Source: an uncultured Alphaproteobacteria bacterium (GTDB taxonomy: Bacteria > Pseudomonadota > Alphaproteobacteria > RF32 > CAG-239). Taken from it: DNA of 64,000 nt. The notes under the pieces are model-generated. The model was not told the DNA's origin. It made no database searches and was given only the letters and a program-made list of their open reading frames with translations. The position numbers and the translations under genes were made by a program. Location of the stretch: the NCBI GenBank assembly GCA_944391335.1, contig CALXTF010000005.1, positions 7,076-71,075 of the forward strand. The letters are read 5' to 3'. This document shows, one piece after another, positions 1 through 64,000 of the stretch (position 1 is the stretch's first letter; each line of letters begins with the position of its first letter).

Positions 1-585
1 TATCAAGGAAAAATAGTTTTACAACAAGAGGGAGAAATACAACTCTATAACGCATGGGCAACCTTGGCGGTTGTAGAAGCTCTTGGGCTTCAAACAGAAA
101 TTGCCGCTTTTGTTCTTAAAGATTTTGGAATGCTGCCCGGACGAGGAAAACATTATCAATTGAAATTACCTCGAGGAGGTGCTTTTACGCTTATTGATGA
201 TAGTTATTCCGGACAACCCGAAGCCATGAAGTTTGCAATTAATGGATTAGATAAAATAGAAACGTCAGGACGTAAAATTGCTTTACTCGGGAAAATGGCA
301 GAACTCGGAAATACTTCCAACTCACGTCATGAGGAAATAGGAAAATTTTTAGCCGACAGCTCAATAGATATAGTTATTGGTGTTTGTCCGGAAATGAAAA
401 CTGCATTAGCACAACTTCGCGGCAATCAACAACAATATTATTTTGAAACAAAAGACGGCGTTGCTGAATTTTTAATAAATAATTTGTTGCAAAATAATGA
501 TATTTTACTTATAAAAGGTGCAAGATATTCTTCACATCTTTATGAAGTGGCCGAAACTTTAATGAAAGGTTTAGAAAAAGTATGA
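1..585 (+). CDS. murF: UDP-N-acetylmuramoyl-tripeptide--D-alanyl-D-alanine ligase, C-terminal part. The 5' end lies outside the window.
   Basis: Frame 1 is open from nt 1. '[17 protein letters not shown]' matches the Mur-ligase C-terminal 'IDDSYNANP' motif, and the 'GKMAELG' region is present. The stop overlaps the nrdR start (ATGA). Confidence 0.85.
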
Positions 586-1073
586 AATGCCCGTTTTGCG
601 GTTGTTTGGATACACAAGTTAAAGATTCCCGTTTGGCTGAGGATAATACCTGTATTCGGCGGCGTCGTGAATGTCCAGAATGTGGTTCTCGTTTTACGAC
701 TTTTGAAAGAGTGCAGTTAAGAGAATTGACTGTGATTAAAAAAAACGGTGAAAAAGTCCGCTTTGATCGAGATAAATTAGAACGTTCGCTTCTCTTGGCT
801 GTGCGTAAAAGACCTGTTTCATCCGAACGAGTGGAAAAAATTGTGACATCTATTCAACGACGTTTGGAAAGCTCAGGAGAAACAGAAATTCCTTCTGAAG
901 TTATTGGTGAATATGCAATGCAGGCGTTGGCTCATCTTGATAATGTGGCTTATGTTCGTTTCGCCTCTGTTTATAAGGATTTTTCTGAAGTAAGCGATTT
1001 TGAAGAGTTCGTCGCTAAAATTGATGAAATGGCAAAAGCAAAAGATAAAAATACGGAAAAAGAAAAGGATTAA
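582..1073 (+). CDS. nrdR: Transcriptional repressor NrdR
   Basis: N-terminal zinc ribbon 'MKCPFCG...[12 protein letters not shown]' followed by an ATP-cone region. Typical length (163 aa). Confidence 0.95.
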
Positions 1074-1078
1074 ATTTG

Positions 1079-1603
1079 ATGGCTAAATTTGTTTCTGAAA
1101 AAATCAGAATGAAAACAGCTTCTCGATTGGCAGCTGTGCAGGCAACTTATATGTCGGCTTATAATCAAACGCCCGTGGATGAAGTTATTCTCGAATTTTT
1201 AAATGGCGAAGTGGGACGGGTGTTAATTGCAGATAATCCAGCAACCGGAAATGAAGAGTTTTATGAAGCAGAACCTATTGATAAACCTTATTTCGAAAAA
1301 TTGGTACGCGGTGTGCATACTTATAAAGAACAATTGGAAAAATCACTCAATTCATTCTTAAATTCCGGTTGGTCTTTTGAACGTTTAGATAATACACTAC
1401 AAGCTTTGCTTCTTTGCGCTGTTTATGAAATTACAAATACTCTTGATGTCGATGTAAAAGTTTTAATTCAAGAATATGTTGATTTGGCTTATGCTTTTTT
1501 TTCTAAAAATGAACCTAAAATGGTAAATGCTCTGCTTGATCAAATAGCAAAAGAGGTGCGAATAGGAGAAAAAATAAATCATGACCAAAATGAAAATATT
1601 TGA
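1079..1603 (+). CDS. nusB: Transcription antitermination factor NusB
   Basis: 'ASRLAAVQATYM' N-terminus and helical NusB-like length. I prefer the ATG at 1079 over the TTG at 1076. Confidence 0.85.
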   Translation: MAKFVSEKIRMKTASRLAAVQATYMSAYNQTPVDEVILEFLNGEVGRVLIADNPATGNEEFYEAEPIDKPYFEKLVRGVHTYKEQLEKSLNSFLNSGWSFERLDNTLQALLLCAVYEITNTLDVDVKVLIQEYVDLAYAFFSKNEPKMVNALLDQIAKEVRIGEKINHDQNENI

Positions 1604-2105
1604 ATATCCGGATCCAATATTAAAACAAAAATCACAACCGGTAGAAATTGTAGATGACAAGATTCGCCGTTTGTTAGATGATATGTTGGAAACAATGTAT
1701 GCTGCGGCTGGTGTGGGGTTAGCCGCCCCGCAAGTCGGAATATTGAAGCGAATGGTCGTGATTGATACGCATGATGAACAAGAAAAGCAAACACCTCACC
1801 CTTTGTTTTTAGTAAATCCGGAAATTGTATCTTATTCACAAGAACAAATATGCCATGATGAAGGATGTTTATCTGTTCCGGAACAACATGCGGAAGTTAT
1901 GCGTTATTCAACAGTTAAAGTTCAATATCTCGATTATTATGGAGAAAAACAGGAAATTGAAGCAGATGGACTTTTGGCTATAGCTTTACAACATGAAATA
2001 GATCATTTGGATGGAATCTTATATATTGATAGAATCAGCCGTTTAAAACGACAAATGCTTCTAAAAAAATTGCAAAAACTGCGTATGGAGGAAAAAGAAT
2101 TATGA
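1581..2105 (+). CDS. def: Peptide deformylase
   Basis: All three deformylase motifs are present: 'GVGLAAPQVG', 'EGCLSVP', 'HEIDHLDG'. AGGAGA lies 11 nt upstream of the ATG at 1581. Confidence 0.95.
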   Translation: MTKMKIFEYPDPILKQKSQPVEIVDDKIRRLLDDMLETMYAAAGVGLAAPQVGILKRMVVIDTHDEQEKQTPHPLFLVNPEIVSYSQEQICHDEGCLSVPEQHAEVMRYSTVKVQYLDYYGEKQEIEADGLLAIALQHEIDHLDGILYIDRISRLKRQMLLKKLQKLRMEEKEL

Positions 2106-2992
2106 AAATCGTCTTTATGGGAACACCGGATTTTGCAATTCCTTCTCTTGAAAAGTTAAAACAAGAACATGAAATTATTGCCGTCTATACGCGGGAGCCT
2201 AAAATTGCCGGTCGGGGAAATAAAATATTAAAAACACCGGTTCATTTGTGGGCAGAACAACATAATATCCCTGTTCATACACCTAAAACATTGCGTTTAA
2301 TAGAAGAACAAAATAAATTTTCTGCCTTAAAAGCAGATATCGCCGTTGTCGCAGCTTATGGATTAATCTTGCCACGACCTATATTAACAGCATTTCCATA
2401 TGGTTGTGTTAATATACACGGCTCTTTGCTTCCTCGTTGGCGGGGAGCCGCTCCAATTGAACGAGCAATCGAAGCCGGAGACGAAAAAACGGGAATTACA
2501 ATTATGAAAATGGACGAGGGACTTGATACCGGAGATATGCTACTTAAAGAAGAAGTTAAAATCTCAGATGATACAACAGGTGAAAGTTTACGTCAAAAAT
2601 TATCAGTGATTGGAGCCGATTTAATCGCAGAAGCTTTACGCAATTGGAAATATTTAACAGCTCAAAAACAAAATGATGATTATTCATGTTATGCGGCAAG
2701 AATTGAAAAACAAGAAAGTTCGCTTGATTTTAATATATCAGCTTGTGCTTTGGAAAGAAAAATTCGTGCATTTAATCCTTATCCTGGAATTTATTTTGAA
2801 CATAAAGGTGAGCGTTTTAAAATATGGCGCGCCGTTGTGACAGAAGAAAAAATTCCCGTAGGAACAATTACTTGTCGAAATAACCGCTTGTATATAGGTT
2901 GTATGGATAAAGCTCTTGAAATTATAGAAATTCAAAGACAAGGTAAAAAAGTAATGAATACTGTTGAGTTACTTCGAGGGTATAATTTCTAA
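2102..2992 (+). CDS. fmt: Methionyl-tRNA formyltransferase
   Basis: 'MKIVFMGTPDFAIPSL', 'NIHGSLLPRWRGAAPI' and a C-terminal Fmt domain. ATGA overlap with def. Confidence 0.95.
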   Translation: MKIVFMGTPDFAIPSLEKLKQEHEIIAVYTREPKIAGRGNKILKTPVHLWAEQHNIPVHTPKTLRLIEEQNKFSALKADIAVVAAYGLILPRPILTAFPYGCVNIHGSLLPRWRGAAPIERAIEAGDEKTGITIMKMDEGLDTGDMLLKEEVKISDDTTGESLRQKLSVIGADLIAEALRNWKYLTAQKQNDDYSCYAARIEKQESSLDFNISACALERKIRAFNPYPGIYFEHKGERFKIWRAVVTEEKIPVGTITCRNNRLYIGCMDKALEIIEIQRQGKKVMNTVELLRGYNF

Positions 2993-2994
2993 TT

Positions 2995-3330
2995 ATGTCA
3001 GATAATCATCCGTCGCAAAGAAATAATGTTTTAAAAATAGAAAAACCGCACTATAAAAAAATTATAATTTTTATTGTAGGGTGGTTTACTGTGCCATTTC
3101 TAACCGGAGGAGTTTGGTATGATCTGTTCGGAGGTTTGAGCCTTTCGCAAATTTGGCAGCGAATACTTCATCCTCGGGAATTAATAGATGCTTTAGGTGT
3201 TTATACCATAGCGTTTATCGCTTTTAATTATTTACCCCAAAAAATAACTAATGCTTCTTGGGGTAAAAAAATTTTTTATTTCTTAATTTTTTATTTCTTA
3301 CTTTGTCGTCTGGTCGATTTTATATTTTAG
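2995..3330 (+). CDS. Hypothetical small membrane protein
   Basis: 111-aa ORF with 3 hydrophobic segments, packed tightly after fmt. No recognisable family. Confidence 0.45.
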   Translation: MSDNHPSQRNNVLKIEKPHYKKIIIFIVGWFTVPFLTGGVWYDLFGGLSLSQIWQRILHPRELIDALGVYTIAFIAFNYLPQKITNASWGKKIFYFLIFYFLLCRLVDFIF

Positions 3331-3417
3331 TACTTTTTTATTTTAATGTTGACAAAACATTTTGAAAGAATTAAAAATATTCTAAATCAATTTTTATTAT
3401 TAATTAATACTTATATT

Positions 3418-3819
3418 ATGAAAAATTATTCTGGATTAAATTTAAGCGTTATTCGTCAACGTGGTTGTTGTATTAAGCCATTAGCGGAAAAAGATGGTTG
3501 TTTGTATTTTATTCAAGAAAGTGATCTGTGCCTTCCGATTGAACAACCGGTTAAAGTTTTGAAAGCAAATGGAATACAAGAACTTGGCGAAAGTCAGTAT
3601 GTCGGTCAAACTTATGCCGATGTTTTACAGCAACTTCCGGAAGCCTATGAGCATAAAGCTTCTGCTTTCTTGGTGCTGAGTGATAATACTGTAAAGTGGT
3701 TTACGGGATTGTTGCCGGAAGTCATGTACGCGCAGAATTTTATCATCAACGGTCAAATACATACACCGGCCAGAGCTTATCGTTATCGAGGGCCAAAATT
3801 AGTGCCTATTGATGATTGA
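3418..3819 (+). CDS. Hypothetical protein
   Basis: The ORF runs 3346..3819. The internal ATG at 3418 (MKNYSG...) is the more likely start. It is followed by a clean terminator. No family recognised. Confidence 0.4.
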   Translation: MKNYSGLNLSVIRQRGCCIKPLAEKDGCLYFIQESDLCLPIEQPVKVLKANGIQELGESQYVGQTYADVLQQLPEAYEHKASAFLVLSDNTVKWFTGLLPEVMYAQNFIINGQIHTPARAYRYRGPKLVPIDD

Positions 3820-3832
3820 TGCGTCAATATAT

Positions 3833-3856
3833 AAGGAGCCATAGGCTCCTTTTTTT
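3833..3856 (+). terminator. Rho-independent terminator
   Basis: AAGGAGCC (3833-3840) pairs with GGCTCCTT (3844-3851) around a 3-nt loop. The T-run extends to 3856. Confidence 0.7.
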
Positions 3857-3928
3857 GTTGATAGTGTTCTTGATTTTTTTTGCAAAAAAGTATTTAATAA
3901 ATTATAAAATCAATAAAGGAGATGAATT

Positions 3929-4570
3929 ATGCAAAAATCTATATGTTGTTTGTTTTTAAGCTTATCGTTGCTTGTAGGTTGCGCCACAGATCCGTATACG
4001 GGGGAAAGTAAGGTTTCTAAAACAGCTATAGGAACAGGAATTGGAGCTGCCGTTGGAGCAGGCGTCGGAGCCTTGATTAATGGCGAAAAAGGCGCATTAA
4101 TCGGTGCGGGGTTGGGAGCTTTAGGCGGAGCGGCAACAGGCGGATATATGGATATACAAGCACAAAAATTACGTCAAGAATTGGTTGGAACCGGAGTACA
4201 AGTGGCAGAATTGGATAATAATCAAGTCCAACTTATAATGCCGAGTAATATTCTTTTTGATTTTGATTCTTCCGTATTTAAAACAAATTTTAATCAAACA
4301 CTTGATTCGGTGTCAAAGGTTCTTAAAGAATATGATAAAACACATATCATAATCGCCGGTTATACAGACAATATTGGTTCAGAAAGTTATAACAATAAAC
4401 TTTCACTAAAACGTGCGCAAGCTGTTTCCGATTATTTGGTGCTACGAGGTATATCACCGGCAAGAATTAGTGTTTATGGATATGGTTCACAATATCCAAT
4501 TGCTTCAAATAATACAGAAGCCGGTCGTTCCCAAAATCGCCGCGTCACAATCACTTTGCAGCAAATTTGA
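3929..4570 (+). CDS. OmpA-family lipoprotein with a glycine-zipper segment and an OmpA C-terminal peptidoglycan-binding domain
   Basis: Lipobox 'LLVGC'. Gly-rich 'GIGAAVGAGVGALINGEKGALIGAGLGALGG'. OmpA_C motifs 'FDFDSS', 'GYTDNIGS..YN..LS..RA..V' and 'NRRVTITL'. AAAGGAG ribosome-binding site. Confidence 0.85.
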   Translation: MQKSICCLFLSLSLLVGCATDPYTGESKVSKTAIGTGIGAAVGAGVGALINGEKGALIGAGLGALGGAATGGYMDIQAQKLRQELVGTGVQVAELDNNQVQLIMPSNILFDFDSSVFKTNFNQTLDSVSKVLKEYDKTHIIIAGYTDNIGSESYNNKLSLKRAQAVSDYLVLRGISPARISVYGYGSQYPIASNNTEAGRSQNRRVTITLQQI

Positions 4571-4595
4571 TTTATGAAGTTTTGTGCTTTTAATT

Positions 4596-4624
4596 AAAAA
4601 TCCCAAATTATTTGGGATTTTTTT
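4596..4624 (+). terminator. Rho-independent terminator
   Basis: AAAAATCCCAAA (4596-4607) pairs with TTTGGGATTTTT (4611-4622), followed by a T-tail. Confidence 0.7.
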
Positions 4625-4672
4625 AAATCACATTACACAAAATTTAAATATTAAAAAAAATTTTTATTTTGC

Positions 4673-4700
4673 TTGACAGTGCTTTTTTATTGAATATATT
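4673..4700 (+). promoter_or_regulatory. Near-consensus sigma70-type promoter upstream of ffh
   Basis: TTGACA (4673-4678), a 16-nt spacer, then TATATT (4695-4700). It sits about 100 nt upstream of the ffh ATG. Confidence 0.45.
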
Positions 4701-4804
4701 AATCCCTAAATTCAATGAATTTTCATTGTCAATATACACTCCAAGGAGTGACGCCAGTCAGCGAGGGTTCGCACACTGGCGCGTAAGGGTTTAAAGGTAA
4801 TAAT

Positions 4805-6184
4805 ATGTTTGAAAGTTTGACAGATAAACTCAGTAATGTCTTTTCTAAAATAACCTCACGCGGGGTTCTAAATGAAACAGATATCAATGAAGCAATGAGA
4901 GAAATTAGAATTGCCCTACTGGAAGCTGATGTTTCTCTGCCGGTCGCAAAAGATTTTATCTCACACGTGAAAGAAAAAGCTTGCGGCGAAAAATTAATTC
5001 GCTCAATACAACCAGGACAATTAGTGGTTAAAATTGTTCATGACGAATTGGTTAAACTACTTGAGGCAGAAAATGATCAATTAAATACAAATGTCGTTCC
5101 GCCAATGGTGATTTTAATGGCAGGTCTGCAAGGTTCAGGTAAAACAACAAGTGCAGCTAAATTGGCATATAAATTAGGAAAAAAACAAAAAGTCCTCCTT
5201 GCTTCACTCGATGTCTATCGACCAGCAGCCCAAGAACAACTGCAACAACTCTGTAAACAAATAAATGGTTCTTGCCTGCCTATTGTTCCTCATGAAAAAC
5301 CTCTCGAAATTACTCGACGAGCCCTTAATGATGCTAAAAAAGGTGGTTTCGATATCCTTATCTTGGATACAGCAGGAAGACTGCATATCGATGATACGTT
5401 AATGGAAGAATTAAAATCTGTTAAAGAATTAGCTAAACCTGCAGAAATACTTTTGGTGTCAGACGCATTAATCGGGCAAGACGCTTGTCAAGTTGCTAAG
5501 GAATTTAATGAAAAACTCGGTATAACCGGTATCATCCTTACCCGTGCCGATGGTTCATCTCGTGCCGGCGCAGCTCTCTCTATGAAAGCAATAACAGGTG
5601 TGCCGATTAAATTTCTTGGTACAGGAGAAAAAATCGATGAAATAGAAGAATTTCACGCAGATCGAATAGCAAGTCGTATTCTTGGGCAAGGAGATGTCGT
5701 ATCACTAGTCGAAAAAGCTATTGAAACAACCGATCGTCAGGAAGCAGATAAATTGGCCCATAAAATGATGAAAGGAAAATTCGATTTGGAAGATTTACTT
5801 TCTCAACTCAGACAAATACAAAAATTAGGCAGTTTGGGCAATATTATGGGAATGATCCCAGGTCTGTCAAAGTTTAAAAATCAGATTGCAGATGCCGGTA
5901 TCGGTGATAATCTGATAAAAAAACAAGAAGCAATTATTCTTTCAATGACAAAAACAGAAAGAAAAAATCCAGACATCATTAAAGCCTCGCGAAAAAAAAG
6001 AATCGCAGCAGGTTCAGGTGTCGAAGTTCATGATGTCAATAAATTACTAAAACAATATCAGCAAATGGCATCAATGATGAAACAAATTGGCAAAGGCGGT
6101 GGATTAGCTAACCTTAGTTCAATGATGAAAAATACTCCTTTGGAAAAATTTTCTAAAGGATTTGGAAGTAAGTTTCCTTTTTAA
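4805..6184 (+). CDS. ffh: Signal recognition particle protein Ffh
   Basis: 'GLQGSGKTTSAAKLA', 'DTAGRL', 'TRADG' and a Met-rich M domain. Confidence 0.97.
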   Translation: MFESLTDKLSNVFSKITSRGVLNETDINEAMREIRIALLEADVSLPVAKDFISHVKEKACGEKLIRSIQPGQLVVKIVHDELVKLLEAENDQLNTNVVPPMVILMAGLQGSGKTTSAAKLAYKLGKKQKVLLASLDVYRPAAQEQLQQLCKQINGSCLPIVPHEKPLEITRRALNDAKKGGFDILILDTAGRLHIDDTLMEELKSVKELAKPAEILLVSDALIGQDACQVAKEFNEKLGITGIILTRADGSSRAGAALSMKAITGVPIKFLGTGEKIDEIEEFHADRIASRILGQGDVVSLVEKAIETTDRQEADKLAHKMMKGKFDLEDLLSQLRQIQKLGSLGNIMGMIPGLSKFKNQIADAGIGDNLIKKQEAIILSMTKTERKNPDIIKASRKKRIAAGSGVEVHDVNKLLKQYQQMASMMKQIGKGGGLANLSSMMKNTPLEKFSKGFGSKFPF

Positions 6185-6239
6185 GCCATAAATAAGGAAA
6201 TTTTAGTTAATAACAAAAAATTAAAGAAAGGAATAAAAA

Positions 6240-6599
6240 ATGGCAGTTCGTATTAGATTATCTCGCGGTGGTTCTAAAAAACGTCCGTTCTATCACATCG
6301 TAGCGGCTGATCAAAGAGCTCCGCGTGATGGAAGATTTATTGAAAAACTCGGTACATATAATCCTTTGTTGCCTCAAGATCATCAACAAAGATTGGTTAT
6401 TAACGAAGAAAGAGTTAAATATTGGATCGGTGTCGGCGCACAACCAACAGAACGTTTGGCTAAAATGTTCTCTAATCTCGGTCTGGTTAAAGCTCCCGTC
6501 CTGCGTGATCAACCCAAAAAATCAATGCCAAAAGCAAAAGCTCAAGAAAGAATGAAAGAAAAAGAAGCTGCCGCTCAAGCTGCCGCTCAAACTGAATAA
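6240..6599 (+). CDS. rpsP: 30S ribosomal protein S16, with a Lys/Ala-rich C-terminal extension
   Basis: '[21 protein letters not shown]' canonical S16 N-terminus. Confidence 0.95.
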
Positions 6600-6623
6600 T
6601 TTTTTCAACGAGAGGAACGGATC

Positions 6624-7151
6624 TTGATAGATAAAATTTGTGTTGGTGAAATTGTCGGTGTCCATGGAATAAAAGGTGAGGTTAAAGTTAAAAGTTTTAC
6701 TGAAATAGACCGTAATCTCGAATCCTACGGAATACTTAGCGATCAATATCAACATCAACTGGAAATCAAAATTACAGGACATTCTAAAGAATTACTGCGT
6801 GTGAAAATAAAAGGAATCGACGATCGAAATAAAGCTAAAGAATTTATTGGCTGTCGCCTCTATGCCGCACGAAATGCCCTGCCTGAATTGAAATCCAAAG
6901 ATGAATTTTATCAAGCCGACTTAATCGGTCTAAATGTTCGTTTGGAAAATGGTCAAAATGTGGGTGAAGTGGTCGGAATATATAATTTCGGCGCCGGCGA
7001 AATCTTAGAACTCAAAATTTCCGCCGATAACCATAAGGAAATGATCCCTTTTACTCATGAATATGTTCCGGAAATTAATATTAATGATGGTTATATTATT
7101 GTTCATTCGGTTTCGATGATCTTTGATAGGGATGATGACTTTGTTATTTAA
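6624..7151 (+). CDS. rimM: 16S rRNA processing protein RimM
   Basis: 'VGEIVGVHGIKGEVKV' N-terminal barrel, a PRC-like C-terminus, and its position in the rpsP-rimM-trmD-rplS operon. TTG start with GAGGAA upstream. Confidence 0.9.
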   Translation: MIDKICVGEIVGVHGIKGEVKVKSFTEIDRNLESYGILSDQYQHQLEIKITGHSKELLRVKIKGIDDRNKAKEFIGCRLYAARNALPELKSKDEFYQADLIGLNVRLENGQNVGEVVGIYNFGAGEILELKISADNHKEMIPFTHEYVPEININDGYIIVHSVSMIFDRDDDFVI

Positions 7152-7830
7152 TATCTATACAATTTTTCCCGAAATCTTTCCTGGATTTTTAGGCTGTTCC
7201 TTAACCGGAAAAGCCCTAACAGAAGGAATATGGTCATATAAAACTATTAATATCCGCGATTACGCATTTGATAAACACGCTTCAGTTGATGATACTCCAT
7301 GTGGCGGAGGTGCCGGTATGATTATGAGAGCTGATGTTCTCGGTCAGGCTCTCAGGGCTAATTATAAAAATGGACCTCTCTTGGCTATGAGCCCTAAAGG
7401 AAAACCTCTAACTCAACAACAGGTTCATGAACTGAGCAAAAATAATGAAATCAGCGTTATATGCGGACGTTTTGAAGGTATAGATGAACGAGTAATTGAG
7501 GCTTATGAAATTGAAGAAGTCAGTATAGGTGATTATATCTTAACCGGAGGCGAACAAGCTGCACAAATAATGTTCGATGCAATTATTCGTCTTTTACCAG
7601 GGGTTTTGGGTAATAATCAATCTCTTGAAAATGAAAGCTTCGAATTCGGGCTATTGGAATACCCTCAATATACAAGACCAATCGAATGGCAAGGAAAACG
7701 CGTGCCTGATGTACTACTGAGCGGACATCATAAAAAAATAGAAGAATGGCGTAAACAGCAAGCCTTAAAAATAACAGCTGAGCGGCGTCCGGATTTGTTG
7801 AAAAAATATCTTGACTCTAAAAGGGTTTAG
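7132..7830 (+). CDS. trmD: tRNA (guanine37-N1)-methyltransferase TrmD
   Basis: 'IYTIFPEIFPG', 'DDTPCGGGAGM', 'CGRFEGIDERV', 'SIGDYILTGGE'. The start is ambiguous (7123 TTG, 7132 ATG or 7135 ATG). Confidence 0.93.
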   Translation: MMTLLFNIYTIFPEIFPGFLGCSLTGKALTEGIWSYKTINIRDYAFDKHASVDDTPCGGGAGMIMRADVLGQALRANYKNGPLLAMSPKGKPLTQQQVHELSKNNEISVICGRFEGIDERVIEAYEIEEVSIGDYILTGGEQAAQIMFDAIIRLLPGVLGNNQSLENESFEFGLLEYPQYTRPIEWQGKRVPDVLLSGHHKKIEEWRKQQALKITAERRPDLLKKYLDSKRV

Positions 7831-7871
7831 GCATAAAAATTAACAAAATATTTTAAGCAAAGGTAATAGTA

Positions 7872-8276
7872 ATGAATATATTAGAACAAGTTGAAAAAGA
7901 GCAAATAGAAAAACTCTGCGAAGGAAAGGATCTCCCAACATTTAAACCAGGTGATACCTTAAAGGTTCATACTAAGGTTAAAGAAGGTGATCGTGAACGT
8001 ATTCAGGTTTATGAAGGCGTTTGTATTGCACGTAAAAATGATGGATTAAATTCTTCTTTTACCGTTAGAAAAATTTCTTTCGGTGAAGGCGTCGAACGTG
8101 TATTCCCCTTATATTCTCCAAATATCGCAAAAATTGAAGTTTCTCGTATCGGTCGTGTGCGTCGTGCAAAACTTTATTTCTTACGCGCTTTACGCGGTCG
8201 TTCGGCTCGTATTGCTGATGATTTACGCGCAGCTCAAAAAGCAAAAGATATTCTGGCAGAAACAGGAGAAAAATAA
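7872..8276 (+). CDS. rplS: 50S ribosomal protein L19
   Basis: '[33 protein letters not shown]' is a canonical L19 sequence. Confidence 0.95.
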
Positions 8277-8296
8277 ATCTTTGATATTGTTATAAT

Positions 8297-8335
8297 AAAA
8301 AATCTCTTCTATTTATATAGAAGAGATTTTTTTTG
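8297..8335. terminator. Rho-independent terminator, usable in both directions
   Basis: 12-bp perfect stem, 8301-8312 with 8317-8328, and a TTAT loop. An A-run lies upstream and a T-run downstream. Confidence 0.75.
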
Positions 8336-8470
8336 ATTTAATCTGTCTTCATGAGCAGGTGATCGTGTCTATATAAGTTAAAGCTTATGGTTGGTGAAGT
8401 TTTTTTAAAAGGGGTAAAACAAAAGTTTAATGAGCGAAAAAAAGTTTGTTTTTGACTTTAAGAGAAAAAT

Positions 8471-8671
8471 TTATTCATCATTAGTTAATTCTTGTGTTTT
8501 AAGGCCTTCATCCGCATCATCACTTTCTTGACTTTCTATATGATAAGCTTCATTAAACCAATTTCCAAGATCTATATCGGCACATCGCTTTGAACAAAAA
8601 GGACGGTATTGTCCTAGTGGAACAATTTTTCCGCAAATAGGGCATCGACAAGTCTTTATAACTTCTCCCAT
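8471..8671 (-). CDS. yacG: DNA gyrase inhibitor YacG (zinc-binding)
   Basis: 'CPICGK...RPFCSKRCADIDLGNWF' matches the YacG zinc-finger signature. I prefer the ATG at 8671, which has AGGGAG upstream and sits just after the rng stop. Confidence 0.85.
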   Translation of the reverse strand: MGEVIKTCRCPICGKIVPLGQYRPFCSKRCADIDLGNWFNEAYHIESQESDDADEGLKTQELTNDE

Positions 8672-8673
8672 TA

Positions 8674-9849
8674 CTATACTCCCTTTTCGACTCGTCCGCT
8701 TCCTCTGCATGTTCGACATTCATCGGTTAATATATCTTGTAGAGAAGGGCGGCGGCGTACGCGTATGATTTCTACTAATCCTGCTCGACTTAAACCGCAA
8801 AGGTGACTTTTGATGTTATCTTTTTCTAGACCTTCTTCTAAAATATCTAAAAGTGGTTTAATGTATCGATATTCCGAATGGCCGGCAAAATCAATTACTA
8901 TTTTACCGGAAAGATTGCGTAATCTAATTTGACGAATTATTTCATAGGCGGCTTCTTCATTAATTCGATTTAACGAACCTCCTCCGATGTCTTTGTTGCT
9001 ATCTACGTCTATTGCAACACAAGCTTTTGTTTCTTCAATATGAATACAACCGCCTCCTTTTAGGAGTATTTCTTTTTCCAAAGCTTCTGAAATAACTTCA
9101 TCAATTCCGTATTTTTCAAAGGGATTTATGCAATATTCAACATCTATGGTATTGTGATAATTAGCTTTTATTTCATTTTCAATATTGTGATTATTGGTGA
9201 TTATTTTATGTAAACTATTTTGATAGCGTTTTATGTATTCAAAAACAGAATCTGGGTGGGCGTAAAGTAGACATGGTGCTTGTGAGCTTCTGGCTTTAAT
9301 TCTTATTTGTTCATAAAGATTATGAAGTTCTTCCATTTCTTGTTCAATATTGGCAAATTCTGTATCAACGGAAGCTGTCCTTAATATCCAACCTTCTTGA
9401 GAATGTGTTAAATTCCTTACTTTTTCCATATATTCAAACATTTTTTGTTTGTCTTTTATCTTTGATGAAGCTTCTACTCTTAAACGGTATGGGCAATAAA
9501 CTAAATAATGACCGACAAGTTGAATGGATCGAACCAGACGAGCTTGTTTTTCCGCACGTCTTTCTTGAGAAACTTGTACAATGATGCTTTGTCCTTCCGT
9601 TAATTTTGTTTCTGATAAACCGTTTTCCTCTGCGTTTAGAAAGCCTTCTAAGCCGTTTCCTAAATCAATAAAAAAGCCTTCTTTGTTACCAGCTACAGAT
9701 ATTTTTCGAATAATCTTTCCTAAATAAATATTGCCGCTAAGGGCTTGGGTATTGGTTATAATTTCTAATTCAACAGGTAAATTCTCTTCTAAAAGTGCTA
9801 TTCCTGATACTGTTGTATTTTTATCATAAATAATTGTATCAATATTCAT
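8674..9849 (-). CDS. rng: Ribonuclease E/G family protein (RNase G-like, short form)
   Basis: S1 domain 'GNIYLGKIIRK...GFFIDLG'. 'VAIDVDS' DNase-I-like site. Zn-link 'CRTCRGSG' at the extreme C-terminus. Position after maf, as in the maf-rng pairs of other proteobacteria. Confidence 0.85.
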   Translation of the reverse strand: MNIDTIIYDKNTTVSGIALLEENLPVELEIITNTQALSGNIYLGKIIRKISVAGNKEGFFIDLGNGLEGFLNAEENGLSETKLTEGQSIIVQVSQERRAEKQARLVRSIQLVGHYLVYCPYRLRVEASSKIKDKQKMFEYMEKVRNLTHSQEGWILRTASVDTEFANIEQEMEELHNLYEQIRIKARSSQAPCLLYAHPDSVFEYIKRYQNSLHKIITNNHNIENEIKANYHNTIDVEYCINPFEKYGIDEVISEALEKEILLKGGGCIHIEETKACVAIDVDSNKDIGGGSLNRINEEAAYEIIRQIRLRNLSGKIVIDFAGHSEYRYIKPLLDILEEGLEKDNIKSHLCGLSRAGLVEIIRVRRRPSLQDILTDECRTCRGSGRVEKGV

Positions 9850-10418
9850 TTTATTCCCGCTCCGTTTAATAGATTTTTTGTTTCAAATAACGGCAGACCT
9901 ATAATACCTGTATAGGAGCCTATTATTTTACGGACATATCCTGCAAATTGACCTTCTATATTATAGCCGCTGCATCCATGCCATTCTTCACTTGTTGTAT
10001 AATCTTGTATTTCTTTATCGGTTAATCTTTTGATAATAATGCGTGTATCGGAAAAACGTAAAGATTGCCGTTTATTCTTTTCGATGAGACAAACAGCAGT
10101 TAAAGCGTGATTGGAACGTCCCGATAAAAGATGCAGAATCTGTTTTTGTTCTTCATCATTTTGGGCTTTTTGAATAATGCGGCGTCCGACAGTTATAATT
10201 GTATCGCAGGCTAATATATTTTCATGAGGATATTTTTCTGCTGTTATTTGCGCTTTTGTTATTGCCATACGCTTAACATATTGAGATGGTGTTTCATGTA
10301 GGTAACTTGTTTCATCAATATCGGCCGGACTGATTTGTTTGGGACGCATATTAATTTGTTCCAACAGCAACAGGCGGTGCGGCGAGGAAGACGCTAATAT
10401 AAAATCTTTTTTTTCCAT
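9846..10418 (-). CDS. maf: Maf-like nucleoside triphosphate pyrophosphatase
   Basis: 'ILASSSPHR..LL' N-terminus and 'AGGY.IEG'-like 'CSGYNIEG'. Typical length of 190 aa. Confidence 0.9.
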   Translation of the reverse strand: MEKKDFILASSSPHRLLLLEQINMRPKQISPADIDETSYLHETPSQYVKRMAITKAQITAEKYPHENILACDTIITVGRRIIQKAQNDEEQKQILHLLSGRSNHALTAVCLIEKNKRQSLRFSDTRIIIKRLTDKEIQDYTTSEEWHGCSGYNIEGQFAGYVRKIIGSYTGIIGLPLFETKNLLNGAGIK

Positions 10419-10426
10419 AATGGAGT

Positions 10427-10852
10427 TTAATCTTCGCTGTATGTTTTTTCCATTCTTTCATGACGCTCTTGAGCTTCTATTGATAATGTGGCAACAGGGC
10501 GTGCTTCCAGTCTTTCTATTCCTATGGGTTCTCCTGTTTCTTCACAATATCCGTAAGTTCCGTCTTCTATACGTTTCAACGCATCATTGATTTTACTGAT
10601 TAATTTGCGGGCTCTGTCTTTTGTGCGCAAATCAAGGGCTTTATCCGTTTCTAAGGAGGCTCTGTCTAATTCATCTGGTTGGTTTAGACCTCCTTGGCGT
10701 AAATCTTCCAAAGTATCTTGTGATTGTGCCAAAAGGGATTTTTTCCATTCTAATAATTTCTGACGGAAATATTCTATTTGCATTTCATTCATATATTCTT
10801 CATCTGCTGAAGGTTTATAATCCGGGGGAAGAATTACTGAAGTTTCAACCAT
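10427..10852 (-). CDS. dksA: RNA polymerase-binding transcription factor DksA (Cys-poor alphaproteobacterial type)
   Basis: Coiled coil with a 'DELDRAS' tip. 'GTYGYCEETGEPIGIERLEARPVATLSIEAQERHE' retains only one Cys of the usual C4 finger. Confidence 0.92.
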   Translation of the reverse strand: MVETSVILPPDYKPSADEEYMNEMQIEYFRQKLLEWKKSLLAQSQDTLEDLRQGGLNQPDELDRASLETDKALDLRTKDRARKLISKINDALKRIEDGTYGYCEETGEPIGIERLEARPVATLSIEAQERHERMEKTYSED

Positions 10853-10960
10853 TTTCTATCTCCTATTAAGTTTATTATTTTATAATCGAATTCATATAGC
10901 CAAATATATATTAATTTCAACTGTTTTCTGCAAGAAAAAAAGTATTTTGCACTCAATTTT

Positions 10961-11515
10961 TTACTGAAAACGCCATGTAATTTCGTTTTCATTATCCATT
11001 TGACAGGTCTCTATTGCTTGACTATACAACATGGGAAGTTTTTGAGCATTCTTTCCTTGCCATGTAAAATAGGTGTCATTTACTTTAATATGCAATAAAT
11101 GGGAGTTATGCCCATTAACCCAATCAATCATTGCTAATTCAACACAGGTTGTGTATGGAAGATCATAAAAAGTAATATCATATGCACTATCATCCATATT
11201 TGAAGTGATTTCAACTTCACCGTTATAAGCATGATATAAATCATTGTCACTAATCATATCACCGGGAATTATTCTCTCTTCAATTAAGAGACTTGGATCT
11301 GAATTTGATAATAATTTATAATTTTCCGCCGCGGAAAAACGAAAATCTATATTTTTTTGAAGATCTTTAATTTGTTGTGTAATTCTACTCATTCGATATT
11401 TATCAAGCATTGTGTTGATTAAACTGACAATTGAAATTCCCAACATACAAATAATGCCAATATACATTATTGATTCAATTAATGTATAACCGCTTTCATT
11501 TATTTGTTTTTTCAT
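10961..11515 (-). CDS. Type IV pilin / pseudopilin-like protein with a prepilin-type N-terminal cleavage/methylation domain
   Basis: Class III signal 'MKKQINESG|YTLIES', with Gly at -1 and Glu at +5, followed by a hydrophobic helix. Two C-terminal Cys residues could form a disulfide loop. Confidence 0.75.
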   Translation of the reverse strand: MKKQINESGYTLIESIMYIGIICMLGISIVSLINTMLDKYRMSRITQQIKDLQKNIDFRFSAAENYKLLSNSDPSLLIEERIIPGDMISDNDLYHAYNGEVEITSNMDDSAYDITFYDLPYTTCVELAMIDWVNGHNSHLLHIKVNDTYFTWQGKNAQKLPMLYSQAIETCQMDNENEITWRFQ

Positions 11516-11520
11516 TAATA

Positions 11521-11546
11521 AAGCTCCTTTATAAAGCTCCTTTATA
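11521..11546. repeat. Perfect tandem duplication of a 13-mer (AAGCTCCTTTATA x2) containing the pilin Shine-Dalgarno on the minus strand
   Basis: Read directly: 11521-11533 is identical to 11534-11546. On the minus strand it reads TATAAAGGAGCTT TATAAAGGAGCTT TATTA ATG. Confidence 0.85.
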
Positions 11547-11623
11547 AGGATATTCTTTTTTTCTTTGACTTTCTTAAATTATAACATACATTATATTAAT
11601 AAGTGTTAAAGAAAGGATTAAAA

Positions 11624-12181
11624 ATGAAAAAGATAAATAAATTTCTCTTAGTTGCCGGATGTTTGGTAAATACTGTATCAAACGCAAACGCTATTGAAAA
11701 TGATTATAAGCCGTATATGGGGATTAATTATGCTTATAATGAAATTCGTGCCAAAGGGACGCATTCTTATCATAATTCGGCTTCACTTAATTTAGGATCT
11801 GTTTATAATAAATATTTTGGAACAGAAGTTTTCTATCAATATGCCGATAAATATAAATTTGGACAATCTTCTTTACTTAAAAACTCATCTTTTCAAGCAT
11901 ATGGATTAGATATGATGGCTTATTTACCTTTGGGGTGTGAAGGAATAATTGCTCCAACGGTTACTTTGGGATTAGGAGAATATATCTTTAAACATAGTTA
12001 TCGTGGATACAAAAATCAGCGTGATCATGGTTGGGGATATCGTTTCGGTTTTGGGGTAACTTATAATATATCTCAAAATTGGTCTGTTAGAGGATTATAT
12101 CGATATGTTAAATTAGATAAAATTGATCGTGTAGATCATATTAATGAATATTCTCTAGGAATTCGCTATACATTTGATTAA
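11624..12181 (+). CDS. Outer-membrane beta-barrel protein (OMP_b-brl / OmpA-TM-like)
   Basis: Signal peptide 'MKKINKFLLVAGCLVNTVSNANA'. Alternating aromatic/Gly beta-strand pattern. Aromatic-rich C-terminal strand 'SLGIRYTFD'. Confidence 0.6.
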   Translation: MKKINKFLLVAGCLVNTVSNANAIENDYKPYMGINYAYNEIRAKGTHSYHNSASLNLGSVYNKYFGTEVFYQYADKYKFGQSSLLKNSSFQAYGLDMMAYLPLGCEGIIAPTVTLGLGEYIFKHSYRGYKNQRDHGWGYRFGFGVTYNISQNWSVRGLYRYVKLDKIDRVDHINEYSLGIRYTFD

Positions 12182-12202
12182 TCGTGTAGTAGATAAATTT
12201 AA

Positions 12203-12254
12203 AAACCTCAAAGGATTGAGGGGTTAGGGAAAATCCTTTGAGGTTTAGTTTTTG
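12203..12254. terminator. Bidirectional terminator hairpin between convergent genes
   Basis: 15-bp perfect stem, 12203-12217 with 12232-12246, and a 14-nt G-rich loop. The T-run is at 12249-12253. Confidence 0.7.
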
Positions 12255-12275
12255 TGGAAAATATATTAAAATAAT

Positions 12276-12572
12276 TTATTCTTCTTCAATATAACCTTCT
12301 TCAGTTACTGTTTCATCTAAAGTCATCGTGCCATTATTATTCATCATGGATGAATTTGAATTATGGGTTGATGTAGATGTACCGGCAGCTGTTGAAGTCG
12401 GAGAATTTTGACTGTTAGAATCAGCCGTTGTTACTCCATAGCTTTCTTCAACCATCAAGACACCGTCAGAGGTTTGTGCTGCATTATTTGTATTTTGCGC
12501 AACAGCATTACCAATGTAGTAGCCTGCGGTTGATAGTAAAGTAAACATCATTAATAGAGGTGTTTTTTTCAT
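12276..12572 (-). CDS. Hypothetical secreted Ser/Thr/Asn-rich protein
   Basis: Signal peptide 'MKKTPLLMMFTLLSTAG...AVA', a low-complexity S/T/N body and an acidic tail. No family recognised. Confidence 0.45.
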   Translation of the reverse strand: MKKTPLLMMFTLLSTAGYYIGNAVAQNTNNAAQTSDGVLMVEESYGVTTADSNSQNSPTSTAAGTSTSTHNSNSSMMNNNGTMTLDETVTEEGYIEEE

Positions 12573-12657
12573 TTTTTTATCCTTTTTCTTTTGTTACTTC
12601 ACATATGACGATATGTCCTTTCTTTTGTTCGTTTTCAATAGATATTGCGGTTATATT

Positions 12658-14766
12658 TTAGAGTAATTTTAAAACTATGGGCATTAAATCTAATCTGTAA
12701 TCTTGAACAATTTTATCTGTTCGAGAATATTGTGACGAGGCATCTAAGGCATAAATATTGGCTTGTTGTATGCGAAACTCCCCGCCGATAATAATTGCCT
12801 GAGCATTATTTTTAAGATAATTCCCAAATTGTATCGCATCATGAATATTGTTTTTGATTAATCCGTTGCGTTTTGTAAAAAGTGACGTATAGGAAAAAAT
12901 ATTCCAGATTATGACTAAAATGATTAATGTCGAAATAGCGTGAATATATCGATTCATAATGAAAAAACAAAAAACTATCATGAACAGAGCAAAAACTTTA
13001 GCAATTCTATTTATCCAACGATGTTCAAAATGGTGGCGTAAAATCCAGATATAAAAAGCTAAAGTTATGGTCGATGAAATTAATAATCCTATTGTTGTAA
13101 TTGGATTAATGTTCAACAATGCTATTGCCGCTTCTGAAAAAAATAACATTGCACAACTAAATAAAATATAACCAAAGTTGAGTTTTAAGGATAATCTTTT
13201 TAATCGATTTATTGTATCTTTTTCAATAAATTTATATGCTCGTTTTAATTTAACGGCATTATAGCGATTAATATTAATGGATGTTTCTTTGGCTTTTAGT
13301 ATTTGATAAAAGGCTTTTCTTTCATACTTATTTAAACGTGCTAAATTATCTGTTTTCTTTATAAGGGTTATTGTTTCTTCATCTTGCGCCTTTAAATCAA
13401 TAATATTACGACGAAATAAATCTAAAAGAAACGATGCAAAACAGATTTTATCAAATTTACCAAATGCTAATACGCGAAGCATGGCTGGTGTTTTAGGAAA
13501 ATCTATTTTTATGGGACTGGCATTGGAGTTAATATATCTCCATGAAATAATATAAGCTATTGTTATTGTTAATAATCCAATTAAGGAGAAAATTATATCT
13601 CCATAATCTTCAATAAACCACTCAAATTTTTTGTTAAAATCTGGTTCAATAAAGCCTTTTTTAGGAATTGAGACAAGAATATGCATTCCTTCACCGGCTA
13701 AAAGCGGACGTGTAGCGGTAAAACCAAGCGCATTTGTCTTAAGATTTTGGATGATTGTCGAATATTTATCCGTTAACAGATTAGGAATGTATCCGATTAA
13801 CATATTTTGCCCTAACGGCTTAATGTCTACGGGAAGACGAATTGTCGCTATGGCTTGTGATATGGCAAGATTCCAAAAGCTGCCCGTAACATCCCAATAA
13901 AATTCATTACGATCTTTATAATACCAAAGCTTACGATCTAACATATAGTCAAATTCATATGTATAAACACCTGAGGCTAGTTTAAATTGATCTTTAGGAG
14001 TGATTAAATATAGGTCACCGTCATCTTTTATATAGTGAGGAACTTCCGTGCCATTAATACGAACGCTGTTTAGATAAGGAATAATCGTGTTTTTTATACC
14101 GTCACGAGAAATAGAATATTTTGGTAATGCTTTATTTAATCCATATTTTAACTTTTGTCCGTTGGCAATCAAATTCACTGTTTCGGTAATATGAATCATT
14201 CCATTTGGTAAAATTTCTATTTTGCTGCTTAGATAAGGAATATGTTCTTTGGCAGGAGCAAGAATAGTTTTTCCTGTTGGTAATGTTACATTAATAACAT
14301 TTATATCATTTTGTTTTTTATATGTATCTTGTTGTGTTTGTGCTGTTTCTTGTTGTTTTATTTCCTCGGAAATAAGGGCAGGGGTATTAATTCTGTCTTG
14401 TGGAGATTCTTGTTCGATATTTTTGAGACGATTAATGGCACTTTCATAGATTTTTTCAAAAGTTGATTTTTCTTTTTTTTGATTGCTGATATATGATACA
14501 TCATCAATCGTACTCATTGATGAGTTTTGTTGAATAATCGACATTGGCATTTTATCTACTTTTTTCGCTCGTTCTTGAATATATTCAATAAATTCATCAT
14601 AATCAACAGGTATATCGTCGGGAGTAATGTTGGGTTTAATTTGCATATTCTTATTTGCATTATAGCGTTGAAAGCTCATTTCATCTTTCATCTTGATAAC
14701 AGCAGTATATGCTGGTAAAGAGATTAATAATGTCATGAAACAAATTGTAAAAAAAAGTTTTTTCAT
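12658..14766 (-). CDS. DUF2207-like membrane protein
   Basis: Signal peptide, a ~370-aa extracytoplasmic domain containing 'FYWDVTGSFWNLAISQAIATIRLP', then multiple TM helices. This topology and motif match what I recall of DUF2207. I prefer the ATG at 14766 over the GTG at 14775. Confidence 0.55.
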   Translation of the reverse strand: MKKLFFTICFMTLLISLPAYTAVIKMKDEMSFQRYNANKNMQIKPNITPDDIPVDYDEFIEYIQERAKKVDKMPMSIIQQNSSMSTIDDVSYISNQKKEKSTFEKIYESAINRLKNIEQESPQDRINTPALISEEIKQQETAQTQQDTYKKQNDINVINVTLPTGKTILAPAKEHIPYLSSKIEILPNGMIHITETVNLIANGQKLKYGLNKALPKYSISRDGIKNTIIPYLNSVRINGTEVPHYIKDDGDLYLITPKDQFKLASGVYTYEFDYMLDRKLWYYKDRNEFYWDVTGSFWNLAISQAIATIRLPVDIKPLGQNMLIGYIPNLLTDKYSTIIQNLKTNALGFTATRPLLAGEGMHILVSIPKKGFIEPDFNKKFEWFIEDYGDIIFSLIGLLTITIAYIISWRYINSNASPIKIDFPKTPAMLRVLAFGKFDKICFASFLLDLFRRNIIDLKAQDEETITLIKKTDNLARLNKYERKAFYQILKAKETSININRYNAVKLKRAYKFIEKDTINRLKRLSLKLNFGYILFSCAMLFFSEAAIALLNINPITTIGLLISSTITLAFYIWILRHHFEHRWINRIAKVFALFMIVFCFFIMNRYIHAISTLIILVIIWNIFSYTSLFTKRNGLIKNNIHDAIQFGNYLKNNAQAIIIGGEFRIQQANIYALDASSQYSRTDKIVQDYRLDLMPIVLKLL

Positions 14767-14844
14767 AAAAAACACCTTATGTTAACAAATAAATATTATT
14801 TAATATAATATAAACTTATTAAAAAATGATTAGAAAGGAAAAAA

Positions 14845-15579
14845 ATGACTACATCAAAAATTGCCGCCGTTGTTTTAGCCGCAGGTAAAGGAACGCGTAT
14901 GAAATCTAATTTACCAAAAGTCTTGATGCCAATCTGCGGGCAACCCATGATTAAACATATATTGCAAACTCTTGATCATATGAATACTGATAAAATTATT
15001 GTCGTGACGGCTCCTGATGGAGAAATTGTTCGTCAAGAAGTTCTACCTCATCAAAGTGTTATTCAAAAACAACAGTTAGGTACAGGAAACGCTGTATTGG
15101 CGGCTAAAGAAGCACTGGAAGGTTTTGATGGTGATGTTTTGACTATATTTGGCGATCATCCTATTATTACAAAAGAAACTTTCTTAAAAGCGGTACAAAA
15201 AAGACGGGAAGGTTACGCTATTGTTGTTCTTGGTTTTCGACCTGAAGATACGGCTCGTTATGGACGTTTAATCGTTAAAGATGGTGAATTGCAAAAAATT
15301 GTTGAATATAAAGATGCTACCGAAGATGAAAAAGCCGTTGATTTATGTAATTCCGGTGTTATGTGTTTTAACGGTAAAATTATGTTTGATATTTTAAATG
15401 AAATAAATAATGACAATGCGGCTCATGAATATTATCTTACGGATGCAATAACTATTGCTCGCGCGCATGGCTTAAAATGCAGTATCGTTGAATGTTCCGC
15501 AGAAGAAGTCGCAGGAGCTAATACACAAGAAGAATTAGCATTATTGGAGAGTTATTTAAAAAAGAGAGAAGGAAAATAA
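14845..15579 (+). CDS. glmU: GlmU-like N-acetylglucosamine-1-phosphate uridyltransferase domain only, with no LbH acetyltransferase domain
   Basis: 'LAAGKGTRMKSNLPKVLMPICGQPM', 'QLGTGNAV' and 'EYYLTDAI' match the GlmU N-terminal domain. The ORF stops at 244 aa. Confidence 0.8.
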   Translation: MTTSKIAAVVLAAGKGTRMKSNLPKVLMPICGQPMIKHILQTLDHMNTDKIIVVTAPDGEIVRQEVLPHQSVIQKQQLGTGNAVLAAKEALEGFDGDVLTIFGDHPIITKETFLKAVQKRREGYAIVVLGFRPEDTARYGRLIVKDGELQKIVEYKDATEDEKAVDLCNSGVMCFNGKIMFDILNEINNDNAAHEYYLTDAITIARAHGLKCSIVECSAEEVAGANTQEELALLESYLKKREGK

Positions 15580-16016
15580 TGTCATTTGTTAAAAATCATT
15601 GGTTCGGATTGTTCGTTTCAATTATTGTTTTTTTGTTTCTTTGTGTTTTTACCTTGGTTTTAATTGCACCACACCAAGATGAACAAAAACGGGGGTTTGT
15701 TCCTTGTACCCAAAAAATGGCTGAAAATCTTTATATGTGCAATGATCAAAAAATATGTATTTTGAAAGAAGTTATCAACAATACTTTCTGTAATATTAAA
15801 GTTATCGGTGAAGGAATACAATTATGGATTACCGGTGAACAATCAAGACCTTGGTCAAATTATTTTTTTGAACCTAAGCTGAAATCAATTACAACAGATG
15901 GAATTGAGCCGGAAAATAGTCTTGAAGAATATTACCAAAATACGCCGGATATATCGGCTGAAATGAATGAATTGTATAAACTTAACCAACAGTTGGAGAA
16001 TAGTGAAAATGAATAA
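15579..16016 (+). CDS. Hypothetical membrane-anchored protein
   Basis: One N-terminal TM helix. The start overlaps the glmU stop (TAATG). No family recognised. Confidence 0.45.
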   Translation: MSFVKNHWFGLFVSIIVFLFLCVFTLVLIAPHQDEQKRGFVPCTQKMAENLYMCNDQKICILKEVINNTFCNIKVIGEGIQLWITGEQSRPWSNYFFEPKLKSITTDGIEPENSLEEYYQNTPDISAEMNELYKLNQQLENSENE

Positions 16017-17793
16017 AGAGCAATTACCCGCATGGAATTTAAATGATTTATATAAAAGTATTGATGATCCCCAGATTAATGTTGATTTGGAGCAATATAA
16101 AACATTTTGTGAGAAATTTGCTTGTTTGTATAAAGGGAAATTAGCTTCTTTAGACAGTAAAGATGTTTTTAATATGTTAAGAGCTTATGAAAAAAATTCT
16201 TCACTTGGCAGCAGAATCGCCGGTTTTGCTTATTTGAATATGGTTACACAAATGAAAAATCAAAAAGCAATGGCTTTTTATCAAAATATTAGTGAGAAAT
16301 TAACCGATTATAGTAAGCCTTTAGTCTTTTTTAGCTTGGAAATTAATAACTTATCCGAAAAGACAATAGAGCAATGGTTTCAAAATTCCAATGTGCTTTT
16401 TTATAAACCATGGTTTGAGAGAATCCGTCGTTATAAGCCTTATGAGCTTTGTGAACCTGTCGAAGAAATTTTACTTGAAAAATCTGTAACTTCTTCATCG
16501 GCTTGGGTTCGCCTATATGAAGAAACATCTTCCCGTCTCCAATATACAGTAAATGGAAAAATATATAATGATGCTCAAATTTCAAAACTCTTGCTTGATA
16601 AAGATGAAAAAATTCGCCATCAAGCAGGCGTTGAGATGAACCGAGTCGCAGAAGAAAATGCTGATTTGTTTGCTTTTATTTATAATATGATTATCAAGGA
16701 TAAAGCAATTGAAGATGAAAAACGAGGGTTTAAATTACCTATGTCTTCACGCAATTTAAATGAAAATGTCACAGATGCAACAGTTCAAACATTGGCAGAA
16801 ACAGTTCGTGGAAATTATCAAAATATTGCTTATCGTTTTTATAAATTAAAAGCAAAATGGTTGGGAAAAGAAAAAATTTCTTATTGGGATCGTAACGCTC
16901 CTTTACCTTTTGCCGATGATGCAGAATATTCATGGCATGAAGCTGTTTCAACCGTCCTTGAAGCTTATAGAAATTTTTCACCCAAATTATATGAAATCGC
17001 AAAAGATTTTTTTGATCATGACTGGATAGATGTACCTCCTCGCGATGGTAAAAGAAGTGGTGCTTTTTGCGCACCTGTTTGTGTCGAGGCTCATCCGTAT
17101 CTTATGCTTAATTTTGTTGGTAAACGTAATGATGTTTTAACTTTGGCCCATGAACTTGGTCATGGTTGTCATCATCAAACACGAACTAAAAACGGGGAAC
17201 TAAATGAATATTCACGAATGACAACAGAAGAAGTGGCTTCTGTCTTTGGTGAAATGATTGTTTTTCAGTCTATGGTGGCAAAATTACCTGATGGACCCGA
17301 AAAATTGGCTTTAATTGCTTCTAAAGTAAGTGATATGATTAATACCGCTATTCGCCAAATAGCATTTCACTTTTTTGAAAGCCGCGCTCATATGGAACGT
17401 AAAAACGGAGAGTTAAGCAAAGAACGTTTATGTGATATTTGGCTTGAGGAAATGAAAATTAGTCTCGGTGACGCTGTTGAGGTTGGAAATGACTGTCGAT
17501 TTATATGGTCTCAAGTTGGACATTTCTTTTTCTTGCCTTTTTATGTTTATGCTTATTCGTTTGCTGATTGTTTGGTAAATTCTTTATATCAAGTTTATCA
17601 AGAAGGAAAAGTAAAAGATTTTGCGGATAAATATTTAAATATGCTTTCACTGACAGCTATTAGCGATTATTCCAAATTGCTAAAACCTTTTGGACTTAAT
17701 CCGAATGACGCTGATTTTTGGAATAAAGGTTTAAATTTAATCTCAAGTTATATTGATGAATTAGAGCGTCTAGATCAAAAAATATCTTTTTGA
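16009..17793 (+). CDS. pepF: Oligoendopeptidase F (M3B family)
   Basis: Zinc site 'HELGHGCHH' plus a downstream 'EVAS.FGE'. The length and context fit PepF. I prefer the ATG at 16009 (MNKEQLPAWNL). Confidence 0.9.
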   Translation: MNKEQLPAWNLNDLYKSIDDPQINVDLEQYKTFCEKFACLYKGKLASLDSKDVFNMLRAYEKNSSLGSRIAGFAYLNMVTQMKNQKAMAFYQNISEKLTDYSKPLVFFSLEINNLSEKTIEQWFQNSNVLFYKPWFERIRRYKPYELCEPVEEILLEKSVTSSSAWVRLYEETSSRLQYTVNGKIYNDAQISKLLLDKDEKIRHQAGVEMNRVAEENADLFAFIYNMIIKDKAIEDEKRGFKLPMSSRNLNENVTDATVQTLAETVRGNYQNIAYRFYKLKAKWLGKEKISYWDRNAPLPFADDAEYSWHEAVSTVLEAYRNFSPKLYEIAKDFFDHDWIDVPPRDGKRSGAFCAPVCVEAHPYLMLNFVGKRNDVLTLAHELGHGCHHQTRTKNGELNEYSRMTTEEVASVFGEMIVFQSMVAKLPDGPEKLALIASKVSDMINTAIRQIAFHFFESRAHMERKNGELSKERLCDIWLEEMKISLGDAVEVGNDCRFIWSQVGHFFFLPFYVYAYSFADCLVNSLYQVYQEGKVKDFADKYLNMLSLTAISDYSKLLKPFGLNPNDADFWNKGLNLISSYIDELERLDQKISF

Positions 17794-17803
17794 TTGCAAA
17801 TAT

Positions 17804-17841
17804 AAAAAAATCCGAAACATTGTAATGTTTCGGATTTTTTT
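17804..17841. terminator. Bidirectional terminator between pepF and ftsZ
   Basis: AAAAAATCCGAAACAT (17805-17820) pairs with ATGTTTCGGATTTTTT (17825-17840) around a TGTA loop. Confidence 0.75.
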
Positions 17842-17853
17842 CATTTCTAATAT

Positions 17854-19515
17854 TTAACGACGTCTCAAAAATGATGGAATATCTAAATCAACATTATTAT
17901 CTTCGTCATCACTATTAGTAAAAGTCGGAGTTATAGGCTCTTGATGATGTTCAATTTCTTGTTTTTTCTTACGATTGCGTCTGGCAATAGAAAAACCTGT
18001 TACTCGTTCAATGAGGGTAGGGGTATATTCTTCATCATCGTCATCATCGTTAATGATTAATTTTTCCGTATTATCATCTTTAGGTGCTGCAAATAATTGA
18101 GGATTATGACCAAATAGTTCCGGTTCTTCTTCAACAATTTGCGGTTTCGTTTTTGAGGTAAAAGTATTATTTGTTTCTGAAAGTAATGTTTCTAATTGAC
18201 TGTCGGCATCACTAAATTCATTTTTATTTAATATGGCATTAAATAAAGATGAAGCTTGAGGTATATCATTTAGAGATGAAGATTGTATAAAAGAAGATTT
18301 TTCTTGATTATTATTTTCATTATCTTTAGTTGTTTCTTCTTGATTATTATTTATAGAAATATTTTCTTGGTTTGTTTCTTCTAAAGTTGTGTCTTCATTG
18401 GTTTGTATGGTTGCTGAAAATTTAGCTAGTTTTGAATCCATTTCCTCACTAGGGGTTGCAGGTAAGATATTTTCTTCAGAATAACTTTCTTCTATATAAT
18501 TGACAGCTATGGGTTGAGGTTTGTTTTTTATAGTTTCCATGGAAGAATTCTCAATTCCTGTCGCCACGATTGAAACACGGATTTTACCTGCGAGATTTTC
18601 ATCAAAACTAGAGCCAAAAATAATATTAGCTTCTTCATCAACTTCTTCTTTAATTCGATTAGCTGCTTCATCAATTTCGAATAAAGTAATGTCCATTCCG
18701 CCTGTAATATTAATAAGGACGCCTTTTGCTCCTTTCATATTACTGTCATCCAAAAGTGGATTAGAAAGAGCTTGTTCAGCTGCTTTTATCGCGCGATTTT
18801 CTCCTTCTGCTTCACCTGTTCCCATAATAGCTTTACCTTTATCTTCCATAATGCTTTTAATGTCAGCAAAATCAAGATTAATTAATCCCGGCATAATCAT
18901 TAAATCGGTAATAGATCTGACACCATCATAAAGAACATTATCTGCCATAACAAAAGCATCGGCTAAAGTTGTACTTTTATCGGCGATGCGAAATAAATTT
19001 TGATTAGGGATAATAATGATACTGTCTACGGCTTCCGTAAAATCTTTAAGAGCTTCTTCGGCAATTTGGTAACGTCTTTTCCCTTCAAATTGAAAAGGTT
19101 TAGTAACAACACCAATTGTTAAAATACCTTTTTGTTTAGCAAGACGGGCAACAACAGGAGCAGCACCGGAACCGGTACCGCCGCCCATACCTGCGGTAAT
19201 AAAGACCATATTGGCACCTTCAAGTTCTTTTTCTATTTCTTCAGTAGCTTCTTCAGCGGCTTTCCGACCAACTTCGGGACAAGCTCCGGCACCTAAGCCT
19301 CGAGTTGTTTCAATACCAAGTTGAATTTTCCGACCTGATTTTGAGTTGGCAAGGGCTTGGGCGTCGGTGTTGGCAACAATAAAATCAACACCTTCAAGGT
19401 TTTTAGCAATCATGTTGTTGACGGCATTGCCGCCGCCGCCGCCGACACCGATAACCGAAATGCGTGGTTTCAAGGTAATCATGTTGGTTTCTGGTATTGC
19501 TAAATTTATTGACAT
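17854..19515 (-). CDS. ftsZ: Cell division protein FtsZ, with a long disordered C-terminal linker
   Basis: '[13 protein letters not shown]', '[13 protein letters not shown]' and a terminal 'DIPSFLRRR' peptide. Confidence 0.97.
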
Positions 19516-19613
19516 TGTTTGCTCCCGTTTATGTTATGCTGTAATTATTTTTTTATACCATATTATAAACTAATTAAGGTTTGGTTACTAAAAACATTTA
19601 TTTAGATATTTTA

Positions 19614-20885
19614 TTAAAAATTTTGTTTTAACCAATTGATAATTCGACTGATACACCCATTGTTATTGTTAAGTGGTTTGTTAATTATTTTGTTGGGTTT
19701 TCTTTCGGTATAATTAAGAACAAATAAAAGTAGACCTATAACAGTAGAAAATTCAGGGGATTGTAAACGTGTGTAGCCTGAGATATCCAATGTATTGCCT
19801 ATATTATGCGGATGTCCGAGTCTGACTTGTTTATCTAAAACCATGGCGGCGACATCTCGTATTCCCGTCAAGTGGGAACCTCCACCCGTTAGAACAACAC
19901 GGTGACTGGTTATATCTTTCAAACCATGTTCGGTTAATTTTTGATTGACCATTTCAAAAATTTCTTCGACTCGTGGAGCTATTATTCCTATTAATTTGGC
20001 TTTTGGCACTTGACGAATTAAACTGTCATCTTCTTCCCCTATGGGATAGACATTAATTGTTTCGGTTTTATCTTGTGAAGTCATAAAAGCGCAACCATGT
20101 AAAGTTTTTAGTCGTTCCGCGTGACTGGCGGAAGTAGTTAATCCCCATGCTATGTCTCGTGTAATATTATCGCTGCCAACACCAATAGAGCTGAAATAAA
20201 CAGGGTGTCCATGACTAAAAGTGGCAATACTTGTTGTTCCTCCTCCTATATCAACAATTGTGGCGCCAAGTTCTTTTTCATCATCAACCAAGCATGATAG
20301 TCCTGAAGCATATGCCGATAATGCTTTTTCTGCTATTTCAAGATGGGAATTATCAAGTACCGTTTTAACATTTCGATATGTGATTTCCGGTACCAGACCT
20401 AATAACATATCAACAGATAAACTTTCTCCGTAAAGATTACGGGGATCATTTGTTTCTTCGCCAAAATCAAGCCGGTAACCTGTGGGAAGACAATGAATTA
20501 ACTCATTATTTTCAACATTGATTTTGTTAATACCTTTTTCAATAACTTTTTTAATGTCATTTTCGGTTACAGGTTTAGATTTATTAAGATTAATAACAGA
20601 ACGACGGATATTGCTTTTGACTTTACTGCCGGAAACATTAACTATAATGCGGTTGATACGTTCATTTGCTTTTTGTTCCGCAGCTTCTACCGCATCACAA
20701 ACAGAATATGTGGCTTGTTTTATATCTGTTATAATGCCGTTTTTTATTCCTTTTGAAGCATTGTAACCATAACCAACTATATTAATTTTTTGATCTCGGC
20801 TAATACGAGCAATAACGCAACAAACTTTAGAAGAACCTATATCTAAAGCTGCAATTGTCGTCATTCTGTTAAATGAGTTGGTCAC
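19614..20885 (-). CDS. ftsA: Cell division protein FtsA
   Basis: Actin-like 'LDIGSSKV' and 'VDIGGGTT'. Position between ftsQ and ftsZ. GTG start with AAAGG upstream. Confidence 0.95.
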   Translation of the reverse strand: MTNSFNRMTTIAALDIGSSKVCCVIARISRDQKINIVGYGYNASKGIKNGIITDIKQATYSVCDAVEAAEQKANERINRIIVNVSGSKVKSNIRRSVINLNKSKPVTENDIKKVIEKGINKINVENNELIHCLPTGYRLDFGEETNDPRNLYGESLSVDMLLGLVPEITYRNVKTVLDNSHLEIAEKALSAYASGLSCLVDDEKELGATIVDIGGGTTSIATFSHGHPVYFSSIGVGSDNITRDIAWGLTTSASHAERLKTLHGCAFMTSQDKTETINVYPIGEEDDSLIRQVPKAKLIGIIAPRVEEIFEMVNQKLTEHGLKDITSHRVVLTGGGSHLTGIRDVAAMVLDKQVRLGHPHNIGNTLDISGYTRLQSPEFSTVIGLLLFVLNYTERKPNKIINKPLNNNNGCISRIINWLKQNF

Positions 20886-20916
20886 TTTATTTTGCCTTTC
20901 ATCTTATCTATAAAAC

Positions 20917-21789
20917 TTAAATTGTCTTATCTTGTTCTAAATATTCTATATCATCGGCACTTTTACGCGGCTTGATTAAAACCTTTTGTGGAAATCTTAA
21001 ATCAATGATGGTTAATTTACGTTTAAGAATTCCCTGTGTTTTATTTAATTTTAACAATTTTTTCCATGCTTGTTCCATGTTTTCTGCCGGAAGTTTAATT
21101 GTAATTCCATTATCAATATCATCTAAGATTAAATCCCAACGACGATCGGAAATAAAATTAGCAGCTTTAACGCGTGGATAAATGGAGTTATTTTCTTTAA
21201 TGACAGATAAGAGTTCTTTTAGATGATCGGGAGCATTGCGACCAATAATTAACAATAAGGGATGTGAGGGAATATAATCGGCATGAATAATTGAACCTTG
21301 AGTATCTACCGGATAAAATTGATTGTTTATTTGCCATAATGAACTAACTTTTTTTTCTTTTAATCTAATTTTTATTATATTAGGCAAATACGAACGTTCA
21401 ACTGTTGCTGATTTTATCCAAGGGAGTTGTTCTAAATCGTTTTTAATTTGTCTGATATCTAAAGCTAATATATTATCGCCGCGGCGAGTGTTTACAATAT
21501 TATAAATTTCTTCTAAAGCCGTTTTGTCTCGACCATATATGATAATGTCATCAATTGTAAAACCAATATATGACGTGATGCCATAAAAATAATCCGATAA
21601 CGAATTGAGTTGTCGTGTGACTAAATTGCTTTTTATAATTAAAATTCCAAAAACCGCAAAAATCAAAAGCAATAAAAGTAAAATATTACCTAGCAAACGA
21701 TAGGGCCATAATCGCGGGAGTATGACTTTATTATCATTTGTCGTTAAAGGTGTATAATTAGGTGTGTTGTTGTTGGGTGTTTCATTCAT
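20917..21789 (-). CDS. ftsQ: Cell division protein FtsQ
   Basis: Single TM helix followed by POTRA and FtsQ-type domains ('LPWIKSATVERSYLPNIIKIRLKE'). Conserved synteny. Confidence 0.85.
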   Translation of the reverse strand: MNETPNNNTPNYTPLTTNDNKVILPRLWPYRLLGNILLLLLLIFAVFGILIIKSNLVTRQLNSLSDYFYGITSYIGFTIDDIIIYGRDKTALEEIYNIVNTRRGDNILALDIRQIKNDLEQLPWIKSATVERSYLPNIIKIRLKEKKVSSLWQINNQFYPVDTQGSIIHADYIPSHPLLLIIGRNAPDHLKELLSVIKENNSIYPRVKAANFISDRRWDLILDDIDNGITIKLPAENMEQAWKKLLKLNKTQGILKRKLTIIDLRFPQKVLIKPRKSADDIEYLEQDKTI

Positions 21790-21793
21790 TTAT

Positions 21794-22723
21794 TTATTCA
21801 ATCCCAAGTCTTCTTATTTCCCATTCCAATTTGATAGATGTTTGTTGATATACTCTTTGAATAATCATTTCCCCTAATGTTTCAATATCTTTAGCTGTGG
21901 CACTGCCTGTATTGATAAGAAAATTGCAATGTTTTTCTGATACTTTTGCTCCGCCGACAACAAGTTTATCGCTGCCGGTTTTCTTTATTAACTCCCAAGC
22001 TTTTAGTCCTTCCGGATTCTTAAAAGTTGAACCGGCTGTTTTTTGATTATATGGTTGATGTTGTTGTCTATATTCTTTTTGTTGTTCTAGTATTTGATTG
22101 ATTTCTTCTGTTGGGCAATGTTTAATATTAAAACTTATCGAAAGGATAATCCAATCTTCCGGAAATAAGCTGTTGCGATAGGATAGACCTAAATCTGTAG
22201 CACTAACGGTTTGTATTTTTCCTTCACTATCTATGATTGTAGCTGATTGCATAACATCACTGACTGATTTTCCAAAACATCCCGCATTTGTTCTAATTGA
22301 GCCGCCTATCGTACCGGGAATGGAACAAAGAAATTCTATATTTCCACATCCATGATAAAGCAGATGTTTTTTCAAATTTGTATTATGAACACCGGCTCCG
22401 CAAGTTATTGTGTTTTCACTTAAAGAAACTTTCTGAAACGCCGCGTTGTCTAATTTAATTACAACTCCGGGAATTCCTCCATCTCGAACCAGTAAATTTG
22501 AACCGCCGCCAATTACATAGATCGGTATATTATGCGGTTTATGTTGTAAAAAATATATTAAATCGTTAATGTCCGCCGGAATATACATTACTTCCGCATT
22601 TCCGCCGACATTAAACCATGTGTGGCGGGATAAACTTATATTTTGTAAATATCGTCCTCTTACTTTGGGTAAGATTTTAATTATTGAATCTTTGGATTGT
22701 AATTTAAAATGCAGACTCAACAT
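21794..22723 (-). CDS. murB: UDP-N-acetylenolpyruvoylglucosamine reductase
   Basis: FAD-binding 'GGGSNLLV', 'AGSTFKNP' and a MurB C-terminal domain. Confidence 0.93.
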   Translation of the reverse strand: MLSLHFKLQSKDSIIKILPKVRGRYLQNISLSRHTWFNVGGNAEVMYIPADINDLIYFLQHKPHNIPIYVIGGGSNLLVRDGGIPGVVIKLDNAAFQKVSLSENTITCGAGVHNTNLKKHLLYHGCGNIEFLCSIPGTIGGSIRTNAGCFGKSVSDVMQSATIIDSEGKIQTVSATDLGLSYRNSLFPEDWIILSISFNIKHCPTEEINQILEQQKEYRQQHQPYNQKTAGSTFKNPEGLKAWELIKKTGSDKLVVGGAKVSEKHCNFLINTGSATAKDIETLGEMIIQRVYQQTSIKLEWEIRRLGIE

Positions 22724-22724
22724 T

Positions 22725-23864
22725 TTATTTTGCTCCTGTTTGAGCCGTTGCTGAAATTAATATTTTACTTTCAAGTGCATCTGCAAAGCGTTTAGAAGCA
22801 TCAATAATGGCAGATTTTTTGGCATTTTCCGACATGGTTTTTAAGCGTGTCGGATTTTGTAAAAGATCATTTAAAATTACAGATAGTGTTGATGGCGTGA
22901 AATCTTTTTGTGAAAGAACAATACCACTTTTATTATTTTTTATTTCTGCCGCATTAACGGTTTGATGATCGTCAGCAGCCGTAGGCAAAGGGACTAATAT
23001 TGAAGCAATACCGGAAGCTTCAATTTCAAAAATTGAAGAAGCTCCCGCTCGAGAAATTATTAAATGATGGTGATTATATAATTCCGGCATATTATTAAAA
23101 AAATTCTTTATATCAACTTTACATAGACTTTCATTGTATGTTGATTGAACATGATTAATGTCTTCTTCTCGGCATTGTTGGGTAATGTGAATTTTCTTTT
23201 GTTGTTTTGGGGATAATAATTTAATTGCTTGCGGAATGATGTCTGAAAATATTTTTGCTCCTTGTGAGCCGCCGATTATTAAGATATTAAAAGGTAAATT
23301 TTTACTTATTTTTGGGCGAGGTTGATTATAAAGGGCGGTAATGGATTGACGAATAGGCATACCGATTAAAACCGTTTTACGACCACTGGGCGCATATTTT
23401 GTTTTTTTGAAACTTGTCGCAACAAATGTTGCGTATTTGCTAAGAAAACGATTGGTTCTGCTCATAATAGAGTTTTGTTCATGTATAATAAGGTCAATAC
23501 CAAGTAAAATAGCCGCAACAGAACAAGGAAATGACGCATATCCGCCAAAACCAATGACACACGCTGGTTTTTTCTTGAGAAGTAATCTTATTGATTGAAT
23601 GATTCCATACATAGTTTTAATTAAGTTTTTGATTTTAAGCCATTTTGATTTTCCCATTAAAGGACCGGAAGAAACAGATATATTAGGAATTTTGCTTAAG
23701 TTTCCATGGTAATTGTCTAAACCTCTTTTATCTGAAACAAAAAGCAGTCTATAATTGCGTTGTTCTAATTCTTCGGCTAAGGCTTCGGCCGGATATATAT
23801 GACCGCCTGTTCCTCCTGCCGTAAGGATAATCAGCGGTTTTTGAATTTTTTTCTTTTTAGACAT
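22725..23864 (-). CDS. murG: Undecaprenyldiphospho-muramoylpentapeptide beta-N-acetylglucosaminyltransferase
   Basis: 'LTAGGTGGHIYPA' and 'ISRAGASSIFE'. The ATG at 23864 has GGAGGA upstream and overlaps the ftsW stop (ATGTCTAA). Confidence 0.93.
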   Translation of the reverse strand: MSKKKKIQKPLIILTAGGTGGHIYPAEALAEELEQRNYRLLFVSDKRGLDNYHGNLSKIPNISVSSGPLMGKSKWLKIKNLIKTMYGIIQSIRLLLKKKPACVIGFGGYASFPCSVAAILLGIDLIIHEQNSIMSRTNRFLSKYATFVATSFKKTKYAPSGRKTVLIGMPIRQSITALYNQPRPKISKNLPFNILIIGGSQGAKIFSDIIPQAIKLLSPKQQKKIHITQQCREEDINHVQSTYNESLCKVDIKNFFNNMPELYNHHHLIISRAGASSIFEIEASGIASILVPLPTAADDHQTVNAAEIKNNKSGIVLSQKDFTPSTLSVILNDLLQNPTRLKTMSENAKKSAIIDASKRFADALESKILISATAQTGAK

Positions 23865-24987
23865 CGTCTTTATCCTCCGCATGAACGTTTTTACGAGTTA
23901 TAGCCAATAACATACCGGTACCGATTGCTGTGGCAAGCATTGAGGACCCTCCATAAGAAATAAATGGCAAAGTCATTCCCTTGGTTGGCATCAAGTGTAA
24001 AGTTGAGGCCATGTTGATAATTGATTGTAAACCAAAAGATGCTGCTAGTCCAGAGGCCGATAGAATAATAAACAGGTTATTATCTTTACAGGATATAATT
24101 ATAGAACGTACGACAATGATTAGATATAAGGTTACTATTGTCAAACAAAGAAATATACCATATTCTTCACCAGCCACGGCAAAAATGAAATCAGTATGGG
24201 CATCGGGAATATTGGATCGAACAATTCCTTCTCCTGGACCTCGTCCGAATAAGTTGCCGCTTTGAAAAGCTTCTATTGATTTTTTGACTTGATAACTTAA
24301 TTCATTTCCTGAAGCTAAAAATTGATGAATGCGAATTTGAAAATGGGGAAAAACAAAATAGGCCGTTATCAACCCGCCTAAAACAAAAAGAAATGCGCTA
24401 CCTAACCATAACCAAGGTAGTCCGTTTAAAAAGAATTGAAATAACCATACTGCCGTTATGACCATTGTCATTCCAATATCAGGTTGATGAAAAATAAGCA
24501 GAGCAGTAAATGCAAATAATACGGTAGATAGGAGATTACCTGGAAAATCAGGATTTTTCCGCTCACCATCAAAAAGCCAAGCAGCGGTTACAATAAAAAA
24601 AGGTTTAACAAATTCCGAAGGTTGTAACGAAAATCCTAAAAGCATAAGCCATCGTGACGCCCCTTTGTTTTGTTCGCCAAAGAAAAAAGTACATATTACC
24701 AAAAAGATAGCTGTTAAATAACCTATTAGGGATAAACGGCGAATAAATTTCAATTTTTGCATAGAAAGCACGATCATTATAAGATAAGCCGTTGGGGCAA
24801 AAATAAGATGACGCTTAATAAAATGATAACTTTCCAAACCTATTCTATCTGCTACGGCAGGACTAGCTGAAAAGCAGAGTAGTATTCCCAAAATTATCAA
24901 AAGGCTGAAGCATAAAAGTAGTGTTTTATCTATTGTCCACCACCAATTTGCTAAAAAATTTCGATTATTATGAGAAAACAACAACAA
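23857..24987 (-). CDS. ftsW: Peptidoglycan glycosyltransferase FtsW (SEDS family)
   Basis: Ten-TM SEDS pattern with 'LQPSEFVKP', 'PDAHTDFIFA' and 'LPFISYGGSS'. Confidence 0.93.
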   Translation of the reverse strand: MLLFSHNNRNFLANWWWTIDKTLLLCFSLLIILGILLCFSASPAVADRIGLESYHFIKRHLIFAPTAYLIMIVLSMQKLKFIRRLSLIGYLTAIFLVICTFFFGEQNKGASRWLMLLGFSLQPSEFVKPFFIVTAAWLFDGERKNPDFPGNLLSTVLFAFTALLIFHQPDIGMTMVITAVWLFQFFLNGLPWLWLGSAFLFVLGGLITAYFVFPHFQIRIHQFLASGNELSYQVKKSIEAFQSGNLFGRGPGEGIVRSNIPDAHTDFIFAVAGEEYGIFLCLTIVTLYLIIVVRSIIISCKDNNLFIILSASGLAASFGLQSIINMASTLHLMPTKGMTLPFISYGGSSMLATAIGTGMLLAITRKNVHAEDKDDV

Positions 24988-24999
24988 TTTAAATCTCCT

Positions 25000-26043
25000 T
25001 TATAAAAGTATGGAGGTTAGTCCTATAACGGCGCTTATAAGAGCTATAATTTGAAAACGTGCAACAACAGTTGTTTCTTTCCAACCGAGTTGTTCAAAAT
25101 GATGATGTATTGGAGCCATTAAAAAAATACGACGTTTTGTTCGTTTATACCAAAATACTTGTATCATAACCGATAAGGCTTCTATTACAAAAACCATACC
25201 GATAATTGAAAGTAGAATTTCTTGTTTGATGATAACGGCAATAGTACCGAGAAGAGCTCCTAAAGCCAATGATCCTGTATCACCCATAAAAACTTTTGCT
25301 GGTGCGCTGTTAAACCATAAAAATCCAAGACACGATCCTGCGGCAGCAGCGCATATAATAGAAATTTCTTGGTATTGAAGATGATTATTATAACTATTTG
25401 TTTCTCCATAACCAAAGGTAAGCGCAAGAATCATAAAAGCCGTAAATGATGTTAGACAAAGTCCGCCGGCTAAACCGTCTAAACCATCGCTTAAATTGAC
25501 GGCATTAGATGCACCAGTAATGACGATAATTGCAAAAGGAATATAGAGCCAGGATAAATTAAGAAAAAAATCGCTATAAGGAATATTTAATGAAAATCTT
25601 TCTGTTGGCAGAGTATTTATTGAAATTAAACTAATAACGATAAGTGATGTTATTATTTGTAAAATTAGTTTCATTTTAGCTGTCATGGCATTGGATGTTT
25701 GTTTTTTTATCTTAACGTAATCGTCAATAAAGCCGGTTATTCCAAAGATGATTATTACGGCAAAACACAACCAAATAAATAAATTAGATAAATTACACCA
25801 TAATATGGTTGAAGCGATTATGGAAAATAATATTAAAAGTCCTCCCATAGTCGGAGTACCTTTTTTAGTCAAGAGATGGCTTTGTGGACCATCTGTTCGT
25901 ATCGGTTGACCGGATTTTTGATGTCTATGGAGGATAAAAATAAATTTATTACCGCAAATTAAGACAACAAATGCTGCAGTTAAAAAAGCAGCAATCGTTC
26001 GAATAAGTATAGTTGTTTTAAGAGTAAATAAAGCTGTAAACAT
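25000..26043 (-). CDS. mraY: Phospho-N-acetylmuramoyl-pentapeptide transferase
   Basis: 'GTPTMGG', 'NAVNLSDGLDGLA', 'MGDTGSLALG', 'APIHHHFE'. Confidence 0.95.
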   Translation of the reverse strand: MFTALFTLKTTILIRTIAAFLTAAFVVLICGNKFIFILHRHQKSGQPIRTDGPQSHLLTKKGTPTMGGLLILFSIIASTILWCNLSNLFIWLCFAVIIIFGITGFIDDYVKIKKQTSNAMTAKMKLILQIITSLIVISLISINTLPTERFSLNIPYSDFFLNLSWLYIPFAIIVITGASNAVNLSDGLDGLAGGLCLTSFTAFMILALTFGYGETNSYNNHLQYQEISIICAAAAGSCLGFLWFNSAPAKVFMGDTGSLALGALLGTIAVIIKQEILLSIIGMVFVIEALSVMIQVFWYKRTKRRIFLMAPIHHHFEQLGWKETTVVARFQIIALISAVIGLTSILL

Positions 26044-26201
26044 TATTGTTCCCTCTAAATTTAGAAATCTTCTTTTAATATTAAGTGAAATATATAAAAA
26101 TTTAATTAAAATTGAATAAAACTTTTCCTTTGTCTTGAATCGGCAGTCCTTCTGATTATCTATATTAAAAAATAAATAATTATAAGAAAGGTCGCCTTCA
26201 G

Positions 26202-27347
26202 ATGAACGAAAAAAAAGAATATCGAGATTGGGTATTTTCTGTTTTATTTTTGATTGTTTTAGGTTTTGCCGGATATTTTGCTTGGTTGTATTATAAAAAA
26301 CTTCCCGATACTCAAAAAAATGTATCTGAAAGAACTTTATCGGCGGCTCCGTTAATTGAGCGGGAAGTTATGATTAATAAAAATTATATTGGTTATGTTA
26401 AACCGGTTAATGAAGTTATTGTACGTCCTTATATAAGTGGTTTTATTGATAAAGTTGTTGTTAAAGGAGGGGCCGAAGTTAAAACAGGTGATATCTTGGT
26501 TATTCTTGAACAATCCGAATATAAGGCTCAGTTGGAAGCGGCTAAAGCTTCGGTGGCTCAAGCACAAGCGACATTCGATAATAATAAAATTTACTATCAG
26601 AGAATGCAAAAAGCCGGAAAACCTGCCGTGTCACAAACAGATTTAGATAATGCCAAAGCTGCTTTTTTATCCTCAAAGGCAGCGTTGGAACAAGCAAAAG
26701 CTTCACAAAATGTTGCTGAAGTCAACTTTAATTATACTTTGGTTAAAGCAACAATTGATGGCATTATTGGCGATGTTTCTTTATCTTCAGGTGATTACAT
26801 TTCACCACAAAGTTCGTTAATGACCATTATTCAATATAATCCTATGCGTGTTGTCTTTTCTCTTACCGATAAAGATTATTTAGATGAAATTACACAAGGA
26901 GAAATATTTGCAAATGAAAATATTTCTTTGAAACTTGCTAATGGTAAAATTTATACTAAATCTGGCGTGTTCCGTTATACAGATAATCAAATTGATAAAA
27001 ATACAAATTCCATAGCGATTTATGCTGATTTTGAAAATCCACAAAAAGAACTGGTAGCTAATGCTTATGTAGATGTTTTACTTCATAAAAAATATCATGG
27101 AATGATTGTTGCTAAAAATTTAGTTTTGTTAGAACCTGAGGGAAATTTTATTTATGTCGCCGGTGCAAACGGGGTTGTTAAAAGAGCTGTTGATATTATT
27201 GCTGATTATGGTGTTAGCAACTATCTTTTAAAAAATACTTTTCACCCAGGAGAAAGCATTATCCTTGATAAAATTACTGATGAGGTTAGTAAACAAAAAT
27301 TTAAAATTATTATTCAAGGATCGGCCGCGGTTGAGGAGAAAAATTGA
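26202..27347 (+). CDS. Efflux RND transporter periplasmic adaptor subunit
   Basis: N-terminal TM anchor, a biotinyl/lipoyl-like '[12 protein letters not shown]' and a coiled-coil hairpin ('[15 protein letters not shown]...'). It is followed by the RND pump. Confidence 0.85.
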
Positions 27348-30300
27348 TGTTTTCTGAGTATTTTATTGATCGTCCGAGATTTGCCGGTGTTATTTCAATT
27401 ATTATGATCTTATTAGGATTATTGGCTATTGTCGTATTACCTATATCTCAATATCCTGAAATTACACCTCCTCAGATTGTGATTAGTACGAATTATCCGG
27501 GTGCAAGTGCTAAAGTTCTTATTGATACCGTGGCTGTCCCTCTGGAAAACCAGATTAATGGTGTTGAAGATATGCTCTATATGACATCAAGTTCAAATGA
27601 TGACGGAAGCTATAAATTAACAATAACTTTTAATATCGGCACTAATTCGGATATTGCACAGGTTAAAGTTCAAAATCGTTTGAACCAAGTTATGTCTCAA
27701 TTGCCTGAAATCGTTCAACAACAAGGACTAGAAGTAACAACTCAAATGTCAAATATGTTGGCTTTACTTGTATTAAGATCTCCAAATAACACATATGATG
27801 ATCTTTTTTTAAGTAATTATGCTTATGCTAATTTAAAAAATCCGCTTTCTCGTGTCGATGGTATCGGTGATGTGCAAATTTTCGGTCCTCAATATAGTAT
27901 GCGGATTTGGCTTAATTTAGAAAAATTATCATCTCTTAAACTCAGCAGTTCGGATATTGTACAAGTCATTGAAAGTCAAAATGTTCAAGCTTCTGTCGGA
28001 AGTATTGGGGCTGCTCCAAGTCCGAAAGGAAATAATCAAGTCTTATCACTTACGGCAAAAGGATTGTTAAATACCGTAGATGATTTTAACAATATTATTG
28101 TTACAACTTCTGAAAATGGCGGTATCATTCGCTTAAAAGATGTTGCCCGCATTGAATTGGGAGCGGATTCTTATACCATGAACGCTAAATTTGATAATTC
28201 GCCGGCGGTAATTATGTCTTTAAGTCAAACGCCGGGATCAAACTCTCTTGATATTATGGATGACGTTGCTAAAACGGTTGATGAATTACAAAAAACTTTT
28301 GAAGATGATATGAAATTAAAAATTGCTTATGATTCAACACTTTATGTCAGATCTTCAATTGCCGGTATTATTGAAACTTTGATTATTACATTTTCTCTTG
28401 TCGTTTTAGTAACCTATATTTTCTTACAAAAAGCGAAAACAACATTAATCCCTTTAATTACAATTCCGGTATCTTTAATTGCTACTTTTGGTGTTATTTA
28501 TATTTTGGGATTTGATATTAATATTCTGACATTATTTGCTATGATTTTAGCAATAGGATTAGTTGTTGATGATGCAATTATTGTTGTTGAACGTGTGCAA
28601 TATTTAATGACATATGAAAATATGGATTCTCATTCGGCGGCAATTAAAGCCATGAGCCAGATTGGAAGTGCTATTGTGGCAACAACTTTTGTTTTATTAT
28701 CAATTTTTGTACCGGTAGGATTAATGGCCGGTATTACCGGAAAAATTTATCAACAATTTGCGGTAACCATAGCGACGGCAATTGTTTTTTCCGCTTTTAA
28801 TGCCTTAACTCTTAGTCCTTCTTTATGTTCTATTTTCTTAAAAAACAGCGTGGTTGAAAATCCTCATGGATTTTTTAAATGGTTCGATGATTTAATTGAA
28901 CGTTTAAAAACAATATATCTTGATGGTGTGCGTATTTTTGTCGTTAGGCCTTTGGTTACAATAGGAATAACTTTAGTTATGATTTGTTTATTAATCATCG
29001 GCTTTAGATTAACACCGACATCTTTTTTACCAGATGAAGATCAAGGAATTATTTTTGCAAATCTTCAATTATCGGATACTTCTAGTATTAACCAGACCAA
29101 TGAAATCTTAAAACAAATAGCTGATAAAGCAATGAAAATCGACGGGGTAAATTATTTTATTAGTGTCGCAGGATATAGTATGTTAGGAGGATCCGGTGAA
29201 AATGTAGCCATGGGGGTTATTGGACTTGAACCTTGGGATAAAAGAACAACAACAAATTTATCAATTGAAGCAATTCTTTCTCGTTTACGCGCGGCAACGG
29301 CAGATATAAAAACAGCTGATATTAATTACTTCATGCCGCCTGCTATTCCGGGAATTGGCAACAGCAGCGGGTTGTCTTTTGAATTTTTAGCTATTGATCA
29401 AAATCTTTCTTCAAGTGAAATGTTTGGTCGTTTGCAAAAATTTTTGGAACAATTAAATACCAATCCAAATATTGCTTATGCTTTTAGCGTCTATACAGCT
29501 GATACATCTCATATTTTTTTGGATATAGATCGTACAAAACTTGAAAGTTACCAGATTAATGTATCCAATTTATTTGAAACATTACAAAATAATCTTGGCT
29601 CTCGATATGTTAATAATATTACTTTAACCGGACAAGTTAATAAAGTTATTATTCAAGCTGATTATCTCTATCGCGGTAATGTCGATGATGTAAAAAATAT
29701 GTATGTTCGTTCAAATAATGGTCAAATGATAAAAATAGGCAGTTTCGCTGATGTGAAAATTGTTATGCTGCCTAAAATTATTAATCGCTATAATCAATAT
29801 ACTGATGCTTCAATTACCGCTGAAGCTGCTGAAAATATTAGTACAGGCACGGCTATTAACGCGGTTGAAAAAATAGCAAATGATTTACTCGATCCTGCTG
29901 ATTACCGTATTGCTTGGACTGGTTTAAGTTTGCAAGAAGTGGAAGCCGCCGGTTTAGTCGTTTTCTTAATTATTTTAGCAATGGTTTTTTGTTATTTGTT
30001 CCTTGTTGCTTTATATGAAAGTTGGATGCTTGCTTTTTCGGTGATGTTCTCAACTATTTTTGCTATTTTTGGCGCATTAATAGGTTTATACTTAATGGCG
30101 CAACCTTTAAGTATTTATGCTCAATTAGGATTGGTCATGCTGATTGGTTTGGCTGCAAAAAATGCAATTTTAATTGTGGAATTTACTAAGGATTATCGAG
30201 AACAAGGAAATAGTATTCTTGAGGCTTCATTAAAAGGTGCTTCGGAACGTTTTCGCGCGGTATTAATGACGGCTTTGACTTTTATCCTTGGTGTTTTCCC

Positions 30301-30538
30301 TATGGTCGTGGCCAAGGGAGCGGGTGCATCAAGTCAGATTGCTATCGGAACATCCGTATTTTTTGGTATGATCGCGGCTACTATTATTGGTATTGTTTTT
30401 ATTCCTGCTTATTTTGCCTTGTTTGAAAATATTAAGGAATATGCCGGATATAAAAAATCTTTACCTGCAAAAATCATGCATGAAAATTCAAATACTTCTC
30501 AAGTAACGAATAAGCTTCGCAACAAAGGAGAAAAATAA
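27347..30538 (+). CDS. RND efflux permease (AcrB/HAE1-like)
   Basis: About 1060 aa with 12 TM helices. '[13 protein letters not shown]' N-terminus. '[14 protein letters not shown]' and '[13 protein letters not shown]' are conserved TM4/TM10 motifs. Confidence 0.93.
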
Positions 30539-31935
30539 TGAGAAAATATATTTTGTTGTCGATTATATTGCTATTTGTTTTTTCTTGTACAGTAGGACCT
30601 GATTATGTGAAACCGGAATTTTTTGATAATCAAAAATTGATAAAAACTTTAAATGTTAATCAACAACAGGTAAAACCAATATCTTTACAATGGTACGAAC
30701 AATTTGATGATAAAATACTTAATCAAATGATACAACAAGCATTATTAAATAGTCCAAATGTTCAAATCGCTATACAAAAATTAAAACAGGCTCGTTATTC
30801 CTTAATGATTAATCAAACGGAATTTTTACCTCAGTTAAATGCAAACGGTGGATATGAATATAATTATTTGGCTGAACAAGGAAGAACATCTCAAGCAAAG
30901 GAAGATTTTTATAAAGCCGGATTCGATGCTGCTTGGGAAATAGATATTTGGGGAGGCGGACGCAGATTAAATGAAGAAAATCTGGCTTTAATGAAGGCGG
31001 CTGCCGATAATCTTTCTGATGTCATGTTATCAATGACTGCTGAAGTGGCTAATGATTATATTAATTTAAGGACAATTCAAGAGCAATTAAAAATCACAAA
31101 AGAAAATTTATTGTTGCAACAAAAAATTTATCAAACAGTTAAGGAAAAATATGCTAACGGTTTGACTGATGATACAGCATTGTATCAAGCCGATTATGCC
31201 GTTGAACAAACTAAAGCGTTATTACCTTCTTTGCAACAACAAGAAGAAAATTATCTAAATGCTTTAGCTGTTTTATTGGGTGTTTTACCGGGAGATATTC
31301 CGGAATTAAATATACATGAAAATAATATTATTACTAAATCCTTTGTTTTTCATTTAGAAAATTTATATAATTTTCCGATTTCCGTTATTCGCAATAGACC
31401 AGATGTGCGAATGGCTGAAAATAATTTAATAGCGAAAAATGCGCTTATCGGTCAAGCTGTTGCTGATTTATTCCCTAATGTCAGTATTAGCGGAACTTTG
31501 GGATGGCAGACAAACAATTTTTCTGATCTTTTATCTTCATCATCGGCGGCATATGGTTTTACACCTTCTGTTTCCTTGCCCTTGTTTAATTTCGGCAAAT
31601 TAATTAATCAAGTTAAATTAAACGAAGAAGTAAAAGAAGAATATGTCTATATATATAAAAATACTTTATTGACGGCTGTCGAAGAAACAAAAAACGCTAT
31701 TGTCGCTGTTAAAAAAGAATATGAAAAAAATCAATCTTTATCAAATTCTGTGCGCAATATGCAAAATGTGTTATCTTCAATGCAATATAAATATAGACAA
31801 GGTTTAATAGAATTTAGTGATTTATTGACGGCAGAGCAAAATTTATTAACGGCTCAAAATGATTTAGCCGCTTCAAATGGTAATATTTATCTTAATATTA
31901 TCAGTTTTTATAAGGCAATAGGCGGTGGATATTGA
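30538..31935 (+). CDS. Efflux outer-membrane factor lipoprotein (NodT/OprM family)
   Basis: Lipobox 'VFSCTVGPDY', 'WEIDIWGGGRR' and two OEP repeats. TAATG coupling to the pump. Confidence 0.88.
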   Translation: MRKYILLSIILLFVFSCTVGPDYVKPEFFDNQKLIKTLNVNQQQVKPISLQWYEQFDDKILNQMIQQALLNSPNVQIAIQKLKQARYSLMINQTEFLPQLNANGGYEYNYLAEQGRTSQAKEDFYKAGFDAAWEIDIWGGGRRLNEENLALMKAAADNLSDVMLSMTAEVANDYINLRTIQEQLKITKENLLLQQKIYQTVKEKYANGLTDDTALYQADYAVEQTKALLPSLQQQEENYLNALAVLLGVLPGDIPELNIHENNIITKSFVFHLENLYNFPISVIRNRPDVRMAENNLIAKNALIGQAVADLFPNVSISGTLGWQTNNFSDLLSSSSAAYGFTPSVSLPLFNFGKLINQVKLNEEVKEEYVYIYKNTLLTAVEETKNAIVAVKKEYEKNQSLSNSVRNMQNVLSSMQYKYRQGLIEFSDLLTAEQNLLTAQNDLAASNGNIYLNIISFYKAIGGGY

Positions 31936-31936
31936 T

Positions 31937-32371
31937 TTATTGTTTAGGACGCCCATATACATGAATATTGGTAATGGTTGGAATTTCATAAGAACGAATG
32001 TTGTAACCTTTTTTATGCATACATTCACTATAATCATCGGCGTCAACCTCAGAATCATCGCGTAAATAGTTAATGATTATGGGTTGTGCGCCGGGATAAG
32101 GTATATAAGTAGCCCAAATACCTTTTTCGGCATCCCAATCTGCGCGAGTAGCTACTTTTTGTTTTTCGCTGTAGAATATGGAATGCCATAAAGTGCGTAT
32201 TCTTGGCATCATGCTAAAAGCTTCTGCTTCTCGCATACAGGTATTGTGGTCGCGAGCGAATTTTTCAACACCGGTATTATATCTTTCCCAATGGTATACC
32301 ATTTGTCCTTTACCGGAAGAACAGGCTGAAATTAAAAGTAAAGCGGTAAGAGAATATAATATTTTTTTCAT
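31937..32371 (-). CDS. Hypothetical lipoprotein
   Basis: The ATG at 32371 gives 'MKKILYSLTALLLISACSS' with a lipobox. No family recognised. Confidence 0.5.
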   Translation of the reverse strand: MKKILYSLTALLLISACSSGKGQMVYHWERYNTGVEKFARDHNTCMREAEAFSMMPRIRTLWHSIFYSEKQKVATRADWDAEKGIWATYIPYPGAQPIIINYLRDDSEVDADDYSECMHKKGYNIRSYEIPTITNIHVYGRPKQ

Positions 32372-32372
32372 A

Positions 32373-33038
32373 TCAAAAATCCAAATTTGCATAATGTTTA
32401 GCGGGAAGTATCCCTTTTATGTTATCTTTTAGAATGTCCTTAAAACTTGGACGCGACTTAATTTTTGAATACCATAATTTAGCGTTTTTATATCCTTCCC
32501 AAGGAACATCTCCCAGATAATCAATAATAGAAAGTTGAGCGGCGGCGCAGATATCGGCTAAAGAAAAATGATCTCCCGCAAGATAATTTCTTGATTCGCA
32601 TAGCCAATCAATATATTCCATATGAAAATTTAAATTGTTATAAGCCGTTTTTAAATGTTGAGAATCAGGAGCTTGTTTATTGGCAAAACGTTTATATATT
32701 TTTTCGTTTATTAAATTACGGGAGACTTCTTTTTCAAATTTTAAGTCAAACCATTCGCAAAGTCTGCGAATTTCCGCTTTTTGTTTTGCATCACCTATAA
32801 TTAGGGGAGAATCATGATTAATTTCTTCTAAAAATTCGCTGATTGCGTAATTGCCGGAAATAACATTCCCATCAAAAATAAAGATGGGTAATTCACCGGC
32901 AACATTTAATTTATAAACTTGTGATGATAAATTCCATGGTTCTTCTTCTTTTAATACATGTAATATATGCTTTTCCGCCATCATTAAGCGGATTTTTCGC
33001 GATGCGGCAGATACCGGATGATGTATTAAAAGAACCAT
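32373..33038 (-). CDS. Glutathione S-transferase family protein
   Basis: Thioredoxin-like N-terminal domain ('ELPIFIFDGNVISGNYAISEFLEE') plus a helical C-terminal domain. 221 aa. Confidence 0.75.
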   Translation of the reverse strand: MVLLIHHPVSAASRKIRLMMAEKHILHVLKEEEPWNLSSQVYKLNVAGELPIFIFDGNVISGNYAISEFLEEINHDSPLIIGDAKQKAEIRRLCEWFDLKFEKEVSRNLINEKIYKRFANKQAPDSQHLKTAYNNLNFHMEYIDWLCESRNYLAGDHFSLADICAAAQLSIIDYLGDVPWEGYKNAKLWYSKIKSRPSFKDILKDNIKGILPAKHYANLDF

Positions 33039-33109
33039 ATAATGTCACCTCTTTGTAATTTTATTTTTTATAATTTAGCAAGTTGTTTTATTTAGGTCAA
33101 GTCTTTGCG

Positions 33110-33991
33110 TTATTTGTTTTCTTCTTTTTGATTGTTTTGTATTTTATTTGGGATATCTTCAACAGTTTTATAGGTTGGCGGTACTGTGCCGGCATAATCT
33201 TTAATAGCCTTATTAACAAGATCTATCATATCTTGCTTAATCCTTTGCGGTGTTTCTTGTTTAGACATTAATTGAGTTAAGGTATGTGATAAATATTCTC
33301 GATGAAAGGACATCTTTGAAATACCTATGAACATAGGGATTGTCCATAGACTTTGTTTAGAAAAGGCCACTTGTTGTCTTAATCCAAGTTTAGCTGTTTC
33401 AATGGTGCCAAAATAAATACTAGTCAAAATATAATCTATTTCCCCTCTAATTAATTTCCCGTATAGGTCATATGAATTGTCAATATATTCTATTTTTAGT
33501 TGTTTAATTTTGTTATTAATATAATCGCTAAAACGTTCTTTACTGTGAATAGCTCCTTTAAGGTTGGTCAAATCGGAAGGAGTGTGGATTTTGTTTATTT
33601 GTTCTGGCAGCATTACAATATGTATGGGATTATCAATTGCTGCCGGATAGATGATTTTGATATCGTTATATAAGCTGGTATCACCATATATACCAAGCAA
33701 TACGTCGATTTCTTTATGCCTTGCCATTTCGCGAACAGTATCTTCATAATTGGTTGATATTGGAGCCCAATCAACCGTATATTGAGCAGAACGTGCGTAA
33801 TCCCTTAAAAAAGGTTCGAAAACACCGGTATAGACATTATTTTCATATTTTCCAAAAGGATAATAATCAAAAAAACCTGTTACCGTTAGTTTTTCAGTTC
33901 GGTTATTTTTGATTTGTTCAAATTCAACTTGAGCAAATGCGGAGGAAATATAAATTAATAGAAATAAGGTTACAGTAAATAATTTTTTCAT
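33110..33991 (-). CDS. Periplasmic substrate-binding protein (SBP family 3-like), orphan
   Basis: Signal peptide, about 290 aa, and a two-lobe alpha/beta pattern ('EIDYILTS'). No ABC partners are adjacent. The family call is tentative. Confidence 0.45.
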   Translation of the reverse strand: MKKLFTVTLFLLIYISSAFAQVEFEQIKNNRTEKLTVTGFFDYYPFGKYENNVYTGVFEPFLRDYARSAQYTVDWAPISTNYEDTVREMARHKEIDVLLGIYGDTSLYNDIKIIYPAAIDNPIHIVMLPEQINKIHTPSDLTNLKGAIHSKERFSDYINNKIKQLKIEYIDNSYDLYGKLIRGEIDYILTSIYFGTIETAKLGLRQQVAFSKQSLWTIPMFIGISKMSFHREYLSHTLTQLMSKQETPQRIKQDMIDLVNKAIKDYAGTVPPTYKTVEDIPNKIQNNQKEENK

Positions 33992-34003
33992 ATCTTTCTC
34001 CTG

Positions 34004-34912
34004 TTAATGATTTCTATTAATAATATAAGATGCAAGGTCTTTTAGATTTTGTGCGCGGGGACCAAACATTGTGATGTCCGCTTGGGCCGCTTGAATTAAA
34101 TCAACGGCTATTTGTCGAGAGGTGTCTAATCCATAAAGACTGACAAAAGTCATTTTATTTTGATTTTCATCTTTATGTAATGTTTTTCCGACAGTTCTTT
34201 CATCACCTGTAACATCAAGAATATCATCGGCAATTTGAAAAGCTATACCAATTCGACGTGAGTAATTGATTAAAGCTTTTAATTCTTCTTCATTTGCACC
34301 GCCTAAAACAGCTCCGGCTTCAACGGCGTAACGTAGGAGCCTTCCGGTTTTCATTTCTTCAATTCGTTTGATTAAATCTTCTTGATCGTCTTTTCTTATA
34401 CTATAAGCAGATCCAATCAGATCCAACATTTGACCGGCAACCATACCGTTAAAAGCACCAGCGGCATTTGCCAACATTTCTATCAAACGACATCGAATTT
34501 GACAATTTGACACTGTTGATGGACGGCTCATGATTTCAAATGCATAAGTTAAAAGACCGTCTCCGGCAATAATCGCCGTGGCTTCGTCAAATTGTTTATG
34601 ACAGGTTGGAAAACCTCGACGTAAATCATCATTATCCATTGCCGGCAGGTCATCATGAATAAGAGAATATGTATGCAGCATTTCAAGAGCCATAGCTGTA
34701 TTTAGTGAATTTTCAAAACTAACACCAAACAAACCAGCGGTTTCATATACCAAAAAAGGTCGTAAACGCTTACCTCCTCGTGTAAGAGAATAATGCATTG
34801 CTTCGCTGACACGTCTTTCATCTCCTTGTGGAAATGTAAAATATCTTGCAATTTCTTGATTAAAACGAAGAGCATATTCTTTTAATATATCTTTTATATC
34901 TTTTTTAAGCAT
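34004..34912 (-). CDS. ispA: Farnesyl diphosphate synthase
   Basis: FARM 'LIHDDLPAMDNDDLRRG' and SARM 'FQIADDILD'. The ATG at 34912 overlaps the xseB stop (ATGCTTAA). Confidence 0.92.
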   Translation of the reverse strand: MLKKDIKDILKEYALRFNQEIARYFTFPQGDERRVSEAMHYSLTRGGKRLRPFLVYETAGLFGVSFENSLNTAMALEMLHTYSLIHDDLPAMDNDDLRRGFPTCHKQFDEATAIIAGDGLLTYAFEIMSRPSTVSNCQIRCRLIEMLANAAGAFNGMVAGQMLDLIGSAYSIRKDDQEDLIKRIEEMKTGRLLRYAVEAGAVLGGANEEELKALINYSRRIGIAFQIADDILDVTGDERTVGKTLHKDENQNKMTFVSLYGLDTSRQIAVDLIQAAQADITMFGPRAQNLKDLASYIINRNH

Positions 34913-35150
34913 TTTCTTTATCCAAAGCACCGAGAGAAAGAGAATTATTTTCTTTTATTTCAATTTTTTCTATTTTCATTTTTGCATCATAAAGTTTTTC
35001 TTCGCAAATTTTTTTTAATTTAATTGCTTTTTCATAGGCTTTAACGGCATCATCAAGTTTTATTTTACCTGCTTCCATTTCTCGAACAATGTTTTCTAAT
35101 TGCATAAGAGCTTGTTCAAAATCCGGTTGTTTATTTTCTTCCTCTGTCAT
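34905..35150 (-). CDS. xseB: Exodeoxyribonuclease VII small subunit
   Basis: 'FEQALMQLENIVREME.G...LDDAVKAYEKAIKL' is a typical XseB helix hairpin. xseB-ispA synteny. Confidence 0.88.
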   Translation of the reverse strand: MTEEENKQPDFEQALMQLENIVREMEAGKIKLDDAVKAYEKAIKLKKICEEKLYDAKMKIEKIEIKENNSLSLGALDKENA

Positions 35151-35259
35151 CTTTTTTACTCCTTATTTGAATAATAAACAATATTATTAGTTTAATTTAT
35201 AAATTTCAATACTAAATACTCTAGCAGATATTTCTGTCATTTGTATGAGGAGTAATAAA

Positions 35260-35538
35260 ATGGAAAATCCTGCCGTTAAAAAAGGTTCTAAATTATTTAA
35301 ATTTTTAAGCAATAAAAAACGATTAGAAGTTGTGTATATACTTCGCGACGGGGAAAAAAAAGTTAGAGAATTAGAAAAAATCGTTGGTCTAAGTCAATCG
35401 GCATTATCGCAACATTTGGCTATTTTACGCACAGCGGGAATTGTGGAAACCAATCGTCAGGCTCAAACTGTTTTTTATTCCATCAAGAGTCGTGATGTCA
35501 TTTATTTATTAAAATTGTTGGATGATATGTATAATTAA
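35260..35538 (+). CDS. ArsR/SmtB-family transcriptional regulator
   Basis: Winged helix-turn-helix: 'VRELEKIVGLSQSALSQHLAILRTAGIVETNRQAQTVFYSI'. The ATG at 35260 is preceded by AGGAG. Confidence 0.8.
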   Translation: MENPAVKKGSKLFKFLSNKKRLEVVYILRDGEKKVRELEKIVGLSQSALSQHLAILRTAGIVETNRQAQTVFYSIKSRDVIYLLKLLDDMYN

Positions 35539-35572
35539 AAAAATCTTCTCTTTTTATAAGAGAAGATTTTTT
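35537..35572. terminator. Bidirectional terminator between the ArsR gene and the T4CP gene
   Basis: Stem 35538-35552 with 35558-35572 (A-run + ATCTTCTCTT / AAGAGAAGAT + T-run) and a TTTAT loop. Confidence 0.7.
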
Positions 35573-35593
35573 AGCAATATATTAGATTAGAGA

Positions 35594-37780
35594 TTAAGCT
35601 GTTTGATTTGCTTCATCTGTTTCGTTTAATCCGAGTTTTTCCAACATATTATCATTAATATCCTCACGTTGGGCAACGATCCATTCCGGAACGTTGGGAG
35701 CGGTTGGAATTTTTGCCATTGCGCGCATTTTGGGATCCAAATACCAACGTGGCGAATCGGCAAGTATCGGACGATCAATATAACTTTGAAAAAGAACGAC
35801 CTGCTTAAGCATGGGTAAGCTTAATAATTGTGATGCTGTAATAACCGAAACTCCCTGTAATTGATAACTAACATTCTTGGAAAAAGGGTTCGCTTGCTTA
35901 GAAAATCCTTCTTGTTTGGAATAAGAAGATGTTTGTACGGTTTTATTACCGATCATTTTAGAAAAACGTTGAGCTGTGACTTCATTATTTTGAGATAAGA
36001 TAATTTTGCATGCTGTTGTTGAAATAACAGTTTCCAAATCATCTTTGCCATATTTACCCGAAATTTGTCCTAAGTCTTGTCCAATCAATAAGTATGAAAC
36101 TTTTTGACCACGACCAACAGCAGGACCGTCAATAACGGCTTTAAGTTTTGGCATTTGCGGAAATTCATCCAAAACAAACAAAGCAGGGAAGGGACCCATT
36201 TTCCCATCGGTGGGGTTAACATAATTAGGCGGATTGGATATCAAATATGAAGACATTAATTCGATAAAAATACCGCTAATAACGCCTAATGCACGAGCAT
36301 CAACCTGATTAATCGATAAATATACAGAAATGGGTTTCCATTCTCCGGTAATTGGATCTTTTATACCTCGCAAATCTTTAAATTGTAAATCGGAAAAACT
36401 GGTACGAGAGACTACCGCTGAGTTTTTAAATACACCAATACCTGCAAATGCGGTAGACATAACAGATCCACGTTCTTTATCCGGCATGTTGCTTAAAGTC
36501 GATAATTCTGTATACGCCCGTTGGGAATAACCATATTTTCTTGCTTCTTCAATAGCCTCATCAAGTAAATCGCGCATAGGATCAGCCATTGCCGCCATTT
36601 GATCGCCTTCGGCCAATCGCCGCTTTATTTCTTGTCCTTGTTTAATTTGAGCTTCAGTCAGCCATTCCATAATCATAGCAATACAAGCTTCACGTCCCAC
36701 CCATTTTTCGGGAAGTAAATTCCATGTACCTATCGGGACATAATTTTCAACAGTCAATTTGTTGTTGTGTAAATCATTGATAGCTCGAGAAGCAGCTGGA
36801 TTATGCAATTTAATATCCTCGTAATAACCTTCTAGAACTTGTTTATCTTCATCATCAAGTTTTCCTTCATAAATTTTCCCGATAAAATAATCATTAGCGC
36901 GAGCTTTTTCACATTTAGAGGCTATAAAGTGGATAAAACCGGTTAAGGCGGCGCGTCCTGTTTGCGACCAGTGGGGATCAGCTCCTCCTTTAGGATCTTC
37001 CACTAAAATATTGCACATAGAATCGATATACATATCTCGTCCAGGACCTGGGGCTGGCAATGCTGTTGGGGATAAAGGATTCCAACTTGGATAATATATG
37101 CCTTCAGCCGGATTGTCTTCAGCACCCCAGTTAATTATAAATACAGGACCTTCTTTAGCGCGAGCGCCGGAAGTATTAAAACATAATTCCGGTTTAGGAT
37201 CATTAATGACAAGACTTAAGCCTTTTGAATTAAATATAGTCGGAATAACAACGCCGGCGGTTTTACCGGTTCCCGGAGGGGCACAGCATAAAGTTGATAA
37301 TGTTTCCGGTAATTTTAAATAATAACCTTTAAATTTACCTATAACCATGCAAAAACCATCCAAGAGTTTCATGGCTTTAATGTCTTTTAAGGTGGCAATA
37401 CGACCGGAACCATGAATGTTAGATTGAAAACGATAGGGATTTGTAACTGCTCCGATAATTAAACCGGCCGGTAAAGCAATAATCGGTAAAATAGGAAGCC
37501 ACAATGCAAAACTAAAGGAACCATGATGATTGCTTATTTGTTGCATCCAATTCCAATAACGTGAAAATAAATAAGATGGGTCACTTGCTATCATTCCCAT
37601 AAATTTACTGACGTTATCCATGCTTTCTTTAGAAATTCCGTTACCAATGATATATCCTAGCGGCATAGAAATAACGGCAAAAAATATTGTGACCAGAAGT
37701 GTAAAGATAACAGTCAACGACATCCATTGCACTGCGTGATCATATTCTTCCCATTCTTCTCCTCTTTTTTGTAATCCCAT
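35594..37780 (-). CDS. Type IV secretion coupling protein (VirD4/TraG family)
   Basis: Two N-terminal TM helices. 'HGSGRIA' (compare HGSARWA). Walker A 'APPGTGKTAGVVIPT'. 'DPHWSQTGRAAL'. Walker B-like 'LFVLDEFPQMPKL'. 'LLIGQDLGQISGKYG'. AAGAGG ribosome-binding site. Confidence 0.88.
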   Translation of the reverse strand: MGLQKRGEEWEEYDHAVQWMSLTVIFTLLVTIFFAVISMPLGYIIGNGISKESMDNVSKFMGMIASDPSYLFSRYWNWMQQISNHHGSFSFALWLPILPIIALPAGLIIGAVTNPYRFQSNIHGSGRIATLKDIKAMKLLDGFCMVIGKFKGYYLKLPETLSTLCCAPPGTGKTAGVVIPTIFNSKGLSLVINDPKPELCFNTSGARAKEGPVFIINWGAEDNPAEGIYYPSWNPLSPTALPAPGPGRDMYIDSMCNILVEDPKGGADPHWSQTGRAALTGFIHFIASKCEKARANDYFIGKIYEGKLDDEDKQVLEGYYEDIKLHNPAASRAINDLHNNKLTVENYVPIGTWNLLPEKWVGREACIAMIMEWLTEAQIKQGQEIKRRLAEGDQMAAMADPMRDLLDEAIEEARKYGYSQRAYTELSTLSNMPDKERGSVMSTAFAGIGVFKNSAVVSRTSFSDLQFKDLRGIKDPITGEWKPISVYLSINQVDARALGVISGIFIELMSSYLISNPPNYVNPTDGKMGPFPALFVLDEFPQMPKLKAVIDGPAVGRGQKVSYLLIGQDLGQISGKYGKDDLETVISTTACKIILSQNNEVTAQRFSKMIGNKTVQTSSYSKQEGFSKQANPFSKNVSYQLQGVSVITASQLLSLPMLKQVVLFQSYIDRPILADSPRWYLDPKMRAMAKIPTAPNVPEWIVAQREDINDNMLEKLGLNETDEANQTA

Positions 37781-37792
37781 TTTTTTTACCTC

Positions 37793-39196
37793 TTAACTCA
37801 TACTGCGAATTAGTTTAATGACTTTATCCAATTTTGAAGCAGAAAGGGCTTTTTCCGCTTCTGGTAAAGTACGGGCAAATAGTTTTATTTCTTTTGGGGT
37901 CCCTCTGTCAATGCGCGTGACATTGATATTGAGTTCTTCCCATGTTTCAAACATATCCTCGGCGTTAATAATATTCCCGATTTGAATAATAACGAATGCG
38001 TCAACCATAAAATTCATTTCTGCCATATCTAGTTTATCAAGTAAAGCTTGTTTAGCAATATCTATTTTTCTTACAGGGGATATTCTGTGTGAACTTTCTG
38101 AAAACCATAAAGGTTCTTCATCATTAAATCTTTCTTCATCGGCCAACCAATCTCCAGGTTCTCTATCCAACATACACAAGCAGATACGATTTTCTGATAT
38201 ACCTATATAATCTATAACTGTATTTTTTATAGTGACGCGATTTATAACTTCATATCCTTTTTGTTTAATGATATCCATACAGGTTCCGGTTGGCTGGCGG
38301 GTAGAAATGGATACCGAAGCCGTATTTTTTTCTTTATATCGATTTTGATTTTCAGAAGCACGTTCTTTGGTTGATTGGTTATAATTTTGATTTGAACCTT
38401 GATTTCGATCTGTTCTTTTTGTTTCTCTTACATCTATGTTTTTCTCACGGCGACGTTCATGAGTATCTCTTCGATTTTCTCTGAAACGAATATTTTCTTC
38501 TCTATGTTCTTGGGGATGTATTTCATCTCTGTTTTTATCTGCTTCTTTTTTCTCTTCTTTTTGTGGACCTATATCAAAGCTGTCTATATCAAAGTCTATA
38601 TCATCAAAATCGTCATCAAATTTAAACAAAGCGTGTTCAAATTTTTGGGGTTCTGGTTGATTTTCGATAAGAGTTGTTGAACGGCGTACAGGTTTTATGG
38701 ATGGGGTATGAACAGGCATCACCGGTGTAACTACCGGAATATTAATAGGAGAAGCCGGTGCTTCTATTTGATTGTTTACGAGTGGACGTATGGCGCGGGG
38801 GCGAATTTCCTTATAAGATCTTTTTTTCTTAATGGGAGTTACGCCTGTATTAGTTGTAATAATTTTAACTGGATTGTAAAATAGAGTTTTAATTAACCGC
38901 CAGGGTAGACTGAGAACAAAAAAGATCATTTTTCCCCATGAGATTAAACTTAAAGCTATCCAACCTGTAAACCACAGAGGAATAAATGAAATAATTATTA
39001 AGACAAAAGCCCATTCTTTAGGTTCGGAAATAACCCAAGAGTTACACCATAAATCCCATGCTATTTGCCAATGTTCCATATTAAGAATATCAAAATGCCA
39101 GTTGCGGAGCATAATAACCCTAATGCTTTCCATAAAGAAAACACTCCATAGAAGTCCGACAAGTATGATACGGATAAGTATTAATAAGGGTTTCAA
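37793..39196 (-). CDS. Hypothetical membrane protein, cluster gene E. It has an N-terminal 'WHF' membrane domain, a Pro-rich and charged disordered linker, and a globular C-terminal domain.
   Basis: TTG start with AAGGAG 7 nt upstream. Three hydrophobic segments. 'PVVTPVMPVHTPSIKP', then 'DDDFDDIDFDIDSFDI' and an R/E/K-rich stretch. The C-terminal ~175 aa look ordered. It ends 13 nt before the T4CP start. Confidence 0.6.
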   Translation of the reverse strand: MKPLLILIRIILVGLLWSVFFMESIRVIMLRNWHFDILNMEHWQIAWDLWCNSWVISEPKEWAFVLIIISFIPLWFTGWIALSLISWGKMIFFVLSLPWRLIKTLFYNPVKIITTNTGVTPIKKKRSYKEIRPRAIRPLVNNQIEAPASPINIPVVTPVMPVHTPSIKPVRRSTTLIENQPEPQKFEHALFKFDDDFDDIDFDIDSFDIGPQKEEKKEADKNRDEIHPQEHREENIRFRENRRDTHERRREKNIDVRETKRTDRNQGSNQNYNQSTKERASENQNRYKEKNTASVSISTRQPTGTCMDIIKQKGYEVINRVTIKNTVIDYIGISENRICLCMLDREPGDWLADEERFNDEEPLWFSESSHRISPVRKIDIAKQALLDKLDMAEMNFMVDAFVIIQIGNIINAEDMFETWEELNINVTRIDRGTPKEIKLFARTLPEAEKALSASKLDKVIKLIRSMS

Positions 39197-39272
39197 TTAT
39201 ATCTCCTTGCTTATTTTTAGCATTTTACAACAAGAAATGTTAACAAGTGTTTTACATTATAGCATACTTTTT

Positions 39273-39797
39273 TTATTTGTCACCTGATTCTATTTTTTTA
39301 TGAAACGCTTGATTTTTTTGCTCAAAATTACTGCGGATTTTATTTGCGTTAAGGTCCTTTTTTTCTGTCGCTTGCGGCATTCGGCTTGAAATCATTTCTT
39401 CCATCATTTGTTGCGGGGTTTGTTTATTTACTTTTCCGCCGCCCATATTTTTTAATACAATATGCTCTGGTTCACTGGCATATTTGCGATTAATATAGTC
39501 GTTATACCAAAATATCGGGAACAGTATAATTTTGATGTAAGGTAATTTTTGTGCCTTTTTTAAGCCTAAAAACCAACAAGGAATGACCAGTATTAACATT
39601 ATCAAAAACATATATTCCGAAAATTGGTCGATAACACCGCCCCTATTCCAAAATTCGCTAATAATCAACCAGTAACGTTTTTCAAAAATATTAAAATGCC
39701 AAAAATAATTCATAATAAAATACACAAACCACAAGTAGAATGTTGTCCAACCTATGAAAATGAATATCCAACGCAAATACTTAATAAATTTTTTCAT
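39273..39797 (-). CDS. Hypothetical membrane protein, cluster gene D, whose N-terminal domain is paralogous to gene E
   Basis: 174 aa. The start lies 2 nt after the stop of gene C, with GAGGTA upstream. The first ~80 aa align without gaps to gene E, with W33-H34-F35 in both. Confidence 0.6.
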   Translation of the reverse strand: MKKFIKYLRWIFIFIGWTTFYLWFVYFIMNYFWHFNIFEKRYWLIISEFWNRGGVIDQFSEYMFLIMLILVIPCWFLGLKKAQKLPYIKIILFPIFWYNDYINRKYASEPEHIVLKNMGGGKVNKQTPQQMMEEMISSRMPQATEKKDLNANKIRSNFEQKNQAFHKKIESGDK

Positions 39798-39799
39798 AA

Positions 39800-41485
39800 T
39801 TATCTACCTCTATAGGGTTGATACAAATTATTTTTATTTGTTGTGTTAGATTTGTTATTTGCAAGGGTATTAGTTTTGTTTTTTGTATTATGTTTTGCTT
39901 TTATCTGTTCTATTCTTTTTTTGGTAGGACTGTTATTGTGATTGTTGTATTTGGTATTATTGTCATTTAACCTTTCGTTTATGTTATCTAACTCTTTTTG
40001 TTTTTTTTGATCAAATTTTTTATGACTTTTTGCTTCATCGCACAAATCACGAGGAAGTGGACGGTTCTTGTTTTTGTTATCTTTTTTATTGTCTCTATCG
40101 TCTCTTTCATCTTCTTTGTCGTCTCTATCCTCTTTTTCATCCTCTTTATCATCTTTACCATTGTCATGATGTTTCTGATTGAGAGCTTTTTTTATGGCGT
40201 CTTCATATTCTTTAAGTTCTTTGTTGGGAGCAGGATTTCCTCCTAGCTCGGCTATTTGAGAATTGGCAATATTTTCTTTAACTCTTTTTAAAGCTTCTTC
40301 GGCCAATTTACTATAATGTTCGAGTTTTTCTTCTTTAATGATTTTGACTGATTTACCGTTTACTTTATTATCTTTTTCTTGATTCGTTGCTTTAGTGATT
40401 TTACTGACATTATCATTGAATGTGTTTTTAAATAAACTGTCAATGTCTTTTCCATCCAGAGATTGTTGATCACGAGTCATCGCGTCTAAAATTTGGCTGG
40501 TGGATATTTTAAGAGCTGTTTTTTCGACTCGGGTAATATATCTGCTATTATCTCTTTCTCTTTTAGCAAAGTCAGCACCGATTTTGCATAAATTTTCTTT
40601 AGCATCAAGCATAGCTTTGAGGCGTTTTTGAGTAGCTTCATATAAATCTTTTTTACTGCCGTCATTTTTTAACTCTTGCATTTTTTTATCGGCTATTTGC
40701 GGATCTTTTTTAACATCTTCTTCAGTTATACCAAGAGTTTGGTATGCTGCTTCTTTATTAGTTTGATATACTAAAGAAGTCTCTATGATTTCTTTGGTTT
40801 GAGGGTTTTTATCTGCTTGCAGTATATCTATACCCATAATATTGCATAATCTTTTAGCATCATTAGCAGAAGTTGCCGTTAATTTACCTTCAACGATCAT
40901 TTGACCGAGAGATTTAATTTCTTCCTCTCGTCTTTTAGCGCGTTCATCAATGGCTTTATCTTCTTGATCGCATAATTTATAGACTTTTTCAGAATTTTTA
41001 CTAAATTTACTATTTTCAAATTGTTTTTTGTCTTCTTCAGATAATTCTTTGGCATCTTTGTATCTTGCTTTTAGCCAATAATAGCCATTGGCTAATCCCT
41101 CTTCAAGCTTTTTGCCTGCCCAACAAAATAGAGCAATCAACCATTCATTATACATATAGTTGATTATATCATCTTCTTTAAATTTATCAGGATCTTCTTC
41201 TTGCTTATGATAATTGTTATTATGAGTTTGTTTGGTTTGACCGCTGTCGCCGTTTAGTTTTTTTTGTTCCTGTTCTAAAGCATGTCTTTCATCAGCGGTA
41301 AGCATTCCTTTTAAGGAGTTAGAGATTCTTTGCTGTCTTTCAGACGCGCTTTCATTAACCGACAAAGGATTTTTATTGGCAGGAGCGAGACCGTCAACTT
41401 TTCCCTCTGCGAGTCCTCCGACTTTTTCTGGTTGAGGAGCTGTATAAGTTTCTGTTGTTGTACTTTTTATATTGTCTTCTGCCAT
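39800..41485 (-). CDS. Hypothetical highly charged K/E/D/N-rich protein, cluster gene C
   Basis: 561-aa ORF with AAAGGA upstream. Long predicted helical/coiled regions. Acidic repeat 'KDDKEDEKEDRDDKEDERDDRD'. Asn/Lys-rich tail. No family recognised. Confidence 0.55.
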   Translation of the reverse strand: MAEDNIKSTTTETYTAPQPEKVGGLAEGKVDGLAPANKNPLSVNESASERQQRISNSLKGMLTADERHALEQEQKKLNGDSGQTKQTHNNNYHKQEEDPDKFKEDDIINYMYNEWLIALFCWAGKKLEEGLANGYYWLKARYKDAKELSEEDKKQFENSKFSKNSEKVYKLCDQEDKAIDERAKRREEEIKSLGQMIVEGKLTATSANDAKRLCNIMGIDILQADKNPQTKEIIETSLVYQTNKEAAYQTLGITEEDVKKDPQIADKKMQELKNDGSKKDLYEATQKRLKAMLDAKENLCKIGADFAKRERDNSRYITRVEKTALKISTSQILDAMTRDQQSLDGKDIDSLFKNTFNDNVSKITKATNQEKDNKVNGKSVKIIKEEKLEHYSKLAEEALKRVKENIANSQIAELGGNPAPNKELKEYEDAIKKALNQKHHDNGKDDKEDEKEDRDDKEDERDDRDNKKDNKNKNRPLPRDLCDEAKSHKKFDQKKQKELDNINERLNDNNTKYNNHNNSPTKKRIEQIKAKHNTKNKTNTLANNKSNTTNKNNLYQPYRGR

Positions 41486-41571
41486 TTTTTTATCCTTTAA
41501 GCAAGAGTTTATTTATTACTGATATTCTAGCATATGTTTTTTGTTTTGTCTATATTTTTTTCTATTGTTTT

Positions 41572-42486
41572 TTATATTTTGAGTTTTTTCAGAAAATCTC
41601 CGATTTTTCTATTGTATATCAATCCATCGCGGGGGGTTGGTTTAATCAGACCAAAAAAGCGGGGTTTGATTTTGTCAAATTCAATCGGTGCAAAAATAGC
41701 CGGATTGGTCGTTAAGGCTTTAAAAGAACCTTCGGGATCTTTTAGAGCTGTTTTAAAGTAACCATTAATTAATCGTTCGGCGTTAATGGGAAATTTTTTC
41801 TTTTCTATAGCTTCTATGTATTTACGAGCGCGTTCTCCTCGGCGGCGGTGTTCGGCGATGATTTCTTCTTCTATTTTACGATGTTCATATTCTAAGAATC
41901 TTTTTTCATAGGCTATTTCGCAGCCTTCGATTTCAAATAATATTTCCACATAAGAAACAACCGCCAACTGTAAAAGATCATCGGTTTGTTGTTCCGCAAA
42001 ATCAAGTAATTCTTCATCAGAAGCATTTGGTTTTATTTTGATAATATCATCTTGGTATACTTCAAACATAACATCCCAGCCCTGGAGAACATCAAGGCTG
42101 ATAAGGTTGCCAAGTCCTTGAGTATAGTGAGGATATAAAACTTGGGCTTTGATGTGAAATACGGGAATTTTTATTTGGTTAGCATCAGCAATTTGAGTGA
42201 TGGCGTCTACATAATTACGGTAGGCAAGATACAGTTTTTGTTCAGCTAATTCTAGTGCGTCGACCACTTCTTCATCATTTGCGTTTTGATTTATAGGCGT
42301 TGGTTCGGGTTCTTCTAAGAAAAGGCGTGTGTTATTTTTTTCTTCTTCAATATTTTTTAATTCGGATTGGATGAAATCATCGAGTAAATGATTAAACTCA
42401 TCCTCATTGTCTGTGGATGAAGTCTCCATTTTACTGGGAACATCGGCTGTCAATTTTTGAATAATATCATCAGTATCTTCGCTCAT
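41572..42486 (-). CDS. Hypothetical acidic cytoplasmic protein, cluster gene B
   Basis: The ATG at 42486 is preceded by GAGGTA. Acidic N-terminal ~80 aa followed by a mixed alpha/beta body. No family recognised. Confidence 0.55.
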   Translation of the reverse strand: MSEDTDDIIQKLTADVPSKMETSSTDNEDEFNHLLDDFIQSELKNIEEEKNNTRLFLEEPEPTPINQNANDEEVVDALELAEQKLYLAYRNYVDAITQIADANQIKIPVFHIKAQVLYPHYTQGLGNLISLDVLQGWDVMFEVYQDDIIKIKPNASDEELLDFAEQQTDDLLQLAVVSYVEILFEIEGCEIAYEKRFLEYEHRKIEEEIIAEHRRRGERARKYIEAIEKKKFPINAERLINGYFKTALKDPEGSFKALTTNPAIFAPIEFDKIKPRFFGLIKPTPRDGLIYNRKIGDFLKKLKI

Positions 42487-42494
42487 TTTATACC

Positions 42495-42776
42495 TCAATT
42501 TGTCGTAATTGTTGAAATAATTTCATAATTTTGTGGGTTTAAAATAAATATTTTATCTTTATTGGTGTCTTTTACTAATATGTATAGTGCGTTTTGTGTC
42601 GCGTTTATTTGTTTAATTCTGCCGTCTTTTGCTTCAGGAAGTGTAATTTGGGGAGGAATTGTCGATTTTGAAGACTTAAATCCTCCTGCCAATTGTCCGA
42701 TTATGAATAATAATCCAAAAACAATTAGAAATGTCATAATAAAAACGATTATTTTCAGTATTTTTAGTTTTATCAT
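42495..42776 (-). CDS. Hypothetical small single-pass membrane protein, cluster gene A
   Basis: 93 aa with an N-terminal TM helix ('IIVFIMTFLIVFGLLFIIGQL') and a short beta-rich ectodomain. Its stop lies 9 nt upstream of the gene B start. Confidence 0.5.
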   Translation of the reverse strand: MIKLKILKIIVFIMTFLIVFGLLFIIGQLAGGFKSSKSTIPPQITLPEAKDGRIKQINATQNALYILVKDTNKDKIFILNPQNYEIISTITTN

Positions 42777-42857
42777 ATACTTAAAAATCCTTGCATTTTT
42801 ATAAATAATCTATATACATCAAATATCATTATACAACATAAATTTTATTTCGCAAAC

Positions 42858-43847
42858 ATGAATATGGATATTGGCAACATATTTTTTACTTCTCCTGCTT
42901 CCGGTGAGCAAAGGTTAGATGTTTTTTTACGAGAAGTTATGCCTGATTTTTCTCGTTCCAGATTACAGAAATTAATTGTATCCGGAAATGTTAGTTTAGA
43001 TGAAACGATTATAACGGATAAAGATTTTAGAGTTCAAAAAGGTGATTGCTTTACTGTTTTTGTCCCTCCTGCCGAAGAAGCGCAGCCCATGGCGGAAAAT
43101 ATTAAAATTGATGTGGTGTATGAAAATGAAGATTTAATTGTGGTTAATAAACCGGCGGGAATGACCGTTCATCCTGCCCCGGGGGCTTATCATGGAACTC
43201 TTGTTAATGCTTTGCTCTATCATTGTCAAAACAATCTTTCCGGAGTTGGAGGGGTTAAAAGACCGGGGATCGTTCATAGAATAGATAAAGATACCAGCGG
43301 TCTTTTAGTGGTAGCTAAAAATGATTTTACACATCAGAAATTGGCAGAACAATTTTTTGAACATAGCATCGAACGAACTTATTATGCCGTGGTTTACGGA
43401 TGTCCGGAACCTCTAAATGGGACAATCGTTAAAAATATTGCCCGTAGCCGGTTCGACCGCAAAAAAATGGCTGTCGTTGAAAATAGTGGTAAAACGGCTG
43501 TTACTCATTATGAATGTTTAAAAACAAATAATGGAGCCGTTAGTTTGGTTAAATGTAATTTAGAAACAGGACGCACTCATCAAATAAGAGTCCATATGGC
43601 TTCCATAGGATGTAATTTGGTGGGTGATCAAGTTTATGTTAAAAATGGTAAAACTCAGATAAAGGGAATTGACGCTAAAGTAAAAGATTTCATTAATACC
43701 TTTCCAAGGCAGGCCCTTCATGCGGCTTCTTTAGGATTTGTTCATCCAAGAAGCGGAAAAAAACTTTATTTTGAAGTGGACTTCCCTCAAGATATGCTCC
43801 TACTTTTAGATAACTGTTCACTAAAATTAGGTACTTCCACAAAATAA
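42858..43847 (+). CDS. rluD: 23S rRNA pseudouridine synthase RluD family
   Basis: S4 domain ('RLDVFL..SRSRLQKLI') and the catalytic 'HRIDKDTSGLLVVAK'. Confidence 0.92.
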   Translation: MNMDIGNIFFTSPASGEQRLDVFLREVMPDFSRSRLQKLIVSGNVSLDETIITDKDFRVQKGDCFTVFVPPAEEAQPMAENIKIDVVYENEDLIVVNKPAGMTVHPAPGAYHGTLVNALLYHCQNNLSGVGGVKRPGIVHRIDKDTSGLLVVAKNDFTHQKLAEQFFEHSIERTYYAVVYGCPEPLNGTIVKNIARSRFDRKKMAVVENSGKTAVTHYECLKTNNGAVSLVKCNLETGRTHQIRVHMASIGCNLVGDQVYVKNGKTQIKGIDAKVKDFINTFPRQALHAASLGFVHPRSGKKLYFEVDFPQDMLLLLDNCSLKLGTSTK

Positions 43848-43907
43848 AAACCTAACCTACAAATATAACCGCCGTTGGTTAATAATTAAATGGTTGAGGA
43901 GGTTAGG

Positions 43908-44783
43908 ATGGATAATCAAATTTCTTTTGACGGCGTGGATTTCTCACCGGAAGTTAATCTGTCTCGATATTTACAAAATATTAAGCAGTTTCCAATTTTA
44001 TCACAAGAAGAAGAATATCTTTTGGCTAAGGAATATGTTAAAACGCGAGATGCTAAAATTTCTTATAAATTGGTGACTTCTCATTTGAGATTAGTGGTAA
44101 AAGTCGTATCAAAATTTCGAGGTTATGGCTTACCGGTTGCGGAAATGATTTCTGAAGGAAATATAGGTTTACTTTATGCTGTTGATAAATTTGATCCGGA
44201 TAAAGGATTCCGTTTTTCAACTTATGCTTTATGGTGGATTAGAGCCGCTGTTCAAAAATATGTTTTGAGTTCTTGGTCTTTGGTTAAAATTGGAACAACA
44301 GCCGCACAAAAAAAATTGTTTTTTAATTTGAGAAAAATGAAAAATCGATTTAATTTGGTTGATGATAGAGAAATGTCTCAAGAGATTATACAAAGTATCG
44401 CTCATTCACTTGATGTTAGTATGCAAGAAGTGACAGATATGAATACTCGACTTAAAGCACATGACGGATCGCTTAATATGCAAGTTGATACTTTTACCGA
44501 AGGTGGAACAGAATTGCTTGATTTTATTGCTGATTCTAAACCAAACCAAGAAGAATGGTTGTCAAGAACAGAAACATTTAATTATCGTAAAAAACTTTTT
44601 AAACAAGCTTTAAATTGCCTCAATCCCAGAGAAAAAGATATTTTGTTTAAACGTAGACTTTATGATAAATCAATAACTCTTGATGATTTAAGCAAACATT
44701 ATGCTATTTCTAAAGAACGCGTCAGACAAATCGAATTGAATTCTATTCGAAAAATCAGAAAAGCCGTTGAAGTTTTACAATAA
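43908..44783 (+). CDS. rpoH: RNA polymerase sigma-32 factor RpoH
   Basis: Regions 2-4 are present. The RpoH-box-like 'QKKLFFNLRKMK' is diagnostic of sigma-32. GAGGAGG lies upstream of the ATG at 43908. Confidence 0.93.
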   Translation: MDNQISFDGVDFSPEVNLSRYLQNIKQFPILSQEEEYLLAKEYVKTRDAKISYKLVTSHLRLVVKVVSKFRGYGLPVAEMISEGNIGLLYAVDKFDPDKGFRFSTYALWWIRAAVQKYVLSSWSLVKIGTTAAQKKLFFNLRKMKNRFNLVDDREMSQEIIQSIAHSLDVSMQEVTDMNTRLKAHDGSLNMQVDTFTEGGTELLDFIADSKPNQEEWLSRTETFNYRKKLFKQALNCLNPREKDILFKRRLYDKSITLDDLSKHYAISKERVRQIELNSIRKIRKAVEVLQ

Positions 44784-44809
44784 TTATTAGAAAATAACGC
44801 GGAGGGATA

Positions 44810-45370
44810 ATGCAAAATAATAATATGTATCGTTATATGCGTAATGAAGATTATCCGGAAGGGTTGTATGATAAAATAACGGGATTACCCAGCTTCAATT
44901 TGTTTGAAGATCGCTTGCAAATGGCTTTAATTAATGAAAAAGTAAAAGATGCTCGTTTTCGTCGTCTCAAAATTGCTGTTGTTGGTCTTAAAATCGAAAA
45001 TTTAGCTTCTTTTAGTGATGATACGCAAAATATTGTTCTTAAACAAACAGCAGATTCTATTTCACAATTATTACCCCAAAATTATACTCTTGCCCGTGGT
45101 ATTAATTATCAATTTTGGATTATGATGCCTTATCTGGAAAGTAAAGAGGAGGGGCGTCTTATGATTGAAAAAATTAAAACACTTGTAAGTCGTCAATTTC
45201 AATATCAAAATAAAACTTTCCAGCTTAATTGCCGAATCGGTGCTGTTTTATTTGAACATTCTCCGGAAGACAGTGTGTCAACTTTAATTGGTAAAGCTAT
45301 TTATGCTTTGCAGCAAGCTGAAGAGAATAATCAAACGCTTGTTTATTTTTCCGATTTAGTTAAAAGTTAA
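44810..45370 (+). CDS. Stand-alone degenerate GGDEF-domain protein
   Basis: 'DKITGLPSFNLFEDRL' (compare D.LTGLPNRR.F). 'LARGINYQFWIMM' sits where 'RxGGDEF' should be. 'IGAVLF' and 'AIYALQQAEENNQTLVYF' match the C-terminal GGDEF elements. Confidence 0.65.
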   Translation: MQNNNMYRYMRNEDYPEGLYDKITGLPSFNLFEDRLQMALINEKVKDARFRRLKIAVVGLKIENLASFSDDTQNIVLKQTADSISQLLPQNYTLARGINYQFWIMMPYLESKEEGRLMIEKIKTLVSRQFQYQNKTFQLNCRIGAVLFEHSPEDSVSTLIGKAIYALQQAEENNQTLVYFSDLVKS

Positions 45371-46091
45371 ATAAACTTTTCCCGTCTCGAAGAATATATT
45401 CACAAGCTTTTGTGTAGCTTCCATCCGGATTGTGTATAATAAAACCGGACATGATTTTGGTGGGAGCATGTGATGCTTTTCGAGCGCGTATTAATATTCT
45501 ATTGGCAGGTTGTCCTTCTTTAGAATAAAGAGGGATAATAGTAATATCTCCTACTTTTCCGTATAAGCAAGATAAAATACTGTCAAGAGCTTCCGTACGG
45601 TTAATGGTATAAAAATATCCTTTAGGACGTATCATTTTTAACGAAAAAGAAAGCCACCGCGGAAGATCGAATTGTTGAAAGTCATGGGCTAAGGCTTTAC
45701 TGAGATTAGGAGAGGGCATATACCCGTTACTGTAAGGGGGATTAGTAATAACATGATGGTAACTGCAATAAGTCATATTATTAATAGGATGTCTGATATC
45801 ACAATTTATATATTCAAGATTATTAAAGTTATTACTTTTGGCACTTAAATTAGATAATTCCGCTAAATAAGGTTGGATTTCCAATCCGGTGATTTTACAT
45901 TGAGGGAATCGATAAGCTAAACAAAGAGAAACAGCTCCTGTTCCCGATCCAATATCGAGTATTTGTTCTTTTGGGTGCGCGTTATCAATAAGTGCCGATA
46001 AAAATACAGCGTCAATGGAGGCATGGTAACCATTGTCTGGTTGATATATCTTTACTTTTTTGTTTAAAAGATAATTTTCTTTGTAACTCAT
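45360..46091 (-). CDS. SAM-dependent N6-adenine methyltransferase (TrmN6/YfiC-like)
   Basis: 'ILDIGSGTGAVSL' SAM motif I and the 'VITNPPY' catalytic motif. 243 aa. Confidence 0.78.
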   Translation of the reverse strand: MSYKENYLLNKKVKIYQPDNGYHASIDAVFLSALIDNAHPKEQILDIGSGTGAVSLCLAYRFPQCKITGLEIQPYLAELSNLSAKSNNFNNLEYINCDIRHPINNMTYCSYHHVITNPPYSNGYMPSPNLSKALAHDFQQFDLPRWLSFSLKMIRPKGYFYTINRTEALDSILSCLYGKVGDITIIPLYSKEGQPANRILIRARKASHAPTKIMSGFIIHNPDGSYTKACEYILRDGKSLFNF

Positions 46092-46399
46092 TATTTTTTC
46101 TCAGTTAATGAGGGTGTTGTTTGTAAGGAATTAATAACACTTACGGCAATATTTAAACTGCGGGTGCGTGATGTTTTGTTTTCGTCAATATTCAATTGTC
46201 GGCGACAGGCGTCAAAAACCTCTAAGGCCGCTGTCCATTCATCGTTTGGCAAACTATTATGTGCATGACGTTCGTAAATTTCATTTAACATACAAGAGTT
46301 GAGTTTTCCCATTTCTGTTTGCGGTGTTTTGTCGGTTGAAGTCGAGGAACAGCCTGAAAGCATCAAAAATATAAAAATTGTGGTAAAAATTTTAGTCAT
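46091..46399 (-). CDS. Hypothetical lipoprotein
   Basis: 'MTKIFTTIFIFLMLSGCSS' lipobox. 102 aa. TAATG overlap with the downstream methyltransferase gene. Confidence 0.5.
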   Translation of the reverse strand: MTKIFTTIFIFLMLSGCSSTSTDKTPQTEMGKLNSCMLNEIYERHAHNSLPNDEWTAALEVFDACRRQLNIDENKTSRTRSLNIAVSVINSLQTTPSLTEKK

Positions 46400-46571
46400 T
46401 ATTATCTCCTTAAATCTCTGGGTATGTGTATCATTCTTAAAATAAATTTTACAAAGAATAATAAAAATATCTTTAAAAAAAATTTTTTTTGGTGGATTTT
46501 TGCTTTCTTCCGTGGTATATAGCGGGCAGAAAATTTTTTCTATTAAGCTAAAACATTAACAAGGAAATAAA

Positions 46572-49500
46572 ATGTCAGAAGTGAAAATGAAAATGATGGA
46601 TGGTAACGAAGCCGCTGCTTCTGTTGCCCATCGTATGAATGAAGTCTGCGTCATTTACCCGATTACCCCGTCTTCTCCGATGGGTGAGTGGGCCGACGCT
46701 TGGTCTGCCGCAAAGCAGAAAAATCTTTGGGGTGTCGTTCCCGAAGTCCAAGAAATGCAATCTGAAGCCGGTGCCGCAGGTGCTTGCCACGGTTCGGTTC
46801 AAGCAGGTGCTTTGACAACAACCTTTACCGCTTCGCAAGGTTTGTTGCTCATGATCCCAAATATGTATAAAATTGCCGGTGAGTTGTCTCCGTTTGTAAT
46901 GCATGTCGCCGCTCGTTCTTTGGCTTATCATGCTTTATCTATTTTTGGCGACCATACCGATGTGATGAGCTGCCGTCAAACCGGTTTTGCCATGCTTGCT
47001 TCAAACTCTGTTCAAGAAGCTCATGATATGGCGGCTATTGCTCAAACTTCTACTTTGCGTTCACGCGTTCCGTTTATGCACTTCTTTGACGGTTTCCGCA
47101 CTTCGCATGAAATTAAAAAAATTAAAGTCTTGTCTGATGACGATTTAAGAGCAATGCTTGAAGGTGTTGACTATACTTTCAATGTTAAACACGCTTTACG
47201 TCCGGAAGCTCCGGTTATCCGAGGTACGGCGCAAAATCCAGATGTGTTCTTTCAGGGGCGTGAAGCCTGCAATTCGTTCTACAATAAAGTAGAAGGTATT
47301 GTTCAGGAAGAAATGGACAAGTTTGCTAAAATTTCCGGTCGTCAATATCATGTCGTGGATTATGTTGGTGCAGCTGATGCTGAACAAGTTATCGTTATTA
47401 TGGGTAGCGGCGGTGAAACTGTTGAAGAAACTCTTAATTACCTTAATGCTCAAGGTGCAAAACTCGGGGTCATGAAAGTTCACCTCTATCGCCCGTTCCC
47501 TGAAAAATCTTTCTTGAAGGCTTTGCCTAAGTCGGTTAAAGTTGTTTCCGTTCTCGACAGAACCAAAGAATCGGGCTCTATAGGTGAACCGTTATATTTG
47601 GATGTCGTTGCCACCCTTACCCAAGCTTTTGCTCGCGGCGAATTGACTCTTATGCCTAAAATCGTCGGTGGCCGCTATGGCTTGTCTTCTAAAGAATTTA
47701 CTCCGGGTATGGTTAAAGCCGTATTTGATAACGGTTTTGCCGCTCAGTCGGTAAATGGTTTTTCTGTCGGTATTAACGATGACGTTACTAATAAATCTTT
47801 AGCTTTCGATGATTCTATTGATACCGAACCTAAAGATGTCGTTCGTGCCGTATTCTATGGCTTGGGTGCTGATGGTACCGTCGGTGCTAATAAAAACTCT
47901 ATTAAAATTATTGCCGAAGATGCCGGAAAATACGGTCAAGGTTATTTCGTTTACGACTCTCGTAAATCAGGCTCTATGACAACTTCTCACTTACGTTTCT
48001 CAGATAACCCGATTAAATCCGCTTATTTGATTAACAAAGCTGACTTCGTTGCTTGCCACCAGTTCCCATTCATGAATAAAGTGGACATTTTAAAAATTGC
48101 TAAACCTGGTGCTACTTTCTTGCTTAATGCTCCTTATGATGCTTCCGAAGTATGGAATCACTTGCCAATCGAAGTTCAAGAAGAAATTATTGCCAAAAAG
48201 TTGAATTTCTATAGCATTAACGCTGTCGAAGTTGCTCGTGAAACAGGTATGGGACAACGGATTAACACGGTTATGCAGACCTGTTTCTTCGCAATTTCCA
48301 ACATCTTGCCAAAAGATGAAGCTATTGCTCAAATTAAAAATGCAATTAAAAAAACTTACAGCAAGAAAGGTGATGCTATTGTTCAAAAGAACTTTGCCGC
48401 CGTTGATGCTTCTTTGGCTCACTTGCATAAAGTTGAATATCCGAGCGAAGTTACTTCTACATTCCATCGTCAGGCTCCGGTTCCTGCAAATGCGCCTGAA
48501 TTCGTTAAGAAACTGACGGCAGAATTGATTGCCGATCGTGGTGATCAATTGCCTGTTTCCGCATTCGCAGAAGTTGTCGATGGTACTTGGCCGACAGGTA
48601 CAACTCAATATGAAAAACGTTGTATTGCTACCGAAATTCCTGTTTGGGATCCTGATACTTGTATTCAATGCGGTAAATGCTCGATGGTTTGTCCGCATGG
48701 TGTCATTCGTATGAAGGTTGCTTCTGAAGAAGAGTTGAAAAATGCGCCTAAAGGCTTTAAGTCCGCTCTATACAAAGGTAAGGAATTCGCCGGTAAACAA
48801 TTTATTTGGCAAATGTCGCCTGAAGATTGCACCGGCTGTGGTATCTGCGTAAGTGCTTGTCCGGCTAAAAATAAAGCCGATCCAAGCAAAAAAGCCATCA
48901 ATATGGATCATATTGAAAATCATTTGGAAGAACAAGTCGCTTGCTGGAATTTCTTTGAAACTTTACCTTATGTAAAACGTACCGAAGTTGAGAAGAAACT
49001 GCCTAAGACTACTCAAATGATTCAACCTTTGTTTGAGTTTTCAGGTGCTTGTGCCGGCTGCGGTGAAACTCCGTATGTTAAACTTTTGACCCAGTTGTTC
49101 GGTGATCGTATGGTTGTTGCCAATGCTACCGGTTGTTCTTCTATTTACTCCGGTAACTTGCCGACTACTCCTTATGCTAAGGATGAAAAAGGTCACGGTC
49201 CGGCTTGGGCTAACTCTTTGTTCGAAGATAACGCCGAATTCGGTTTGGGTATGAGATTTTCTATCGATCAACAAACTTCTTTTGCGAAAAAGTTGCTCGA
49301 AGATTTAAAAGAATCCATCGGTGCCGAATTAGTTGAAAAAATCTTGAACAACCCGCAATCCAACGATGCCGAAATTGATGCTCAACGCGATAATGTCAAA
49401 GTCTTGCGAGAAAAACTCGCAGGTTTGAACAGTCAAGAAGCTAAGCACTTGAACGAATTGGCCGATTACCTGATTAAGAAATCTGTTTGGATCTTGGGTG

Positions 49501-50153
49501 GTGACGGCTGGGCTTATGATATCGGCTTCGGCGGTTTGGATCACGCTATTGCTTCCGGTAAGAATATCAATATCTTAGTCATGGATACAGGGGTATACTC
49601 CAATACCGGCGGTCAACAGTCTAAAGCTACCCCGATGGGCGCTTCTGCTAAATTTGCTACTGCAGGCAAGGCTTTGCCAAAGAAAGATTTGGGTATGATT
49701 GCTATGTCTTACGGTAACGTCTATGTTGCTCAAATCTCCGTCGGTGCAAACGATATGCAGACCATTAAGGCTTTGAACGAAGCTGAAGCTTATGATGGTC
49801 CGTCCTTGATTATTGCTTACTCTCACTGTATTGCTCAAGGCTTTAACTTGGCAGATGGTTTGGAACACCAAAAGAGTGCTGTTGATACAGGCAGCTGGCC
49901 GCTTTATCGTTATAATCCTGAAAACGTTAAAGAAGGAAAAGCTCCGTTGATGCTTGACTCTAAGGCTCCTAGCAAACCATTGTCTGACTATATGTCCAAC
50001 GAAACTCGTTTCCAAGTTGTCAATAAGATGAACCCGGAACGTTATGAAACCTTGCTTAACAAGGCTCAAGAAAATGTTAAGGAAAAACGCAGCTTGCTTG
50101 AACATATGGCTGAGTATAAGGTAGAAGAAGACGAAACTTCCGCTGCCGAATAA
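46572..50153 (+). CDS. nifJ: Pyruvate:ferredoxin (flavodoxin) oxidoreductase, single-chain PFOR
   Basis: 1193 aa. 'MDGNEAAA..A....EV..IYPITPSSPM' N-terminus. Two 4Fe-4S ferredoxin motifs, 'CIQCGKCSMVCP' and 'CTGCGICVSACP'. TPP-binding 'GGDGWAYDIGFGGLDH'. Confidence 0.96.
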   Translation: MSEVKMKMMDGNEAAASVAHRMNEVCVIYPITPSSPMGEWADAWSAAKQKNLWGVVPEVQEMQSEAGAAGACHGSVQAGALTTTFTASQGLLLMIPNMYKIAGELSPFVMHVAARSLAYHALSIFGDHTDVMSCRQTGFAMLASNSVQEAHDMAAIAQTSTLRSRVPFMHFFDGFRTSHEIKKIKVLSDDDLRAMLEGVDYTFNVKHALRPEAPVIRGTAQNPDVFFQGREACNSFYNKVEGIVQEEMDKFAKISGRQYHVVDYVGAADAEQVIVIMGSGGETVEETLNYLNAQGAKLGVMKVHLYRPFPEKSFLKALPKSVKVVSVLDRTKESGSIGEPLYLDVVATLTQAFARGELTLMPKIVGGRYGLSSKEFTPGMVKAVFDNGFAAQSVNGFSVGINDDVTNKSLAFDDSIDTEPKDVVRAVFYGLGADGTVGANKNSIKIIAEDAGKYGQGYFVYDSRKSGSMTTSHLRFSDNPIKSAYLINKADFVACHQFPFMNKVDILKIAKPGATFLLNAPYDASEVWNHLPIEVQEEIIAKKLNFYSINAVEVARETGMGQRINTVMQTCFFAISNILPKDEAIAQIKNAIKKTYSKKGDAIVQKNFAAVDASLAHLHKVEYPSEVTSTFHRQAPVPANAPEFVKKLTAELIADRGDQLPVSAFAEVVDGTWPTGTTQYEKRCIATEIPVWDPDTCIQCGKCSMVCPHGVIRMKVASEEELKNAPKGFKSALYKGKEFAGKQFIWQMSPEDCTGCGICVSACPAKNKADPSKKAINMDHIENHLEEQVACWNFFETLPYVKRTEVEKKLPKTTQMIQPLFEFSGACAGCGETPYVKLLTQLFGDRMVVANATGCSSIYSGNLPTTPYAKDEKGHGPAWANSLFEDNAEFGLGMRFSIDQQTSFAKKLLEDLKESIGAELVEKILNNPQSNDAEIDAQRDNVKVLREKLAGLNSQEAKHLNELADYLIKKSVWILGGDGWAYDIGFGGLDHAIASGKNINILVMDTGVYSNTGGQQSKATPMGASAKFATAGKALPKKDLGMIAMSYGNVYVAQISVGANDMQTIKALNEAEAYDGPSLIIAYSHCIAQGFNLADGLEHQKSAVDTGSWPLYRYNPENVKEGKAPLMLDSKAPSKPLSDYMSNETRFQVVNKMNPERYETLLNKAQENVKEKRSLLEHMAEYKVEEDETSAAE

Positions 50154-50170
50154 TCGGTTGCCTAAATGAT

Positions 50171-50207
50171 AAAACACCTCCGATTTATAAGATCGGGGGT
50201 GTTTTTG
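50171..50207 (+). terminator. Rho-independent terminator after PFOR
   Basis: 14-bp stem, 50171-50184 with 50192-50205 (one G-U pair), and a TTATAAG loop. The T-run is part of the 3' arm. Confidence 0.75.
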
Positions 50208-50345
50208 TATTTATATATATATAGTTCTTATTGACTTTTAATGTGAATTTATTTGAAATAATAATTTTCACATTTCATTAAAATAGGCTTTTTACTTGCA
50301 ATAGAAATCTTTTTTCCTTATATTTTGGTAGAAAAGAGAGGAAAA

Positions 50346-51389
50346 ATGGCGGAAGTTGTATCGTTCGGTTGCAGAATTAACAGTTTTGAGTCGGAAATTT
50401 TGAAAGAAAAATTTGCCGATATGGATAATTTGATTATCGTTAATACCTGTGCCGTAACCAAAGAAGCCGAAAGACAATGTCGTCAGACAGTCAGAAAATT
50501 GCGTAAAAATAATCCTCAAGCTAAAATTGTGGTGACAGGATGTGCTGCGCAAATCAATCCTAAAACCTTTGCAGAGATGCAAGAGGTGGATTTGGTCTTG
50601 GGAAATAAAGAAAAAACGGCTCTTGAACAATACGTTTACGGTAGCATCAGCGAAAAAACCATTGTCGGTGATATTTTTGATTATGATAAATGTGATGATT
50701 ATGTAATTACCGGTTTTGAAGGAAGAGAACGTGCTTTTGTGCAAATTCAACAAGGGTGCAATCATCGTTGTACTTATTGCATTATTCCTTTTGCCAGAGG
50801 AAACAATCGCTCGCTGCCCGAAGCCGAAGTTTTAAACCAAATTAGAGTTTTGCTTGATAAAGGTTTTGCCGAGATTTGTTTAACCGGAGTTGATGCTTGT
50901 TCTTATGAACCTTCTTTTAGCAGGTTGGTTAAAAAAATATTGGAAACTTTTCCTGAGTTGCCGTCGTTGCAGTTCGGTTCGCTTGATCCTGCGGCGGTTG
51001 ATGATGCGTTTGTTGCATTAGTCGGAAAATACAAAAATATTCATCCGCATTTTCATTTGTCGGTGCAGTCTGGAGATAATCTCATTTTGAAAAGAATGCG
51101 CCGCCGCCACAGTCGGGAGGACGTGATTACCCTATGCCATAAAATTCGTCAAGTGCGGCCCGAAGCCACTTTTGGAGCGGATTTTATCTGTGGTTTTCCG
51201 ACTGAAAGCGATGAGGCTTTTAATAATACCCTCAAATTGGTGGATGAGGCCGGAATTGGTAAGCTCCATGTTTTTCCTTATTCGGAGCGTCCGGGAACAC
51301 CTGCTGCCTTGATGCCGCAATTACCGATGGAAATTCGTCGTCAACGAGCAAAAGTTTTGCGTGAAAAAGGAGAAAATACTCATGAATAA
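50346..51389 (+). CDS. MiaB/MtaB-like radical-SAM methylthiotransferase that appears to lack a TRAM domain
   Basis: UPF0004 N-terminal domain ('FGCRINSFESE', 'NTCAVT'). Radical-SAM 'CNHRCTYCIIP'. The ORF ends about 70 aa short of typical family members. Confidence 0.8.
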   Translation: MAEVVSFGCRINSFESEILKEKFADMDNLIIVNTCAVTKEAERQCRQTVRKLRKNNPQAKIVVTGCAAQINPKTFAEMQEVDLVLGNKEKTALEQYVYGSISEKTIVGDIFDYDKCDDYVITGFEGRERAFVQIQQGCNHRCTYCIIPFARGNNRSLPEAEVLNQIRVLLDKGFAEICLTGVDACSYEPSFSRLVKKILETFPELPSLQFGSLDPAAVDDAFVALVGKYKNIHPHFHLSVQSGDNLILKRMRRRHSREDVITLCHKIRQVRPEATFGADFICGFPTESDEAFNNTLKLVDEAGIGKLHVFPYSERPGTPAALMPQLPMEIRRQRAKVLREKGENTHE

Positions 51390-52299
51390 TTGGTTGAAAA
51401 ATTTAGGTCTGGGTTTAAAAAAATCATCACAAAAAATCGGCGATGGTATCAGTTCTATTTTTACTAAGAAAAAACTTGATGATGATACTTTACAAAATTT
51501 GGAAGAATTGTTGATTTCAACTGATATGGGAATTAAAACAGCTCAAAAAGTCGTTTCCGAATTTGCAAAAATACGCCACGATAAGGAAATATCCGAACAA
51601 GAAATTCGTCAGAAACTTGTGGAGGAAATAGAAAAGATATTGTTCCCCTTAGAAAAAAAATTCGTCGTTGATTATAATAAAAAACCTTTTATCATCTTTA
51701 CGGTCGGTGTAAATGGAGCAGGAAAAACAACAACAATTGGTAAACTTGCTGCTAAATTAAAAAATCAAGGATTAAAGGTATCTTTAATTGCAGCTGATAC
51801 TTTTCGCGCCGCCGCTGTTGAACAATTGCAAATATGGGGAAAAAAAGCAAATGTGCGTGTGTTCGCCGGTGTAAACGGATGTGATAGTGCCGCTCTGTGT
51901 TTTGATGGAGTAAATGAAGCTATAAAACAAAATGATGATGTTGTGTTTATTGATACTGCCGGACGTTTGCAAAATAAAAACGGTTTAATGGACGAATTAA
52001 AAAAAATGGTTCGTGTGATTAAAAAAGTCATTCCCGAGGCCCCTCATGAAACAATTTTGGTTTTAGATGCAACAACCGGACAAAATGTTCTTTCACAAGT
52101 TGAAGTATTCAAACAATCAGTTCCTGTTTCCGGACTCGTCATGACTAAACTGGACGGTACCGCTAAAGGTGGTATTTTAACTGCTTTGGCTTCTGAAAAT
52201 CCTGTGCCGGTTTATTTTATTGGTGTCGGAGAAACAATTGATGATTTAGATTGCTTTAATGCCCATGATTATGCGTGTAGCTTAATTGGAATTGAATAA
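51382..52299 (+). CDS. ftsY: Signal recognition particle receptor FtsY
   Basis: 'GVNGAGKTTTIGKLA', 'DTAGRLQNK' and 'TKLDGTAKGG'. I prefer the ATG at 51382. Confidence 0.93.
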   Translation: MNNWLKNLGLGLKKSSQKIGDGISSIFTKKKLDDDTLQNLEELLISTDMGIKTAQKVVSEFAKIRHDKEISEQEIRQKLVEEIEKILFPLEKKFVVDYNKKPFIIFTVGVNGAGKTTTIGKLAAKLKNQGLKVSLIAADTFRAAAVEQLQIWGKKANVRVFAGVNGCDSAALCFDGVNEAIKQNDDVVFIDTAGRLQNKNGLMDELKKMVRVIKKVIPEAPHETILVLDATTGQNVLSQVEVFKQSVPVSGLVMTKLDGTAKGGILTALASENPVPVYFIGVGETIDDLDCFNAHDYACSLIGIE

Positions 52300-53229
52300 T
52301 CACGGTTTAATTCTCCGAATTGATGTAAGACTGGAAAAATCTTTATACATCTTGTCAAGATATTTTTTATTGGGAAGCGGGTGGCGTATTTTGCATTCAA
52401 TATAATAAATAAAACATTTACTAAAATAAGGAAATTTTTGACTTTTCTTTATAAATTTCCAATAGGCCGAAACAATTCGCAGATATATTTTTCGTTGTAT
52501 TTTGGGAGATAATTCCGGATGATCTACCAAAAACCAATAATAGGCCATGAAACGATCATGATCAAGTTGAATTTTATTACCTGAAAAATTGCCGATTTCT
52601 TTAGGTACAAGGACGACATTAGCTGTCATTTTGACCACGCCTTGGGCGTATAATGCCGTTCTTAAGGGAATAGATTCATCTTGAATAAAAGCGCGTTCAT
52701 CCGCTCCTTTCGCTTTTTGTAAAATGTCGGTTTTAATTAATTGTCCCATGCGGGTAAATTTACCATTAAGCACACCTTCTAAAGCATTTGGCGTGTAATT
52801 ATATGTAAATTCTTCCAAATAACAGTCCTCTAATTCTTGCGGCTCTTTTCCAGTTTTGGTGAAGCAGCCGTATATCATCTCCGCTCCGGTTTTCTTTGCG
52901 ATTTCCAACATTTTCTGAGTTGAATCAAGGGGAAAAATATCATCAGAATCAAGCATACGCGTCCATTGACCTTTAGCTAAAAATATTCCTTGATTTATTC
53001 GGGCGCTAATACCTCGATTATGAGAATTGGTGATAATTGTGACATTTTTTATTCCTGTTGTCATTTTCCTGATAATTTCCACAGAATTATCGGTAGAAAC
53101 ATCATCAATAAATATGTATTCCGGATTCTTAAGTCCCGTTTGTTTTAAAAGCGCGTGAATAACTGCCGGAAGATAGTATTCTTTATTATAAACCGTCATT
53201 ACAAAACTGACATCAATATCTTCTGTCAT
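52300..53229 (-). CDS. Glycosyltransferase family 2 protein
   Basis: 'VSFVMTVYNKEYYL', 'IFIDDVSTDNS' and 'LDSDDIF' (DxD) are typical of the GT2 fold. Confidence 0.8.
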   Translation of the reverse strand: MTEDIDVSFVMTVYNKEYYLPAVIHALLKQTGLKNPEYIFIDDVSTDNSVEIIRKMTTGIKNVTIITNSHNRGISARINQGIFLAKGQWTRMLDSDDIFPLDSTQKMLEIAKKTGAEMIYGCFTKTGKEPQELEDCYLEEFTYNYTPNALEGVLNGKFTRMGQLIKTDILQKAKGADERAFIQDESIPLRTALYAQGVVKMTANVVLVPKEIGNFSGNKIQLDHDRFMAYYWFLVDHPELSPKIQRKIYLRIVSAYWKFIKKSQKFPYFSKCFIYYIECKIRHPLPNKKYLDKMYKDFSSLTSIRRIKP

Positions 53230-53247
53230 CTTTATTTCCTTTATATT

Positions 53248-54063
53248 TTAGTTCCATTGCTCGTTTAATTCTTCTTCTAATTCGCGTAATGTATCATCAC
53301 TAATTGTCGGATTATTATTTTTTTCTGTTGGTTCGGAAGAAACCGGAGCTAATTTATTTTCTTGTGGAAGAGTAGTTTGCGGAACAGTTGTTTGTAAAGA
53401 TGCGGTATTATCTATATTTAATAATGATTGGGGTAAATTTTCTTCTTGAGTGTTTTTTGCCTCCAAATCATTATTTTCAATTACGGTTTGCGGCTGCTGC
53501 CATAGAACGTCTGTTGCGGCGGCACTTTCTTCACCGGCTTCGCGTATGGCGGCAGGTAAAAGATCTATGGGTTCACCGCTTAAATTTGTTTCTTCAAAAT
53601 TGTCTTTGGAATTTGTGTTTCTTTGCATTAAAAGTAAATCTCGGGTTGCAAGTTCTTCATCGGTTAAAGGCGTTATATTATTTAAATCCATATTAATGCA
53701 TTTAAGAAGCCAAACATCATATACAGGATGTTCAAGCGCGTTTAAGGCAGGTGTGGATGATAGCATCCATCCTTTAAAAATATTAACCATTTGATTATCT
53801 GCTGTTGTATCTGCGATATCAACAAAAGCAAAATTTTCTGGTGTTTCTTCCGGTGGTCTGGTTTGACAATTACGAACAATAATTGAAAGGCTGTTAAATT
53901 TAACTTCCGTATTAATAGGAATATTGATAATACTGACACGTCCGGTTATTTTATCCATAGCCTGCATTTGTGCTGTATTGGTTTGTATTTCTGCAGCCGT
54001 TGAGTTAAAGCTGATATGGAGGAATAAAGCTACAGAAAATAAAAAAAATATTTTATTCTTCAT
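53248..54063 (-). CDS. DUF2155 domain protein with a long acidic/low-complexity C-terminal extension
   Basis: Signal peptide. 'MDKITGRV....C..RPPEE.PENFAFVDI....IFKGWMLSSTPALNALEHPVYDVWLLKC' matches the alphaproteobacterial DUF2155 pattern as I recall it. Confidence 0.7.
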   Translation of the reverse strand: MKNKIFFLFSVALFLHISFNSTAAEIQTNTAQMQAMDKITGRVSIINIPINTEVKFNSLSIIVRNCQTRPPEETPENFAFVDIADTTADNQMVNIFKGWMLSSTPALNALEHPVYDVWLLKCINMDLNNITPLTDEELATRDLLLMQRNTNSKDNFEETNLSGEPIDLLPAAIREAGEESAAATDVLWQQPQTVIENNDLEAKNTQEENLPQSLLNIDNTASLQTTVPQTTLPQENKLAPVSSEPTEKNNNPTISDDTLRELEEELNEQWN

Positions 54064-54505
54064 TGCCGGTCACCATAAAAATTACTTCACCGACTAAATC
54101 TTCCAATGTTTTGAAATCTTTAGTATTATTAATGCTATCTCCATTTTTAAGTATTTCTTTTGCGTTTCCTGGTTCTATTTTTACAAATTTATTTCCCATA
54201 AGTCCGTTGCTTGCTATAACAGCAACACTATCTTTAGGTAGTTTAATTTCGGGACTGATGCTTAGGCGTATTTCCGCGTCATAATTTTCTTTATCTAATT
54301 TTTGATCAACAACTGTTCCGACTTTTATCCCGTTTATCATAACATCAGAACCGGTGGTCAATCCTCCTGCTTTTAAAAATTTAGCACTAAGTTCGTAACC
54401 TTTAACAACTTGTAAATCAGATACACGATAGGCAAATACTACAAAAAAGGCGGCTATTAGTAAAACCACTAATCCCATAATTGTTTCAACCGGACGTTTT
54501 TTCAT
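54053..54505 (-). CDS. MlaD/MCE-domain protein (paralog 2)
   Basis: N-terminal TM helix plus a single MCE domain ('GLTTGSDVMINGIKVGTV', 'ASNGLMGNKFVKIEPG'). The ATG at 54505 is preceded by AAGGAG. Confidence 0.75.
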   Translation of the reverse strand: MKKRPVETIMGLVVLLIAAFFVVFAYRVSDLQVVKGYELSAKFLKAGGLTTGSDVMINGIKVGTVVDQKLDKENYDAEIRLSISPEIKLPKDSVAVIASNGLMGNKFVKIEPGNAKEILKNGDSINNTKDFKTLEDLVGEVIFMVTGNEE

Positions 54506-54989
54506 TTTTTTTCTCCTTCTTTTTGGATTTTCCCATATCAATAATTCTTTCTACAAGTTCTTCTATAACCATAGCGTCTTGGGTATAGTTAAATTCCCCC
54601 CCTTCAAGCAGATAATCTTCTGAACCGCCGGGTTCAATTTCAATATATTTTGAACCTAAAATACCGTCACTGACAATAGAAGCACTACTATCATCTGGAA
54701 TTTTTAATCCTTCTTTTATTTCTAATGTCAACAAGGCGTTGAAATGGTCATCTAGTTTAGCTGTCGTAATTTTTCCAATAGGAAGCCCCGCCAATCTGAC
54801 ACTGTCTCCTATATGTAATCCATCCGTACGACCAAAACGAGCATATAAAGAGTAATAATTCCCATTTTCTTGATGTGAAACAGCTTTCCTTTGGGAGATA
54901 TAAAATACGGATATTATAATAATGGCTAATATAACAAAAAGACCTATTTTAAGTGTATTTTGTTCTTCATGAGAATAATCATTACTCAC
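54486..54989 (-). CDS. MlaD/MCE-domain protein (paralog 1)
   Basis: N-terminal TM helix plus an MCE domain ('GLHIGDSVRLAGLPIGKI', 'VSDGILGSKYIEIEPG'). Confidence 0.75.
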   Translation of the reverse strand: MSNDYSHEEQNTLKIGLFVILAIIIISVFYISQRKAVSHQENGNYYSLYARFGRTDGLHIGDSVRLAGLPIGKITTAKLDDHFNALLTLEIKEGLKIPDDSSASIVSDGILGSKYIEIEPGGSEDYLLEGGEFNYTQDAMVIEELVERIIDMGKSKKKEKKNEKTSG

Positions 54990-55163
54990 TTTATTGCGGC
55001 TCCTATCAAATTATTTTTAATATTACTCTGAGGTTAGCTTATTTTTACCATTTTGTCATCAAAGATTTTATAAAAAAACATGTTTTGTGGAAATGATGAA
55101 TAAATTAGATGAAATTTAATAAAGTAAAGATTATCATATAGTCATATAATTTAGGAAATAAAA

Positions 55164-55919
55164 ATGATTAAAGTGCAGGGACTAGTTAAAAATTATGGGC
55201 AGCATAAGGTATTAAAAAATATAACTTTTGATGCTCAAAAAGGCGAATTGATTACTTTACTTGGACCAAACGGAGCCGGTAAAACGACTTTAATGCGTGT
55301 TTTATCGGGAAATCTTTCCCCTGATGCCGGAAATGTAGAAATCTTCGGTAAAACTTATGACAAACAACGATTGGATATTTTAAAACATATAGGTTATATG
55401 CCCGAAAATACACCTCTATATAAAGAGTTTACCGTCTTTGAATATTTATATTTTGTCGGTCAAATGTTTTATTTAAAACGTAAAAAACTTCAAAGAGCAA
55501 TTGCTCAAGCTGCTTATGACCTTAAATTAATCCCCGTATTAAAACAAAAAATATCTACACTTTCTAAAGGGTATCTTCAACGAACCGGAATTGCCGCCGC
55601 TGTTATGCATAATCCTCAACTGCTTATCCTTGATGAACCAACAGAAGGTCTCGATCCTAATCAAAAAACCATCTTAAGACGTTATTTGCGAAAATACGCG
55701 CAAAACGCGTTAGTGTTGATTTCTACTCATTTATTGGAAGAAGCAGAAGTGCTTAATTCTAGAATGTTAATACTTGTCGATGGAAAAATCTGTCAGGATA
55801 CTACGGTTGATCAATTACGCACTCTTTCTCGTGACGGTACTCTAGCCGATGCTTTTTATCGTTTAACAATGGAAAATATAAATCAGGAGGCCGATAACAA
55901 TGTGGTTAGCTCTTTATAA
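55164..55919 (+). CDS. ABC transporter ATP-binding protein (ABC-2 / GldA-like)
   Basis: Walker A 'GPNGAGKTT', signature 'LSKGYLQR', Walker B 'LLILDEPTEGLD'. Confidence 0.9.
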   Translation: MIKVQGLVKNYGQHKVLKNITFDAQKGELITLLGPNGAGKTTLMRVLSGNLSPDAGNVEIFGKTYDKQRLDILKHIGYMPENTPLYKEFTVFEYLYFVGQMFYLKRKKLQRAIAQAAYDLKLIPVLKQKISTLSKGYLQRTGIAAAVMHNPQLLILDEPTEGLDPNQKTILRRYLRKYAQNALVLISTHLLEEAEVLNSRMLILVDGKICQDTTVDQLRTLSRDGTLADAFYRLTMENINQEADNNVVSSL

Positions 55920-56631
55920 AAAAGAATTAAAAGGTTTTTTTTATGGTTATTCCGCATATTTTATTCTTGCCATTTATTGGGCCTTATCTTTATTGTTAGC
56001 ATTTTTTTTCGGTTTATATTTCGTCGTTGATAATCCTTCCATGCGTTCTTATTTCGCTTTTCAGCCCCAAGTCTTGGTGATTGTTATACCTGCCATCACA
56101 ATGCGCTTATGGGCAGAAGAAAATAAAAATTCCACATTAGAATTGTTATTTTCTTTTCCAGTCAGTTCGGTTTCTCTTGTAAGTGCTAAATTCGCTGCAG
56201 CTATGACAATAGTTCTTTTAATGTTTCTTTTGGCTTTGCCTCTTACTTTTTCTACAATACAGATTATTGAGGCCGATACTTTAAATATTGTTTCTTCTTA
56301 TTGCGGAACATTCTTGGCGGCTCTTAGTTTAACAGCTTTAGGATGTGTCGTCTCAATTATAATACCGCAGCCTGTTTCGGCTTATTTGCTTAGTCTCTTG
56401 TTAGGGTGGGGATTAGTTAACTTAAATTTAAGTTTAAAGTTTCTTACATGGTTGGAATATATACCAAATACACCGTTTTATTTGGTCGAAGCTTTGAGCT
56501 TCTCTTCTCGCTATCAAAGTTTCTTAAACGGACAATTTACTCCGGATGCTGTCATTTATTTTATTTGTCTGACTGTTGAACTCTTATTTCTTAATTGGAT
56601 TATCGTCAATTTCGTAAGGAGCCGAAAATGA
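55900..56631 (+). CDS. ABC-2 type permease (GldF-like)
   Basis: 243 aa with about 6 TM helices. It overlaps the ATPase gene and is coupled (ATGA) to the GldG-like gene. Confidence 0.7.
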   Translation: MWLALYKKELKGFFYGYSAYFILAIYWALSLLLAFFFGLYFVVDNPSMRSYFAFQPQVLVIVIPAITMRLWAEENKNSTLELLFSFPVSSVSLVSAKFAAAMTIVLLMFLLALPLTFSTIQIIEADTLNIVSSYCGTFLAALSLTALGCVVSIIIPQPVSAYLLSLLLGWGLVNLNLSLKFLTWLEYIPNTPFYLVEALSFSSRYQSFLNGQFTPDAVIYFICLTVELLFLNWIIVNFVRSRK

Positions 56632-58418
56632 AACGTGTATCCCCAATTTTATTCATCGCTTTTTTGTTATTGTTATTGTTCGTTGTCGTTAATCTGACAA
56701 CATCTTGGATTTTCGGAAGTTTCCTAATTGACGCTACTTCTAATCAACGATACACCTTAAATAAACAAACTCATTCAATTGTAAAAAGTTTGCCTCAAAA
56801 GGTTAAATTGCGCCTTTACCTCAGTAATGATTTATCCGGTTATGACTGGAATATAGCCGCTTATGCCGCTGAAGTCGTTTCTTTTTTATCTCGTTATCAA
56901 CAATTACAGCCAAATAAAATAAATTTGCAGATATATCGTATTGAAAACGGCGGAGAAAAAGAAAAACAAGCCTTAAATAACGGTATACTCCCTTTATCAA
57001 CAGATGATCAAAATTATTATTTCGGTTTATCTATCTTAGCTGATGATGGAAGAAATTTTATTATTCCAAATTTCTTGCCTGAACGACGACAATTGTTAGA
57101 GACAGATTTATCTCGATTGTTGGCTGATTTAGCTATGCCTGAAAAATTAAAAGTCGGAATTTTTTCTCCTAATCTTCCTTTATCCGGAGATAAAACCCCT
57201 TTTAATGCTTTCCTTTCTCTTTTGTCACAAAATTATGATTTATTGCAAATATCTCCTAAAGATTTTTATATTCCTCAAAATATTGATGTTTTAATTCTTA
57301 TTAATCCCAGTCGATTGGAAACATTGTTTGCTTATGCCGTCGATCAATATTTAATGCGAGGGGGAAAAGTTATCTTTTTAATAGATCCTTATTCCGAATT
57401 ACGACATAAACAACAGGGATATCCGCCAAAACCGGATACGCATATGGAAGAATTTCTAAAAACTTGGGGAATTAAATATAATAGTAGAAAAATTACCGGC
57501 GATGAAATTAATGGAGAAAAAATTCGTGATAATAACGGACAAACAAAAACTTATCCTTTATGGTTTTGGACTAAAGACAATCAAGGTAAAAAACTGCATT
57601 TTTATACCCCAGGAAGCCTTGAGATAAATAATTATCCCGATTTAACATATGAACTACTTGTTTCAACACTTGATAAAAGTGGCGAAATAGGTGTTGAAAA
57701 AGTGCGTTATGCCCCTAAAACGAAAATTATTCAAAATTATGTTCAAGATAATAATCAAAGAATTTTGGCTTTGTTGGTTCAAGGTGAATTTCGTTCTCAT
57801 TTTCGGGGTAATCCTTTGGAAGGAACTCAATCCGTTAATAAAATTGCTCCTTTCCTACCGTGGTCTTCAAAAGATGCCGCTGTCGTCGTCATAGCCGATA
57901 GTGATTGGATTGGCGATAATTCTTGGGTCGCCTCATTTAATCAATTAAATCCCGTCTTTGGAACAAATATTTATGCGGATAATGCTTATTTCTTACTCAA
58001 TTTAATTGATCGTTTGGGAAAAAGACAACAAATACCTTTCCCGAACAATCATCTATATGGTGCAAAAACAAATATTGCGCAGGTTTTTTACCTTAAAAGC
58101 TTTCAAGCTTATGAAAAACAAAGAGAAAAACTGGAAGATCAAGAAAAATTATCTGCAGCTGTCTTATATAACTTGAAACAATTAAATGATAATAATAATA
58201 TTCATTATCAACAAGAAATCCAACAAGCTCAAGCGCAAAATCAACGTGATCAACAGGCTTTGAAAGCTGTTAATCGACAAATCGAGTATGATACAAATAA
58301 TTATCTTAAACATTTTATCTTATTTAATGTTTTAATATTTCCACTGCTTATTTTCTTATTCATCATACTTCTTGTATTCATTCTGCGAAAATTATTCTTA
58401 CTCAAAGTTGCAAAATAA
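56628..58418 (+). CDS. GldG-like ABC-transport auxiliary protein
   Basis: N- and C-terminal TM anchors flank a large extracytoplasmic domain. Gene order ATPase, ABC-2 permease, large auxiliary protein. The ATG at 56628 has AAGGAG upstream. Confidence 0.62.
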   Translation: MKRVSPILFIAFLLLLLFVVVNLTTSWIFGSFLIDATSNQRYTLNKQTHSIVKSLPQKVKLRLYLSNDLSGYDWNIAAYAAEVVSFLSRYQQLQPNKINLQIYRIENGGEKEKQALNNGILPLSTDDQNYYFGLSILADDGRNFIIPNFLPERRQLLETDLSRLLADLAMPEKLKVGIFSPNLPLSGDKTPFNAFLSLLSQNYDLLQISPKDFYIPQNIDVLILINPSRLETLFAYAVDQYLMRGGKVIFLIDPYSELRHKQQGYPPKPDTHMEEFLKTWGIKYNSRKITGDEINGEKIRDNNGQTKTYPLWFWTKDNQGKKLHFYTPGSLEINNYPDLTYELLVSTLDKSGEIGVEKVRYAPKTKIIQNYVQDNNQRILALLVQGEFRSHFRGNPLEGTQSVNKIAPFLPWSSKDAAVVVIADSDWIGDNSWVASFNQLNPVFGTNIYADNAYFLLNLIDRLGKRQQIPFPNNHLYGAKTNIAQVFYLKSFQAYEKQREKLEDQEKLSAAVLYNLKQLNDNNNIHYQQEIQQAQAQNQRDQQALKAVNRQIEYDTNNYLKHFILFNVLIFPLLIFLFIILLVFILRKLFLLKVAK

Positions 58419-58429
58419 GGAAATGACTT

Positions 58430-59257
58430 ATGAAAAAAATTATCTTAACCCTTATCTGTTCGTTGGTGATTGCAATTGCGGTGTTTATATCAATAGTGTT
58501 GTGGAAACCATATTATAATGTTCCAATTTACGAAGTCGGAAATTCAATTTTTCCACAAATACATTCAAGTCAAAAAATTTACATACAAACACCTTCTTAT
58601 CAAATGTGTTTAGATAAAAAAAATGATATATGGATGGCTAATGGTTATTATGCTGATTATCAAATGCTGCTTGAGTATTTATATAGATTGCAAACAGCGG
58701 AAATAGAAAAAAAAATAACTTGTTCTTCTGAAAATCAGGTCAAAATATCTGTATATGGTGATAAACATGATGAAACTTTCTTTATTTATGAAAATGATGA
58801 TTACTCTAAAAGTATTATAAAAATAAAAGAAAAATGTTTCTTAATTAATAAAAACATTCAACCTCCCGGAACTGTTTCTGATTATTTTTTACAGCCCTTG
58901 TTTCCCTTCAATGACGATAAAATTGAGATATTAAATAATTTTCATGGAAACATGGATTTCTTCTTTTCCCTCAAATATCAAGGAGCCGTTCATCAAAATA
59001 TTGATAAATCTTTATGTCGTTTCTTTACCATAATTTCTTCAAAAGGTCTGAAATTAAATTGTCATGTTTGTAAAGATAATAATCTTTATTTCATCAACAT
59101 TAATTTACAGACAACTGTTATGCCGACAACAGAAATTGCTCAGTTTGTTGCTCAAAATAAGTATCGTTATGATCCATGGTATTTTATTTTAAATGCAGAC
59201 GATGGTGCGTATTTGTATGAAAATTTATCAAACAATCAATCTAAATCGGCCTTGTAA
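58430..59257 (+). CDS. Hypothetical membrane-anchored protein. A DUF4340-like role is inferred from position only.
   Basis: N-terminal TM helix, 275 aa. It occupies the slot usually held by DUF4340 after GldG-like genes. I could not verify sequence similarity. Confidence 0.4.
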   Translation: MKKIILTLICSLVIAIAVFISIVLWKPYYNVPIYEVGNSIFPQIHSSQKIYIQTPSYQMCLDKKNDIWMANGYYADYQMLLEYLYRLQTAEIEKKITCSSENQVKISVYGDKHDETFFIYENDDYSKSIIKIKEKCFLINKNIQPPGTVSDYFLQPLFPFNDDKIEILNNFHGNMDFFFSLKYQGAVHQNIDKSLCRFFTIISSKGLKLNCHVCKDNNLYFININLQTTVMPTTEIAQFVAQNKYRYDPWYFILNADDGAYLYENLSNNQSKSAL

Positions 59258-59700
59258 GAACGAGCCATGTTGCGTATGCGGATATAATATTCATTCGTTA
59301 ATTGCATCATACATTCATTACGCAGATATAGCTGTGATGAACTGTAATTTTGCATAAGCAGTGAATAAAGAGAACAAAAACGAACCCGATAGCTGTTGAA
59401 TTGATCCTGCATATCTTTTAAATTACCACGAAACATACCATTACCGTTATTCCATTTTTGAACTTTAGCCTCTTTAAGAAAGACATTATTATAAAAATTG
59501 TTAATTTCTTGATCCAGACGTTTAATTTCCTTACCCATGCAAATTGCTGTTTCATTATCTGTATGTTGCGTGGCGGATTGAAGGCATTTGATATATTCAC
59601 TATCGGCATCATCAGAAATTGTTTGAGCGGCGGCAGAATGAAATAATAACAGGGTTAAGGTCATTGTAAGGAATAATTTATAAAACATTTTTTTCTCCAT
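59236..59700 (-). CDS. DUF1311 / LprI-like periplasmic protein
   Basis: Signal peptide. Cys-containing helical pattern 'C......T...M..C...E...LD.E(I)N..Y' and a later 'W...R...C'. Matches my recollection of the LprI family. Confidence 0.55.
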   Translation of the reverse strand: MEKKMFYKLFLTMTLTLLLFHSAAAQTISDDADSEYIKCLQSATQHTDNETAICMGKEIKRLDQEINNFYNNVFLKEAKVQKWNNGNGMFRGNLKDMQDQFNSYRVRFCSLYSLLMQNYSSSQLYLRNECMMQLTNEYYIRIRNMARSYKADLD

Positions 59701-59829
59701 AATATTTTTTTATTATTTTAGGGAGATGGGATAAAAAGTCAATTAGTGTTTTTTTGTTAGCAATATTTTTTATTTGGGCTTGATTTTTTATATTATGTGT
59801 ATTACATAATATGTATTAACGGAGCCGCT

Positions 59830-62152
<2,323 letters not shown>

Positions 62153-62239
62153 TCACTCATTTGTTTTTTTTAGTTAATATACTTATTTTTTTATATGATT
62201 TCCAGTATAAAAAGCGGCTTGTGAATGATTTACGGGTAA

Positions 62240-62290
62240 TAAAAAAAACCTTGAAATTTAAGCTTATAATTAAGCTAAATTTCAAGGTTA
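62240..62290 (-). terminator. Rho-independent terminator (minus strand) after the small membrane protein gene
   Basis: ~19-bp stem, 62248-62266 with 62271-62289 (one bulge), and a 4-nt loop. The A8 run at 62241-62248 reads as a T-run on the minus strand. Confidence 0.7.
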
Positions 62291-62294
62291 AAGT

Positions 62295-62537
62295 TTATTC
62301 CCATTTTTCTTTTTCGTCATTTGGGAATAGAATGCGTTTTACCTGTTTTTCCAAGCCTGCACGGACTATAATGCTGTGCAAGATAATTCCAAACAGACCG
62401 AAGATTACTCCACAGCTGACAGAAATAGCGAATATCATACAAGTATTGTAAAGACTTGTCATACCCTCAGCACCGGAAAAGAAAAACACGACACTTCCCA
62501 CTAATGTGAAAAATGTGAAAAAATTTTTTTTGCTCAT
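62295..62537 (-). CDS. Hypothetical small membrane protein (2 TM)
   Basis: 80 aa with two hydrophobic helices, followed by a strong terminator. I prefer it to the overlapping + strand ORF 62161..62451. Confidence 0.45.
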   Translation of the reverse strand: MSKKNFFTFFTLVGSVVFFFSGAEGMTSLYNTCMIFAISVSCGVIFGLFGIILHSIIVRAGLEKQVKRILFPNDEKEKWE

Positions 62538-62793
62538 AACTTATTATTTTAGTGATTTATATTTATAAAATTAATCTTATATAGATAAAATTATAACTCA
62601 TCACATAATAAAGTAATGAATAAATTTAATAATTAACATATCTATATAGAAACAAATTAATTATATTATGGAGCAAGTTATTTGTCAAGTTAATAAATAA
62701 GGTGTGATATTTTAGGAAAATTAATAAAATCAGCTTCTTCAATATTCTCGATATTTTGGTAAATTGAACCATCAAATATGGCAGGAATAAGAT

Positions 62794-63657
62794 TTATTTT
62801 TGGATAAAAATTAGAGGCAAAACAAAAACCATTGCCAAACCGCTAAAAAGAAGTTGGTTCTTAAAACTTTGCTCATGATATTTTATGGATGAAATAAGCA
62901 TAACTATTGGTGCCGCCATACGCATGAAAACTGCAACAAATGATACCGGTAATAAATTTGTTGATGAATAAATAATTAGAAATTCGGAAACAGTGTATAC
63001 AATGCCGGCTATTATAATGCTACGGTTCCTAAATATATTGTAATAGTCTTGTTTAGAAAGACCGTAAAACACACATACAACAAACATAGATATGGTTGAA
63101 AATAATAAATGCGGATACCAACCGATTTGAGGAATTGCTAAATGATCAAAAACACTAAATAATGCTCCGATACATATAATAATCACAAAATTAGTTTTAT
63201 CTTTTAAAGATAATCTTTTGGCATCACCTTGTACAATAAAAATTATTCCCAGACAGCCTAAGGCGCAGATGCAAATTAATTGTGAGACTAATAATCCTTC
63301 CTTAAAAAAAAGATTATTTATAAGTGATCCCAATGCCATGGCTATAAAACCAAAAAATACTGATGACGAGGTGCTTTCTTTATTAATAAGCTGCTGTAGT
63401 TTAATCATAAACCACAGCAGGATTCCTTTTAATAAACTAATGATTAAATAAGGGGATTTTATGATTGATTGAATGTTGTCAAGTAATAAATGACCAAAAA
63501 CAGGACAAGAAACAAGAAGTCCCGTAAGCAACCAAATAGAGGTAAACGCCGCGGATAATTCCGACGGAAAATATTTTATGCAGGGTTTATACAAAAATGG
63601 TCTTAAAACCATAAAAAACAGAATTAATAAGCCTATTGAAAGTTGAAATAACGACAT
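62794..63657 (-). CDS. Polytopic inner-membrane protein (possibly DMT/EamA-like)
   Basis: 287 aa with roughly 9-10 hydrophobic helices in two halves. The family call is tentative. Confidence 0.5.
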   Translation of the reverse strand: MSLFQLSIGLLILFFMVLRPFLYKPCIKYFPSELSAAFTSIWLLTGLLVSCPVFGHLLLDNIQSIIKSPYLIISLLKGILLWFMIKLQQLINKESTSSSVFFGFIAMALGSLINNLFFKEGLLVSQLICICALGCLGIIFIVQGDAKRLSLKDKTNFVIIICIGALFSVFDHLAIPQIGWYPHLLFSTISMFVVCVFYGLSKQDYYNIFRNRSIIIAGIVYTVSEFLIIYSSTNLLPVSFVAVFMRMAAPIVMLISSIKYHEQSFKNQLLFSGLAMVFVLPLIFIQK

Positions 63658-63789
63658 AAATTTATTCCTTTACTTAACAATATTGGTATTAAGTTAATTT
63701 CTAATTAAAATATAGCTTTACATTTTTGTATAAATTTGTTATAAAAAAATTGATATCTTATATTATTAATTTTATTAAACTCATAAATT

Positions 63790-64000
63790 ATGAAAAAAAT
63801 TTTTATTTATGGTGCCGGGCAATTAGGAATAAATGCCGTAGCGTACTTGGTCTCTTCTCAACTAGCGAATAAAGCAGAAGTGGTTTTGTATTCTCCACAT
63901 AATTTTAAAAGAGTGGAAGGAGCAATCGAAGATCTAAAAGATGCAAAATCCATGATCGGAGGAACATCCAGATGGCTGTATAGAGCGACAGGATGTGTTG
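63790..64000 (+). CDS. Rossmann-fold dehydrogenase, N-terminal fragment (lactate/malate dehydrogenase-like). It continues past the window end.
   Basis: Frame 1 is open from the ATG at 63790 to the window end. 'MKKIFIYGAGQLGINAVAYL' dinucleotide-binding motif and 'EVVLYS...GAIEDLKDA' resemble LDH/MDH N-termini. Confidence 0.45.
   Translation, partial: MKKIFIYGAGQLGINAVAYLVSSQLANKAEVVLYSPHNFKRVEGAIEDLKDAKSMIGGTSRWLYRATGCV

Follow-up and report, generated by a model that had tools for sequence, protein, structure and literature searches.

Organization of the locus

The window analyzed here is a 64-kb stretch of DNA from a low-GC, uncultured gut alphaproteobacterium. It contains six co-oriented genes on the minus strand, with the positions and sizes given in an earlier note on this DNA: A (positions 42495-42776; 93 aa), B (41572-42486; 304 aa from an ATG, or 308 aa with an upstream TTG), C (39800-41485; 561 aa), D (39273-39797; 174 aa), E (37793-39196; 467 aa), and F (35594-37780; 728 aa), which encodes a type IV coupling protein (T4CP). 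Pfam annotation recovered the flanking genes that the note had named, with xseB, ispA, and arsR at one end of the cluster and rluD and rpoH at the other, and the GC content of the cluster (0.33 to 0.39, versus ~0.34 for the window) agrees with its description as being as AT rich as the host.

The three junctions previously singled out as short measure 8 nt (A/B), 2 nt (C/D), and 12 nt (E/F), and at each of them a GAGGT overlaps the upstream stop codon or sits directly after it, an arrangement consistent with translational coupling. The 8-nt A/B junction suggests that A and B may be cotranslated within the family to which the window belongs. The remaining gaps, B-C (86 nt) and D-E (76 nt), contain promoter-like sites.

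The coupling protein F

Pfam matches to T4SS-DNA_transf (PF02534; 1.6e-58), TraG-D_C (PF12696; 1.1e-23), and TrwB_AAD_bind (PF10412; 2.7e-17), together with intact Walker motifs, identify F, as had been proposed, as a VirD4/TraG-family T4CP, and its sequence lacks none of the hallmarks of an active one; it scores below every NCBIfam equivalog cutoff. Two N-terminal transmembrane (TM) helices (~20 to 45 and 91 to 112, by hydropathy) precede nucleotide-binding and all-alpha domains. All three motifs quoted in the note are present in the translation: HGSGRIA (aa 123 to 129), the Walker A region APPGTGKTAGVVIPT (aa 167 to 181; 37238..37282, minus strand), and the Walker B region VLDEFPQMPKL (aa 536 to 546; 36143..36175, minus strand). 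Between its two PF02534 matches, F carries a highly conserved, clade-specific insertion of ~57 aa (aa ~297 to 354; 36719..36892, minus strand), which was located as an HMM gap at profile positions 297 to 354 and is absent from the closest canonical VirD4s in a MAFFT alignment with those of Erythrobacter and Microvirga.

Among 72,556 plasmids, the closest relatives of F are VirD4s with 33 to 37% identity (E values to 1e-106) that terminate ordinary virB2-B4-B8-B9-B10-B11 operons; identity to IncP TraG is only 24.6%. The VirD4s of alphaproteobacterial VirB/D4 (MPF-T) systems, such as those on the megaplasmids of Erythrobacter aureus and Microvirga sp. VF16, share with F its Pfam domains, two-TM N terminus, and Walker A and B motifs. 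However, those proteins end a virB2-B4-B8-B9-B10-B11 operon, whereas F is core-chromosomal, contains the ~57-aa insertion, is always preceded by E, and has no virB genes within 10 kb.

The membrane partner E

Three regions were distinguished in E. The N-terminal membrane domain (aa 1 to 115; 38852..39196, minus strand), delimited by BLASTP against D, AF2, and hydropathy, comprises three to four helices with many invariant Trp residues; the AF2 helices span residues 2 to 33, 40 to 51, 59 to 83, and 87 to 115. An acidic-aromatic linear motif, FEHALFKFDDDFDDIDFDIDSFD (aa 186 to 208; 38573..38641, minus strand), was recognized from orthologue conservation, being kept while neighboring residues vary in sets of 32 and 58 orthologues. 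AF2 assigns the motif a pLDDT of ~50 and the surrounding disordered linker values mostly below 55. The C-terminal region (aa 305 to 467; 37796..38284, minus strand), defined by AF2, Foldseek, and Pfam, contains the invariant motifs GDWLADEERFNDEEPLWFSESSHRISPVRK and GNIINAEDM and has block-mean pLDDT values of 56 to 97, mostly above 85, with ~56 to 60 at an invariant loop (350 to 370).

The modeled topology of the C-terminal region is alpha-beta-beta-beta-alpha-beta-alpha-beta-alpha-alpha. Its leading Foldseek match in the PDB was N.BspD6I (1.2e-3, prob 1.0), followed by R2 reverse transcriptase/endonuclease chains, BstEII, and Card1, and its BFVD match was annotated "Endonuclease Like Protein" (9e-3). 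Pfam NERD (PF08378) covered nearly its whole model in 21 of 58 E orthologues at subthreshold scores (13 to 17 bits against a cutoff of 22.1 bits). On the predicted structure, the region is a divergent NERD/restriction-endonuclease-like domain. It has the alpha-beta-beta-beta-alpha-beta core of NERD and PD-(D/E)xK proteins, and E has an N-terminal TM anchor, which is reportedly common in NERD proteins. It differs from NERD in falling below the Pfam cutoff, in having Glu where the D...(D/E)xK motif has its canonical catalytic Lys, and in a long invariant acidic loop (DWLADEE...WFSE...SPV) inserted behind strand 3. Because of the Lys-to-Glu replacement, and because conservation of the acidic residues does not extend to the wider domain family, it is doubtful that E acts as a nuclease. 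A literature search found no link between NERD and T4CPs.

Genes A to D

D, a membrane protein detected in 77 of 80 loci, matches the N terminus of E by BLASTP (2e-13); it is a paralogue of the E membrane domain and has, in addition, a short polar tail.

B is a soluble protein whose acidic, disordered N terminus bears the motif DDEFExLLNxFIxSEL in orthologue alignments. An all-alpha core (aa ~70 to 300) is predicted by AF2 (mean pLDDT 83.5, core above 90), and the final 35 residues are conserved and strongly basic (net charge, +5 to +9). Neither a sequence match in the PDB nor a matching fold was found there by Foldseek (best E value, 1.6).

C is rich in K, E, D, and N and evolves rapidly. Its slot is filled in every locus by orthologues of 427 to 740 aa, with tblastn reaching at least 70% query coverage in only 9 of 80 (24 to 34% identity). 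Searches of Pfam, NCBIfam, and PADLOC gave no matches to C. By column conservation among 65 orthologues, the sole well-conserved segment is KFKEDDIINYMYNEWLIALFCWAGKK (aa ~100 to 125; 41111..41188, minus strand), a hydrophobic or amphipathic helix.

A is a single-pass membrane protein of Pfam family DUF6476 (PF20082; 3.1e-9), lies beside and divergent from rluD, and is missing beside the E-T4CP pairs of other lineages; it is probably a neighbor rather than a component. The opinion that only the last gene was recognizable thus stands for F but gives way for A and for the C-terminal domain of E. Profile searches (Pfam, NCBIfam, PADLOC), PDB sequence searches, and Foldseek placed none of the partner genes in the VirB, Trb, Dot, or Tra families, in keeping with what had been claimed for them.

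Conservation of the cluster and of the E-T4CP core

The order rpoH-rluD | A-B-C-D-E-T4CP was found in 80 species genomes (398 have a relative), so the cluster is syntenic across these species and is not a recent insertion, as had been surmised. Identity among the T4CPs is 73 to 94%, exceeding that of both RpoH and RluD in all 69 loci compared; F is evidently under stronger sequence constraint than RpoH. The Walker A region shows almost no variation across the 80 orthologues. Conservation of this degree marks the cluster as core DNA that has been passed down vertically and sets it apart from mobile elements.

Another reading would make the locus what is left of a decaying integrated element, conjugative or mobilizable, that has lost its Mpf and relaxase genes. 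Some degraded elements do retain a T4CP without adjacent Mpf or relaxase genes, and mobilizable elements may have a T4CP but no T4SS (PMC4027160). We find this scarcely credible here: it is contradicted by the T4CP conservation and by the unchanged position in 80 species, the open reading frames are intact, the T4CP Walker motifs are nearly invariant, the GC content matches that of the host, and the window yielded no integrase, tRNA, or relaxase.

The pair formed by E and the T4CP recurs in at least four further housekeeping contexts in more distant lineages, where the T4CPs are 48 to 58% identical. Across the five contexts (the window family, L094, L096, L097, and L098), the two genes are adjacent, with spacers of ~1 to 115 nt, and the ~57-aa insertion is common to the E-linked T4CPs in four, including L098; the L094 sequence ends before it. 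These comparisons show that E immediately precedes F in all lineages with this T4CP type, regardless of the surroundings. The evolutionarily conserved core is E plus the T4CP. The earlier view of a six-gene unit therefore holds for these two genes, which recur elsewhere without A to D, but not for six equal members. Distant E homologues in L093 and L095 are solitary, with no T4CP within 10 kb, so the E family is not strictly bound to T4CPs.

Might only E and F be linked, with A, B, C, and D being unrelated genes kept in synteny in a family that rearranges little? Pfam places A in a separate family, A to D are missing beside E-F in L096, L097, and L098, and promoter-like sites occupy the B-C and D-E gaps. 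rpoH and rluD are just as syntenic, so synteny by itself proves little. Nevertheless, D is paralogous to the membrane domain of E and was seen, like B, only beside a T4CP in the loci examined. In more distant lineages, D is missing beside the E-T4CP pairs. The B profile matches 371 proteins (90%-identity clusters; E ≤ 0.001), with genomic context seen for a minority. Shine-Dalgarno sites are coupled at the C/D (2 nt) and A/B (8 nt) junctions, and B-C-D-E-F stays intact while the downstream flank differs between genera. On balance, we consider it improbable that A to D are unrelated to E-F.

Search for channel and mobility genes

The claim that Mpf, relaxase, integrase, and tRNA genes are absent nearby was borne out. 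The window yielded no gene of the VirB/Trb/Dot type and no relaxase, integrase, or tRNA; precomputed Pfam annotation covers it in three overlapping 20-kb stretches, apart from about positions 1-960 and 21.5-25.6 kb. The annotated stretches hold housekeeping genes only (dcw/ftsQAZ, ffh, rimM, an RND efflux pump, PFOR, ftsY, mlaD, and ligA). With VirB2, B4, B6-like, B8, B9, B10, and B11 as queries, tblastn had no hits across the full window and 95 related loci, altogether 1.79 Mb, and in none of ~85 species is there an Mpf gene less than 10 kb from the T4CP. Homologues of the partners of F were found on none of the 72,556 plasmids.

Discussion

A core-chromosomal T4CP far from secretion channel genes suggests either a new set of partners or a new job for the motor. 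We propose a chromosomal, vertically inherited inner-membrane machine in which F would be a VirD4-family hexameric ATPase and E its dedicated membrane partner. E and, in the window family, its truncated paralogue D may dock through their Trp-rich membrane helices on the T4CP transmembrane stalk, which would keep the cytoplasmic NERD-like domain and acidic FDFD motif of E near the all-alpha domain of F, where the two could serve as a substrate receptor or processing subunit, a role filled for other T4CPs by relaxosome proteins or DotM/IcmSW. B, with its acidic N terminus, new all-alpha fold, and basic tail, and the fast-evolving C might be family-specific adaptors or cargo.

The output of such a machine would most likely be substrate handed to a VirB-type channel whose genes lie at another chromosomal site, as in the dispersed rvh system of the Rickettsiales. 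We lean toward a channel because the closest relatives of F close virB2-B11 operons and because, to our knowledge, a T4CP by itself cannot cross the outer membrane. Since no Mpf genes occur in the window or near the T4CP in ~85 species, the T4SS that this explanation requires is hypothetical, and we judge that an E-F core with family-specific B-D partners feeding a distant channel has an even chance of being correct.

Alternatively, the T4CP and membrane-tethered E could together process and pump nucleic acid at or across the inner membrane independently of any T4SS, in DNA export, import, donation, or membrane-coupled DNA processing. Mpf genes are absent near the pair in five independent contexts (~85 species), and the extreme conservation is that expected of a core cellular function. 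The T4CP insertion and the lack of plasmid homologues of the partners point away from conjugative or effector T4SS biology, and the restriction-endonuclease/NERD-like fold of the obligatory partner E fits a nucleic acid role better than that of a protein-effector adaptor. T4CPs are relatives of FtsK/HerA pumps, and in HerA-NurA and the Thermus DNA-donation system with TdtA, a hexameric ATPase of the same superfamily is paired with a nuclease-fold partner, as E-F may be; those partners are not homologous to E, however, and their membrane topology is different. Against a channel-less machine, the substituted catalytic Lys and unconserved acidic residues make nuclease activity by E doubtful, the closest relatives of F are ordinary VirD4s, and the absence of Mpf genes is established for the window and the vicinity of the pair. 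We also know of no T4CP demonstrated to translocate a substrate without a channel. We regard this alternative as possible but somewhat doubtful.

Known systems offer partial parallels. The rvh T4SS of the Rickettsiales has a vertically inherited, highly conserved VirD4 and genes split over several chromosomal sites, and both it and F occur in reduced, AT-rich, host-associated alphaproteobacterial genomes. There, virD4 follows virB8-B9-B10-B11, whereas the genes ahead of F, B-C-D-E, include no VirB homologue. In the Legionella Dot/Icm type IVB coupling complex (DotL with DotM, DotN, IcmS/W, and LvgA), the gene order icmP(dotM)-icmO(dotL) likewise puts a gene for a TM and cytoplasmic partner directly before the T4CP gene, and both systems appear to include further small adaptor-type proteins. 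The T4CP here is of the VirD4 type, however; no sequence match to the Dot/Icm partners was found, and DotM, DotN, and IcmSW were absent among the best 50 PDB Foldseek matches of the E and B models. The DotL-DotM comparison drawn earlier is thus apt as an analogy of layout and not of homology. VirB/D4 substrates, among them Agrobacterium and Bartonella effectors, carry positively charged C-terminal signals, which the basic C terminus of B recalls.

The coupling protein and its ancestry

The last of the six minus-strand genes of the cluster (A to F; 35594-42776) had been taken in the earlier note for a VirD4/TraG-type coupling protein (T4CP), and domain searches bear this out. The 728-aa product of F (gene 35594-37780) matched Pfam T4SS-DNA_transf (PF02534) at an E-value of 1.6e-58 (199.1 bits; cut-off, 20.1), together with TraG-D_C (84.0 bits; cut-off, 22.0) and TrwB_AAD_bind (63.2 bits; cut-off, 20.5). 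The motifs that had been quoted from it are all present, HGSGRIA at residues 123-129, the Walker A motif APPGTGKTAGVVIPT at 167-181, and the Walker B motif VLDEFPQMPKL at 536-546, and the segments PPGTGKT (168-174) and VLDEF (536-540) are nearly invariant among 80 orthologues. A two-helix N-terminal membrane anchor is evident from peaks of hydropathy at 20-38/31-49 and 91-109. F lies below every NCBIfam equivalog cut-off (VirD4, TraG, TraD, and CD1115), the best match being conju_CD1115 (146.9 bits; cut-off, 250), with VirD4 PRK13897 at 121.5 against 728. Judged by sequence, F is a distinct subfamily, belonging to the VirD4/TraG family by its domains and motifs and to no named orthologue group.

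A single-sequence homologue search with F listed matches that were ~93 to 100% identical and reached no remote ones, and a PDB sequence search returned nothing usable. Among 72,556 plasmids the closest matches were VirD4s of alphaproteobacterial megaplasmids from Erythrobacter aureus, Sphingosinicella, and Microvirga (33 to 37% identity; E-values to 1e-106); IncP-type TraG was only 24.6% identical. In the two contexts read, virD4 closes a virB-type operon, ordered VirB2, VirB4, VirB8, VirB9, VirB10, VirB11-like ATPase, and VirD4 in Erythrobacter and VirB8, VirB9, VirB10, VirB11-like ATPase, two small hypothetical ORFs, and VirD4 in Microvirga. Because its closest VirD4 relatives end such operons, F is, as far as these comparisons indicate, descended from a VirB/D4-type system. 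It differs from the Erythrobacter and Microvirga proteins by an insertion of ~57 aa (residues ~297 to 354) that is highly conserved within the clade. A 171-aa ORF upstream of the Microvirga virD4 was considered as a homologue of D and rejected for want of any similarity. A defense-system reading was dropped, since PADLOC gave a marginal mad8 match for F (0.0015) and none for A to E.

A vertically inherited core gene

T4CPs identical to F occur on 17 metagenomic contigs from human-gut-type samples. Relatives are recorded under labels that include “Azospirillum sp. 51_20,” “uncultured Alphaproteobacteria bacterium,” and “Candidatus Scatocola faecigallinarum,” and the host is a member of an uncultured low-GC gut and rumen group of the Alphaproteobacteria. 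A scan in which a single genome stood for each GTDB species detected relatives of the T4CP in 398 species, the best 80 of which had identities of 73 to 94%. The order rpoH-rluD followed by A-B-C-D-E-T4CP was kept in every locus long enough to display it, and the downstream flank of arsR, xseB, and ispA was preserved in the nearest genera only. Median identity to the window was 77% for the T4CP, 72% for RpoH, and 65% for RluD, followed by B (49%), E (47%), A (36%), D (33%), and C (about 30%; tblastn coverage of the query reached 70% in only 9 of the 80 loci). In all 69 loci compared, the T4CP surpassed RpoH as well as RluD in conservation, its cytoplasmic part being almost invariant and its membrane stalk the least conserved portion. 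Synteny and conservation thus agree with the view from composition that the cluster is not a recent insertion: the T4CP gene belongs to the core genome, is inherited vertically under strong constraint, and is neither a newcomer nor a decaying element.

Two loci with the full rpoH-rluD-A-B-C-D-E-T4CP synteny come from assemblies labeled “Lactobacillaceae bacterium” (JAISVX010000003) and “Lachnospiraceae bacterium” (CAVBCV010000020); these contigs, or the whole bins, look misassigned.

Cluster layout and surroundings

An ORF listing returned the six genes at the coordinates first proposed, and the three junctions described as tight measured 8 nt for A/B (taking B from its ATG), 2 nt for C/D, and 12 nt for E/F. 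At each, a GAGGT Shine-Dalgarno sequence overlaps or just follows the upstream stop codon, and with such spacing the arrangement fits translational coupling in three pairs. The gaps between B and C (86 nt) and between D and E (76 nt) are wider, and the best promoter-like sites fall there; the number of sites in a promoter and terminator scan of the cluster region did not exceed chance, and Rfam placed no RNA family within 34 to 44 kb of the window.

Precomputed Pfam annotation covered the window in three overlapping stretches from the same or near-identical contigs, leaving nucleotides ~1 to 960 and 21.5 to 25.6 kb uncovered, and the annotated stretches hold housekeeping genes only. On the left are nrdR, nusB, def, fmt, ffh, rimM, trmD, rne/rng, ftsQAZ, mraY, and an RND efflux pump; ispA, xseB, and arsR adjoin the cluster on one side and rluD and rpoH on the other; and on the right are ftsY, mlaD, ABC transporters, ligA, and a 1,193-aa pyruvate:ferredoxin oxidoreductase (46572-50153), which indicates an anaerobic lifestyle of the host. 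The statement that no mating-pair-formation (Mpf), relaxase, or integrase genes lie nearby holds, in that these stretches encode no VirB, Trb, or Dot protein, relaxase, or integrase. Searches by tblastn with VirB2, VirB4, VirB6-like, VirB8, VirB9, VirB10, and VirB11 queries, taken from the operons to which the nearest canonical VirD4s belong, gave no match in the whole window or in 95 related loci (1.79 Mb). Neither Mpf genes nor a relaxase turned up in the 64-kb window, out of a genome of roughly 2 Mb, or within 10 kb of the T4CP in ~85 species. The window contains no tRNA and the GC content of the cluster resembles that of its surroundings, both as had been claimed. An integrative conjugative or mobilizable element was rejected on these grounds, namely neighbors free of relaxase and integrase domains, no tRNA, host-like GC, and the same position in 80 species.

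The arsR gene beside the T4CP (35245-35538) is intact in the window and truncated to a 37-aa ORF in some strains with an identical T4CP (loci L001, L002, and L005, ~12246-12520), where tblastn covers only 71% of the query. The sole pilus-related hint in the window is a 184-aa protein (10961-11515) with a weak match to Pfam PilS (type IV pilin-like), encoded between an outer-membrane beta-barrel gene and dksA.

A membrane partner with a NERD-like domain

E (467 aa), encoded directly upstream of F, begins with a Trp-rich membrane domain for which AF2 predicts helices at 2-33, 40-51, 59-83, and 87-115 and for which the hydropathy profile peaks at 4-28 and 64-97. This domain is followed by a basic juxtamembrane motif (SYKEIRPR), and by the positive-inside rule the C terminus is probably cytoplasmic. 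The middle of the protein comprises a variable Pro-rich linker, an acidic-aromatic motif that is invariant (F.H.LFKFDD..DDFDFDIDSFD), and a basic stretch that is disordered.

The C-terminal domain (305-467) was modeled with block-mean pLDDT values mostly >85, falling to ~56 to 60 over an invariant loop at 350-370, and its predicted topology, alpha-beta-beta-beta-alpha-beta-alpha-beta-alpha-alpha, contains the alpha-beta-beta-beta-alpha-beta core of restriction endonucleases. Foldseek against the PDB, with E-values that are marginal for a fold assignment, ranked N.BspD6I first (1.2e-3; probability, 1.00), followed by R2 retrotransposon chains, BstEII, and Card1, and BFVD gave a phage “Endonuclease Like Protein” (9e-3). 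Sub-threshold Pfam NERD matches were found in 21 of 58 orthologues (best E-value, 0.0044), and 8 of 10 members scanned singly matched NERD over approximately positions 10 to 110 of its 111 at 13.4 to 17.1 bits against a cut-off of 22.1; none of the family members scanned reached the gathering score, and the Pfam scan of the window's own E gave no NERD match. From the marginal structural matches together with consistent sub-threshold Pfam matches, we call the domain a putative divergent NERD/PD-(D/E)xK-like one. Retroviral integrase cores stood lower in the Foldseek list (E-values of 0.03 to 0.5), and a DDE/RNase H-like reading was ranked below the NERD reading, which has better E-values and support from Pfam. 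PDB sequence searches with E, as single sequence and as profile, returned nothing usable, and its C-terminal domain had no tblastn match on PLSDB plasmids.

Two acidic residues, D329 in strand 2 and D344 at the end of strand 3, are invariant in E orthologues. The lysine position of the (D/E)xK motif is occupied by Glu (D344-R/K-E346), so that the catalytic triad is incomplete, and neither aspartate is conserved across the wider E-domain family; both points argue against a classical nuclease activity. Universally conserved instead are a DWLADEE...P.WFS...SP loop after strand 3 and N..D...W after strand 4.

E and the insertion-bearing T4CP as the conserved unit

Searching 1.84 billion representative proteins with an E profile retrieved 423 representatives at E-values of ≤0.001, and the genomic context was read for about seven homologues at varied distances from the window's E. 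A T4CP of the F subfamily directly follows E in six of these loci. Two belong to the window family: L090 has the full rluD-A-B-C-D-E-F order, and L089 has B-C-D-E-F on a short contig. In the other four, the T4CP is 51% identical over the 300 residues present and separated from E by about 1 nt (L094); 58% identical, with a 9-nt spacer, between a porin gene and unknown genes (L096); 49% identical, with an 8-nt spacer, between bamD and thyX (L097); and 48% identical, with a 115-nt spacer, between dsbA and an LDcluster4 gene (L098). HMMs for A, B, C, and D found nothing on L094, L096, and L097 except the N terminus of E itself, and tblastn with A to D likewise found nothing beyond it in L098; VirB homologues were absent from the E-T4CP contexts outside the window family. 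The T4CP insertion is also present in L096, L097, and L098. Two still more remote E homologues, L093 and L095, are solitary; housekeeping genes surround them, and no T4CP lies closer than 10 kb.

Since E and the T4CP stay paired in contexts that lack A to D, the gene contents argue that the conserved module is E plus the insertion-bearing T4CP and that the window family has added B, C, and D; A is probably merely the gene adjoining rluD.

Sample SRR28624437 yielded both the stand-alone E-like gene of L095 and, on another contig, the pair of L098; the sources could be a pair of organisms or a single genome that carries two paralogues of E. Downstream of the pair in L096 (13590-16803) are five small genes (299, 143, 206 [Sel1], 183, and 192 aa), of unknown function or with Sel1 repeats, that might be counterparts of B to D or cargo. 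A 1,164-aa ORF fusing E and the T4CP in L014 (8579-12058) is an artifact in which a masked run of N joins both genes, and it was rejected as Rosetta-stone evidence.

The remaining partners

The earlier note held that only the last gene was recognizable; F is indeed the clear case, but A, a single-pass protein, matches DUF6476, and the domain of E is NERD-like at sub-threshold scores. D (174 aa), which has a short polar tail, is a paralogue of the E membrane domain (BLASTP, 2e-13). B (304 aa) has an acidic, disordered N terminus with a conserved DDEFExLLNxFIxSEL, and its all-alpha core is predicted confidently (mean pLDDT, 83.5; core, >90). The predicted fold had no PDB match by Foldseek (best E-value, 1.6), and the sequence had none in the PDB by profile search, in Pfam, or, by tblastn, on PLSDB plasmids. 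B ends in a conserved, strongly basic tail of 35 residues (net charge, +5 to +9) that is reminiscent of VirB/D4 translocation signals. The slot of C is always filled, by a low-complexity protein of 427 to 740 aa (561 aa in the window) whose sole conserved segment is a hydrophobic helix at ~100-125.

Relation to known systems and a possible mechanism

T4CP partners, such as relaxosome proteins and DotM/IcmSW, determine what is exported. The likeness drawn earlier to the DotL-DotM coupling complex stands for gene layout and fails for homology: no partner is homologous to DotM, DotN, IcmS, IcmW, or LvgA, and so the cluster is not a Dot/Icm coupling complex. No Dot/Icm partner was matched in Pfam, NCBIfam, or PDB sequence searches, and no Dot/Icm chain was among the 50 best Foldseek PDB matches of E and B. 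Nor is F of the DotL type, its nearest relatives being VirD4s of virB operons and DotL/IcmO being absent from its 11 NCBIfam matches. In rvh, virD4 follows virB8-B9-B10-B11, and other islands (virB3-B4-B6, virB2, and virB7) lie elsewhere on the chromosome; here, the upstream genes B to E have no similarity to VirB proteins, and the gene order is not that of rvh.

Sequence comparison demonstrates an apparently active VirD4-type ATPase that bears a clade-specific insertion; it has a dedicated membrane partner inherited along with it, and the genes are tightly coupled. We propose that the membrane domains of E (and D) would bind the T4CP membrane stalk, placing the NERD-like domain and acidic motif of E at the face formed by the T4CP all-alpha domain and insertion. 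The cytoplasmic part of E may then serve as a substrate receptor or processing subunit, with B and C as candidate adaptors or cargo. The most likely output, to which we give about an even chance, is delivery to a VirB-type channel encoded elsewhere, a reading favored by the VirB/D4 ancestry of F, by the inability of a T4CP to span the outer membrane, and by the dispersed, vertically inherited type IV secretion system (T4SS) genes of the Rickettsiales.

The absence of Mpf genes near the E-T4CP pair in five contexts, and the nucleic-acid flavor of E, speak for the main rival, a T4SS-independent machine in which an FtsK/HerA-like pump and a nuclease-fold protein handle DNA at the membrane; the degeneracy of the catalytic motif in E and the want of any precedent weigh against such a machine, which we hold to be rather unlikely. 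Somewhat less likely still is that this whole clade of host-associated Alphaproteobacteria lacks any T4SS channel, with the VirD4-derived ATPase and the membrane-tethered NERD-like protein forming a self-sufficient, core-genome machine for handling nucleic acid (or protein) at the inner membrane; if that were true, the ATPase would be the first T4CP to function independently of a T4SS.

T4CPs are, to our knowledge, understood solely as the components that control entry to type IV systems for conjugation or effector translocation, and we found no relevant paper on a NERD-T4CP association, on orphan T4CPs, or on T4SS genes in this bacterial group (RF32/CAG-239). The cluster is a T4CP-centered module whose partners form a set not described before and which lies in the core genome, unlinked to Mpf genes; it would be categorically new should complete genomes turn out to have no T4SS. 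A T4CP subfamily now stands among the most conserved core genes of widespread, uncultured human and animal gut Alphaproteobacteria, locked to an undescribed set that comprises E, a membrane protein with a NERD-like domain; B, with its new all-alpha fold; and the hypervariable C. Should a dispersed T4SS exist, this would be a new kind of coupling complex, and these gut bacteria would be secretion competent and interact with host or neighbors; should none exist, the VirD4 motor would have acquired a new function.

The E domain in other proteins

The E domain also lies inside two giant TPR-[domain]-Roc-COR-A-COR-B-TIR proteins of 1,513 and 1,565 aa, and elsewhere it precedes an AAA ATPase (the proteins concerned are P0445, P0461, and P0503). 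These settings make the domain a mobile, unannotated family. An almost identical 28-residue motif, GDWLADEERFNDEEPLWFSESSHR(I/V)SPV, is common to the C-terminal domain of the window's E (37796-38284) and both TPR-Roc-COR-TIR proteins, and it is this motif that flags the unannotated domain family.
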